DNA from: Octopus sinensis
Lineage: Eukaryota
Reading direction: 5' to 3'
DNA: 64,000 nucleotides
NCBI RefSeq assembly: GCF_006345805.1
Contig: NC_043010.1
Location: 8,804,001 to 8,868,000 of the forward strand
Below, piece by piece: positions 1-64,000 of this stretch (the stretch's first letter is position 1; every line of letters begins with the position of its first letter). The position numbers were made by a program, and so were the translations under genes. The notes under the pieces are model-generated. The model was given only the letters and a program-made list of their open reading frames with translations. It searched no databases and was not told where the DNA came from.

Positions 1-925
1 ATATATATATATATATATGATATATTATAATATATATATATATATAAACGGTAGTATGTGTATGTACATGTCTGTGCATGTGTTGATAAATATTATAAAG
101 ATTTATTTTTAAAAGTAGGAAAGTGTGCACGATTTGAAAGATGATGTAGAATAATGTTTAAAGTAATGAGATAGAAACAAGCCTTCCAGGCTTACATGGA
201 CATAGCTGTAAAGAATCTATACATATTAGGTGTATCTCTTCACTTTTATTAATATTGTTTTAAGTCTGCTAGAATAAGCAGATGATGAGTCGAAATATGT
301 ATCTGAATATATGGTTCTTCAGTTTCTCTTAACCATTATGGTTAAGACCAGGCAGGCTGAAGTATCATATTTGTCTGACAAATATATAAATATTCTAATT
401 GTTCTTTCAAGAGATCTTTGCCTTTATAAGGTTCGTTGATAGTTTGTTCTTTTTTAATTTGAACAGCAATATAATGTCGATCAAGCAGCAATGTTCTATA
501 TGTGTGTGTGGGGGGGGCATGCATGCGTGGGTGTGCGTGTGTGGGGGTGCATGCATGGGTGCATGTGTGTGTGTGTATATATCTATATGTATCTGTATAC
601 ATTTACCTGTTTATTTATTCATACCTTTAGTCTTTTATGTATGTGCTTACCATATTTTTGTATGTTTTTTTAAAATTTCATATCCCTATTTATTTTTGAG
701 AAATCGGAATGTTCAATATATCCACCTCCCTAAGAATTTCCCTCCTAAATGTCACTCCCAACCCACCTTTTTATTGTTTCACTTCTTTTTTGTGAAGGGT
801 TTGTCTTCGTTTACGTTTTTTTGTTATCATCATTTTCAATGCCAGCACTTCATAATTCACCAAGCATGCACTTTATATATCTTTGAGCTAAGAATATTTT
901 CCTAACGAGGAGTGACTTAGATCTT

Positions 926-973
<48 letters not shown>

Positions 974-1221
974 CATTGCTGTTGTTGTTGTTGATGTTGC
1001 TGCTGCTACTACAACTGCTCATTTTTTCTTTGTTTTGTGATTTTTTTTTTTCCTGCTTGTTAAAAAAAAAAATTGTAGTTTCTAAACAAGATAAAAGCAA
1101 AAATAATGCATGAAAAAAAAAAACTGGGATATAACAATAAAACAATGGATGTGTGTGTGCATGCATGTGTGTGTATGAGTGCATGCATGAGTGTGTATGA
1201 GTGCATGCATGTGTGTGTAAC

Positions 1222-1255
<34 letters not shown>

Positions 1256-1270
1256 CATATGTGTGTATGT

Positions 1271-1340
<70 letters not shown>

Positions 1341-1517
1341 ATATATATATGTTTGTGTATATATATATATATATCTATATATATATATATGTATATATAT
1401 ATATGTATATAGATATATATATATAAATATATTATATGTAAATATATATATATGTTATATATTATATATTTTTATATATATATTTCTTTTTTATTTTCCA
1501 CAGTCCCCTCATGCATT

Positions 1518-1523
1518 TTTATT
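1518..1523 (-). terminator. Candidate polyadenylation signal for the protocadherin
   Basis: AATAAA on the minus strand about 50 nt after the TAA at 1575-1573. Confidence 0.35.
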
Positions 1524-1572
1524 CTGCATTAGTAAAGCAGAAAATTCTACTTGTTGAATCCAAGTCAATTCT

Positions 1573-1732
1573 TTACCCATCAAAAGGCCGATTATATGAT
1601 AGTAGCAAATAATCAATATTGTTATCTCTACTCCATTGTTCATATTGACTCGATATTGTAGTGTAACTATCAGTAAATGAGATGCTATCTAACCTTTGTG
1701 TTAACACCGTGAATTCATAAAACTTGACCAAT
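1573..1732 (-). CDS. Putative protocadherin terminal exon (K-LVKFYEFTVLTQRLDSISFTDSYTTISSQYEQWSRDNNIDYLLLSYNRPFDG*)
   Basis: Acceptor ttactatatttgcatag|A; 52 open, non-repetitive codons in the frame predicted from the 47-nt exon; AATAAA at 1523-1518 downstream of the stop. Confidence 0.55.
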
Positions 1733-1903
1733 CTATGCAAATATAGTAATTTTCTCAATGCTTTTTTTCTTTTTCTTTGCACTTCTCTGATAAAAAAAAA
1801 TGTGCATCTTTTCTTCTTTTTTCTATTCCATTTAAAGGAGACAGCTATTTACAGAGTTGAAAACAAAAACAAAAAAGAATATATATATATATATATATAA
1901 TAT

Positions 1904-1946
<43 letters not shown>

Positions 1947-2467
1947 ACAATATATATCTAATATTTTTTTCAGTTTCTTTAATATATATATATATAGATA
2001 TATTAAAGAAATTCAGATAATGAAATACAAATTTTCATAACAATTGAATAGGTTATATATTTGTAGTTCTATCCAACCTACACCTAGAATTTTTTAGTAT
2101 TAGTTCTCTTTGTATTTAACTATTGAGTCATGTACATTTTGCCCTTCTCTCTTATGCAGCTTAAGAGAAATAGAAATAATTTGTGTATCACACGAGACCA
2201 TAATATAGGTCAACAATATTTGGCCGGATGTAAAATTGGACTTTTCAGTCTAACACACAAAGGCTGTCATCCTTTCTGCTTAGATATTTTATAATGAATT
2301 GCTTCTAGTTTATTATATGTTAGGAACATATACATTTTTTAAGAATTTGAAAAATAGCCTCTAATAGTTGATAAAGGCCACTCATATAAAAGAATTTTAT
2401 CAATTGTTTAACACATTTCTGATGTTATTTTATTGACCCCTAATGATATAAAAGACAGAGTCTAGAG

Positions 2468-2747
2468 CAGTGATTCCCAAACTTTTTCAGGCTGCTGCCT
2501 CCTTGACTCCCTGGTTACTTTCCTTGCTCCACAACCACAAACATAGACCACTTTCTGCTGCAAATTCAAAACAACAACTCTATTTCACAAATAAAACTTA
2601 ACCTAATCTATCCATTATTTTGGAATTTTTTGCATTCATCACCCCTTTTTGGCTGCCCCAACTATTGCCCATTTTTATTCAATGACCACCCCCTGAATCT
2701 TTCCACCACCCTCAAAGGGGCAGCACTGTCCACTTTAGGAACTACTT
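2468..2747. mobile_element. hAT/Charlie-type MITE
   Basis: Ends cagtgattcccaaact / actttaggaactactt (degenerate TIR); 8-bp TSD-like gtctagag (2460-2467) / gtctagat (2748-2755), the typical Charlie target. Confidence 0.7.
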
Positions 2748-2969
2748 GTCTAGATTATCATTTTCTCTAATGCTATCTTTCACTAAACTAGTCACTGATT
2801 TTCAGTTTAGAATAAAGACAGATACTAAAATGTCTCTAGATAGTCTCACGACAGCTATTAAAATAATGACTGCAATTTATTTATAACACTTAGTGGCATT
2901 CCAGTGAAATAGATGGAAAGGTGAAATTGAGAAACACTGATAAGATGCTTTATTTAGTTAGCTCTTTAA

Positions 2970-3190
2970 CCCTTTCGTTACCAACCCGGCTGAAACCGGC
3001 TCTGGCTCTTTAGTACAAATGTCTGGTTTTCCTAATTTTTTAATTAAAATCTTCCACCAAACCTTAGTCACAATTTATGTCCCTAACTCTAGCTTAATGA
3101 TAACGATGTTATTTTACTTAATTCTTTGTTATATTTAACATAATTGGAAGAAACACTGAGCATCTCAAAATAAATTCAGTAACAAAAGGG
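2970..3190. mobile_element. piggyBac-like MITE, family PB1
   Basis: TTAA on both sides; TIRs ccctttcgttac / gtaacaaaaggg; further copies at 58707-58922 and 50768-50902. Confidence 0.85.
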
Positions 3191-3326
3191 TTAAACCATA
3201 TATTTACTCATGTAAAGCTAGTTGGGGTTACTCAACAATACACAGTGATTGTGCCCTTTTATATAAAGCTGGCTCTATATGATCATTGAATGAGAAAGAT
3301 ATTTATTTCTTAAAAATTCCGCTCAC

Positions 3327-3373
3327 TTTTCATCACTATGCTGTTTTCCTGCTGCCAGAAGTCAATGTACCAC
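3327..3373 (-). CDS. Putative protocadherin internal 47-nt exon (V V H stop [11 protein letters not shown])
   Basis: Acceptor ttgttttaatttcag|G and donor AAA|GTGAGC. Phase 0 in matches the upstream donor; phase 2 out matches the next exon. In-frame TGA at 3364-3362. Confidence 0.6.
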
Positions 3374-3979
3374 CTGAAATTAAAACAAGTAGCTTCTATT
3401 ATAAAGCAGGAGAACACTATGATAAAAAGTCTAAATAGATGAAACCAAACCAACTGGTTTTCTTTCAATACTGCAGTGTCAGAATTATAAGAATATTCAT
3501 AGAGTGTCCATTCTTGTAACTGTTTTTTTATGTTCTTAAGAGGCCCTTTAAGAAATGAAACTGAGCAGAGTAGGGCATCTAAAGAGTGTGTATATATGTA
3601 TACATATATGCATATATGTATACATATGTATATATGTATGTATATATACATATACACAAATACATATATGCACATATATGTATGTATACATATATAAGTA
3701 TATATGCGTGTGTACATATATATATGTATATATATATATATATATATAATATATTGTATACATACACAGCCAGATATATATACATAGACATTTCCCCCAG
3801 TTTTCGATGCAATAAAGGCAAAAAGTCACAAAATATAATAATATTGGTTGTCTTCAGATTTCATAAATAATTTTCTTAAAAAGATAACTGTTCAACCTCA
3901 GTAAGCAAATTTTATTATTTTTATTTTTTGTATTTTTTGTAATATATATGTTGATGTGTGTGTGTGTGTGTGTGTGTAG

Positions 3980-4024
<45 letters not shown>

Positions 4025-4056
4025 ATAAATATATGTATACACACACACACATATAT

Positions 4057-4393
4057 ATATTGTTGTATTTCGGGATGGTCATTTTTTTCCCTTCCCAAAT
4101 AAACATCCACACTATATATTCCTTCTTCACTCATTTATTACTCATGTCCATTGTCCGAAAATCTTTTGTCACACATCTGTGACACTTTCTGTCTTCATGT
4201 GTGCTCTTGCTCTGCTTATTCCATTTTGTTCTTCTATAAGTGTTGCTAAAGTGGTCACTGATGTGTGACAAAAGATTTCCAGAAAATGGACATCAATTAG
4301 AATAAGAACAGTAATAAATGAGTGAAGAACGAATATATAGCACCTGTGTTTATTTGGCAAAAAAGAAATGACTGTCTCAGATTACAACAATAT
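4057..4393. mobile_element. Degenerate fold-back (MITE-like) inverted repeat
   Basis: Arm 4057-4188 is the imperfect reverse complement of arm 4248-4393 (e.g. cttcttcactcatttattact / agtaataaatgagtgaagaa; cttttgtcacacatc / gatgtgtgacaaaag); loop about 59 nt. Confidence 0.75.
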
Positions 4394-4621
4394 TTGTTTC
4401 AACACACGACTTCACATCAGGAATCTTGCTACACAAATTCATAAACTTATATATATATATATAGATATATATATATATATCTGTGTGTGTGTAGATATTA
4501 CATATGTAAATATACATATATAAATACACGTATGTCATACACATGTATATATATATGTATGCATATATACATACATACATACATATATATATATATATAA
4601 TACATATATATATACATATAT

Positions 4622-4673
<52 letters not shown>

Positions 4674-5105
4674 CATATATACATATATATAATATATATA
4701 CATATATTCTCAGAATATTTTTCATGCATGTGTCGGTAATTTTGTTGTGATATGTTTGTACAACACCTGCTGAAACTGATCTAATATATTCTAGTATAAA
4801 ATAATTTGGTGAACAATCTGCATCATTTCAAGACACTGGAAGCAGCTTCAGGGCATGCAGTAGTCAAGAAAGAAAACTAGTGTGTTTGATATAACAATAT
4901 TTTCCCATGATTTAATAATAAATGATACTTGATTTATTTATATATTTACATTCTTTTTATTTTATTCCCCTTCCCCTCCCCCAAAAAATGGAGAAAAAGA
5001 AATTTGTTTTCGTTTTTAAGATTTCAAAAGAAATTTGATTCAGAAAAATAACTAGCATTTAATATAAAACTGATTAAGAAATTTCATGAGAAGTTAAAAA
5101 AAAAA

Positions 5106-5181
<76 letters not shown>

Positions 5182-5390
5182 AGTATATGTAATTTCTAGA
5201 AATTGTTGTTTTCTTAAAACATTTTGGGAAACTTCTTAAACTGATAAAAGCCATTATACAAAGAATTCATAATTTTAGTTGTTTAAGTTCCTGAAAGTTT
5301 GAACAATAGAAATCTTCGTCAACTGAAACACAAATTAGTTTTGTAGAAATTAATGAGTTGCATTAATAAGAAAGCAAGATGCAAAAGTGA

Positions 5391-5428
<38 letters not shown>

Positions 5429-6008
5429 GAGTTTGATGATATAACCTTTATTCTTGTAAGAATTATGAGATCAAAATACAGATTAACATTCAGTGAGTGT
5501 AGTAAGTATTGAAGCAGTTTCTTTTCAATTCAGCCAATATAAAAGGGAAATACTTCTAAACTCTGTAATTAAAAGGCAAACCCATCCCAGATCTCTTTTG
5601 TTTGCACTAATTGACTTCATACATCAGTTATTGATGAAGATCTGTAAATTATGTGAAATCTTAGCTCTATTCATGACTAAAATTTTGAAGGTAAAAAAAA
5701 AAAAAAGCAATGTAAAATCTTTTAAATCTATGAATTTGTATTACATCTTTCATCCCTGTTGTAAAAACACAAATTTATTTTCAATTTGCCATGAAAAAAA
5801 TTAATGATTTCCTAACCCTTTACAACTAAATTGTTTTAAAGTTTTAAATATTCACCAAAATTTGAACAGAGATGAAATCCTAAGATTATATTTCTGAATA
5901 TTCCAAAGTAATTTCTTACTCTTTTTTTTTTCTTGTTCTTGTTAAACAGTAATTATATTAACCATGATAAATCTCAGAGCGAGTTATAAACAGTAGCGGT
6001 AACACATC

Positions 6009-6319
6009 GTGACGTATATTTGCCATTTGAATATGGCTAACCCCTAAGGGTGGATGCTACTGTAGTTTGTAGCCCCAGGAAGACACCTCCTCCAGCTGGC
6101 TATAGACACACTTTCTGTGCCCTATCAGTAATACCTTGAAACTCAAGTCCGTGTGTATCATGAGTTGAAGACGGGAAGGATGAATTCCCTTCACTAATAC
6201 TGATAGGGCACAGAAAGTGTGTCTATAGCCAGCTGGAGGAGGTGTCTTCCTGGGGCTACAAACTACAGTAGCATCCACTCTTAAGGGTTAGCCATATTCA
6301 AATGGCAAATATACGTCAC
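6009..6319. mobile_element. Near-perfect fold-back element (122-bp arms, 67-nt loop)
   Basis: 6009-6130 versus 6198-6319 differ at 2 positions; a diverged single-arm relative lies at about 25878-25955. Confidence 0.9.
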
Positions 6320-6348
6320 AGTAATTATATTATTGTAATGAATTATAT

Positions 6349-6357
6349 ACTCACTTG
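6349..6357 (-). promoter_or_regulatory. Splice donor ending the large protocadherin exon
   Basis: CAA|GTGAGT consensus donor, followed immediately by an in-frame TAA and AT-rich sequence. Confidence 0.85.
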
Positions 6358-8805
6358 GCTCGCTAATTCTGTTGTTGCTGTACAATAAACACCAGTGAAC
6401 AAACTTTTCTTGTTGTGACTTGAGTCAAACCGAGAATGCGGTTCTGCTTTTAACTGGATTGGTTGAAGAGCTTTAGATTTTGCTTCTTCTGATATCGCAG
6501 CTGGTACATCATATTGCGAACACATTGGCTCACAGAAATATTCAGTTTGTCTATTTTCATCCAAGAATTTATCAGCATTATCAACTTCATTAGAGTAGTC
6601 GGAATTTCTTTGATGGCTGCTTTTAACAATACATATTGTTATAGCTACAACAAAAACTACTGAGATCGTAACTGCAGCCACAACAATGATTATAAATAAA
6701 TTGATATGTATCTTGTCATCAGACTGTGTATTAACTGTTGCAAACATTGTTGAAGTTTTGTTACTGACAGTCAATGTTAAAAATAAAGTAGTAGTTGCTG
6801 ATAAAACAGGAGTACCACTGTCTTTGACAGCTAATTTAAGATCATAGGACCCGGCATCATTTTGGTAAACTGTACGAGTAAAAGACAAAACACCTGAAAA
6901 TTGGTTTATTGCAAACAGATGTTTGTCATTACCACCAAGGATTTCATATTTGAGAAAAGCATTTTGGCGTCTGTCTCTGTCAGAAGCTTTCAGGACTGTG
7001 ATATCATTTTTACTTTGTGGATGATAGTGGACATCTAGACTGAAAGGGTTAACACTGGGAAATATGAAATATGGAGCATTGTCATTTTCGTCCATAACTT
7101 CAACAACAACATTTGCTGTGTTGTTTAAAGAAGGATTTCCATTGTCTCTGACAAACACTTGAAATTTATATATTTCTTGTCTTTCTCTGTCCATCGACTG
7201 AGTGGTTAAAATGAATCCAATATCGGATATTTGAAAAGGAAATGACTGTTCCCTAATCCTTAGAAGAGAGTAGGTGAGTTTTCCTCCAGACCCTAGGTCA
7301 GGATCAGTTGCATTGATAAACCCTACAGGGAAACTAGGATCTTCATTTTCGTAAGTAAGAAATTTAAATGTCTCTTTTGTAAATTGTGGTTGTACATCAT
7401 TAACATCCATTACCTGAATAGAGAACTTCTGTTCTGTTTTCATTGAGGGCGATCCTTTATCTTGGCAAATGATAATGAATTCAATGTGACTTTCTTTCTC
7501 TCTGTCAACCAAATTCTTGAGGATAACTTTATATTTATTTTTGCCAAGACTTTGAAGTTTAAATTTTCCATGATGAAGGTTACACACAACCTCTCCATTT
7601 TTGCCAACATCATTGTCAGAAACCTTTACATATGCAATAAAGCTGCCAACTTTCATCCCTTCTGATATGGTAGCCATATTGTCAGAGGACTTAGAAACAA
7701 AGTTCATTTCAATAACAGGAGCATTATTCTGCTGGTTGACAACGTTGACTTGTACCATAGCAACAGAAGTTAAAGGTGGGTTTCCTCCATCAGTGGCTTC
7801 GACATACAGTTCATATGTCTGACGCTTTTCATAGGGAAAATCTTCCTGAAGGAATATTTCTCCAGTTATTTCATCCAATCGAAACTGCAATTGAGCTGTG
7901 TCTGCAGTTTTTGAACTAAAGTGATAGGTTACCCTGCCATTTTTATCGGCATCAAGATCAGTTGCATGTAAAGCAATAACTAATTTATTCTTCTGGTACT
8001 GATTATTGACAGTAACATTATATGAGTTCTGTGAGTATACAGGAGGATTATCATTGACATCTGTGACTGAAATCTTTATACTCAAAACTCCTTGTTTTGG
8101 TGGAGATCCTCCATCAGTTGCAATAACTTGCAATGTGTAAGTATCCTTGACTTCTCGATCTATTTCTTTCTCTAAATTAATCCCAAGATTATAAGATCCA
8201 TCAAATCTCTTAGAAAAACTTAAAGTAAATAACTCATCACTATTCTCCTTCAGTTGGTAACTTATTTGTGAATTCTTCACACTAACATCTCTATCGACGG
8301 CATTAGGGATTGACCTCATTGTGTCCTTCTTGTCTCCATCAGAAAACTGAAGACTAATATGTTTACTAGGAAATTCTGGTTGGTGGTCATTAGCATCTTC
8401 TATTACAACTTTAATTTCCAAAATTTTAAAGAATGATTGATCTTTCTGAACAGCTACATCAACCATTCTGAAGCATTCAGTATTATATTTACAGAGGGAT
8501 TCAGCATCAAGTGTCTGAGCAGTAAATATTTTCCCTGTATTAGTAACTTTAAATAGTTGGTTGTCACTTAGGACATTTTTCTGCAGTTGGTTAAACCGTA
8601 TCGAACTATAGTCTTTGGACAAAATACTATCCATCAGGTGAGTATCTGTTGCAATATCTCCAAGGTAACTGTCTGGACTTCTGCCTTCTTTAACGTAATA
8701 AATAAAGTCTGTACAGAAGCAGGTCTGGTAAAATATTTGTAGCACAAAGATCTTGATGAACATTTCTCTGACTAGAGATGACAGCCATATGCGATGAGAA
8801 TTCAT
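6355..8805 (-). CDS. Pcdh: Protocadherin, large coding exon (signal peptide, EC1-EC6, TM, proximal cytoplasmic tail; 817 codons)
   Basis: Six cadherin repeats with linkers DANDHQP, DVNDNPP, NQQNNAP, DVNDVQP and DENDNAP. DRE, DxD and xDGG motifs are present, EC1 has C-X5-C (CKYNTEC), and there is a hydrophobic TM (LFIIIVVAAVTISVVFVVAITICIV). The first ATG after the acceptor is 8805; an alternative ATG at 8763 starts MFIKIFVLQIFYQTCFC. The exon ends at a phase-0 donor CAA|GTGAGT. The symbol is family-level only. Confidence 0.96.
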
Positions 8806-8846
8806 GTTTATTGTTTTCCAAATTTCTGAGATAATAACTGAATGAA

Positions 8847-8875
8847 TCTGAAATATATGGGAAAAAGAGAGAATT
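8847..8875 (-). promoter_or_regulatory. Splice acceptor of the large protocadherin exon (implies an upstream non-coding 5' exon)
   Basis: Minus strand reads ttctctctttttcccatatatttcag|ATTCATTCAG. Exon would start at 8847 (alternative CAG gives 8837), 42 nt before the ATG. Confidence 0.7.
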
Positions 8876-9529
8876 AAATAAAAAGGATTTAAATAGATAA
8901 TTATAACTTTACTATTATTATTATTATTTATTGGGGGAGGAGGCAAAATAAAACCTAAATTATAAAGTCTGTTGTTAAATGTATACATTTGTATAGTCAA
9001 TATATACCCATTGTGTCTGTGTGTGTGTATGTAATTAATGTATGTACATATGTGTATATACATATATATAATATATATATATTATATATATATAATATAT
9101 ATATATATATGTATATACATATATATATATATGTATATACATATATATATATATATGTATATACATATATATATTGTATGTATATACATATAAAAATTAC
9201 ACACACACACATATATTCATGAATATATGTGTACAAACATGCACACACATACGCACACACACACACACACGCACACATATATAAATATATAGAAAATTTA
9301 TGCTTAATTTATTCATGGCAATTTAATCAAAATGAATATTAGGCAGAAGACAGGCATGATAGTGATGGATCAGAGTAAATATAGCAAAATAGTTCAAAAG
9401 TAAAATAATTTAGTTTGTTGTGGAGATGATGTAAGAAATCTAACAGTTCAAGAACAAATCTAGAACCACATGGTTTGAAGTGAATGTCTTAACATAGCCA
9501 TGTTTGCATCATAAGTATACATATATCTA

Positions 9530-9532
9530 TAG

Positions 9533-9616
<84 letters not shown>

Positions 9617-9718
9617 TGATAGATAGATAGATAGATAGAGAGGTAGACAGACAGATAGACAGAAAGATAGATAGATATATAGATAGATAGGTAGATAGAT
9701 AAATAGATAGATAGATAT

Positions 9719-9759
<41 letters not shown>

Positions 9760-9868
9760 AGAGGGTAGACAGACAGATAGACAGAAAGATAGATAGATAT
9801 ATAGATAGATAGGTAGGTAGATAAATAGATAGATACAAAGATAGATAGATAGATACATAGATAGATAA

Positions 9869-9917
<49 letters not shown>

Positions 9918-10028
9918 GGTAGAAGTAGACAGATAGATAGATAGATAGATAGATATATAGATAGAGAGATAGATAGATAGAGAGATAGAGAGATAGATAG
10001 AGGTAGACAGACAGATAAATAAAAAGAT

Positions 10029-10060
<32 letters not shown>

Positions 10061-10215
10061 AGAGAGAAGAGAGAGAAGAGAGAGAGAGAGAGAAGAGAGA
10101 GGGAGAGAGAAGAGAGAGAGGAAGAGCAAGAGAGATAGAGATAGACAAATAGATTGACAGATAGACAAAGAGACAGACAAGCAGACAGATGGATTGATTG
10201 ATAGATGGATAGATT
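9530..10215. repeat. Compound (TAGA)n/(GA)n microsatellite tract
   Basis: Direct reading. Confidence 0.95.
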
Positions 10216-10721
10216 TTTATATATGTATGACTTTACACATACAGTCATACACACACATAAAGGGAATGTGTGAGAGAGATAGATAGGGGTGAGGTGGGGT
10301 TGATCGAGACAGACATGAACATTTATGTTTACAGAGACGGTGTCCGATATATAAATAATATTTCATTAAAAGCCGAAACTTTCTAAACGATAACTCAGAG
10401 TTTCACATTACCAATAATTCACACAATTCCTGAAGGTGATACGTAGCAGGATCAAACCAGACACTACAATTGCTATAAAACAAAGTGAACTTCTTGACCA
10501 TGTGGCCATACTATCACCATATCTCTACCAATGGAGAGTCTTCGTGCAAGGAAGCCATTCCATCTGGAATGCTGAGAAGCATCCAAGCATGAGTTGCAAG
10601 AAATAGCATTTGCTCCTTGTTTACACACTAATTCTGCTGCCGCCATGAATCATTGCTTTCCATTATTGTTGTCATAATATAATAATGCTTTATGAACTTG
10701 AAGGTCCCAACTGTCTTAGTA

Positions 10722-10724
<3 letters not shown>

Positions 10725-10762
<38 letters not shown>

Positions 10763-10933
10763 TATGTATGTGATTATGTATAACTGTAGTGTGTGTGTGT
10801 GTGTGTATGTGACTATGTATAACAGTGAGTGTGTATGTGTGTCCTCGTGTGTGTATGTGTGTGAGTATATATGTGTGGTGGGGTGTGTGTGTTGTGTGTG
10901 ATTATGTATAACAGTGAGTGTGTATGTGTGTCC

Positions 10934-10976
<43 letters not shown>

Positions 10977-11086
10977 TATGTGTGTATGTATGTGATTATG
11001 TATAACTGTATGTGTGTGTGTGTGTGTATGTGACTATGTATAACAGTGAGTGTGTATGTGTGTCCTCGTGTGTGTATGTGTGTGAG

Positions 11087-11123
<37 letters not shown>

Positions 11124-11159
11124 TTATGTATAACAGTGAGTGTGTATGTGTGTCCTTGT

Positions 11160-11194
<35 letters not shown>

Positions 11195-11200
11195 TGTAAA
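10725..11200. repeat. (TG)n-based minisatellite with higher-order ~220-bp duplication
   Basis: Marker tatgtataac(a/t)gt recurs six times (about 10775, 10814, 10902, 10996, 11035, 11125). Confidence 0.8.
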
Positions 11201-11274
11201 TTATACATACACACATACTCACACGCACTCATGCATATGCAAGCACATGCACATATATACGTGCACTCACATGC

Positions 11275-11545
11275 TTCATCACAAACATCATCACCATCAT
11301 CATCGTCATCATCATCATCATCATTGTTATTGTCATCGTCATCACAACGGTCATTACCACCACCACCACCACAACTATCATCCTCATCTACACCATCACC
11401 ACCATCACCATAGTCATCATCATCATCGTCATTATCATCGTCATTGTCATCACTGTTGTCTTCGTCATCACCACCACCACCACCACCATCCTTATGGTCG
11501 TCATCATCATCATCATCATTATCCTCATCTTCATGATCACCATCT
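11275..11545. repeat. (CAT/CAC)n trinucleotide tract
   Basis: Direct reading. Confidence 0.95.
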
Positions 11546-11804
11546 ATATATCCACTCATTAATTATACATATCCTGTTTATATCTAAATACACATGTACA
11601 TGTATGTGTATTTATGTGTATGTATACATGTGTGTGAGTGTGCATGTGAGAGGTGTGTGTGCATGTGAGGAGTGTGTGCATGTGAGGAGATGTATGTATA
11701 TATAGAACATCAATTTGATCAATATCTTAGTTCACCATCAAGCACTTTACATTAATTCACTCAATCACCTTTTCTATGTGTGTGTCTGTGTGTACATCTG
11801 AACG

Positions 11805-11835
<31 letters not shown>

Positions 11836-11974
11836 ATGTGCTATATATATTATTATATATATATATATATATATAATATCTATTAATAATATATATCTAA
11901 TATATATATATATATGCAAGTACACACACCACACACAACACACACACACATATATATATATATAGATGCACGTA

Positions 11975-12012
<38 letters not shown>

Positions 12013-12577
12013 CCACATACATATATAGGCGGTGGTGAGAACAAGAGTGTGGGAGAGAGGAAGTAAGATAACAATATATACTTATGTTCTTTCTTTATTC
12101 ATTACAGTCATTGGACTGCAGTCATCCTGGGGCACCATTTTGAAGGGTTTTAGTCAAACATATCGACCCCGGTAATTATATCAGTCTGGTACATACGTTA
12201 TTGATCTATAGGTTCTTAAAACTGGTGCTTTGTAAAAACATGCACTTTTTTTTGTTTTGTCTTTATGCAACAATGGTTTTACAATGTTAATCATAAATAC
12301 ATACAGTTACAAACACATATAGATTTATATATGTATTACGCTTGTATCTATCTATTAATCTATATATTTGCTGAGGCAGACTTTCTATAGCTTGATGCTC
12401 TTTCTATCACCAACCATGACCTTTTTCCAAAGAAGGTAATATTTTCATGGAAGATTGAAAACAGAAGACACTTTCCGTATGACAGTGATATCCATTTTTC
12501 CTTTACAACTAACAAGCAATGTTCTGGTGAGACACCAACTCACACACGAACATAATCTATATATATACGTATACCAT

Positions 12578-12718
12578 CCAGCTGTAGAAATACTGCCAGA
12601 TCAGACTGGAGCCTGGTGTAGCCTCTTGGCTTCCCAGACTCCGGTCGAACCATCCAACCCATGCTAGCATGGAAAACGGACGTTAAACAATGATGATGAT
12701 GATGATGATGATGATGAT
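12578..12718 (+). mobile_element. SINE family E, 3' part with (GAT)n tail
   Basis: catccagctgtagaaa...aacccatgctagcatggaaaacggacgttaaac(GAT)n. Confidence 0.85.
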
Positions 12719-12726
12719 ATATATAT

Positions 12727-12830
12727 CGGTGCAGGAGTGGCTGTGTGGTAAGAAGCTTGCTTCCCAACCACATGGTTCCAGGTTCAGTCCCACTGTGTGC
12801 CACCTTGGGCAAGTGCCTTCTACTATAGCC
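12727..12830 (+). mobile_element. SINE family A, head only (tRNA-like A/B boxes)
   Basis: ggagtggctgtgtggtaag...ggttcagtccc...ccttgggcaagtg. Confidence 0.8.
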
Positions 12831-13104
12831 TGTACATATATGTGTGTGTTGTGTGTGTGTGTGGAGGGGTGAATGTGTGTGTACAGAGAGAAAGAGAAGG
12901 AAAAATATACATATATATGATGGACTTCTTTCAATTTTCATCTATCAATTTCACCCAGAAGGTTTGTTCGACCCAGGGCTATAGAAGACACTTCCCCAAG
13001 GTACCATGCAGTGGGACTGAACCCAAAGCTATGTGACTTGGAAGCAAACTTCTCAAAATGTGTGTATGTATATAAATATGCATTTATTTATATATATATA
13101 TATA

Positions 13105-13344
13105 TTCTTTTACTTTTATTTTTACATGTTTCAGTCATTTGACTGTGGTCATGCTGGAGCACCACCTCCAAAGTTTTTTTTTTTTCAGTCGAAGAAATTT
13201 ACCCCAGGACTTATTCTTTGTAAGCCTAGTACTTATTCTATCGGTCTCTTTTGCCGAACCACTAAGTAACGGGGACATAAACACACCAGCATCGGTTGTC
13301 AAGCGATGTTGGGGGGACAAACACAGACACACAAACACACATAT

Positions 13345-13377
<33 letters not shown>

Positions 13378-13552
13378 TATACATATATATGATAGGCTTC
13401 TTTCAGTTTCCGTCTACCAAATCCACTCACAAGGCTTTGGTCGGCCCGAGGCCATAGTACAAGACACTTGCCCAAGGTGCCACACAGTGGGACTGAACCC
13501 AAAACCATGTGGTTGGTAAGTAAGCTACTTACCACACAGCCACTCCTATGCC
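13105..13552 (-). mobile_element. SINE family A, full length
   Basis: tRNA-like head, CORE-like ccttgggcaagtg segment, internal microsatellite, (AGTAAAAG)n-type tail. Confidence 0.9.
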
Positions 13553-13681
13553 TTATATTAAAAAGTATATATATATACATATCTTTTAATACAAACACAT
13601 ATGTTTATATACACATTACAATTGAAAGGCTCTGAATTCTAGCACTCCACGTTGCTCAATTCTGATCATCAGACATATATA

Positions 13682-14100
13682 GGCGCAGGAGTGGCTGTGT
13701 GGTAAGTAGCTTGCTAACCAACCACATGGTTCCGGGTTCAGTCCCACTGCGTGGCATCTTGGGCAAGTGTCTTCTGCTATAGCCCCGGGCTGACCAATCC
13801 TTGTGAGTGGATTTGGTAGACGGAAACTGAAAGAAGCCTGTCGTATATATGTATAATATATATAGTATGTGTGTGTGTTTGTGTGTCTGTGTTTGTTCCC
13901 CTACATTGCTTGACACCGATGCTGGTGTGTTTACGTTCCCGTCACTTAGCGGTTCGGCAAAAGAGACCGATAGAATAAGTACTGGGCTTACAAAAAGAAT
14001 GAGAGTCCCGGGGGTCGAGTTGCTCGACTAAAAGGCGGTGCTCCAGCATGGCCGCAGTCAAATGACTGAAACAAGTAAAAGAGAAAAAAGAGAAAGAGAA
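13682..14100 (+). mobile_element. SINE family A, full length
   Basis: Same architecture; head-to-head with the 13105-13552 copy. Confidence 0.9.
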
Positions 14101-14299
14101 AGTAGCTATTCAAAAGAAAACCAGAGTCAGTTTACCAGCTTATGATTGGAAATGTGTGTTTACGTGTGTCCTCGTGCGTGTATGTGTGCGTGTGAGTATG
14201 TGTGCGCGTGTGCATGTAAATTATACATACACATATAAACTCACTCACACACACTCATGTATATACATACGCATGCACATATATACATGCACTCACACT

Positions 14300-14545
14300 T
14301 CATCATCATCATCATCATCGCAATCATCATCACCATCATCACCATCGTCATCATCATTATCATTGCCATTATCATCATCATCATCTTCATCATCACCATC
14401 ACCACCACCACCACTATCATCATCATCAACATCATTACCACAACTATAATCATCATCTACATTCCAACCACCACCACCACCACTACCACCACCACCACCA
14501 CCACACCACCACCACCAACACCACCACCACTACCATCATCATTGA
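14300..14545. repeat. (CAT/CAC)n trinucleotide tract
   Basis: Direct reading; flanks homologous to those of the 11275 tract. Confidence 0.95.
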
Positions 14546-14873
14546 TATATGTGTGTTTGTGTGTGTGTGGGGGTGTGTAGCATATATATGTGTATAGTGT
14601 ATATATAATATATATATATGTATATGTATACATATATTATATTTATGTGTGTGTAAGTATATATATATATATATATATATACATATATATATTTACACAC
14701 ACTGTGCACATATCCTTTCAGTTCTGTATAAGGTTCCTTTGTTTCGGCTTTAGTGTTTCTTGGTTACTTTCTCTGATACCAATTCCTTACTTTCCACTTT
14801 CATTCTATTTGTCTTGCATTAAATACAATAGATGTTCAACAATAATCATTAACATTTTTAAGGAACAATTATC

Positions 14874-14923
<50 letters not shown>

Positions 14924-15174
14924 ATATATATTTTTATATGTTTATGTTTTTTTTTTCTTTTTCAATTACTAATTATTATTTTTTATGTACATTGGCATAA
15001 TGCCACAATTTGGTGGGAGATAAACTGATATAGCTAATTGAATCAAACCTTACAGAAGACTGGCTCTTATTTTATAGATTCCAGACTGATAAACTGAAAG
15101 CATGAATGAAAGAAAATTTTGCACCTAAATTTCATTGAAAGTTTACCTATTACTGAGATGCTCAACAATGCTAC

Positions 15175-15575
15175 ATCATCATCATCATCATTGTTCGACC
15201 GTGGTCGAGACAATGGAATTTACCATGCTACGCCAGACTTCACGGTCCATCATGGCATTACGGAGGTCCTGTTGCTTGATGCCTGTATCCCTGGAGATTA
15301 CATCAGGGTAGGAGAAGTGTGCGCCCTCTGTATTGCGAGTAGATGGCTTCCAGAGGAGAAGAGTAGAAATTACTTCTTTTTCAGCTCTACAACAATGTCC
15401 CAAAAACTGGACTCTCCTACCTTTCACAAGAGATGACACAGGTGGTAGTTTCCCATATATTTGCATTTTGGTTGGATGGCGCTTCCATGAGAGATTTTGA
15501 GCTCTCATAAGGAGGCGAGTGTAGGTCCCATCCAACCGCCTCTCAAGCTTCTTTGATAACGTCCAGTCCACTGTC
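15175..15575 (-). mobile_element. 5'-truncated RTE-clade LINE 3' fragment
   Basis: WTLSKKLERRLDGTYTRLLMRAQNLSW...IYGKLPPVSSLVKGRRVQFLGHC...MMDREVWR is typical of the RTE C-terminus; (GAT)n tail directly after the stop. Confidence 0.85.
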
Positions 15576-15808
15576 GAAACCCTGAATGGAAAAATAGGTA
15601 TCTCTACAGATAAGAGGTCCCTTGAAAACTTGATTTTAGAAAGACATGCATCGTGGGTTGTAATCTTAATTAGTGACCCAACTTAAAATTACCACCTGGA
15701 TCTTGGGTGCCTTTACGCTAAGTCCACCTTGTTGCAAGTATTCAGGTCTTCCACCAGAGGACATCTTCCTTCCCACTTGTCTCCTCCTTGCTTTATTTAA
15801 CCCTTTAA

Positions 15809-15959
15809 CGAGGTGATTTTAAATTCTCAAATGCAGGATAATGCTAATAATATAGCCTGAACAGGATAAGCTACCCCTTTCTGCAAAATAGGGGTAGCTT
15901 ATTCTGTTCAGGCTATATTATTAGCATTATCCTGCGTTTGAGAATTAAAAATCACTTCT
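15809..15959. mobile_element. Short palindromic MITE-like hairpin flanked by TTAA
   Basis: 15813-15878 is the reverse complement of 15890-15955 with about 3 mismatches; 11-nt loop; TTAA at 15805-15808 and 15960-15963. Confidence 0.75.
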
Positions 15960-16036
15960 TTAACTTTCTAAAACATCTCAACGCTTCTAAAGCGAACTTC
16001 GTTAGTTTGTTTACATTCATCATAATTTGAATTTAA

Positions 16037-16262
16037 CCCTTTAAAATTGAAACCACCCCTATGTGGCCAAAATATTCTATTCTGTTTTATGTTCAAATTG
16101 ACCAGATCTGATCTGACCTCTCACACCTATCCTACAATATCATTCTAAATTTAACAATTACATCATTGGAAACTCAAAGCTACATGACAGAGCATGATTA
16201 ATTCAAAATTATGTGAATAAATAAGTGTTACATTTGACAAAGTAAGCTAAATGCTGACGTGT
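16037..16262. mobile_element. piggyBac-like MITE, family PB2 (diverged)
   Basis: Starts TTAA-cccttta; interior homologous in reverse orientation to 31687-31878. Confidence 0.65.
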
Positions 16263-16363
16263 TTAACCCCACCCCACACAACCGTTAACCTCTAAACTCA
16301 TTCTTTCCTGCACAGAACGTCTGCACTCTGAAACTTTCTCTCCTTTTATGTTTTTCCTCACAG

Positions 16364-16469
16364 GTGTTGACTTGCGAAAGATTAAAATAAACATTAACAG
16401 CACCAGTCTCTCTTGTCTCAAAGAGCTTGCAAAGGCTAAGAGAACTGGCCCTTTCTTCAGACCCAGCAG
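16364..16469 (+). other. Orphan exon-like unit (106 nt), product unknown
   Basis: Acceptor ctttctctccttttatgtttttcctcacag|G and donor CAG|GTGAGA; one open frame VDLRKIKININSTSLSCLKELAKAKRTGPFFRPS. Confidence 0.5.
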
Positions 16470-17394
16470 GTGAGAAAAAGAAAAAAAAAAACCAGCAAAA
16501 AGTACCAAACAAACAAACAACAGAAAACAACTTCCTTTGATATTAAAAATTTAATTACCTTTTACACTGAACATTACATTATTTTTAAACAGTAGATGTA
16601 ATGATAGACTTTACATTTATGTCTCTCAAGTATTGACTTTTACTTGCTATGAATTTTTAGCTGTCTAGCTTGATTGATGTATACAAAGAGTAAACCGAAT
16701 ACATTTTCTTCTCTGACTTCTACTCATTTGTGTTGAAAGACAATTATATATGACACAGTTCACTTACATATATTGTTATGTGACACATTAAATTCTAATT
16801 TACTGATTTTCGATAAAATCTAATCTACTGATTTGTCATTAAATTTGAATCTACTGATTCTCATTAAATTCAAATTTACTGAATCTCATTCAATTTTAAT
16901 TTACTGAGTCATTAACTTTAAAGCAACTGAGCCACGCTCCATGCTTATCTACTGTGTTACATTAAATTTGAATAAATTACATCTCATTTTCATCAACATC
17001 ATTATCATCATCATCATCATCGTAATCACCACCACCAATTCCACCATTTTAATGTCTATTTTTCTATACTTGGATGGGTCAGATGAGAATATGTTGGAGA
17101 GGTATTCCCAAAAGTAGGATGCCTTTCCTGTTGCCAACCCACCACTCATTTCCAAGTGAGGTCTTAACATTGTAGTCAATCAAGCAACAATTAGCCAAGA
17201 GATGTTTTAAATGGAAAACTGACAAATTTGACACTGTATGAATGAATCTCTTGTTTACTAAAGTCACAAGGCAGACAAGAGAAATACAAATTCACTAACA
17301 CATAGAAACACAGACACTCATAAATATATATTTTGTTATTTTTTGCGTACTTTTAAAATATATTACATACAGACATCAGCAGAATTTAAAATTA

Positions 17395-17850
17395 GAGCAT
17401 AATGACAAAATACTACTAAGCATTTTGTCTAGCATGGTAATGATTCTGCCAATCCTTCCTACTATAGGCACAAGGCCTGAAATGTGGGGTGAGGGAGGCA
17501 GTCAGTTAGATCGACCCCAGTATGCAACTGGTACTTAATTTATCGACCCCAAAAGGATGAAAGGCAAAGTTGACCTCAGCAGAATTTGAACTCAGAACGT
17601 AAAGAGGGATGAAATACCTATTTCTTTATTACCCACAAGGGGCTAAACACAGAGGGGACAAACAAGGACAGACATAGGTATTAAGTCGATTACATCAACC
17701 CCAGTGCATAACTGGTACTTAATTTATCGACCCCAAAAGGATGAAAGGCAAAGTTTGACCTCAGCAGAATTTGAACTCAGAACGTAAAGAGGGATGAAAT
17801 ACCACTTAGCATTTCGTCCAGTGTGCTAACAATTCTGCCAGATCACTGCC
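17395..17850 (-). mobile_element. Two nested/tandem SINE family B copies
   Basis: Duplicated ctggtacttaatttatcgacccc...gaatttgaactcagaacg blocks. Confidence 0.8.
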
Positions 17851-18068
17851 TTCATCACTATCTTATTAATGATAAAACTATTTTTTAATTTAGTCACAAG
17901 GGTACCAGTTTTGAGAAGAGAAAATTAGTCAGTTACACCGACCCAAGTTTTTAACTGGTATATATGTTTGCTATTTACAGGGTTATGAAAACCAATGTTT
18001 ATCATCATCATCATCATCATTTAACACCCGTTTTCCATGCTGGCAATGGTTGGACGGTTTGACTGAAA

Positions 18069-18299
18069 GGCGGCGAGCTGGCAGAAACGTTAGCACGCCG
18101 GGCGAAATGCTTAGCGGTATTTCGTCTGTCTTTACGTTCTGAGTTCAAATTCTGCCGAGGTCGACTTTGCCTTTCATCCTTTCGGGGTTGATTAAATAAG
18201 TACCAGTTATGCACTGGGGTTGATGTAATCGACTTGATCCGTTTGTCTATCCTTGTTTGTCCTCTCTGTGTTTAGCCCCTTGTGGGTAGTAAAGAAATA
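18069..18299 (+). mobile_element. SINE family B, full length, inserted into a family E copy
   Basis: 13-bp TSD ggtttgactgaaa at 18056-18068 and 18300-18312; central gcctttcatcctttcggggt..ataa.taagtaccag resembles Deu/Nin-type SINE domains. Confidence 0.9.
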
Positions 18300-18744
18300 G
18301 GTTTGACTGAAAAACTGGTAAGTTGAGGAGCTGCATCAGGTTCCCATCTGATTTGGCATGGTTTCTACAGCTGGATACCATTCCTAATGCCAACTGCTAC
18401 AAGAGTGTAGTGGTTGCTTTTTATGCACCAGTTATGTAACACTGGCATTGGCCATAACTACAATCTCACTTAGCTTCACAGGTCATAGAATGTAAAGAGG
18501 TGGAAGAAGTACCACAAAGCACACCCTGCCAACCAATGCTCCAATGGTTCAGTTAATCTGCCTTCTGATAATAATTTTGTTATAATATAGACATGAGGCC
18601 TACATGAAATTTTGAGGGAGTGAATTAGTAATTAATTAGTCAATTGAATCAACTTCAGTACTTGGTTAAGTATTTTCTTTTATCAGCCCCTAGAAGAAGA
18701 ATGACAGGTAAATTCAAACTCAGCAAAAATTGAATTCAGGACTT

Positions 18745-19043
18745 CAAGTGCCGGTGGCACATAAAAAGCACCATCCAAACATTGCCAGCGCCGCCTTGGC
18801 TGGCTTCCGTGCCGCTGGCATGTTAAAAGCTCCAACCGATCGTGGCCGATGCCAGACCCCACTGGCACCTGTGCAGGTGGCACGTAAAAAGCACCCACTA
18901 CACTTGCGGAGTGGTTGGCGTTAGGAAGGGCATCCAGCCGTAGAAACTCTGCCAGATCAGACTAGAGCCTGGAGCAGCCCCTGGCTTCCCAGACCCTGGT
19001 CAAACTGTCCAACCCATGCTAGCGCGGAAAACGGACGTTAAAC

Positions 19044-19075
<32 letters not shown>
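18745..19075 (+). mobile_element. SINE family E with internal tandem units
   Basis: Repeated ggca(c/t)(g/a)t(t)aaaagc units then ...ggacgttaaac(GAT)n. Confidence 0.85.
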
Positions 19076-19076
<1 letters not shown>

Positions 19077-19517
19077 GGTCAAAAACAAAAGCTGAATGCC
19101 ATGAACAAAAATAAAGTATCATCATCATCATCATCTTTGTTGTCATCATAATCACCATCAACACCACCACCACCGCGACCTCTTCCCCCTGATCATCATC
19201 ATTGTCATCATCGTCATAATCTTTGTTGTCATCATCATCCTTGCTATCGTAATAACATTAAATGTGTAACGAAATGTAAGCACAAACCACAACCACAACC
19301 ACAACAGTCTCATAACAAGAATAATGACAATAACATCGTTATCGTGGGAAACAACAATAACAACAAAATTTACTTTCCAGAATTCTTAATGATTAATCTA
19401 ATTTTTTTAGTTTTCCTTCTTCCATTGAGAAAAATTCTCTCCTCAAAAGACCGATCAGAAATATGTCAGGATAACGCAAAAAGAAAGATATGAAGTGATA
19501 TAAAATAAAATCTTGAA

Positions 19518-19905
19518 ATGAAGAAGAAGAAGAAGAAAAGAAGAAGAAGAAGAAGAAGAAAAGAAGAAGAAGAAGAAGAAGGAGGAGAAGGAAAGGAAAG
19601 AGAAGAAGATAAGGAGAAGGAGAAGAAGAAGGAGAAGGGAAGAAGAAGAGGAAAAGGAGAAGGAAAGGAGAAGAGAAGAAAGAAGAAGGAGAAGATCGAG
19701 AGAAGAAGAAGAAAGGAGAAGACGAAGAGAAGAAAGGAGAAGAAGAGAAGAAGAAAGAAGAAGAAGAAGAGAAGAAGAAGAAAGAAGAAGAAGGAGAAGA
19801 CGACGAAGAAGAAGACGAAGAAAAGAAGAAGAAAGAAGAAGAGAAGAAAAGAAGAAGAAGAAGGAGAAGACGAAGAAGAAGAAAAAGAAGAAAAAGAAGA
19901 AGAAA
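19518..19905. repeat. ~390-bp (GAA)n-like polypurine tract
   Basis: Almost exclusively A/G on the plus strand. Confidence 0.95.
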
Positions 19906-20436
19906 GAGTTACTGCTTTCAAGAAAATTAAATTAGATACAAAATTTAAGAGCTGCTGTTTAAGATGATGGTGAAAAATTAACTTTTGATTAAAGACTGTA
20001 AGTGACAGATATAAAGGAATATTTTCAGTTTAAGTGAGACAATTGAACAGAATATGGATAAATTGCATAAAATATGATGAAAGTTTTAAATATAAAACGA
20101 AAAGAAAATCGAAAAAGAAAAGAAAAAGAAAAGAGGAATGAAAAAGAAGATGAGGAAAGATTAAGGAAACAAATCAAAAACAAAAATGAAAAAAAAACAA
20201 AACTGTTTTTCTTTGAGGAAGGAATACTAGAAATATTTTACTGGAGTAAAAAGATAGCAGAGCATGTGATAAAAGATATTGACTAGAAAAAAAGCATTTG
20301 GCTCAGATAAATCAGCTGAGAAATTGAAATAAAGATTATGTTAAACAGCATATCAATGAAGAGAGCAGAGGATGTTCACATTCGGCAACTCTGTTAATAC
20401 ATATGCATATTTGTGCATGTTTGTTATCATTACCAA

Positions 20437-20444
20437 TATTATTA

Positions 20445-20482
<38 letters not shown>

Positions 20483-20777
20483 ATTAATTAATAATAATAA
20501 TAATATAATATGAATAATAATAATAATAATAATATAATGAGAATGATGATGATAATAATAATAATAATAATAATAATGATAATAATAATAATAATAATAA
20601 AAATAATGATAATAAGATTAATAAATAATAATAATAATGATAATGATAATAATAATAATAAATAATATAATAATAATGATAATAATAATAATGATATAAT
20701 AATGATAATGATAATAATAATAATCATAAAATAATAATAATAATAATGATAATTGAGATGATATAATAATAATAATG

Positions 20778-20809
<32 letters not shown>

Positions 20810-20829
20810 GATAATGATAATGGATGATG

Positions 20830-20869
<40 letters not shown>

Positions 20870-20875
20870 CACAAC
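20437..20875. repeat. (ATT)n switching to a long (TAA)n tract
   Basis: Direct reading. Confidence 0.95.
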
Positions 20876-20879
20876 AACA

Positions 20880-21020
20880 AAAATAATTATTTCGTTTATT
20901 TGCCACAAGGATGAGGGGGACAATACAAAGACAGACATAAAGTGTGAGGGTTTACATATAATGAAATGATAAAAAAAATGGGAAAGAAATGGTAAAGTAT
21001 ACACAGAAGGAACCTATGCA
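20880..21020 (-). mobile_element. Retroposon 3' end (AATAAA then (ATT)n tail), similar to the family B tail
   Basis: Minus strand gtctgtctttgtattgtccccctcatccttgtggcaaataaacgaaat resembles the family B tail gtctgtccttgtttgtcccctct...ccttgtgggcaataaagaaat. Confidence 0.5.
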
Positions 21021-21024
21021 TAGC

Positions 21025-21440
21025 ATCATCATCATCATCATCGTTTAACGTCCGTTCTCCATGCTAGCATGGGTTGGACGGTTTGACCGGGGATCTGGGA
21101 AGCCAGAAGGCTGCACCAGGCTCCAGTCTTATCTGGCAATGTTTCTACAGCTGGATGCCCTTCCTAACACCAACCACTGTGTGAGTGTAGTGGGTGCTTT
21201 TTACGTGCCACCTGCACAGGTGCCAGGCGAGGCTGGCAACGGCCGCGGTCGGATTGGTGCATTTTACGTGCCACTGGCACGGAAGCCAGTTGAGGCGGCA
21301 CTGGCTTCGGCCACGATTCGGATGGTGCTTTTTACGTGCCACCGACACGGAAGCCAGTCGAAGCAATGCTGGCATCGGCCACGATTCGGATAGTGCTTTT
21401 TACGTATCTCCAGTCCAGGGGTCCTGGCATCTACCGGGTG
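21025..21440 (-). mobile_element. SINE family E with ~3.3 copies of an internal ~65-bp unit
   Basis: gtgc(t/a)ttttacgtgcca recurs at about 21194, 21259 and 21325, with a partial fourth start at about 21393. Confidence 0.85.
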
Positions 21441-21899
21441 CCAGTCATAGGATTGGTTCAATTTCGATTCCAAATACAAATATTAAAAGAACAAAAACCA
21501 AAAGCAGTGGGGAGGATGATAGAGATGTAGTCCACCTGATACAGGAAGGCCTCTGGGAATAATCAAGGAACTCTGCTATGTGACACTTCCCTGAAACCAC
21601 AAGAGCAAGTGCCCTCTCCAATTCCTTCTCTCTGATTCACAGGTCTACACTAAAGAGAGGTACCATCCACTCTTGACATTTTTGCAATTTTCACACACCT
21701 TTTAATAAACTCACCCAAGGACAGCACTTCCCTCATTCACTCTCAATTTTCTTATCAAGTGAAACCTGAAGTCAATAAGAGCTCTATCAAAGAGGAATGC
21801 TTTTCAGCATTTTTTTTTTTTTACATAGTGATATATATCATCGTCAATCTACAACATAACAATGTTGGACACATATACGTGCATATGTATAAATATATG

Positions 21900-22075
21900 T
21901 CGGTGGCACCCACTACACTCACGGAGTGGTTGGCGTTAGGAAGGGCATCCAGCTGTAGAAACACTGCCAGATCTGACTGGCCTGGTGCAGCCTTCGGGCT
22001 TCCCAGACCCCAATTGAACCGTCCAACCCATGCTAGCATGGAAAGTGGGCGTTAAACGATGATGATGATGATATA
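21900..22075 (+). mobile_element. SINE family E, 3' part
   Basis: ggagtggttggcgttaggaagggcatccagc...cgttaaac(GAT)n. Confidence 0.85.
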
Positions 22076-22419
22076 TATGAAAAGACAAGTTAATAAATGA
22101 TGGTCATTACATATAATTCCTTTATTAGGGCTAATTTGCACTAATTATATGTAATGATACTAGGGATATATGTGAAAGTTAGTAATTATTAAATGTTAGT
22201 TAACAACAAAGAATAAAAATTAGCTATAAAATTAAGAGTTGAACAAAAGAGCTTTGCTTCTTTGCTTCTATGCTCACTTAAGGAATCCTTCCTCAGTACT
22301 ATCAAACCCTGATGAAGAAGCTTAAGCTTTGGATTTCATTGACCACTACCACATGATTCTCTATACTGTGCTTACTTTGCATTGTGTAACACATTCTTTA
22401 TATATATATACATATATAT

Positions 22420-22634
22420 ATTTCTTTATTGCCCACAAGGGGCTAAACATAGAGGGGACAATCAAGGACAGACAAAGGGATTAAGTCGATTATATCGACC
22501 CAGTGTGAAACTGGTGCTTTATTTATCGACTCCGAGAGGATAAAAGGCAAAGTCGACCCCGGCGGAATTTGAACTCAGAACGTAATGACAGACGAAATAC
22601 CGCTAAGCATTTCGTCCGGCGCACTAACGTTTCC
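22420..22634 (-). mobile_element. SINE family B
   Basis: Reverse complement of the family B pattern seen at 18069. Confidence 0.85.
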
Positions 22635-23203
22635 AAGCACCAGTCACTGGTTTAATAACAAAAAACGCTATTTTTTAACTCGTGCCAAATTCGTGATTAT
22701 TTTCAAAATTAACTGCAGTATATAAACAAAATATTTAATTAAAAATAAAGTTAAAATGGATTAAATATTATTTAAAATAAAATTTCAGAATATGTTATCA
22801 AGGGAAATATTTTGGGAAATAAATAACGGATGACAATTTAATATAGATCGCACTTTCATAATAGTAATAATTGCTCCAAAGAACATCTGAAATGAATTTA
22901 GAACTTCAAATCCAAGGAATGGCATACTGCTAAACCCAACGCTTTAAATTATACCCACCATAAGACTAGAAGTTCCAGAAGAATACATATAAAAGTAAAT
23001 AAGGAAAAAACAAACAAACCAAAACAATTGATCATATAAATCACAATGTAATGTAAGCAAAAAAAAAACAAACAATAATGATGTTAGTCATATATTTTAT
23101 AGATAGCTGCTTGTCTCAGAGAGGACATACATTACTACTACCAAATACTTAGCATACATATATACATATGTACATACATGCATACATATATGTCTATGTA
23201 ATA

Positions 23204-23249
<46 letters not shown>

Positions 23250-23475
23250 CAGACACACATATATTTATATATACACATACAATTTTATACAAATATATAA
23301 ATGTATCTAAATACACAGAGTATATGTATATATATATATACATATACATATATTTTATAGATAGCTATATATCTCTTTTCCTCTCATTCTTTCCTTCACT
23401 CTCTCTTTACACACACACACACACATGTAGATAGAGAGAAAAATAGATGGACAATAGATAAATAAATAGATAAAC

Positions 23476-23525
<50 letters not shown>

Positions 23526-24505
23526 ATAGATGGAAAGATGCATACATACATACATACGTACATACATGCATGCATGCATGCATACATACGTACATACATA
23601 CATACATAGAGAAATGCAAATATTTGTATATTTATATGTATATTTGTCCATGCCTGTGCTATTTCACATGTCACATAAAATGCAAGAGAGCTTGTCAGGC
23701 TTCACATCAATGAAAATGTGTCAAACAATATTAGGCAGAACCTACACTGGACTACAACATCACATTATTGTGTATCACATGATGAAAACCAATCAAAATT
23801 CTTCAGCAGGAAAATTTTGTTTAGCATTTAAGACCAAGGATATTCCATCACAATATCTAAGAGTACATAAAGTAATTGTTTTCTATTATTATTTTTCGGA
23901 AACGGTCATGACTACAATTAAAAAAATTCATTTTGCATGATTGTGCTACAAGTTTCTAGGTACAATTTCACTGAATGGTATTCTAGGTTAGAAATATAAT
24001 AGGAGGAGACTGAAGCTAGGAGTAGCTCTTTCAGTGTATCTGTGAAAGGATATAACAATTATTCAGGCCTAACATGCCTGCTAGTTAAGGTAGGCATACC
24101 TACCAAAAGGGGGTCTTTTCCATTAAATGTAAAAATTCTTTCCAACATCCCAATATTTTCTACCACAGTCTCTGTATATTGACCAATATATTATGATTGA
24201 AATTTGGTCCATGGAAACTGTGGAATCCTATTATATATATTATTGGGTGTGTAGTTAAGAGGCTGACGTTGCAATCATGTAGTTCTGGTTTCAGTCTTAC
24301 TGAACGACATCTTGAGTAGGTGTCTACTATAGCCTCAAGCTAACCAATGTAAGTGAATTTGCTCACCAGAAACTATATTGAAACCTATATAAAGATATAT
24401 ACAGATATGTATATTTACACACACATACACACACACACACATACACACACACACACTCTTACATATTATTTATATATAAAAAAAATAATCATCCCAAAAT
24501 ACAAA

Positions 24506-24548
<43 letters not shown>

Positions 24549-24905
24549 ATATATACACAAACATATTTACATACAACAGAAGATGCATGTGTGTGTGTTT
24601 GAGTGTGTATGTGTGTGTGTGTCTTTGTATCTGTGTTTACATCCCTGCAACTTAGCAGTTCAGCAAAAGAAACTGATAGAATAAATACCAGGCTTTAAAA
24701 AATAAGCACTGAGGTCAATTCATTTGACTAAGATTTTTCAAGTCAGTGCCCCAGTATGGCCATAGTCTAATGACTGAAACAAGTAAAAATGTCATATATA
24801 TCTGTGTGTGAGTGTGTGTGAGAAGAGAAAAAGAGAGAGATAAATAGTTAGATAGATATGTATGATTTATGTGTGTGTGTGTATTTGTGTATATATATGT
24901 ATAAG

Positions 24906-24937
<32 letters not shown>

Positions 24938-25011
24938 CTTATACATATATATATATACACAAATACACACACACACATAAATACATACATATCTATATAT
25001 ATATATATCAC

Positions 25012-25081
<70 letters not shown>

Positions 25082-26010
25082 CATATAAGCATATGTATTA
25101 TATAGTATGTGCACAATACATACATACATACATAAATGCATACATATAAAATTGAACTATACACACAAATTCTCTGAAACGAACTTAGGAAATGGACCTA
25201 ATGAAATATACAGTCTTCACCGGATTCCTTTGATAACGAAAGGAACTCCTAAGAAATAAATAAACAAGTTTAATAAATAGAATTTACAAAACTATCTTTT
25301 AATGTTGTCTAGCTGTTATGTATTGGCTTTTAGAGAAATATAAAGACATAAAAAAGGGGCTGTTCTTCTTCTTGTTGTTTAGCCCTAGGTCATCTTCAAT
25401 GAACAAAACTATGATCAAAAGATTCTAGCAATGACCATCCCATCTTTTTAAAGCTATTGCGTACTACCTTGAATATTATATACATCCAATGAGTACATTT
25501 TTAAGGCACATGGTGTGATCTGAGGGAGATTTGGCTGTTATTTTTTGTGAGTCATACGTCCATCATTATATTTTCAGTTATTGCTCTGCAGCCAATCTAG
25601 GATATCATCTTGAAAAATTTTAGTTGAAATGATGGCCTATAGTATTTGTTTTTTTTAGGTCTGGTACACACTGTATTGGTTGGTTTTACTAAACCATTAA
25701 GATATGGAGACATAAACAAACCAACACTAGTTGTCAAGTGGTGGTAGGGTATACACACATATGTATATACATATACGCCGCCCACACACATACATTCACA
25801 GGCATATATATATAAGATAAGTAACTAGTTCTAAAATCTCTATAAGAGATGCAAGTAGTATCTCAGGTAATGTTGCTAACCAGCTGGAGGAGGTGTTTTC
25901 CTGGGGTTAAAAATGTAGTAACATTGTTCCGTATGGAACAGCCATGTTGAAGTAGCAACAAACATTAGTTTTTATATACATACATACGCACACATACATA
26001 CATACATACA

Positions 26011-26060
<50 letters not shown>

Positions 26061-26899
26061 AATCAAAATAACTAACAGGATTTCAAGTAGTAATGCAGTT
26101 TGACCATTTCAAGCAGCTCCATTTAATCGAGCAATGTAGTCATTACATCTATTTAAATACAGCGCTATCTTCAGCTGCACAAAAATATGGAACTTCAACA
26201 AGCATGACACGTCAATATAATTTTTCTTAAATATTTCAACAAAGCAAGTGGATGGAAGAAATTCATGTTGTCACTATTGTGGCAAGAATGACTAAAAAAA
26301 CAGACTGCTGTTTCTTAGAATAGTGGAGTAATAGGGTTGTAATCGATTTCCGATTTATCTCTTTATCATCTCCTACAATCTGAGATTAGAAGACTGCGTA
26401 TATTTAGAATAAAGAGCAAAAGTGAGTTCACAGCTCATGGCTAGCTATTGGTCATAGATTTTGTCATAGGTACCTCTCTACCCACAAGAAAAACGAACCA
26501 AAACTTTATGAAGATAGAAGGAACTGTTGGGCTGACTTTAATTCATGATGTTAACGATGCAAAGCAATATGAAACTTAAGATGCTATAATGTGATTTAGG
26601 AAAAATATTCGGGGCTCATTGGGGGAACGTTTATAAGCAATATTATATGTTTTATAAAAATAAGACGAATTTTTTAAAAATTCAAGAAAATGATATCATA
26701 ACCAAAATAGCAAAAAGGTGTGCATGTGTCAGTTTTAACCATTAAAAGGAAGATTACTATTATGTAGAATCAATTTAATACCTCTTCTTTGCTTAATTAA
26801 TTAACTATTCAGTGCTCTCTATAATGATCACTCAAGCCACTTACATATGGGATATCTTGAAAGTTATACATACTATCCATTGATTGGAAGTAATGAATC

Positions 26900-27170
26900 A
26901 GAATAATAAGGTAATGATAATACATAAACAATTAAATATAAATATGCTAGAAAAATATGTACAGATATAGGTAGGTGTAATAATATGAAATAATGCATAC
27001 AGATACATATGCAATAAGGGGGTATTTATAAATAATATATATATATATATATTATACATATATACATATATATACATATATATATATATGTGTGTATATA
27101 TATATATACATATATATATGTATATATGTATACATATATACATATATATATGTATATACTATATATATAC

Positions 27171-27201
<31 letters not shown>

Positions 27202-27406
27202 TGTATAATATATGTATAGATATATATGTATATATGGATTACATATATATACCATATAATGTAATATATACATATGATATACATATATACATATATACAA
27301 TATTTATACATATATATATAGGTATATATATGTATATATATATAGTGTGTGTATATAATATATATATATATATATAGTATTATATTAATATATAATATAT
27401 ATACAC

Positions 27407-27437
<31 letters not shown>

Positions 27438-27459
27438 TACACCCATTATATATATAGTA

Positions 27460-27509
<50 letters not shown>

Positions 27510-27520
27510 ACAGATATATA
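26900..27520. repeat. ~600-bp (TA)n-rich tract
   Basis: Direct reading. Confidence 0.95.
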
Positions 27521-27633
27521 TATTGTACCTTTTTAACATTACAGTGACTCTGCTGCACTTTTTTAACCTCAAGAGGACATCTCTAACTGACTAATGATGC
27601 ACAGCTGAATCCGATATATATATATATATATAT

Positions 27634-27825
27634 CGAGTGGTACTTGTGCGAGCAGAAACGACCACTCGGAAGACCTCCATGATGCTGGAGTTACAATTTT
27701 AGGAGGGCGATTGGGACTACATGGATAAGGAAGGCATGATCCAGGGAGGAGTGGACAGTGTGCTGTGACCAGCGATGTCAAATGGACACCCGACGGACTG
27801 GCCAGTCAAGGTGGTCAAGATGATG
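27634..27825 (+). mobile_element. Degenerate RTE-clade LINE 3' fragment
   Basis: WYLCEQKRPLGRPP*CW...IGTTWIRKA*SREEW matches the RTE C-terminal KRPxGRPPxRW...W..R..W pattern; ends in gatgatg. Confidence 0.65.
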
Positions 27826-28756
27826 TATGTCTATGTGTGTGTGTTTGGTGTGTGTGTGTGAGAGAGAGAGAGAGAGTGTGAGTATGTGTGTGTGCATGTA
27901 CAACAGTCTTCCAAACAGTTTCCTTCGACCAAATTCATTCACAAGGCACTGATTGGCCCTGAGCCTATAATAGAAGACAAGGTGCTATGCAGTGGAATTG
28001 AACCCAAAGCCACATGGTTGTAAGCAAGCTTTTTTTACCACCAACCATGCCTAAAAAGAAATCACGCACACATACTTTCTCACACACACATACATACACA
28101 TACTTACACGTACACACATACAAAATAATATAGATGCGATGGCCATGGCTGATACACTTTTGATCATAGACCTGTTCGATCATAGCTGACCTGGGGCTAA
28201 ACCATAAGATATAAAAAAAGACAACCACAACAGCTAGAAGCAAATATATTTGAAGTGTTGCAGAGATGGCTTTCCTCTGGTCCTACCCACATTCTCTTGT
28301 CATGGCTTGCCAAATTCAGAATGACAACAGCTTGTAAAACTACACTAACTTAGTTATTGATACAGTTTTTACAATCTTTGTTTATGGCTTGTATCTGCTG
28401 TCAGACACCTAATAAGTTTGAAGCGTACCTTGTCGCTTCACAATAGAATTGATAAAACACAACGAAAACCCACTCTTCCAATGAATGCTGATGCAAAATA
28501 TTATCTCTCCTCTATCTGTCCACATTACTGTCTGTCTGTCTGTCTCTTTTCCCAATCCCTTCCTTACTCTCTTTCTCTCTCTCTCACACACACAATATAT
28601 ATATATACACACATACACATTCACACATATATACACACATACACATTCACACATACACACACACACACATATATATATACACATACACATACATACATAT
28701 ATATACACACACACACATACATACATATATATATATATATAATATATCATCGTCGC

Positions 28757-28804
<48 letters not shown>

Positions 28805-29141
28805 ATGTATGTGTGTATATATGTATGTATACACACAAAAATGCACACATTTGTATGTATATACTTTTGTGTATATATGCATTTGCCGATGAATGTACAT
28901 GTTGATGTGTGCATGTATGTATGGGGACACATGTACATGCATACGTGCATGAGTGTATTTGCATATATACTGTCTGTGAGGCATAAGGACTCAATACTTT
29001 ATATATAATTGTTTGAAGTCTGATAAAAACTAAACTATTCACTCATGCACTCCCTCCATTGTCAAATACATATATATACATATATATATATATATGCGTA
29101 CATACATATATATATATATAAATATATATATAATATATGTG

Positions 29142-29173
<32 letters not shown>

Positions 29174-29334
29174 ATATACTATATATATATATGTGTATAT
29201 ATATCTATATAATATATATATATATATATATCTATGTATATATATATATATACATATATATACATATATACATATATATAATATATATACATATATACAT
29301 ATATATATTATAATATATGTGTATATATATAATA

Positions 29335-29384
<50 letters not shown>

Positions 29385-29552
29385 ATATATATATATATAC
29401 ATCTACATACATACCCAGTTGAGCATGCAAGAGGTTATTTCCTACCCTTGTGTGACGGACTTCTCCTCTACATGTGAAGCGTTCGTTTCTGTTTATACAT
29501 TCAGCTTTGTATCAATTGTTCATAGGCAATATGTCATTCATGCAGACATGCA

Positions 29553-29943
29553 TAGTGGCTGTGTGGTAAGTAGCTTGCTAACCAACCACATGGGTCCGGG
29601 TTCAGTCCCCACTGCGTGGCATCTTGGACAAGTGTCTTCTGCTATAGCCCCGGAGACGACCAATGCCTTGTGAGTGGATTTAGTAGACGGAAACTGAAAG
29701 AAGCCTGTCGTATATATGTATATATATGTATGTGTGTGTGTGTTTGTGTGTCTGTGTTTGTCCCCCTAGCATTGCTGGTGTGTTTACGTCCCCGTCACTT
29801 AGCGGTTCAACAAAAAGAGACTGATAGAATACGTACTGGGCTTACAAAGAATAAGTCCCGGGGTCGATTTACTCGACTAAAGGCGGTGCTTCAGCATGGT
29901 CGCAGTCAAATGACTGAAACAAGTAAAAGAGTAAAAAGAGAGA
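29553..29943 (+). mobile_element. SINE family A, near full length
   Basis: Head, internal microsatellite, tail gtaaaagagtaaaagag. Confidence 0.9.
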
Positions 29944-30402
29944 GAGTATACAAATTATAAAAATAATTAAAAAAAAAAAAGTAGACAGTTCAATTCTACT
30001 TCTACTTCGGTGATTTTTAACCTATCGTGGGGAAAGGTGTTTGGAATGTAACACCTGCAATACTCAAGGGATTACTGTATACCAAAAACAAAATTCATAT
30101 AAAAATAATTGTCATAAACCAGTTTTTGGATGAATCCATTAAAGGATGATTTTGTGTCTACTTTCAGTCTGGATGAAAATACTCCCTGTTATCATTGCTT
30201 CTATAGCAACTGCAGTCAATCTTTATGCTCTGTTGGTTTGGTGGGCCTCTTGTTTTTTCTCTCTTAAATACATAATGCTTGGATAAGTTACACAAATCCA
30301 TATCCCAGATCAAAGCAGATATGGAGAAGTAGCTGTTATACGTGTGTATATGTGTGTGTGCAAGTGTGCATAAGCAATTATGCATACATATATATATATG
30401 AA

Positions 30403-30724
30403 GGCACGTGGCTCAGTGGTTAGAACGTCGAGCTTACGATCGTGAGCTCGAATCCCGGACCGGGCTGCGTGTTGTGTTCTTGAGCAAGACACTTTATTTC
30501 ACGTTCCTCCAGTTCACTCAGCTGTAGAAATGAGTTGCTACGTCACAGGTGCCAAGCTGTATCGGCCTTTGCCTTTCCCTTGGACAACATCGATGATGTG
30601 GAGAGGGGAGACCGGTATGCATGGGTGACTGCTGGTCTTCCATAAAACAACCTTGCCCAGACTTGTGCCTCAGAGGGTAACTCTCTAGGTGCAAACCCAT
30701 GGTCAGTGTCTGACCGAAGGAGGG

Positions 30725-30725
<1 letters not shown>
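30403..30725 (+). mobile_element. SINE family C, full length
   Basis: tRNA-like head tggctcagtggttag...cgaatccc; gtgttcttgagcaagacac segment; distinct tail; ends in an A-run. Confidence 0.85.
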
Positions 30726-30754
<29 letters not shown>

Positions 30755-30755
<1 letters not shown>

Positions 30756-31175
30756 GCGTAGGAGTGGCTGTGTGGTAAGTAACTTGCTAACCAACGACAT
30801 GGTTCCGGGTTCAGTCCCACTGCATGGCATCTTGGGCAAGTGTCTTCTGCTATAGCCCTGGGCCGACCAATGCCTTGTGAGTGGATTTGGTAGACGGAAA
30901 CTGAAAGAAGCCTGTCCTATATATGTATATATATATGTGTATGTGTTTGTGTGTGTTTGTGTGTCTGTGTTTGTCGCCCTAGCATTGCTTGACAACCGAT
31001 GCTGGTGTGTTTACGTCCCCGTCACTTAGCGGTTCAGCAAAAAGAGAACCGATAGAATAAGTACTGGGCTTACAAAAGAATAAGTCCCGGGGTCGATTTG
31101 CTTGACTAAAGGTGGTGCTCCAACATGGCCGCAGTCAAATGACTGAAACAAGTAAAAGAGTAAAAGAGTAAAGAG
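30755..31175 (+). mobile_element. SINE family A, full length
   Basis: Same architecture as 13682. Confidence 0.9.
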
Positions 31176-31186
31176 AATATACATAC

Positions 31187-31225
<39 letters not shown>

Positions 31226-31374
31226 TTATGGTGTGGCTGTGTGGTAAGGAACTTGCTTTGCAAAGACATGGTTCTGGGTTCAGTTCCTCTGTAGTTCAGT
31301 GTCTCCTACTATAGCTTCAGGCTGATCAAAGCCTTGTGGGTAGATTTAGGAGACAGAAATTGAAAGGAGCTTGT

Positions 31375-31405
<31 letters not shown>

Positions 31406-31686
31406 CTATATATAAAATAGTACTGACTTGCATGAGAGAGCCACAGAGCATGTTAGTAAAAGCAGTCTTCTCTCAAATCACCCTTTGGCATCTTAAAATA
31501 AAGGTAAGGATGAACTTTAATATATGTATCTTTCTTTTACATAGAATGATGTCAATATGGAAAAGTAGTGTATTTGTGTGATCACTAAAGCTATAAGAAA
31601 TAGCAATCAAAACTTCCCTCAAGTTACACTCTGCTATCTTAAAGAAATTTGACACAGGATAATGTTGTCTTTTAGACATTGTTTAA

Positions 31687-31878
31687 CCCTTTAGTGTTCA
31701 GATTACTCTGTTAAATGTCATACTTTTTCACTCAAATTGTTTTTAATTAATCATGCATTATCTTATAGCTTTGAGGTTTCAATGACGTGATTGTTTATTT
31801 TTAGAATGTCAATGTAGGTTTGAAAATAAAACATGTAGAATATCTGGGCCAGATATGGCCAGTTTAAACACTAAAGGG
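31687..31878. mobile_element. piggyBac-like MITE, family PB2
   Basis: TTAA on both sides; perfect 12-bp TIR ccctttagtgtt / aacactaaaggg. Confidence 0.85.
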
Positions 31879-32294
31879 TTAATGTCCTCCTTCAATACTG
31901 GCATGGGTGGGATGGTTTGACAGGAGCTGGCCAGGCAGAAGCCTGTACTATACATTTGTGTCTGTTTTGGTATTCCCTTCCTAACAGCGACCACCCCACT
32001 GAGTATGCTGAGTGCTTTTTACATGCCACCAGTACAGGCAAGGTTAATTTTGGCATGGTTTTTTACAGCTGGATGCCCTTTAAAATCCCAACCACTTTAC
32101 TGCATGGACTGGATGCTTTTCAAGTGGCACCAGCACTGGTAGGGTCACCAATACACTCCATCAGAAAAAATGGCTGATGGCTAAAATTTATTTGATCAGA
32201 GGTTTACTCAATGAAGGCTGACTGGAGATAAACTGCAGCTTAATTCAACAACAGCAACAACATCACCAGAAGTAGCAGCAGCAGCAACCGCAGT

Positions 32295-32672
32295 GGAGGC
32301 ACAATGGCCCAGTGGTTAAGGCAGTGGACTCGTGGTCGGAGGATCACGGTTTCGATTCCCAGACCAGTCGTTGTGTGTGTTTATTGAGCGAAAACACCTA
32401 AAGCTCCATGAGGCTCTGGCAGGGAGTGGTGGCAACCCCTGTTGTACTCTTTCGCTCCAACTTTCTCTCACTCTTTCTTCCTGTCTTTTGCCCCCTACGC
32501 AAGCGCTGAACCTGGATGCACATTCTCCATCCGTCGATGCTCTCGGTGTTGGGGGTTGACCTGCCTTCTCTTCTGCGGGTCTTACGAATAGCAAAGGATC
32601 ACGTTTCGAACTTCTCCCATCTTGTGAGCTCTGGGATGAAGACCGCTTCGCTCAACAAACAAACAAACAAGC
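32295..32672 (+). mobile_element. SINE family D
   Basis: tRNA-like head tggcccagtggttaaggcagtggactcg...ggtttcgattccc; body shared with 37386 and 50960. Confidence 0.8.
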
Positions 32673-33192
32673 AGCTGGTAAAATCGACTGAGCATTGCAT
32701 AAACTATTTTTGCTTGCTAGTTTGACTTCTTTACTTTATAAGTACATATTATGAGTGTTGATACAGTATTATAGGTGATTTTTGTATTATCATTATTATC
32801 AATGCCAGAGAAAACACTTAGAGATATTTCCTCAGCCCGAGTTAAAATTCCATTCTTATGGTGCTGATAAAATAAGTACCAGTTGAGCACAGGGTTTGAT
32901 GTAATTACCCAAATTTCAGACCTTGTGATAGCAGCAGTAAAAATTATTAGTACCATTAATGGATTGTGTGTGTGTGCAAGCACATGTGTGTATATTTATG
33001 TGTATGTGAGTGTATGTGTGTGTGTGTATGTATATATATATTATTCGCACACATGGGCATACATATATGTACAAGCATTCATACACATATATGATATGAA
33101 TTAATATGCATACATCCTATATGATATACATTTATATACAACTATGTGTGTGTAAATATATGTGTATGTATATATGTATGTATATGTATATA

Positions 33193-33253
<61 letters not shown>

Positions 33254-33336
33254 CACCCACATACAAAGATATATATATGTTGTATATAAACATATAAACA
33301 AATATATGTATGCATACACATGTACACACACATATG

Positions 33337-33405
<69 letters not shown>

Positions 33406-34314
33406 GTATGTATATGTGTATGTATGTATGTATGTATGTATATATATTATTTTATATATTAAAAATGTTATTTTTCCTCAACTACCATTAGAATTAGAAT
33501 TATTGTCTTAAAATACTTTATTGAACGAAGTGATCTCAGAGAAGCAACTGGAAAAGCTTTCATACAAATCTGATAATCTAATTAAAAGAATATGACAAAA
33601 ATTCCTCATGTAAGAATATATAGCAAAGCACAACAATGAACAGCAGCGTACACAAAATTTGAGAAAGTCAAAGAGGAATGTAATGTGAATTGAAATTCAG
33701 AATTGGACATCAAGTGAAAATTCAAAACATAACAAAATAACATAATAACATAATAAAGAACAGAGCTAAGCTGTTCTTAACATCAAGAGAATTATTAAAA
33801 TTGAACCAGCTAATACAGCATGAGTAATAATCCTACATGAAATTGAGAAACAATAAAATCTAAGGATATTATTGTACATTTTAGAAAATATTAAATAAAT
33901 AAGCAATTCAAGGAAATACTCCATATAATTCTTCCTCATCGTCTCAAAATTATATTTGCAGTAAAAAAAAAAAAAACAATAGTAATAAAATACTACAAAC
34001 AACAAAAAGAACACATTTTTAGTAAGATATATTTGAAAACTTTCGCACTGCCTACTGTGCTGACAAGGAATTTATATTTAAAACATATGGTTATAAATAT
34101 ACTGAAGTTACCGTTTTAGTTTTATACACAGAAAATACGAGTTAAATGCTACGTTTTGTTAAATAATCCTTTTTTATGTTAGCTATTTTCAGTTTTATTG
34201 ATTGAATTAGTCGCTGAAAGAAATGTTAAGTACTAACTTCAAGTATCTCAAGCTGGTTGTGTCAACTGAAACTGTTTACCAAAAATCATTCAATTATAAT
34301 TATTTTAAATAACA

Positions 34315-34717
34315 GGCGCAGGAGTGGCTGTGTGGTAAGTAGCTTGCTAACCAACCACATGGTTCCGGGTTCAGTCCCACTGCGTGGCATCTTGGGCAAG
34401 TGTCTTCTGCTATAGCCCCAGGCCAACCAATGCCTTGTGAGTGGATTTGGTAGACGGAAACTGAAAGAAGCCTGTCGTATATATGTATATATATATATAT
34501 GTATATGTGTGTCTGTGTTTGTCTCCCTAGCATTGCTTGACAACCGATGCTGGTGTGTCTACGTCCCCGTCACTTAGCGGTTCGGCAAAAGAGACCGATA
34601 GAATAAGTACTGGGCTTACAAAAAGAATAAGTCCCGGGGTCGAGTTGCTCGACTAAAGGCGGTGCTCCAGCATGGCCGCAGTCATATGACTGAAACAAGT
34701 AAAAGAGTAAAGAGTAA
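34315..34717 (+). mobile_element. SINE family A, full length
   Basis: Same architecture. Confidence 0.9.
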
Positions 34718-34867
34718 ACTAACAAGTTGCAGGTTTTGCATCATGTTTACTGTTTTTGCTTCCCGACCATGTGATCGCGGTTTCAATTCCACTGTTCAGT
34801 ACTTTGTTCAATTATCCTCTGCTTTGGCATCAGGCTGACCAATTTGTCCTAAGTGGAATATATATAT

Positions 34868-35267
34868 ACTCTTACTCTTTCTCTTTTACTCTTTTACTTG
34901 TTTCAGTCATTTGAATGTGGCCATGCTGGAGCACCACCTTTTAGTTGAGCAAATCGACCCCAAGACTTATTCTTTGTAAACCTAGTACTTATTCTATCGG
35001 TCTCTTTTGCCAAACTGCTAAGTTACGGGGACGTAAACATACCAGCATTGGTTGTCAAGCGATGCTAGAGGGACAAGCACAGACACGCAAACATACATAC
35101 ACACACAGACATACATATATATACAATGGGCTTCTTTCAGTTTCCGCCTACCAAATCCACTCATAAGGCTTTGGTTGGCCCAAGGCTATAGTAGAAGACA
35201 CTTGGGACTGAACCCGGAACCATGTGGTTGGTAAGCAAGCTACTTACCACACAGCCACTCCTACGCC
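34868..35267 (-). mobile_element. SINE family A with small internal deletion
   Basis: Tail-to-tail with the 34315 copy. Confidence 0.9.
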
Positions 35268-35774
35268 TATATATGTATATAAAACAGTTTCATGCACTGA
35301 TTTCATTTATATATACATGTATACATATATATATCATCATTATCTTTTAACATCCGTTTTCCATTCTGCGATGGGTTGGATGGTTTGACAGGAGCAGGCC
35401 AACTGAGGAGCTGTCCAGACAATAATTGTCTGTTGTGGCATGGTACCCCAGTCCAAGTACCCCAGTATAATTGCAGCAAGCCAATGAATCATAACAGTAA
35501 AAGATTAAGCATTAATGTTAATGGAATGTGTGATCAAATGTTTAATAATATTTACTCAGCATTCAACAGAGGTAATTCACAGTTCTCTGTCAAAAGGTTA
35601 AGAGTCTGATCAATGAACTCTGGAATTTTTATGGAAATCACAGAATACATTATTTCTAATCTGTTGTAACATTAAGTAACAATTTATTTTTCCTATTCTT
35701 TCACTAAATTCTATATAGTGCTAAAAAAAAATTACATAATGTTAATAATAATAATAATAATAATAATAGTCCTG

Positions 35775-35958
35775 AATTTGGGGGAATGGGATAGTTGATT
35801 ACATTGACTCTGGTACTCAACTGGTACTTAATTTATCGACCCTGGAAGGATGAAAGGCAAAGTCAACCTTGGCAGAATTTGAACTCAGAACATAGTGGCA
35901 GACAAAATACCGCTAAGCATTTTACCTGGTATGCTAACGATTCTGCCAGCTCACAGCC
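35775..35958 (-). mobile_element. SINE family B
   Basis: Family B pattern. Confidence 0.8.
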
Positions 35959-36027
<69 letters not shown>

Positions 36028-36052
36028 TTAATAATAATAATAATAATAATAA

Positions 36053-36415
36053 TTGAGAAAATGTGGCATCTCAAAGCGGTTACAATACTAGTGATCGTAG
36101 GAGCACTAGGAATGATCAAGAAGGGAACAGAAAATTATATGAGAATGATCCCTGGCTTACCACCCCTGCAAGAAGTGCAAAAGATTGTCTTAACTGGTAC
36201 ATCACACGTATTGAGAAGAGCATTGTCGATGTGAGAACTATTACTACCCATGTATTTTAATTTAACTTTATTTCTATCAAAAAAAAAAAATTAACGAACT
36301 AGTGACTTTAGTTTAATGGCCTACCAATGTATACTATGAGTTTCTTTGCCCTAGGAGTCGGGAAGACACTCGGCAAGAAATGGAAGCAAATTTGAAAGAA
36401 GAAGAAAACCTCATA

Positions 36416-36485
<70 letters not shown>

Positions 36486-36487
36486 GC
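36053..36487 (+). mobile_element. 5'-truncated R4/Dong-like (restriction-like endonuclease) non-LTR retrotransposon fragment embedded in (TAA)n
   Basis: 36061-36234 encodes MWHLKAVTILVIVGALGMIKKGTENYMRMIPGLPPLQEVQKIVLTGTSHVLRRALSM*, the W...V.VGALG...QK..L.GT...LRR.L C-terminal pattern of this clade; 3' UTR follows; (TAA)n on both sides. Confidence 0.75.
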
Positions 36488-36489
36488 AA

Positions 36490-36728
36490 TAGTCCTTTCT
36501 ACTGGAGGCAAAAGGCCTGAAATTTGTGGGGCGAGGGTTAGTTGATTTCATCGACCCTAGTGCTCAACTGGTACTTAATTTATCGACCCCATCCCCCCCA
36601 AAAAAACAAAGAATGAAAGGGCAAGGTGGACCTCGCCGGAACTTGAACTCCGAATGTGAAAGAAGATGAATGAAATGCTGCCAAGCATTTTGCCCAGCAC
36701 GCTAACGATTCTGCCCGCTCACCGCCTT
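36490..36728 (-). mobile_element. SINE family B variant
   Basis: Family B pattern with an alternative tail. Confidence 0.8.
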
Positions 36729-37179
36729 AAAAATAATAAATAAATAAATAAATAAACAAATAAATAAATAAATAAATAAATAAGTGAATAAATAAATAAA
36801 CAAATAAATGAAAAATATAGCTAGTCAATATGAAAATTTGAGATGTCTGTTGTTAGCAGTGGGTTAAGTAAATGTGATAACATATACAAAGGAAATTCTG
36901 TATAGTACTAACTGGCTAGCTACCAAATGTGAAATATAAGTTTCTATTGAATTTCAGATACAAATCAAATACTGTTTTCCAAATCGATCTAGGTGTTCAC
37001 TTCTTTGTTTTGACTTGCATTCAGGCAAAGAGTTAAATATGATGTCTAATGGGATACAAGATAAAAACCAATTGAACTTTCAACACAACTACTTTTTATT
37101 TACTATTTTATATATTGATATATGTGTATGTACATATATATGTGTATGTATGTATATATATGTATATATATATATATAT

Positions 37180-37345
37180 ATAAAAGCTCCAACCGATCGT
37201 GGCCGATGCCGGCCCCTCCTGGCACCTGTGCAGGTGGCACATAAAAAGCACCCACTACACTCGCGGAGTGTAGAAACTCTGCCAGATCAGAGTCGAACCG
37301 TCCAACCCGTGCTAGCACGGAAAACGGACGTTAAACGATGATATA
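37180..37345 (+). mobile_element. SINE family E with internal deletions
   Basis: One internal unit plus the ...ggacgttaaacgatgat tail. Confidence 0.8.
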
Positions 37346-37385
37346 TATACATATATATATATATACATATATATATATGTATATA

Positions 37386-37767
37386 GGAAGCACTCCGTCA
37401 GTTACGACGATGAGGGTTCCAGTTGATCTGAATCAACGGAACAGCCTGCTCATGAAATTAACGTGTAAGTGGCTGAGCACTCCACAGACACGTGTACCCT
37501 TAACATAGTTCTCGGGGATATTCAGCGTGACACAGAGAGTGACAAGGCCAGCCCTTTGAAATACAAGGTACAACAGAAACAGGAAGTAAGAGTGAGAGAA
37601 AGTTGTGGTGAAAGAGTACAGCAGGGGTCACCACCATCCCCGCCAGAGCCTCGTGGAGCTTTAGGTGTTTTCGCTCAATAAACACTCACAACGCCCGGTC
37701 TGGGAATCGAAACCGCGATCCTATGACCGCGAGTCCGCTGCCCTAACCACTGGGCCATTGCGCCTCC
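37386..37767 (-). mobile_element. SINE family D, full length
   Basis: Reverse complement head ggaggcgcaatggcccagtggttagggcagcggactcgcgg. Confidence 0.85.
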
Positions 37768-37769
37768 AC

Positions 37770-37812
<43 letters not shown>

Positions 37813-37816
37813 TATA

Positions 37817-37869
<53 letters not shown>

Positions 37870-37908
37870 ATATAGATATATATATATATATATATATAGA
37901 TATATATA

Positions 37909-38618
37909 TGAATAAAAAATGGAGTTAACGCAGGTTTAAACAAGTATTTTTACTTTCTACATATGTTTCAAAAATTCCACTGATACTATTCAAAAGAATA
38001 AAAGGTATAAACAATGCAATCTTCTCTTCGGGAAAGTGAAAAAACGAAACTCGTCAATACGACATTTTAGCAAAAAATGATGGATTCGTATAGCGATAGA
38101 CAGAACGCTATTAATATTGTTTAAAAAAACGTTATATGATATAACGTCATAAGTAGCTAACAGAAAGAGTAGGGATATTAATAGTGAATGTTAAATATAA
38201 AGGAAATTAAAGTCTAAACTATATATAATGATAGAGACTACTTATATGCGCTAAAAGTATGTTTCTGCCAATGCTTACATCTGTATGCTCATTCTATAAC
38301 CGTGTTTACTAGAGTATTTTTAGAAAAATAATGAAAAATAGCTCAGAATTGCAGAGAAGACAGAATTTCTTGCCTTTGTCATATGGTATCATATAACGTT
38401 TTTTAAACAATATTAATAGCGTTCTGTCTATCGCTATACGAATCCATCATTTTTTGCTAAAATGTTGTATTGACGAGTTTCGTTTTTTCACTTTCCCGAA
38501 GAGAAGATTGCATTGTTTATACCTTTTATTCTTTTGAATAGTATCAGTGGAATTTTTGAAACATATGTAGAAAGTAAAAATACTTGTTTAAACCTCCGTT
38601 AACTCCATTTTTTATTCA
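37909..38618. mobile_element. Fold-back MITE with ~235-bp terminal inverted repeats and TA TSD
   Basis: 37907-38141 versus 38387-38620 differ by 2 substitutions and 1 indel; 245-bp spacer; flanked by TA. Confidence 0.9.
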
Positions 38619-38763
38619 TATTATTCAAAATATTCAATGTAAACACAAAGTTTCAACCTTTATAAACAAGGAGTTACAACATCTTTACTTGTGAGATTTT
38701 TGCTGCCCTGGTAACTATTCATTTATTTATCCGTGTTAATTGTTAACAAGGTAAAATACACTC

Positions 38764-38935
<172 letters not shown>

Positions 38936-39094
38936 GTATATGCATTATTTATTTATGTTATTTATTCATTGTGGTGTCCACTATATTTTACAAGATTTCC
39001 GAGACGGCAGAGTATAAAGGAGAAAGAGCAAAAGCCTACTTAAAAGCTTGAAATAAAAGAGATTTCCATAACAGCAATCTCTTTGCAAAGATAC

Positions 39095-39860
39095 ATAGTC
39101 TAGTGGTTAGGATGTTACACTCATGGTTACAAATTGTGGTTTCAATTCCTGGACTGGAGGGTGCACTGTACTCTTGAGTAAAATACTTTCTTTTCCTGTT
39201 GCTTCACTCCACTCAACTGTAAATGAGTAACTCTGCAAATACTGTGATCTCAGCAACTTAAAATGTAAAGACTCCCTTTGGTCATGAATGACCATGGGAA
39301 TTGCACCTAGAAAGTTTCCCTCTGAGGCACAAGTCCAGGCAAGGTTGTTTATGGAAGACCAGCAGATGCTCATGCGCACCCTCTCCACACCACCAATTTT
39401 ATCCATGGGAAAGGCAAAGGGCGATGCAGCTTGGCATCAGTGATGTCACAACTCATTTCTACATCTGAGTGAACTGTAGCAACGTGAAATAAAGTGTCTT
39501 GCTTAGTAACATGACACACAACCCGGTCCAGGAATTGAACTCACTACCTCATAGTTGTGAGCCTGATTCTCTAACCACTGAGCCATGTACCTCTCAGTCA
39601 CTTATATGTTATCAAAACCAGGCAACTAGCCTTAGGACTCAAGACAGTGATGTCCAGGGTTTCATCATGACAATGAATCTTTTGTTAGATGGTGGTGCAT
39701 GGAGGCATGTGGCTTAGTGGTTAGGGTGTTGTACTCATGATCGTAAGATTGTGGTTTTGTTTTCTGGACCAAGTGACACATTGTGTTCTTGAGCAAGCAC
39801 TTCATTTCACATTGCTCCAGCCCAGTCAGCTGGCAAAAATAAGTAACCGTGCAAAGGACC
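39095..39860. mobile_element. Cluster of family C SINE pieces in both orientations
   Basis: Plus heads at about 39095 and 39702; minus copy about 39270-39595. Confidence 0.7.
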
Positions 39861-40419
39861 AAGATCCTGTCCAGGTGGGGAATTTTGACATCATGGAAAC
39901 CAGAAAACCAGCTCTTATGAGTTGTCATGACTCAAGAAAGTAAATTAACGTAGATGGTGGTGTACAGTATTAAACCAAATGGTTCATTAAGAGACCCCTA
40001 AATGCTTGCAACAGAGATGACTCTGTGAAAGACCTTCAAAAGCCAGTTAGGGCTACTAATTGCATGAAAGCTCTAATTAGAGTTTTTATCCAGTTGCTGT
40101 TCACCAAATTTCTCTCACATGTCTGTGGTTGACTTGGGCTATAGTAGAAGATGCCTGTCCACCAAAGTACCATGTAACAGAATTGAACCTGGAACCATGT
40201 AGTTTCAAAGCAAATACTTTAACATACATTGCGATATCTGAGGCTGTGCAGAAATAAAATAAACAAGATCTAAAGGCTGACTTTTTACTTCGAGAGAAAT
40301 TTTTGCAACTTAACCAAGTTGTATATTATATAACAATATATTATGTAATATAATATATATATATCATATATTTACATGTAATATATATCTAATATATACA
40401 ATATAGAAAATATGATATA

Positions 40420-40834
40420 AGGAGTGGCTGTGTGGTAAGTAGCTTGCTAACCAACCACATCGTTCCGGGTTCAGTCCCACTGCGTGGCATCTTGGGCAAG
40501 TGTCTTCTACTATAGCCCCGGGCCGACCAATGCCTTGTGAGTGGATTTGGTAGACGGAAACTGAAAGAAGCCTGTCGTATATATGTATATATATATATAT
40601 GTGTGTGTGTGTGATTGTGTGTCTGTATTTGTCCCCCTAGCATTGCTTGACAACCGATGCTGGTGTGTTTATGTCCCCGTCACTTAGCGGTTCGGCAAAA
40701 AGAGACCGATAGAATAAGTACTGGACTTACAAAGAATAAGTCCCGGGGTCGATTTGCTCGACTAAAGGCGGTGCTCCAGCATGGCCGCAGTCAAATGACT
40801 GAAACAAGTAAAAGAGTAAAAGAGTAAAAGAGTA
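40420..40834 (+). mobile_element. SINE family A, full length
   Basis: Same architecture. Confidence 0.9.
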
Positions 40835-41024
40835 ATATAATGTAATATGTTTTATGCTCCTAAAGGGACCCAGGAATCAAGTGGACTCAAGGGACACAAG
40901 AACCAAGAACCAACTAGGTTATGGATTAGGTCTATCACACAAATTAGTTCTGTTCTTTTAAATGTTTGGTCATATGAGAAGAAAGAGGAAAAGACAACGT
41001 AGAAGCTGTATGTATGTATGTATG

Positions 41025-41255
41025 TATTTCTTTACTACCCAGAAGGGGCTAAACATAGAGGGGACAAACAAGGACAGACAAACGGATTAAGTCGATTATA
41101 TCGACCCCAGTGCATAACTGGTACTTAATTTATCGACCTCGAAAGGATGAAAAGCAGAGTCGACCTCGGCGGAATTTGAACTCAGTACGTAACGGCAGAG
41201 GAAATAGGGCTACACATTTCGCCCGGCGTGCTAACGTTTCTGTCAGCTCACCACC
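41025..41255 (-). mobile_element. SINE family B, full length
   Basis: Family B pattern. Confidence 0.9.
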
Positions 41256-43589
41256 TTATGTATGTATGTATGTATGTATGTATGTATGTATGTATGTATG
41301 TATGTATGTATGTATCTATCTATCTATCTACATCTATCTATCTATCAATCAATCTATCTATCTACCTATCTATCTATCTGTCTATCAATCTATCTATCTA
41401 TCTATCTGTCTATCTATCAATCTATCTATCTATCTATCTGTCTGTCTATCATACATGCACACATACACACAAACATGCATATAGGTTGGGATTATTGTGA
41501 CTTGATTCAAGGAACTACCTGATAAGAATATAAGGGTAAATCCCCTGTATGAAGGAGGAGAATATAAATCATAAGAACTTATTATACAGTGATTGATGTT
41601 GCTGTTGTTGTTGTTGTTGTCGTCGTCATTGTTGTTGTTATTATTTGTAAGTGTATCTTGGTAAATCTGCTACATATATGATATATGGGGCAGAGGAAAA
41701 TGATTGAACAAACTATCCAATCAGCATTTCAAGACACGGTCATCCCAAGTTTATTGTTGGGATATATTGTTGTATGATTAAAGCACAAACACCACGAGGT
41801 AGAAAGTCTAAAGACGTTAAGGAGTTTGTTGGCAGGAAATTAGTTGCTACATTGAACAGATCACGCAAAATTGATTCTGTTAAATAATTCCTTTAGATGA
41901 TTTTGTAATTCTTTGAAAAGCTTTTAGACTTAAGTTGATGTTTGTGAATGTTGAAAAAAAAAGAATAATTTAGGCGTTCTTCAATTTTTCTATTTCATTT
42001 TTATTCATTTATTTATTTTTTGTCTGGATTTTTAGAAAGAAAACAATTTTAAATACACATAAAAATGCAAAGGATAAAATACATAAAAAAATATTAGCTT
42101 GATCAAATCTATGTTTAAACCAGTGAACACACTTGCATATTAATTCATAAATTAGCAACAACTGCACACACAACTTTTTCTTAATTTGGATATGAAAATA
42201 TCTCCTAATTATATCTCAATTGGGTTCATCTGAAGAATTTCTTGTTCAGATTATCAGTTTATCTTTAGAGAATCTTTCTTTTTCTGTCTTTTTGTCTATG
42301 ATGTAAACAAAGTTTGAAATGTGCTTTGACTATACAACCGATATAACTGTCTTCCTAAATGAATGGATTTTTTTCCTGAATTTTAAAACACTTAACACAT
42401 TGGATGACAAATATCCTCTTAGTAAGAAACCATGCCTACCTATAGTTCTTTCAGAAACGTTCAAAGTTGTCTCTCCTACATGCTCAACCGAAGGACAATG
42501 TTGGTTAACCCTTAATAAGCTCTCTGTATTTAACTGCTGCATTTAACATTAATGTTCAATCATTCATGATGTTGACAGCATTGGAAACAACAAAACCCAC
42601 TCATTTAAGACTACCATAGAAATATTATTAGAATAAATCCTTTGCTTGCGTAAAATGAGACAGCACAAATGAATTGCCCTTTATGTACAATTTTGAATTT
42701 CAATCCACATTTCATAGCTCATTAACATGATAAACTCTTGTATGCTGCTGTTCATAGCTGATTGATATAGTCTTACATCGAAAATTTTTCTCGTTTTCTT
42801 TTAATTAGAATATCAGATTGATATAAAAGCTTTTTCCAGTTACTTTTGTAAGATCACTTTGTTAAATAAAGTAGTATCAGGTGATAATTTCTAATTTTGG
42901 TGGTGTAAAAACTATGAAGATATCCAATTCACAGCTGAAGATGGGAGCTCTCTTTCTTTTATGTAATATGCCTTCATTCTTTCCTTGTTGACTCCGCTTG
43001 CTGTCACCCCACCCAAAATAATTCTCAATCCTTAAAGTTCCTAAAATACTGTATGAAAGTATATTTATAGTTGGTGCTAGAAAGGTTATGAATAAACAGA
43101 TGACAATCTTAATTAACAATACATTAAATGTTGTTTGAATGGTCTTTGCAAGGTATTGCTATGCAAAATATAAAAAGTTCTGGTGTAAATATGTTGCGAT
43201 GTAAGAAGTCTAATGCTGACTCTTCTGTATAAGCTTAATAATATAAGGGAAATTAAAACATGCATTATATTTATGCATACTTTCTGGCTAATTTTTATCT
43301 TGTACTGGCTCATTGTTTTGTCCTTGAGTGGTTTCAGGATCATCAGTTTTTCTGTAAGGTGCCACATATAAATGATCCTTGCTGGTGCCATATATGAAGC
43401 GTTCAAGCTGGTGCTGTGTAAAACGCATTCAGTAGACCATGCAAAGTGGTTGGCATTAGGAAGGGCCTCCAACCATAGAAACCATTCCAAAACAGATAAA
43501 TGAAGTCTCTGGGCAGGTCTCTGGCTGGCTAGTTCCCATCAAACCGTCCAACCCATACCAGTGTGGAAAATGCATATTGAATTGTGATG

Positions 43590-43712
43590 GCAAAGATGAT
43601 GATGATGAGGATGACAACGACAACGACAACGATGATGATGATGAGGAGGAGGAGGAGGAGGAAGTTCATGATGATGATGATGATGATAATGATGATGATG
43701 ATGATAATGATG

Positions 43713-43768
<56 letters not shown>

Positions 43769-43770
43769 GT
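43590..43770. repeat. (GAT)n/(GAG)n tract, tail of a degenerate family E copy (about 43370-43590)
   Basis: Direct reading. Confidence 0.85.
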
Positions 43771-44829
43771 AGTTGCTAGCCCCTTTCTCAGCCCTTCTTT
43801 ATGTCTAGAAAGTGGGATGCTCTGAGTAGTCCCTCTCTGATACTCATCATAATGTAAGGTGCTTGTAACAGTGTAAGATTAATCAACCCCCAGTACATAA
43901 CTACATAACTAGTATTTTTATTTATTGAATCTGTAAGGCTGCAAGACAACATTTACCTCTGAAGAATTTGAACTTTATGCACAGAGAGCCATAATGCATT
44001 ATGCAGGGAATTATTCCGACTATCTATTGCCTCTAACCATTGGCTACTTATTATTTAGACAAAATTTATTTTATTAATAATTATAAGGATTTCATTTTTT
44101 GCAGCAATGCTCTATTTTATAGTGGAAAATTATTTGACCCTAAATATATTAGAGTCAGTGACATAGCAGAACATATATACAACAGAATATATCATTGTAG
44201 ATCAATGCTGGGAAACATTTTTAGCTTGAGGGACAAATTATATGTGCATAAGAACCCATGGGAGTACATTCTTGAAAAAAAATGATGAATCTTTAATTTT
44301 ACAAATTCAAAAGTATGCAACTCATATTGAATTACTATTTTGGTATTAAAGCTTAAACCAGTTTTTTTTTTCAGTTTTTTTATTTATTTATTTATCTATT
44401 TAATTCACCTGATTGATTTTTTCAAAACTTTGTAGCAGACTGTTTCATATTTGAATATGGGTGAAACTGGATCTGTTGGGCAAGTGGTTTCTCTAGAAAT
44501 TTTCTAGATAAATGAGACGGTAATCCACCTTATTCACTTGGCTACTTTGTCTCTAAATAAAAGAATAGCTTAAAAGAACCAGTCATCAAAATACTTCCAT
44601 CAGAATCTTGCATATTCTTATATCCCTTGAGCTAGTTATTAATTCAATGAAACAGTTGTTAAGAGAGTTATATGACATTTTAACTGACAATTCTCTGATG
44701 GTTGAGAAATATTCTCATGTTATATTCTCATGTTCCAAACACATTTCAGGTTTGCTTCTAATAGAAAAAGAAAAAGAAAAAAAAAACAAATTTATATTAT
44801 TTTGTACAATATTCTGTCTTTAGTTACTG

Positions 44830-44985
44830 ACATGGCTGTGTGGTTAAGAAGCTCACTTCGTAACCACAAAGTTTCAAGTTCAATCTTACTGTGTGGCACC
44901 TTGAACAAGTGTTTTCTACAATAGCCTTGGGCCGACCAAAGCCTTGTGAGTGGATTTGGTAGACAGAAACTGAAAGAAGCCCATC

Positions 44986-45023
<38 letters not shown>

Positions 45024-45248
45024 TGTATTTATATGTATGTGTGTGTGTATATATGTTTATGTGTCTCTGTTTGTCCCCCACCAACATCTTGACAACTGAT
45101 GGTGGTATGTTTACGTCCCCGTTTGGTAAAAGAGACCGATAGAATAAGTACTAGGCTTACAAAGAATAAGTCCTCGAGTCGATTTGCTCGACTAAAGGCG
45201 GTGCTCCAGCATGGCCACGGTCAAATGACTGAAACAAGTAAAGAGTAA
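44830..45248 (+). mobile_element. SINE family A, diverged full length
   Basis: Same architecture. Confidence 0.85.
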
Positions 45249-46519
45249 CTACATAAAACATCTTCTTCTCCCTAATAATAAGTTCCATTCATGTTCAGAA
45301 TGCTTCTTAAAAAATATCAAATCAACTTCAGTAATTTTATTGGTACTTTATTTTATCAACCCTGGAATTAGGAAAACCAAAGTTAACACCAGTCTAAGTC
45401 CTCTTTTTTTTTATTCTATTCTTATCTAGGATGCTTTACAGAAATATTAAATTAGCAGCAATATTTGTTTGGTGTTTTATTTCATTGACTACAGAAGAAA
45501 GAAGAAAAGCAAAATTGACCTCAGTAAGATTCGAACCCAGAAACAAATTTTTCCATTGCTTATTGATATTCAAATTTCATTCATCATGGCTAAGATCAGC
45601 ATTTTTTGCTTGATTCTTTTCCCACTTCCCTTCCAGAACTCAGCAAGTTGACTGAATCCAAAGCATTAGTCACCGAAGGCTATGGTTGCACACATTTGCT
45701 CAAGGTTCCATGCAGCTAAATTGAACTCAGAACCATGCATTTGTGATGCAAATTTCTCAGCCACTCAAGCCACACAAGCCATGCGGGTCTCCATTTGTAG
45801 TATATCTTGAAAACTGCCCTTGATGTTTATCAATATATTCTACTTTATTTACTGTGCATCATTAGATACAATTTTATTATTCTGAAGATGTTCAGATTTT
45901 GCACAGCATAAAGTTCGCTATTTGCTATTTGGTTCTTCAAGAGAAAGTTTATATTCTCTTTCTGTACGTTTATCAAATTAGCTTGCCATAGAAAGAGAAT
46001 TTACAGAGTTAAGATCATCAAGCAATTACAGCTTGACATGGGCAGTGCGTGGTTCTTGTTGTGTTAGCCTACATCACATTCTAATTGGTTGCTTTGAAAC
46101 AAACTCCTGCTTAGCGATGCTATCGTATATTCTGATTGAGTCATTAGTTCTGTGTGACAACTGAACTGGAATGGTAAATAGGGACAGTCTCAAGAACTGG
46201 AAGGTAGTGACAATCTGCATCAGCATGGTCTCGTTAGGAAGTATAAGTAAACAAGAAGTATGTTGATGTTCTTTAAAAAAGAAGTAGAGAAAGAGACTAA
46301 TGGTTCTTCTCTGACATAAAGTAGAGCCTGAGATGTTAGCCCCTAATTCTCAACATAAACAAAATTAACCCTCTTATATACACACACACACACACAATGT
46401 TAAAGACGTTTTCACCTCCCCAGCGTTACATCTGCTTGTTGTCTACACCACCTGTCTTCGTCTTTTGTTTTTTTGTGAGATTGGACAATAAGCGTAAGCC
46501 AGTGTCAACGGTGATTCCA

Positions 46520-46865
46520 GAAATTCCAAACCAGAAACTACAGCCTAGAATTTGACCTCATGGTGGCAACGACTGAGACCTTTTGCATTGTTGTGCTTGC
46601 AAAGACCCACCAAGCCAGGCAAAATCGCAGTCATGGCAGATAGATACTAGTGTCACAAAAATAGCATCGATACCAGTGGTATGTAAAATCACTCATTACA
46701 CTCTTGGAGTGGTTGGCATTAGGAAAAGCATCCAGCTGTAGAAAGCATACCAAATCAGACTGGAGTCTGGTGTAGCCTTCCAGCTTACCAGCTGTGGTCA
46801 AACCGCTAAACCCATGCCAGTATGGACAATTGATGTTAAGTGATGATGATGATGATGATGATGAT
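46520..46865 (+). mobile_element. SINE family E, diverged
   Basis: ggagtggttggcattaggaaaagcatccagc...(GAT)n. Confidence 0.75.
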
Positions 46866-47337
46866 ATATAAATATATATTTGTGTCTTTGTATCTGTGTT
46901 TGTCCCACATCACTGCTTGATAACTGGTGTAGGTATCTTTACATTCATGTAACTTAACAGTTCATCAAAAGAGACTGATAAAATAGGATATTTCTTTTAA
47001 ACATTTATATCGTGGATTTTTCTTTAAATTATAAATTTCATAAATTCTTCCACTTGCTTTCATCATTCTCTGTTGCTATCCCTTAGTATCATCGTCTAAA
47101 ATAATAATGGTTTTAAATTTTTAGTACAAGGCCAGCAGTTTTCTTGGAAGGAATAAGTTGGTTTCATTAACTGCTATGTATTTTTTTGAGCCTGAAAGGA
47201 TGCAAGGCAAAGTTGACTCTGGTAGAATTTGAACTCAATGTAAAGACAGAAGAAATTCTGCTAAGAATTTCGCCTGGCATATTGATGATACTGCCAGCTT
47301 GCTGCCTTATCTTTCAAGATAATCTCTCTCTCTCTCT

Positions 47338-47908
47338 CTCTCTTTTACTTGTTTCAGTCATTTGACTACAGCCACACTGGAGCACTGCCTTTAGTCGAGC
47401 AAATCGACCCCGGCACTTATTCTTTATAAGCCTAGTACTTATTCTATCGGTCTCTTTTGCCAAACTGCTAGGTGACAGGGATATAAACACACCAGCATCG
47501 GTTGTCAAGCGATGCTAGGAGGACAAACACAGACACTCAAACATACAAACACATATATATACAGGGTGTCCCAAAAAAATGTATACACACCTTAAATAAT
47601 TGTAAATTTGTTATTCTTTGTAAGCCTAGTACTTATTCTATTGTTCTCTTTTGCCGAACCACTATGTGTATACATTTTTTTGGGACACCCTGTATCATCA
47701 TCATCATTTAGCGTCCGTTCTCCATGCTAGCATGATACATATATACGACGGGCTTCTTTCAGTTTCCATCTACCAAATCCACTCACAAGGCTTTGGTCGG
47801 CCCGAGGCTATAGTAGAAGACACTTGCCCAGGATGCCACACAATGGGACTGAACCCGGAACCATGTGGTTGGTAAGCAAGCTACTTATCACACAGCCACT
47901 CCTACACC
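47338..47908 (-). mobile_element. SINE family A carrying nested insertions
   Basis: Interrupted in its microsatellite by a mariner-type MITE and a short family E tail fragment. Confidence 0.85.
47562..47692. mobile_element. Tc1/mariner-type MITE (131 bp)
   Basis: Perfect 28-bp TIR cagggtgtcccaaaaaaatgtatacaca; TA TSD at 47560-47561 and 47693-47694. Confidence 0.9.
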
Positions 47909-48667
47909 AATAATATTAACTTCAATATTTATATTATCAATATCAGATGGATAAAGGGCAAAGTGAAGATTGGCAGAGTTTGAACTCAGAATATAAAAGT
48001 ACAAGACCACATATTACAAAGTATTGTTGTATAGTACCCAACCAATTCTTCCATCCACTCATAAAACTAACTGGTTTATGATTTTAGCTTCATTTTTATG
48101 CTTTTGATGGCAATGGTGACATTAGTACGACTAACAAGTCAAATTTTAACTGGAATCATATCTCTCTATCAAAGGTGGTTTTCTTTCTTCATTATCATTT
48201 AAAATTTTTTTTTTTTTTCAATTTCTTGGCTTGGAGGAAGAGATAGTGACTATGGCCTTTGCAGGCCCTCCTCATACACAAATGCTGCGGTTAATGTTCC
48301 TTTTGAACTTTGATTTGTCAGAATTTATGGGAATCACATGGACAAAGAAGGAATTTCAAAAAGCTAAGAATTCTGGGAAGGACTGAGCACAGGGATTAGT
48401 GTGTTGCTAGGTGATTAGACATAACAAGAATGGTGAGAGAATTAGAGATGAGGGAGACAAGAATGATGAAATGGAGACAGCATGAACCCAGTGAGTTCCA
48501 AGGAATAGAGAGAGGCCATTGTAGTTAGTGCTTTGAAAGGTAGAGAGAAGGGATCTCTCTCTACTTGTGGAACAGGGGCTGGAACATGTCTCTGAGTGAC
48601 TTTATGACAATTAGTTGAGTGGCCCCCCCTTTACTGGATGCAGTCTAGGATGTCTGTGTGTGGAGTA

Positions 48668-48719
48668 TCACCATCATCATCACCATCATCATCATCACCA
48701 CCACCACCCCCACCCCCAC

Positions 48720-48755
<36 letters not shown>

Positions 48756-48912
48756 CTTGTTCCTCCTCCTCCTCCTCCTCCTCCTCCTCACCATCAATCA
48801 TCATCATCATCACTACCACCACCACCACCACCATCATTATCATCATCATCATCATCATCACTACCACCACCACCATCACCACCATCACCATCACCATCAC
48901 CATCACCATCAT

Positions 48913-48976
<64 letters not shown>

Positions 48977-49075
48977 GCCAGTAGCAGCAGCATCAGTAGC
49001 AACAGCACCACCACCACCAACAACAGCAGCAGCAACCACCACCATCACCCACCACCATCACCCACCACCCACCAC
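48668..49075. repeat. Compound (CAT)(CCT)(CAC)(CAG)n trinucleotide tract
   Basis: Direct reading. Confidence 0.95.
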
Positions 49076-50277
49076 CCACTACCGTCTCACTCCCAGTCAC
49101 TCTGTCCCAGAAATGAAAGCAATACTTTGTGTTGGACATAGCTTGAATTTATTTAGAGTATCAATAATTGTTTGGAGGTGAAGTATCCATACAAAAAGGA
49201 CAAAAAACCCCAAAAAACAGAGGCGGGGTAAATAATGTTCTAAACATGTTCACAAGAATCTGAACTTGAAACTTAATATTTACACCTTATTTTAACCACC
49301 TCAGAATCTAACCACTGAGTCATTCTTGCACACCTTGCACAACTAATTGATGTGTTGGGATAATAGAGATACTGAGATACCGAAGACAGATGTGAGGTGA
49401 TGATAAACACCTAGAGTTGTTTATTAGAATGTGGAATGAGATATAATCGAGAGATAGGGGTGAGATATGATGACAAGGACTGGATTAGAAAAACTATTTA
49501 AACTGACAGTTATTAGGGAAATGATAATCCAAAGTAGTTAAAGATTGTTAAGAGTTGCTGATAAAACGAAACTTCATAAACACATCAAGTATTTTTTAGT
49601 AAAAAAATATAAATAATAAAATAAATATATAAATAAATAAATAAATACGAGAAAAGAAAAAAACTGAAAACTAAATAAAATAAATCAAAGCAAAAATACG
49701 AGAGTTATTTAGAAGAGGGTTTTTTTTTTTTCTTGGTTTTTTTTTTTCTTCTGAGAAATCAATGTTTAGCAGCAAAATTTCAAAGAAAATAAAACTTTGT
49801 AAAATACAAAATAGCAGCGAAAATGGAAGCATTTCTCTAATGAAAAGTTATCTGAACTGGATCTAAATGAAAATCAGCCAGAGTGTAGTTTTGTGAGTTA
49901 AGCTTTAAATTAATCTTTAAAATATAGTTAGTCTGTGAAACAAATGCATTGACATGATGTCACTTGAGATGACTTTTTTTTTTACAGGTAAAGCAATTGA
50001 AAAGAAAAGAGCAAAATATCAATGTAATACGGAAAGGATAACAAATTCTGGGTTGAAAAAAAAAAAGGGGGTAAATGGACTAATATTAGGCTATTTTCTA
50101 TATATGGTGAAAGCTTATATAGGTGTTTCTTTGTGGTAAGAAACTTGCTTCCCAGCTACATGGTTCTGGTTCAGTCTCAATGCATGGCACCTTGAGCAAG
50201 CGTCTTCTGTTTATAGCCTTGGGTTGCCCATAGACTTATGAGTGGATTTGATAGAAGGAAACTGAAAATAGTCCATC

Positions 50278-50340
<63 letters not shown>

Positions 50341-50348
50341 TATGTATG

Positions 50349-50379
<31 letters not shown>

Positions 50380-50404
50380 CATATATAAATATATATATAT
50401 ATAT

Positions 50405-50508
<104 letters not shown>

Positions 50509-50509
50509 G

Positions 50510-50541
<32 letters not shown>

Positions 50542-50554
50542 TATATATATATAT

Positions 50555-50768
50555 ATCATCGTCATCATCATCATCGTTTAGCGTCTGTTCTCCATGCTAG
50601 CATGGGTTGCACGGTTCAACTGGGGTCTGGGAAGCCAGAAGGCTGCACCAGGCTCCAGTCTGATCTGGCAGTGTTTCTACGGCTGGATGCCCTTCCTAAC
50701 GCCAACCACTCCGCGAGTGTAGTGGGTGCTTTTTACGTGCCACCGGCACAGGTGCCAGACGAGGCTGC
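50555..50768 (-). mobile_element. SINE family E, 3' part
   Basis: Family E pattern. Confidence 0.85.
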
Positions 50769-50902
50769 CAAACCTTAGTCACAGTTTATGTTCCTAACAC
50801 TAGCTTAATGATAACTAAGTTATTTTATTAAATTCTTTGTTATATTAAAAATTAATTGAAAGAAACACAAAACATCTCAACATAAATATGGTAACAAAAG
50901 GG
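50768..50902. mobile_element. piggyBac-like MITE PB1, 3' half
   Basis: Matches 3056-3190; ends gtaacaaaaggg-TTAA. Confidence 0.8.
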
Positions 50903-50959
50903 TTAAAATCGCCATGATATTTTTAACCCTTTTTGATACCAGCCTGGTTGAAACATTAT

Positions 50960-51246
50960 ATGGCCTAGTGGTTAGGGCAGCGGACTCGCGGTCGCAGGAT
51001 TGCGGTATCGATTCCCAGACCGGGCGTTGTGAGTGTTTATTGAGCGAAAACACCTAAAAGCTCCACGAGGCTTCGGCAGGGGGTGGTGATCCCTGCTGTA
51101 CTCTTTCACCACTCTTTCTCCCACTCTTTCTTCTGTTGGCCTGCTCGCTTAGCCAGCGGGGTGGCGTCATTTGAAGGCTAAAACAATGCGAACGCATTGT
51201 GACCAGCGATGTGTAACAACATCTGATGGTCTGGTCGGTCACGTGA
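50960..51246 (+). mobile_element. SINE family D
   Basis: Family D head and body. Confidence 0.85.
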
Positions 51247-51269
51247 TATATATATATATATATATATAT

Positions 51270-51543
51270 CATCGCCAGTGCCACTGGACTGGCTCCTGTG
51301 CAGGTGGCATGTAAAAAGCACCATTTGGACGTGGTCATTGCCAGTACCACCAAACTGGCCCTCGTGCCGGTGGCCCCTAAAAGCACCCACTACACTCTCG
51401 GAGTGGTTGGCGTTAGGAAGGGCATCCAGCTGTAGAAACTCTGCCAGATCAGATTGGAGTCTGGTACGCCAGACCGCAGTCAAATCATCCAACCCATGCA
51501 AGCATGGAAAGCGGACGTTAAATGATGATGATGATGATGATGA

Positions 51544-51548
<5 letters not shown>
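51270..51548 (+). mobile_element. SINE family E
   Basis: Two internal units plus (GAT)n tail. Confidence 0.85.
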
Positions 51549-51589
<41 letters not shown>

Positions 51590-51591
<2 letters not shown>

Positions 51592-51828
51592 TATATACAT
51601 ACATACATACATACATACTTATACATACTTATACATACATACATAATACATACATACACATACATGCATACATGCATACATACATACATTCATACATACA
51701 TATACATACATACATACATACATACATGCTTACATACATACATACATATACATACATGCATACATACATACATACATACATACATACATACATACATACA
51801 TTCATACATACATACATACATACATACA

Positions 51829-51862
<34 letters not shown>

Positions 51863-51950
51863 CATACATACATACATACATACATACATTCATACATACA
51901 TACATACATACATACATACATTCATACATACATACATACATACATACATA
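51590..51950. repeat. (TACA)n tetranucleotide tract
   Basis: Direct reading. Confidence 0.95.
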
Positions 51951-52167
51951 GTTATGGTATATTCTGTTAAGAATGTAGTAGAGTAGAGTATAGAGCTCGC
52001 TCACCTTCAGCAGATTTACCTTGTTCTATCCAGTAGCAGCATTACAGGTATCTCCGGTTTATGTTTGGGCGTCTGTTGGGGTGAAAAGACAAATGAAAAC
52101 ATTGGAGTCAATAAGAAGGGGTACAGTTGGAGATTTTTTTTTACAGTTAGATATATATGTATATACA

Positions 52168-52198
<31 letters not shown>

Positions 52199-52211
52199 AT
52201 ATATGTATGTA

Positions 52212-52275
<64 letters not shown>

Positions 52276-52361
52276 TACATGTATATACATAAGTATGTAT
52301 ATCTATCTATATGTATGTGTGCATATGTGTGTGTATGTAAGTATATATATACTTTTACGAA

Positions 52362-52505
52362 AAAAACAAAAGACGAAGTCAGGTGGTGTACAAAACAAAC
52401 AGATGTATTAGTATAACGCTCAGGAATAGAAAAAGTCTTTTACGTTTCGAGCCTATGCTCTTCTACAGAAAGGGACACAGAAAAAAACAAGGAGAGAAAA
52501 AGAAT
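52362..52505 (-). mobile_element. Short repeat with a hammerhead-like core, possibly Penelope-like (PLE) derived
   Basis: Minus strand CTGTAGA-A-GAGC-ATAG-GCTC-GAAAC; related copies at about 46398-46480 (+) and 61405-61620 (+). Confidence 0.45.
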
Positions 52506-53894
52506 GTGTGTAGTGGCTAACGATCTATATATATATATATGTCTGTATGCATTTATGTATATATATATGCACATATATATATATATATACACACACATAT
52601 ACACACATACACACATGCATGCATGAGCGCACATGTACACTTGCACACACGCATACACACACACGTGCACATGCACACATGCGTCCACGGCGGCACGCAC
52701 GCACACACACACACACACACACACATATATGTATCCAGACACATGCTCACACACATGGAGTAACTTGTCTCAATTTTCTAAGACTAAGTCATTTGGCTGC
52801 TACTTCTAGCGGGTCGGATGTGGACGCAGCCACTACTTCCATTACTACCACCACCACCACCACCACCACCGCCTCAAAATGTATTCAAGAATGTTCAGTT
52901 GGGTCAGCAGGGGACAGACCGTTAAGAAACGTTAAGGAGGCAATGGTTAAAATAATCCAAGTCAACAAAAGTTGTCTCCCCTTTACATTAATATTAACTG
53001 CAGTTTGGAGTCTTTACACTTCGTCATCGCTACCTCACCCGAAAAAGTACTTTACTGTAATATCTAGAAATATTGCGTGTATGTGTGTGTGGTGTGTGTG
53101 TGTGTGTTTCAGTGTGTATCTTTTACTTGTTTCAGTCATTGATTGAACTGCGACCATACTGGAGCACTCCTTGATGAGTATAATCGAAGAAATTGACACC
53201 CCAGGTTTTATTTTAAAAGTCTGGTACTTGCTCCATCGGTGTCTTTTAATGAACTGCTAAGTTACAGAGATGTTATGAAACCAACACTGGCTGTCAAATG
53301 GCAAAGGAGGAAACACACACACACATAAAAATACACACACACACACACAAATATACATACACTCACACACACGCGTGCACACACCCACACATATATGGCC
53401 TAGTGGTTAGGATGTTGTTCTCATGATCACTAGGTCGTGATTTCAATTCCCAGACTGGGTGGCACATTGTGTTCTTGAGCAAGACACTTCACCTCATGTT
53501 TCTGTGATCACTTTGACACCTGACGCGTGGCAGACAGCACACCTGTTCTGACAATGTTGATTTGATGGAGATGTATACATATATATATACGACAGGCTTC
53601 TTTCAGTTTGTGTCTACCAAATCCACTCACAAGGCTTTGATCAGTCTGAGGATATAGTAGAAGACACTTGCCCAAGGAGCTCTGCAGTGGGACTGAACCC
53701 AGAACCATGTGGGTAGTAAGCAAGATACTTACCACATGGCCACTTCTGCACCTATGAGCTAATGCGTGGCAGGAACATTGATCACTCTAAACAAATCATT
53801 TGTGAAGGTCGTTCGGCAAAAGCTGAACGCCCATACATCATCTTCAATGGGTGAGCCGGTCATCATCACATAAAGAGCAAAAGGGTAAGGACCC

Positions 53895-54220
53895 TCTACG
53901 TTCATGAATGACCATAGGATTGCACCAAGAAATTCCCTTCTGTGGTACAAGTCTGGGCAAGGTAGTTTATGGAAGACCAGCAGTCGCCCGTGCATACCAG
54001 CCTCTGCTCTCCATGACACCAATGTTATCCAAGGGAAAGGTAAAGTCCAATCAATACAGCTTGGCACCAGTGACATTACAACTCGTTTCTGCAGCTGAAT
54101 GAACTGGAACAATGTGAAATGAAGAGTCTTGCTCAACACACACAGCCTCGTTTGGGAATCAAACTCACTACCTCATGATTGTGAGCTCAACACACTAATC
54201 ACTGAACCAGCCCCCTTCAC
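53895..54220 (-). mobile_element. SINE family C
   Basis: Reverse complement of the 30403 element. Confidence 0.75.
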
Positions 54221-54228
54221 ACATATAC

Positions 54229-54457
54229 ATTTCTTTACTGCCCACAAGGGGCTAAACATAGAGGGGACAAACAAGAACAGACTAAGGGATTAAGTCGATT
54301 ACATCGACCCCAGTGCGAAACTGGTACTTTATTTATCAACCCTGAAAGGATGAAAGGCAAAGTCGACCTCGGCAGAATTTGAACTCAGAACGTAGCTACA
54401 GACAAATACTGCTGAGCATTTCACCCGGCGTGCTAACGATTCTGCCAGCTTGCCGCC
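54229..54457 (-). mobile_element. SINE family B, full length
   Basis: Family B pattern. Confidence 0.9.
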
Positions 54458-54697
54458 TTTCACACATATATGGATGTATAATGTATGTGTGTGTGCCTTA
54501 ATATTTGTGTTTGTCCTCCACCCACCACTTGATAACCAGTGTTGGTTTGTTTATGTTCATTTGTTTGTTGTAGTTTTCCTTTTATACCACCAGTCTTGTA
54601 ACTTTCCGATCAAACATTGTATCTGCTCAGCTAGGTTCGAACTGAGTTGAAAGATCAACATATACACACATAGAGATAGATATTCACCATGACCACC

Positions 54698-54728
<31 letters not shown>

Positions 54729-54904
54729 CCATCATCAACATCTTCATCATCATCATTATCATCATCCATCTGTTCAAACACACATACACACACATGCACG
54801 CATATACACATATATGTGTGTTTGTATGTATGTACATATGTATATGTATGTATGTATATATGTATGTGTATGCATATGTATACACACACATATACATATA
54901 TACA

Positions 54905-55134
54905 GGCGGCGAGCTGGCAGAAACGTTGGCACGCCGGACGAAATGCGTAGCCGTATTTTGTCTGCTGTTGCGTTCTGAGTTCAAATTCTGCCGAGGTCGA
55001 CTTTGCCTTTCATCCTTTCAAGGTCGATAAATTAAGTACCAGTTATGCACTGGGGTCGATGTAATTGACTTGATCCGCTTGTCTTTTCTTGTTTGTCCCC
55101 TCTGTGTTTAGCCCCTTGTGGGTAGTAAAGAAAT
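54905..55134 (+). mobile_element. SINE family B, full length
   Basis: Head-to-head with the 54229 copy. Confidence 0.9.
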
Positions 55135-55972
55135 ATATATGTATATATGTATATGTGTGTGTGTATATATGTATATATATGTATATACACACACATACAC
55201 ATTTATATGTATATGTATATCTATATCTGTGTGTGTGTGTGTGTGTGTGTTTATATCTGATAGACTACTTTTAGTTTCCATCTACTAAGTCCACTCAGAG
55301 GGCTTTGGTCCGAGGGTTATCATAGAAGACACTTGTTCAAGGTACCACACAGTGGGACTGAACCCTAAACCATGTGGTTGAGAAAACATTTCTTCTTCCA
55401 AGAAACCTACTCCTGTATCTTTATATGTACATACATATTCCTTTAGAATATTATAATTACGCCTTGATACAGATATTTTCTTGTTTAGATGAATTTTTTA
55501 AAAAGTATACACAATCAAGATATGCATGTATTAATATATAACACATCAATAACATAAATATGTATAAAGGTAAAAAAAATTCATTTATTAACCTTTTTGA
55601 TCTCAACACACCTGAGACCCCTCTAGTTCTATAATACACCTTACCAAAGCCATTATAAAATGTTCGTATTTAAATTAAGATCTTCTAACATAATTTTACG
55701 TAAGAATCTTTTATTCAGTAATGGTCTGAACGTGAGCTTAATAATGAAAAAAAAAACAAAATTGATGATTTTATTAAATTCTTTCAAATTTTTAATTAGT
55801 TTCAAAATTAATTGAAACATTTGAATTGTGTATTTCATTAAAAATGTGGTAGCGAGAGAGTTAAAAGATAAATATTTATTTATTATGAGATCTTAAGGAA
55901 AAATACTCTACGTACCAATATGTTGCTGCTTGACCTGCTGAACAGGAGTAGTGAAATATCCCTCAGACTTAT

Positions 55973-56192
55973 TACTCTCTCTTTTACTCTTTTACTTGTT
56001 TCAGTCATTTGACTGCGGCCATGCTGCAGCACCACCTTTAGTCGAGCAAATCGACCCTGGCACTTATTCTTTGTAAGCCTAGTACTTATTCTATCGGTCT
56101 CTTTTGCCGAACCGCTAAGTGACGGGGACGTAAACACACCAGCATCGGTTGTCAAGCAATGCTAGGGGGACAAACACAGACACACAAACACC

Positions 56193-56234
<42 letters not shown>

Positions 56235-56399
56235 TACGATAGGCTTCTTTCAGTTTCCGTCTACCAAATCCACTCACAAGGCATTGGTCAGCCCAGGGCT
56301 ATAGCAGAAGACACTTGCCGAAGATGCCACGCAGTGGGACTGAACCAGGAACCATGTGGTTGGTTAGCAAGCTACTTACCACACAGCCACTCCTGCGCC
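55973..56399 (-). mobile_element. SINE family A, full length
   Basis: Same architecture. Confidence 0.9.
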
Positions 56400-56404
56400 T
56401 TATT

Positions 56405-56715
56405 AGATAAGAATTTCAAATATTCTTTTCTACTTTAAGCACAAGGCCCAAAACTTTTGCGAGAGGGGGGCAGTCGATTAGATCGACCTAGTACACAACT
56501 GGTACTTAATTTATCGACTCTGAAAGGATGAAAGGCAAAGTTGACTTTGACAGAATTTGAACTCAGAACGTAAAGACAGACAAAATACCTATTTCTTTAC
56601 TACCCACTAGGGGCTAAACACAGAGAGGACAAACAAGGACAGACAAACGGATTGAGTCGATTACATCGACCCCAATGCATTACTGATACTTATTTAATCG
56701 ACCCCGAAAGGATGA
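56405..56715 (-). mobile_element. Two nested SINE family B pieces
   Basis: Family B pattern twice. Confidence 0.8.
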
Positions 56716-57193
56716 CATATTCGAATGTATTATAGCATTAATGCATTCAAATATGCCTAAACTAAATTCCTCAAAATGAAGATGGATTTATGGTTTTGAC
56801 ATTTGTACTATCCCTTCCTCTATCTATAAAGAGAAAAAATTCTTGCTTGTCTCCATTCAACCAAGAATAAAAAAAAAACCCTCCCCACTGATAGATCTAA
56901 ATAACAAAGTGAACTTTGGGATAAAATCTACAGACGGAGAATGAACATACTACCGCCATGTTCTTAAGGATGAAATCAACCTCTCTGTCTACATATCTAC
57001 CCTCTTTGTAATGTTGGCGAATGAAATAAGTATAAGAATGTGCATTGTCCGTTTAATTGAAAAATTCTAAATGTGGCTGAAGATTGCTCGACATTTTAAA
57101 ACTGATATAATACTTACAGTGTTTAATAAAATGAAGTAGCATGAAATAATTGTACTACTCTACCTTGGATATCCTTGTTGCTTATTTTGATTT

Positions 57194-57229
<36 letters not shown>

Positions 57230-57765
57230 CGATAGGCTTTCAGTTTGAGTCTACCAAATCCACTCACACGGCTTTGATCGGTCTGAGGCTATAGTAGAAG
57301 ACACTTGCCCAAGGAGCTCTGCAGTGCGACTGAACCCAGAACCATGTGGTTGGCAAGCAAGATACTTACCACATGGCCACTTCTGCTCCTATGTTTAGTT
57401 ATCGAGTGATGTTGAGTTATACTCAAAATCTTAGCCATTCCATCTATGGAAAACAATCAAAGAAGCACTATTTAAAGCCCTAAGCTTCAATGTCAGTGAC
57501 TAAGAATCTTATTGGAGGTGCTCCATCATGACCATAGTACAATGAGAAACCAATTAAAGAAAAGTTAAGGTGCCTAAGATTTCTACAGGGCTGAGTTAAT
57601 GTGATTGTGTAGTGTTCATTCATTTCTCTATGTCATGATTGACAAAAGTAAAGTGGTGGTGTCATCAGCCAGGAATCTGGAATCGAATTTGGACAATGCA
57701 AGTGTCTTCTAATATAGTCTCAAGCTGACCAAAGCCTTGTGGGAGGAAAACCTAAAGAAGCTACT

Positions 57766-57800
<35 letters not shown>

Positions 57801-58706
57801 ATACACAGATATATAAGAATATATATGCATGTATGTACATACATATATATATTAATATGCATACATAGACACATATATAGATGTGTATGGATGGATGTTT
57901 GTATATATGGATACATGTAAATTGCTTTCAGCTCACATGTACACTAAATTCCAGCAATTACTAACACATACTTGATTTAGTATATTTTTAAGCATTCTTA
58001 TGTATGCAGAAGCTTACATATTTATAGGGGTTGGTGGATCAGATATGAGATATTGAAGTATTTATGCTATTTCCAAACATATTAGTAATCTAAGTAAGTT
58101 GAACTGAATGAAAATAGTGTCGCATATTTTGGTAGGAGATTATTTCTGTTCAATGGAACTTCCTCTGAAATGAAGAAATATTGGCTTCTTTTAACTTGGA
58201 ATAGGCATAATGGGTTTAGAGTGTGATTTGTCTTTGATTGAAATAACTTCTGTATATTCTTATGTTAATACATTCCAAATTACAAAGCTCCATTAAGTCA
58301 ATACTCGGCTCCTGTTTTATATGATTAAACAGAAGTGAGACAGACTTCCTAGTGGATGTGTTACAGTACTATTGCAGATTAACTTTCCCACACGAAAGGG
58401 ATTAAATTTAGTACTTCAAGTCAATGAATTATTTGTCAATTCTACAATTCTACAACTGTTGTTATTAATATTGATTAATGGTGTAAGGCACCAAGCTGGC
58501 AGAAATGTTAGCACACCAGATGAAATATTTAGTGGCATTTTGTCCATCATTAGATTCTGAGTTCAAATTCTGCTGAATAATTTGCTTTTCACCATTTTGG
58601 GGGAATCAATAAAATAGTACCCGTTGAGTAATGGGTTTGATGTAATCGACCTACTCCCTCCTCCGAAATTGCTGGCTTCGTACCAAAAATTTGCAATCAA
58701 TATTAA

Positions 58707-58922
58707 CCCTTTCGTTACCAACCCGGCTGAAACTGGCTCTGTTGTACAAATGTCTTGTTTTCATAGGTTTTGAATTAAAAATCTTCCACCAAATCTTGGT
58801 CACAATTTATGTTCCTAACGCTAACTGAATGATAACCAAGTTATTTTGCTAAATTCTTTGTTATATTTAAAGTAATTGAAAGAAACACAGAGCATCTCAA
58901 AATAAATACAGTAATGAAAGGG
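58707..58922. mobile_element. piggyBac-like MITE PB1, full length
   Basis: TTAA at 58703-58706 and 58923-58926; TIR ccctttcgttac / gtaatgaaaggg. Confidence 0.85.
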
Positions 58923-60062
58923 TTAACGAAGAGTGTCATAATTTGGTACTTACCAAGTGATACTAATATTAGTATCACCATGTAGTACTTAACTAAGTGT
59001 TAGGTGAACTTGTTATCTTACTACCAAAGCAACTTCACTTTCTCTCCCTTACTCTCACCTAAATGCTAAGAACTTAATACTGAATCAATCTATGTGTTAA
59101 CAAATGGAGACCGTAGCCCACAAATTAGGCTTCTAAGATGGGCCCTGTATGCCTTGGATCTTTTCTAAAACTATTTCAGACAATGTATTTGAGAGCTATT
59201 GAGTAGTTGATGGATTTTAGCTAACTTTTTCCATGCTACCATGGGTTAAGGAATATTTTATCGAGACATTGTTTGATGGCTGAATGTTCTTTGGGGATCA
59301 ATAAAATAGTACCAGTTGAGTACTTGGTTTGATGTAATCGACCTACACCCTCCTCCGAAATTGCTGGCTTCGTACCAAAATTTGAAATCAATATTAACGA
59401 ATCTCTTTTTCAAGTAAAATATCAGAAAAATTTGATCTCAGGAAGGTGAAGTCTCAGGTAAACATTGTTAAATATTAGGTCCCATGCTCTATTAATTTGG
59501 CCTTAAATAGTGACCCTCAGAACTGAAGTAAAGCTAAGAAACTGAAGGAAACTGTCTGGGAGTACATCATGTATCATCATCAAAATCGTTGTTTTAATGC
59601 CTGCATAACTTAGCAGTTTGACAAAAGAAACCTATAAAATGAATACCAGAATTAAAAAGAGAAAAATACATAACAGAATTGATTTGTTGAAATAAACCCT
59701 TTAAAGTGTGCCCCAGCATGGCTACAATCTAATGACTAAAACAAATAAAAGAATATATTTAGGTATGGTGCGTTTGAATTATTGAACATGTCCTTTGAAC
59801 AAGATCACATGCATACTGAAAATAGTGGTTGGGAGAGAGAGTGTATAAGAAGATACGATATTGGAAGAAGGAAGGTATGTTGAGAGATAGATAGAGAGAT
59901 ATTATCTGTATGTGTATGCATGAGATAAACAGAGATAGAGAGAACTAGAGAGAGAGAGAGAGAGAGCTAGAGAGAGAGAAAGAGGAAGCGGGTGAAAGTG
60001 AGAATGTGGCAATAGCAAGCTAAAAAGATTTTATGTCGGAGTTCTTTTTTTCTTTGATATAC

Positions 60063-60125
<63 letters not shown>

Positions 60126-60288
60126 ATATATATATATATATACACTCACACACATGAGATTTTTGTCTCTGTTATTGTATATGAAAAGTTAACTGCAACA
60201 TAGACAGACCATGCCTGGAGCCAACAAAATTTATTGCGAGGGAATATAATTCAATTAGAAAGATAAAGCATCCCCTCTTTTGTTATGA

Positions 60289-60319
<31 letters not shown>

Positions 60320-61129
60320 TATCATCATCCTCATCATCATCATCATTCTTTTTTTTTTTCCTCTCTCTCTCTCTCTTTCTCCCCTGTGTATTTAACTTTA
60401 TTCAATCTGCTGTAGAGAATAAGAAATTCTTACAGAAAAGCCTGTTAATTTTTTTGTCATATTTTTAAAAATATTTTTATTATTATTATTATTATTTTTA
60501 AAAATTTTTTTATCAAGAATAAGTACTAAGATTATTTATTGTTTCTTACTGTTTGAATAAAACCAGAATTTATTATTATTTTTTTTATATTCAGTCTTAA
60601 ATCATTTTGCTGTAACGCTTTCAAATTAGATTTTCTGTCTTTGAATATCAGTAAAAATTTTAAACTTTCCTGTCCAATTTGTTGGAGGTTAGTAAAATAA
60701 ATTTTTTTTTCCCATTTTATTTTTATGTGAATTTATTGACTGGCAGCAGGGGACAATTTAAAAAAAGACATTAATGCTAACAGTTCATATGTTGTTCTCT
60801 TACGAAATTATAGCTATATGTCTTCATTGTAGACAAATTAGCAAAGATATTTAATGCGTCACATGGGAGTTGAATATTTATACTGATACACAACGGAATC
60901 AGGAAGTCGTATTACCGATTGCTAAAGCCAATATAATTTATAATAAAATAAAATTTAATTTACATGTTCATTAACGAAGTACCTGGGCATCAATTTTTAC
61001 TGACCCCACATTACTGTGAAATTAATCCAAGATTTTTGCATCATATCATTCGTTTAACATTCATTGCTCCATGCAAGCATGGGTTAGATCAATATATATG
61101 TGTGTGTATAAAAAAAAAAAAATACACGA

Positions 61130-61360
61130 TTTTTCGTGGTTGTTGCCAGTACCACCTGACTGGCCCTCATGCCGGTGGCACATAAAAGCACCGACTCCAC
61201 TCTTGGAGTGGTTGGCATTAGGAAGGGCATCCAGCTGTAGAAACCCTGCCAGATCAAGATTGGAGCCTGGTGCAGCCATCTGGTTCGCCAGTCCTCAGTC
61301 AAATCGTCCAACCCATGCTAGCATGGAAAGCAGACGTTGAACAACAATGATGATGATGAT
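61130..61360 (+). mobile_element. SINE family E
   Basis: Family E pattern with (GAT)n tail. Confidence 0.85.
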
Positions 61361-61362
61361 AT

Positions 61363-61405
<43 letters not shown>

Positions 61406-61850
61406 CCTCGTGAGTACCACTGGCGATATTTTTCCTCTGTCTTCCCTTCTCGGGATATTTCCTTCTCCTATGTTTCCGACGAAGAGCTCCACTCGAAAAG
61501 TTAAACCCTCCTTCTTCCCTTCTTTCCTGAGCGTCCAATAATACTTTATTTGTTCCACGTCCTCGCGTTGTTGTGATTTTTTGTTTTTTTGTGTTTTCTT
61601 GTTTGGATTAACTTTATATATATATATATTGCTAAGGCATTGTCATTACAACTGGATGCCCTTCCTGCTGCTAACCCTAACTGTTTTTATGCCACTTGTT
61701 TTTGATGATGATGATAACAATGACGATGACAATGGTGGTAGTGGTGGTGTTGATGATAATGATGAAGGTACTGACTATGATGATGCTGGTGACTATGCAT
61801 ACAGATATATGTATGTATGTATGTATGTGTATGTATGTATACATATATAT

Positions 61851-62080
61851 ATTTCTTTACTGCTCACAAGGGGCTAAACATAGAGGGGACAAACAAGGAC
61901 AGACAAAGGGATTGAGTCGATTACATCGACCCCAGTGCGAAACTGGTACTTTATTTATCGACCCTGAAAGGATGAAAGGCAAAGTTGACCTCGGCGGAAT
62001 TTGAACTCAGAACGTAACGACAGACGAAATACCGCTAAGCATTTCGCCCGGCATGCTAACATGTCTGCCAGCTCGCCGCC
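61851..62080 (-). mobile_element. SINE family B, full length
   Basis: Family B pattern. Confidence 0.9.
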
Positions 62081-62812
62081 TTGTATGTATACATATATAA
62101 ACACACACACACACAGGCGCACACACACACAGGCGCACACACACACAGACATACACACAGGCACACATACATGAAAAATGACTGAGCAATGTTACAAATT
62201 ATTTGTGCTAAGTGTGACACACAATATCTTATTTGAAAATACATAGTTTTATTATGTCTATTTTTATTTTATTGCTTTAGTCAAAAGGAAAGTCCTGATG
62301 CTTCGCCGACCCATCCTACCCATATAAACAAGGGATTAATTAATATCCTCACACATAAAATTCACTAACCTTTTTCATAACGAACCCACCTGAGACCACT
62401 TTGGGTTCTTTGATAATAAATCACTTACTTTCAAATGTTCATTTTTAAAGCGAAATTTTCAACTACAATTTAATATAAGATTATTTGTAATTTGTTATTG
62501 AAAAAATTTACATATTTTTACTAAATTCCTGCAAAATATTTGTTAATCAAAAAGTTAATTGAAATACATAAGCAGCAGTGTAATTTTCGCTAACGATGTA
62601 CTCACAGAATGGTTAATATACATTTTTTCCAGAACTTACACCTAACAATTTTGTTATTTACAATGTAAGGTAGTAATTCTCAGATGAGTTGATATGAATT
62701 TTTTAAAAATACAATTTAAGGTTTTAGAAAATTTACATTATCATTAATGCTGACATGATTGTGTGGTTAAAAGGTCCATTTACCAACTATATGGTTTTAA
62801 GTTCAGTCTCAA

Positions 62813-62930
62813 AAGAAGACATGGGATGAAGTACTAAAGAATGATTTCAGGGCACTGGACCTTACAGAAGAGATGACAAAGTACTGAGGTATCTAGCACC
62901 TTGCTTTACTCAAGAAAACCCGTCCTCCAT
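62813..62930 (+). mobile_element. Degenerate RTE-type LINE 3' coding fragment
   Basis: 62813-62887 reads KKTWDEVLKNDFRALDLTEEMTKY*, matching the RTE (GRP)xKTWxExVxxDxxxLxLxxxxxxDRxxW pattern. Confidence 0.6.
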
Positions 62931-63669
62931 AGCAGAAGTGTTTAATGCCTTTCCCCCTGACGAGGACGATTGGTCTGCAAAGAACCTTGTGCACGTGAAA
63001 AGCATGTAAAAAGCACTCATGGCAGCACCATGTAAAAGCGCTCATGCAAGAGTCATGTTAAAAGCACCCAGCACACATTGTAAAGTGGGTGGCATTAGGA
63101 AGGGCATCCAGCTATAGAAACCGAGCTAAATCAGATTGGAACCTGGTGCAACTCTTTGGCTTGCCGGCTCTGGTCAAACCCTCCAGCCTGTACCAATGTG
63201 GACATTAAAGGATAATGATGATGATGATGACGGCGATGATGACAACGACGATGATGATGATGATGATGATATGATGAGGATGATGGTGGTGATGATGATG
63301 CCGATCCAAAGCAGTGGATTATTTTTGAATTTTTCTTAAGGCCAAGACTTATAAAATAGGTTGTCTGGTTTCAGTGGCACACATGTGACCGAAATCACAA
63401 CATACCTCTTAAATGGGACACCAATTTGTTGCATGGTTCAATACCAACAATTTTGTTGGAAGGAGACAATTCAGTTACATCAACCCCAGTATTTGTTCTT
63501 AGGTGGGATTTGAACTCAGAACATAAAAAGTCAAAACAAATGTTGCTAAGCATTTTGTCCAATGCATTAACAATTCTGCCAATTTAACATTTCAAAGTAA
63601 TGGGTTGGAGGAACCATATGAATGTCAGACTGAGGGACAGTGACATAAACACACACACATATGAACATA

Positions 63670-64000
63670 TGATAGGCGTCTTTCAGTTTCCATCTACTAA
63701 ATCTACTCACAAGGCTTTGGTTGGCCCAAGGCTATAGTAGAAGACACTTGCCCAGTGTGCCAAGGTACCATGCAGTGGAACTGAACCTAGAACCATGTGT
63801 TTGGGAAACATGCTTCTTATTTCTTTATTGCCCACGAGGGGCTAAACACAGAGAGAACAAACAAGGACAGACCAAGGGATTAAGTCGATTACATTGACCT
63901 CAGTGTGTAACTGGTACTTAATTTATCGACTCTGAAAGGATGAAAGGCAAAGTTGACCTCGGTGGAATTTGAACTCAGAACGTAATGGCAGACGAAATAC
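63670..64000 (-). mobile_element. Family A head (63670-63816) followed by a family B copy running off the window
   Basis: Family patterns. Confidence 0.8.

What the first reader, a model, noticed from the sequence alone, without database searches (positions are those of the whole stretch)
1573..3373. Protocadherin tail has a single UGA-C stop inside an otherwise open, phase-matched 65-codon extension: candidate readthrough switch or recent truncation
Seen: the large exon ends at phase 0; a 47-nt exon with good AG/GT sites reads GTG GTA CAT TGA CTT CTG GCA GCA GGA AAA CAG CAT AGT GAT GAA AA. It exits at phase 2, exactly the phase that opens the 52-codon, non-repetitive frame of the 1732-1573 exon (...DSYTTISSQYEQWSRDNNIDYLLL...). 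Established: UGA followed by C is the leakiest stop context, and a stop fewer than 50-55 nt upstream of the last junction (here 35 nt) escapes the exon-junction NMD rule. Inference: the gene could make a short (...ASQVVH*) and a long readthrough isoform; intron retention gives a third end (...SQVSI*). That would be a way to diversify protocadherin cytoplasmic tails without vertebrate-style constant exons. The simpler alternative is a recent nonsense change (e.g. CGA to TGA) or an assembly error.
Basis: partly seen in the sequence, partly recalled or inferred. Interest (0 to 1): 0.8.

Follow-up and report, generated by a model that had tools for sequence, protein, structure and literature searches.

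The report
Stop-carrying alternative exon in octopus protocadherin
The 47-base exon with the TGA is a real, already annotated alternative exon of an Octopus sinensis protocadherin gene that gives a short-tailed isoform and is conserved as far as the argonaut, and I found no evidence that the stop is read through.

Summary
The window is Octopus sinensis chromosome CM016872.1 and the gene is a protocadherin on the minus strand. The sequence facts in the finding are correct. These are the phase-0 donor at 6355, the 47-nt AG/GT exon at 3373-3327 reading GTG GTA CAT TGA C, and an open frame in 1732-1573 that fits its exit phase.

The exon and its stop are neither a private mutation nor an assembly error. 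The isoform ending ...ELASQVVH (820 aa) is annotated in O. sinensis, O. bimaculoides and O. vulgaris. GTGGTACATTGA plus about 60 nt of upstream intron is nearly invariant in Argonauta hians.

The readthrough idea is not supported:
- In Argonauta the exon is 49 nt, not 47, and the base after the stop is A, not C, so neither the frame after the stop nor the exit phase is kept.
- The 160-nt "exon" has no homologue in Argonauta, in 1.84 billion representative proteins, or in any annotated isoform.
- Stop-free stretches of 52 codons or more occur 245 times on this strand of the window.

The real long tails (956 and 898 aa) come from exons 6 to 50 kb beyond the window edge. The best reading is an ordinary regulated alternative exon that gives a tail-less isoform or a decay-targeted transcript.

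The parts
6355..8805 (-). Large first coding exon of the protocadherin (signal peptide, cadherin repeats, TM, proximal cytoplasmic part; 817 codons). It ends ...ELASQ in phase 0 at the donor CAA|GTGAGT.
   Evidence: Identical to XP_036364472-74. Pfam Cadherin E 6.8e-73 with 5 repeats. All 12 annotated orthologue products share the ...ELASQ| junction.
6343..6354 (-). Start of intron 1.
   Evidence: Similar 'QVS...' ends in Logan/ENA ORF calls of paralogues look like read-into-intron products. No annotated isoform of this gene has this end.
3374..3434 (-). About 60 nt of intron upstream of the alternative exon (polypyrimidine tract, acceptor). It is nearly invariant between Octopus and Argonauta.
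   Evidence: Alignment. BLAST block L001 15372-15496 against L003 9954-10079, 85.8% identity, E 1e-33.
3327..3373 (-). 47-nt alternative exon (cassette or start of an alternative terminal exon), with AG acceptor and GTGAG donor. It encodes Val-Val-His-stop.
   Evidence: Large exon plus this exon equals the 820-aa isoform P0125 exactly. The isoform is also annotated in O. bimaculoides and O. vulgaris. The exon is identical in O. bimaculoides and is 49 nt in Argonauta.
3362..3364 (-). In-frame TGA stop (codon 4 of the exon), followed by C at 3361.
   Evidence: GTGGTACATTGA is invariant in three genomes. The next base is C in Octopus and A in Argonauta.
3323..3430 (-). Predicted pre-mRNA hairpin. 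The upstream intron arm pairs with the 3' half of the exon and with the donor GU. The acceptor sits near the apical loop and the TGA in an internal loop.
   Evidence: MFE z-score -2.5 (O. sinensis) and -2.9 (Argonauta). There are 36 consensus pairs and none covaries, so the structure is inferred, not proven.
1573..1732 (-). It is an open frame of 52 codons plus TAA inside a 91-codon stop-free stretch (1848-1576). It is not supported as coding.
   Evidence: Against: no homologue, in no annotated isoform, and open stretches of this length are common. Weakly for: codon usage. The O. bimaculoides assembly has an N gap at this position.

Best explanation
This is an ordinary regulated alternative exon that carries a conserved stop.

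The gene is a three-part octopus protocadherin gene:
- one large exon for the ectodomain, the TM segment and about 100 cytoplasmic residues;
- a 154-nt middle exon (PCLQKEM...);
- one of two alternative last exons.

These give tails of 139 or 81 residues. The longest ends in the family's conserved ...WNLPxKNSFTxxTKPLPAVP motif. When the 47-nt exon in intron 1 is included, translation stops after three extra residues (VVH). The result is an 820-aa isoform that keeps the adhesive ectodomain and the membrane-proximal tail but lacks the distal tail. It is inferred to be adhesion-competent and altered in signalling.

The sequence after the TGA is conserved as RNA, not as protein. It contains a purine-rich stretch and the donor, and it is one arm of a predicted hairpin. 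The near-invariant upstream intron and the hairpin that buries both splice sites are the likely means by which inclusion is kept optional. That last step is inferred.

Shown: the exon, the stop, its conservation, the annotated isoforms, and the position of the real tail exons. Inferred: what the short isoform does, how inclusion is regulated, and which exon follows the 47-nt exon in the mRNA.
For: - The window is 100% identical to O. sinensis CM016872.1.
- Large exon plus 47-nt exon equals P0125 (820 aa). Large exon plus PCLQ exon plus last exon equals P0126 (956 aa). Both matches are exact.
- ...ASQVVH products are annotated in O. sinensis, O. bimaculoides (two annotation releases) and O. vulgaris. 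The O. vulgaris alternative forms came from PASA updates using Iso-Seq and RNA-seq (PMC10700109).
- The acceptor region, GTGGTACATTGA and the GTGAG donor are invariant in Argonauta hians, where the rest of the intron does not align.
- Two 1-nt insertions after the TGA in Argonauta break any frame.
- About 17 annotated paralogue products of 796-839 aa also end within about 27 residues of the same junction. Others carry the long tail with the conserved motif.
- The closest paralogue has the same large exon, ~150-nt exon, last exon layout.
Against: - I could not obtain a transcript sequence. No Logan or TSA fragment of this gene was found. Inclusion of the exon therefore rests on database gene models, and the exon that follows it is unknown.
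- A protein function for the short isoform is not shown. A 3-residue addition could equally mark an unproductive transcript.
- The hairpin has no covariation support.
- The 160-nt ORF has a mildly coding-like codon usage that this explanation leaves to chance.
Confidence: 0.6

Rival explanations
1. The exon is a poison exon. Its inclusion does not serve to make a protein. It places a premature stop upstream of further exon junctions, so the mRNA is degraded and the amount of full-length protocadherin is tuned. This is alternative splicing coupled to nonsense-mediated decay.
For: - The donor GTGAG is conserved in Argonauta, which suggests the exon is internal.
- If it is spliced to the PCLQ exon, the stop lies 35 nt before that junction and 189 nt before the last junction. 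By the vertebrate 50-55-nt rule (general knowledge) that is NMD-eligible.
- Near-invariant flanking intron is typical of regulated stop-carrying exons.
- The exon length is not a multiple of 3 (47 or 49 nt).
Against: - How NMD targets are chosen in cephalopods is not known to me.
- Short-tail isoforms are annotated for many paralogues with different short ends, and truncated tails are functional in vertebrate protocadherins (PMC7339444). A protein product is therefore at least as plausible.
- An AATAAA lies 20 nt after the donor in Octopus, so the exon could also be terminal.
Confidence: 0.25
2. This is the reader's reading: programmed recoding of the stop. Either the ribosome reads through UGA-C, or (a cephalopod-specific variant) A-to-I editing turns UGA into UGG. 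Both would extend the protein into the rest of the 47-nt exon and a downstream exon such as 1732-1573.
For: - The UGA is conserved and is followed by C in Octopus.
- The frame is open for 64 further codons if the exon is spliced to 1732.
- The open frame of 1732-1573 has the best codon-usage score of its six frames and falls in the top 3% of non-coding open stretches.
- The exon lies in a predicted double-stranded region, which is what ADAR needs.
- Heavy recoding by editing in cephalopod neural transcripts is established knowledge.
Against: - Argonauta has TGA-A, a 49-nt exon and a different exit phase, so no common extension can be encoded.
- No counterpart of 1732-1573 exists in the Argonauta locus, the paralogue locus, 1.84 billion representative proteins or Pfam.
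- None of the 12 annotated products contains it.
- Open stretches of this length are common: 245 on this strand, and 117 codons open by chance through the true exons read out of frame.
- The TGA sits in an 8-nt internal loop of the predicted hairpin, not in a helix.
- No SECIS or other known recoding RNA was found.
Confidence: 0.04
3. The conserved block is not primarily an exon. It would be an intronic non-coding element, such as a structured RNA, a microRNA-like hairpin or an enhancer, and the gene models that include it would reflect rare or spurious splicing.
For: - The hairpin has z-scores of -2.5 and -2.9 in two distant species.
- Conservation is strongest in the intronic arm and includes synonymous positions of VVH.
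Against: - Consensus AG and GTGAG sit exactly at the borders of the modelled exon, and both are conserved.
- Two independent annotation pipelines in three species include it.
- The apical loop is invariant and part of the 3' arm is variable, which is the opposite of the usual microRNA pattern.
- No Rfam family matches there.
Confidence: 0.05
4. The stop is a recent nonsense mutation (for example CGA>TGA) or an assembly error in an exon that is normally coding.
For: None beyond its being the simplest reading of a single genome.
Against: - TGA is invariant in three independently assembled genomes of species that, for Octopus, diverged about 34 Myr ago, and further back for Argonauta (PMC10700109).
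- The O. vulgaris protein also ends in VVH.
Confidence: 0.01

Closest known systems
Alternative cytoplasmic-tail isoforms of vertebrate protocadherins: alpha-Pcdh A, B and O forms; long and short Pcdh8/arcadlin; Pcdh1, Pcdh7 and Pcdh11X tail variants (PMC7339444)
   Same: One ectodomain/TM exon is joined to different downstream exons. This gives long, short or nearly absent cytoplasmic tails. The short forms lack conserved distal motifs.
   Different: - The octopus gene has its own private tail exons, not constant exons shared by a cluster (PMC9068888).
- The short form here arises from a 47-nt exon with a stop in its fourth codon.
- No function has been tested in octopus.
Stop-carrying ('poison') cassette exons with highly conserved flanks, coupled to nonsense-mediated decay (best known from SR-protein and other splicing-factor genes; general knowledge)
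   Same: - It is a short exon whose length is not a multiple of three.
- It has an early in-frame stop.
- The intron next to it is nearly invariant over a long evolutionary distance.
   Different: - The host gene is an adhesion receptor, not a splicing regulator.
- Decay of the included form has not been tested.
- A stable truncated protein is equally possible.
Programmed stop-codon readthrough genes (for example the UGA-CUAG class in mammals and the several hundred Drosophila cases; PMC5868278, PMC3840789)
   Same: A conserved UGA followed by C in Octopus, with an open frame after it.
   Different: - There is no conservation of the downstream frame, because indels occur in Argonauta.
- The +4 base is not conserved.
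- The downstream 'exon' has no homologues.
- The full CUAG motif is absent; the sequence here is CUUC.

Membership tests
Protocadherin (cadherin superfamily), octopod expansion | Several tandem extracellular cadherin repeats, one TM segment and a cytoplasmic tail, with the ectodomain and TM segment in one large exon | tested here: met
   - Pfam Cadherin E 6.8e-73 with 5 matched repeats, plus Cadherin_2 at the N-terminus.
- A single 2451-nt exon.
- 52-63% identity to over 100 octopod protocadherins.
Protocadherin (cadherin superfamily), octopod expansion | Distal cytoplasmic motif shared by the octopod paralogues (...WNLPxxNSFTxYxKPLPxxP) | tested here: met
   The motif is present in the 956-aa isoform (...QPWNLPSKNSFTSFTKPLPAVP) and in most long paralogues. 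It is absent from the 820-aa isoform.
Regulated alternative exon giving a truncated isoform | Consensus splice sites on both sides, conserved across species | tested here: met
   tttaatttcag|GTG...AAA|gtgag is invariant at both borders in O. sinensis, O. bimaculoides and A. hians.
Regulated alternative exon giving a truncated isoform | Transcripts both with and without the exon | tested here: inconclusive
   Products with the exon (820 aa) and without it (897, 898, 956 aa) are annotated in three species. One pipeline used Iso-Seq/PASA. I could not retrieve any transcript or read.
Poison exon / splicing coupled to NMD | Premature stop more than 50-55 nt upstream of the last exon junction, and the included mRNA stabilised when NMD is blocked | not testable with these tools
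   The geometry would fit if the next exon is the PCLQ exon, since the stop would be 189 nt before the last junction. The next exon and the mRNA stability are unknown.
Programmed stop-codon readthrough | Stop codon conserved | tested here: met
   TGA is invariant in three genomes.
Programmed stop-codon readthrough | Downstream frame conserved as protein-coding, with no frame-breaking indels and an amino-acid-level constraint | tested here: not met
   - Two 1-nt insertions after the stop in Argonauta change 47 nt to 49 nt and shift the exit phase from 2 to 1.
- The proposed next exon has no counterpart in Argonauta and no homologue anywhere.
Programmed stop-codon readthrough | Leaky context conserved (UGA-C, ideally UGA-CUAG) | tested here: not met
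   The context is UGA CUU C in Octopus and UGA ACA A in Argonauta.
Programmed stop-codon readthrough | Ribosome density or peptides past the stop | not testable with these tools
   No ribosome-profiling or proteomic data are available here.
Selenoprotein (UGA = Sec) | SECIS element in the 3' UTR | tested here: not met
   The Rfam scan of window 1-9200 at E up to 1 found no SECIS. It returned only sub-threshold matches to microsatellite-like microRNA models.

The most novel reading that the evidence does not exclude
The conserved hairpin formed by the near-invariant upstream intron and the 47-nt exon would be a working RNA switch. It would hide both splice sites of the stop-carrying exon. As an ADAR substrate in neurons, its editing or unwinding would decide between tail-less and full-length protocadherin. 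In the strongest form, editing of UGA to UGG in Octopus would open the frame into a lineage-specific extension such as 1732-1573.
Probability: 0.05. Interest if true: 0.6.

Novelty: already known. Interest (0 to 1): 0.15.

Why it matters
As proposed, a readthrough switch in a protocadherin tail would have been a new way to diversify neuronal recognition receptors. The evidence does not support it.

What remains is modest:
- Octopod protocadherin genes do not share constant exons. Even so, they vary their cytoplasmic tails by ordinary alternative splicing, much as vertebrate delta- and alpha-protocadherins do.
- In this unusually well-conserved orthologue (about 90% protein identity between Octopus and Argonauta), the stop-carrying exon and its flanks have been kept since the two lineages split. 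That argues the short or unproductive form is used.

This is a useful pointer for anyone studying protocadherin signalling in cephalopods, but it is not a surprise.

Tried and rejected
1. Transcript evidence.
- An exact look-up of the 820-aa isoform found nothing, because only the longest product per gene is on record.
- A search with the 93-aa gene-specific cytoplasmic part found no candidates, because the word index was too sparse.
- A 204-aa C-terminal query found only two paralogue fragments.
- All three homologue searches are now used.

2. O. bimaculoides as a test of the 160-nt ORF. I first read the absence of a BLAST hit as non-conservation. The alignment then showed an 834-nt run of N at exactly that place. 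The comparison is void and I withdrew that inference.

3. O. vulgaris DNA and the O. sinensis paralogue P0006 could not be fetched, because the gene ranges exceed 100 kb.

4. O. sinensis against O. bimaculoides as a conservation profile. The species are too close. Alignable intron is already 90-96% identical, so the cassette's 96-100% says little. Only Argonauta is informative.

5. A cassette homologue in the closest paralogue locus (L004) was not found. The exon is specific to this orthologue group or has diverged beyond recognition.

6. Selenocysteine or another known recoding RNA: no Rfam support.

7. Covariation support for the hairpin: none, because the pairs are invariant.

8. A dated Octopus-Argonauta divergence time from the argonaut genome paper was not found in the text.
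Full report
**Where the window comes from and what the gene is**

The first 18,805 bases of the window are 100% identical to Octopus sinensis chromosome CM016872.1 (assembly GCA_006345805.1). Locus L001 coordinate equals 18806 minus window coordinate.

The only long ORF in the window (6343-9063, minus strand) is the large exon of a protocadherin. Pfam finds five cadherin repeats (E 6.8e-73). The protein is 52-63% identical to more than a hundred octopod protocadherins.

Its orthologue group is unusually conserved. O. sinensis, O. vulgaris, O. bimaculoides and Argonauta hians products fall in one 90% cluster.

**Checking the observation**

Every sequence statement in the finding is correct.
- The large exon ends ...GCG AGC CAA|GTGAGT at 6355, in phase 0.
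- 3373-3327 is 47 nt between tttaatttcag| and |gtgagc.
- It reads GTG GTA CAT TGA CTT CTG GCA GCA GGA AAA CAG CAT AGT GAT GAA AA.
- The TGA is at 3364-3362 and the C at 3361. The exon exits in phase 2.
- With that phase, 1732-1573 reads K LVKFYEF...NRPFDG and then TAA.

**The 47-nt exon is real and already annotated**

Twelve annotated products of the orthologue group all share the ...ELASQ| junction. They continue in three ways:

| Length | Continuation after ...ELASQ |
|---|---|
| 956 aa | PCLQKEM...ETLP, then DPKSS...WNLPSKNSFTSFTKPLPAVP |
| 897/898 aa | PCLQKEM...ETLP, then (V)AQKFF...HHASFF |
| 820 aa | VVH, then stop |

The 820-aa form is annotated in three species:
- O. sinensis, XP_036364474.1;
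- O. bimaculoides, XP_052829024.1, and XP_014774865.1 in the earlier release;
- O. vulgaris, CAI9732467.1.

Large exon plus the first 12 nt of the 47-nt exon translates exactly to the O. sinensis 820-aa protein. Large exon plus two distant exons gives the 956-aa protein exactly.

The O. vulgaris annotation added alternative forms by PASA from Iso-Seq and RNA-seq assemblies (PMC10700109). The exon is therefore supported by two independent pipelines.

I could not retrieve a transcript myself.

**Where the real long tails are**

None of the tail exons lies in the window. In L001:
- the PCLQ exon (154 nt) is at 25069-25222, which is 6.3 kb beyond window position 1;
- the last exon of the 956-aa form starts at 50367;
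- the last exon of the 898-aa form starts near 68577.

The 47-nt exon therefore sits inside a 12.6-kb intron.

The closest paralogue (L004) has the same layout of large exon, ~150-nt exon and last exon. This fits published statements that cephalopod protocadherins are multi-exonic genes without shared constant exons (PMC6339937; PMC9068888).

**Conservation of the exon and its stop**

Against O. bimaculoides the exon is identical and its surroundings are 96-100% identical. Alignable intron in general is already 90-96% identical, so that comparison has little power.

Argonauta hians is the informative species.
- In the whole intron, the only collinear block that aligns is the 47-nt exon with about 60 nt of upstream intron (85.8% identity, E 1e-33).
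- In the three-way alignment, the polypyrimidine tract, the acceptor, GTGGTACATTGA and the donor GTGAG are invariant.
- The stop is therefore old. O. bimaculoides split from the O. vulgaris/sinensis clade about 34 Myr ago (PMC10700109), and Argonauta belongs to another family.

This refutes a recent nonsense change or an assembly error.

**Why readthrough is not supported**

1. After the TGA, Argonauta differs in the next seven bases (TGA-A instead of TGA-C). It also has two single-base insertions. Its exon is 49 nt and exits in phase 1, not 2. No common extension can be encoded. The conservation after the stop is at the nucleotide level, in a purine-rich stretch and the donor.

2. The proposed last exon 1732-1573 has no counterpart in any of these:
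   - the Argonauta locus (best tblastn E about 1, not collinear);
   - the paralogue locus;
   - any annotated isoform;
   - 1.84 billion representative proteins (0 hits at E up to 0.001);
   - Pfam.

3. Open frames of this size are the rule in this sequence.
   - The window holds 245 stop-free stretches of 52 codons or more on the minus strand and 232 on the plus strand.
   - Ten of them lie in the 3.3 kb downstream of the exon.
   - The stop frequency in the intron is 5.7% of codons.
   - If the 47-nt exon is joined to the true PCLQ and last exons, the out-of-frame reading after the TGA stays open for 117 codons.
   - Phase-matching is cheap too. A better acceptor (T9ATCAG|A, 1787/1786) 54 nt upstream has the same phase.

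4. No SECIS or other known recoding RNA is present.

5. The NMD-escape argument assumes that 1732-1573 is the last exon. If the next exon is the PCLQ exon, the stop lies 189 nt before the last junction.

The open frame of 1732-1573 scores 0.045 bit per codon in a crude model of coding against intron codon usage.
- This matches the true tail exons (0.056, 0.03, -0.02).
- It is better than its other five frames.
- It is reached by only 3 of 91 non-repetitive non-coding open stretches.

Several candidate ORFs lie downstream, so this is roughly a 1-in-5 event. I treat it as weak evidence that the region might be a young or untranslated exon. It is not evidence of translation.

The O. bimaculoides assembly has an 834-nt run of N exactly there. 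My first impression of 'not conserved in O. bimaculoides' was wrong, and that test remains open.

**Most likely mechanism**

Inclusion of the 47-nt exon ends the reading frame after VVH.

The product keeps the ectodomain, the TM segment and the proximal 100 cytoplasmic residues. It loses the distal tail with the motif shared by the long paralogues.

About 17 annotated paralogue products of 796-839 aa likewise end within about 27 residues of the same junction, with unrelated short ends. Short tails are therefore a family habit.

This parallels vertebrate protocadherins. Alpha-Pcdh has A, B and O forms, and Pcdh8, Pcdh1, Pcdh7 and Pcdh11X have long and short tails with different activities (PMC7339444).

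Whether the octopus short form is a working protein or an NMD substrate cannot be decided here. I give the protein reading about 0.6 and the decay reading about 0.25.

**A possible regulatory structure**

In O. sinensis, O. bimaculoides and Argonauta, the upstream intron arm is predicted to pair with the 3' half of the exon and the donor GU. The acceptor lies near the apical loop and the TGA in an internal loop.
- The z-scores are -2.5 and -2.9.
- The 36 consensus pairs are all invariant or single-sided. The structure is therefore neither confirmed nor contradicted by covariation.

It could keep the exon optional by hiding its splice sites. It could also be an ADAR substrate. Both are inferences.

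**Verdict**

The exon and the short isoform are real and already in public annotation. The readthrough switch and the recent-truncation alternative both fail. Interest is low. The small new points are the deep conservation of the stop-carrying exon and the hairpin around it.

Noticed in passing
window 2965-3195 (also 58702-58927 and 50891-50907): A MITE-like 231-bp element with 17-nt terminal inverted repeats (TTTAACCCTTTCGTTAC) lies 130 nt downstream of the 47-nt exon. It is absent from the orthologous site in O. bimaculoides. The window holds a second full copy and a solo end. The repeat motif matches 5 times against 0.02 expected.
   Followed up: partly
window 3323-3430 (L001 15376-15483; L003 about 9958-10065): A predicted pre-mRNA hairpin pairs the near-invariant upstream intron with the 3' half of the 47-nt exon and its donor GU. 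The z-scores are -2.5 and -2.9 in Octopus and Argonauta. There is no covariation.
   Followed up: partly
If this region is ever spliced, this site looks the more likely one.
   Followed up: no
That species therefore cannot be used to test it.
   Followed up: yes
L001 15433-15479 + 25069-25222 + 50367-50632: Read in the frame set by the 47-nt exon, the true downstream exons stay free of stops for 117 codons after the TGA. This is a long out-of-frame open stretch in real coding exons.
   Followed up: no
L001 about 68570-68580: The 897- and 898-aa isoforms differ by one Val at the junction into the last exon. The 897 form fits the acceptor ttgtag|CTCAG. The 898 form would need an acceptor that is not preceded by AG in this assembly.
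   Followed up: no
window 13680-14098, 30753-31178, 34314-34714, 40420-40837, 55983-56395: An interspersed repeat of about 415 bp is present in at least five copies in the window and several more in L001. The copies are 91-95% identical to one another.
   Followed up: no
window 900-2050, 3580-4700, 9100-11700: Long TA/CA/GA-type microsatellite tracts produce many spurious ORFs of 100-300 codons. They also produce dozens of sub-threshold Rfam matches to microRNA models built from simple repeats (mir-297, mir-466, mir-1277).
   Followed up: no
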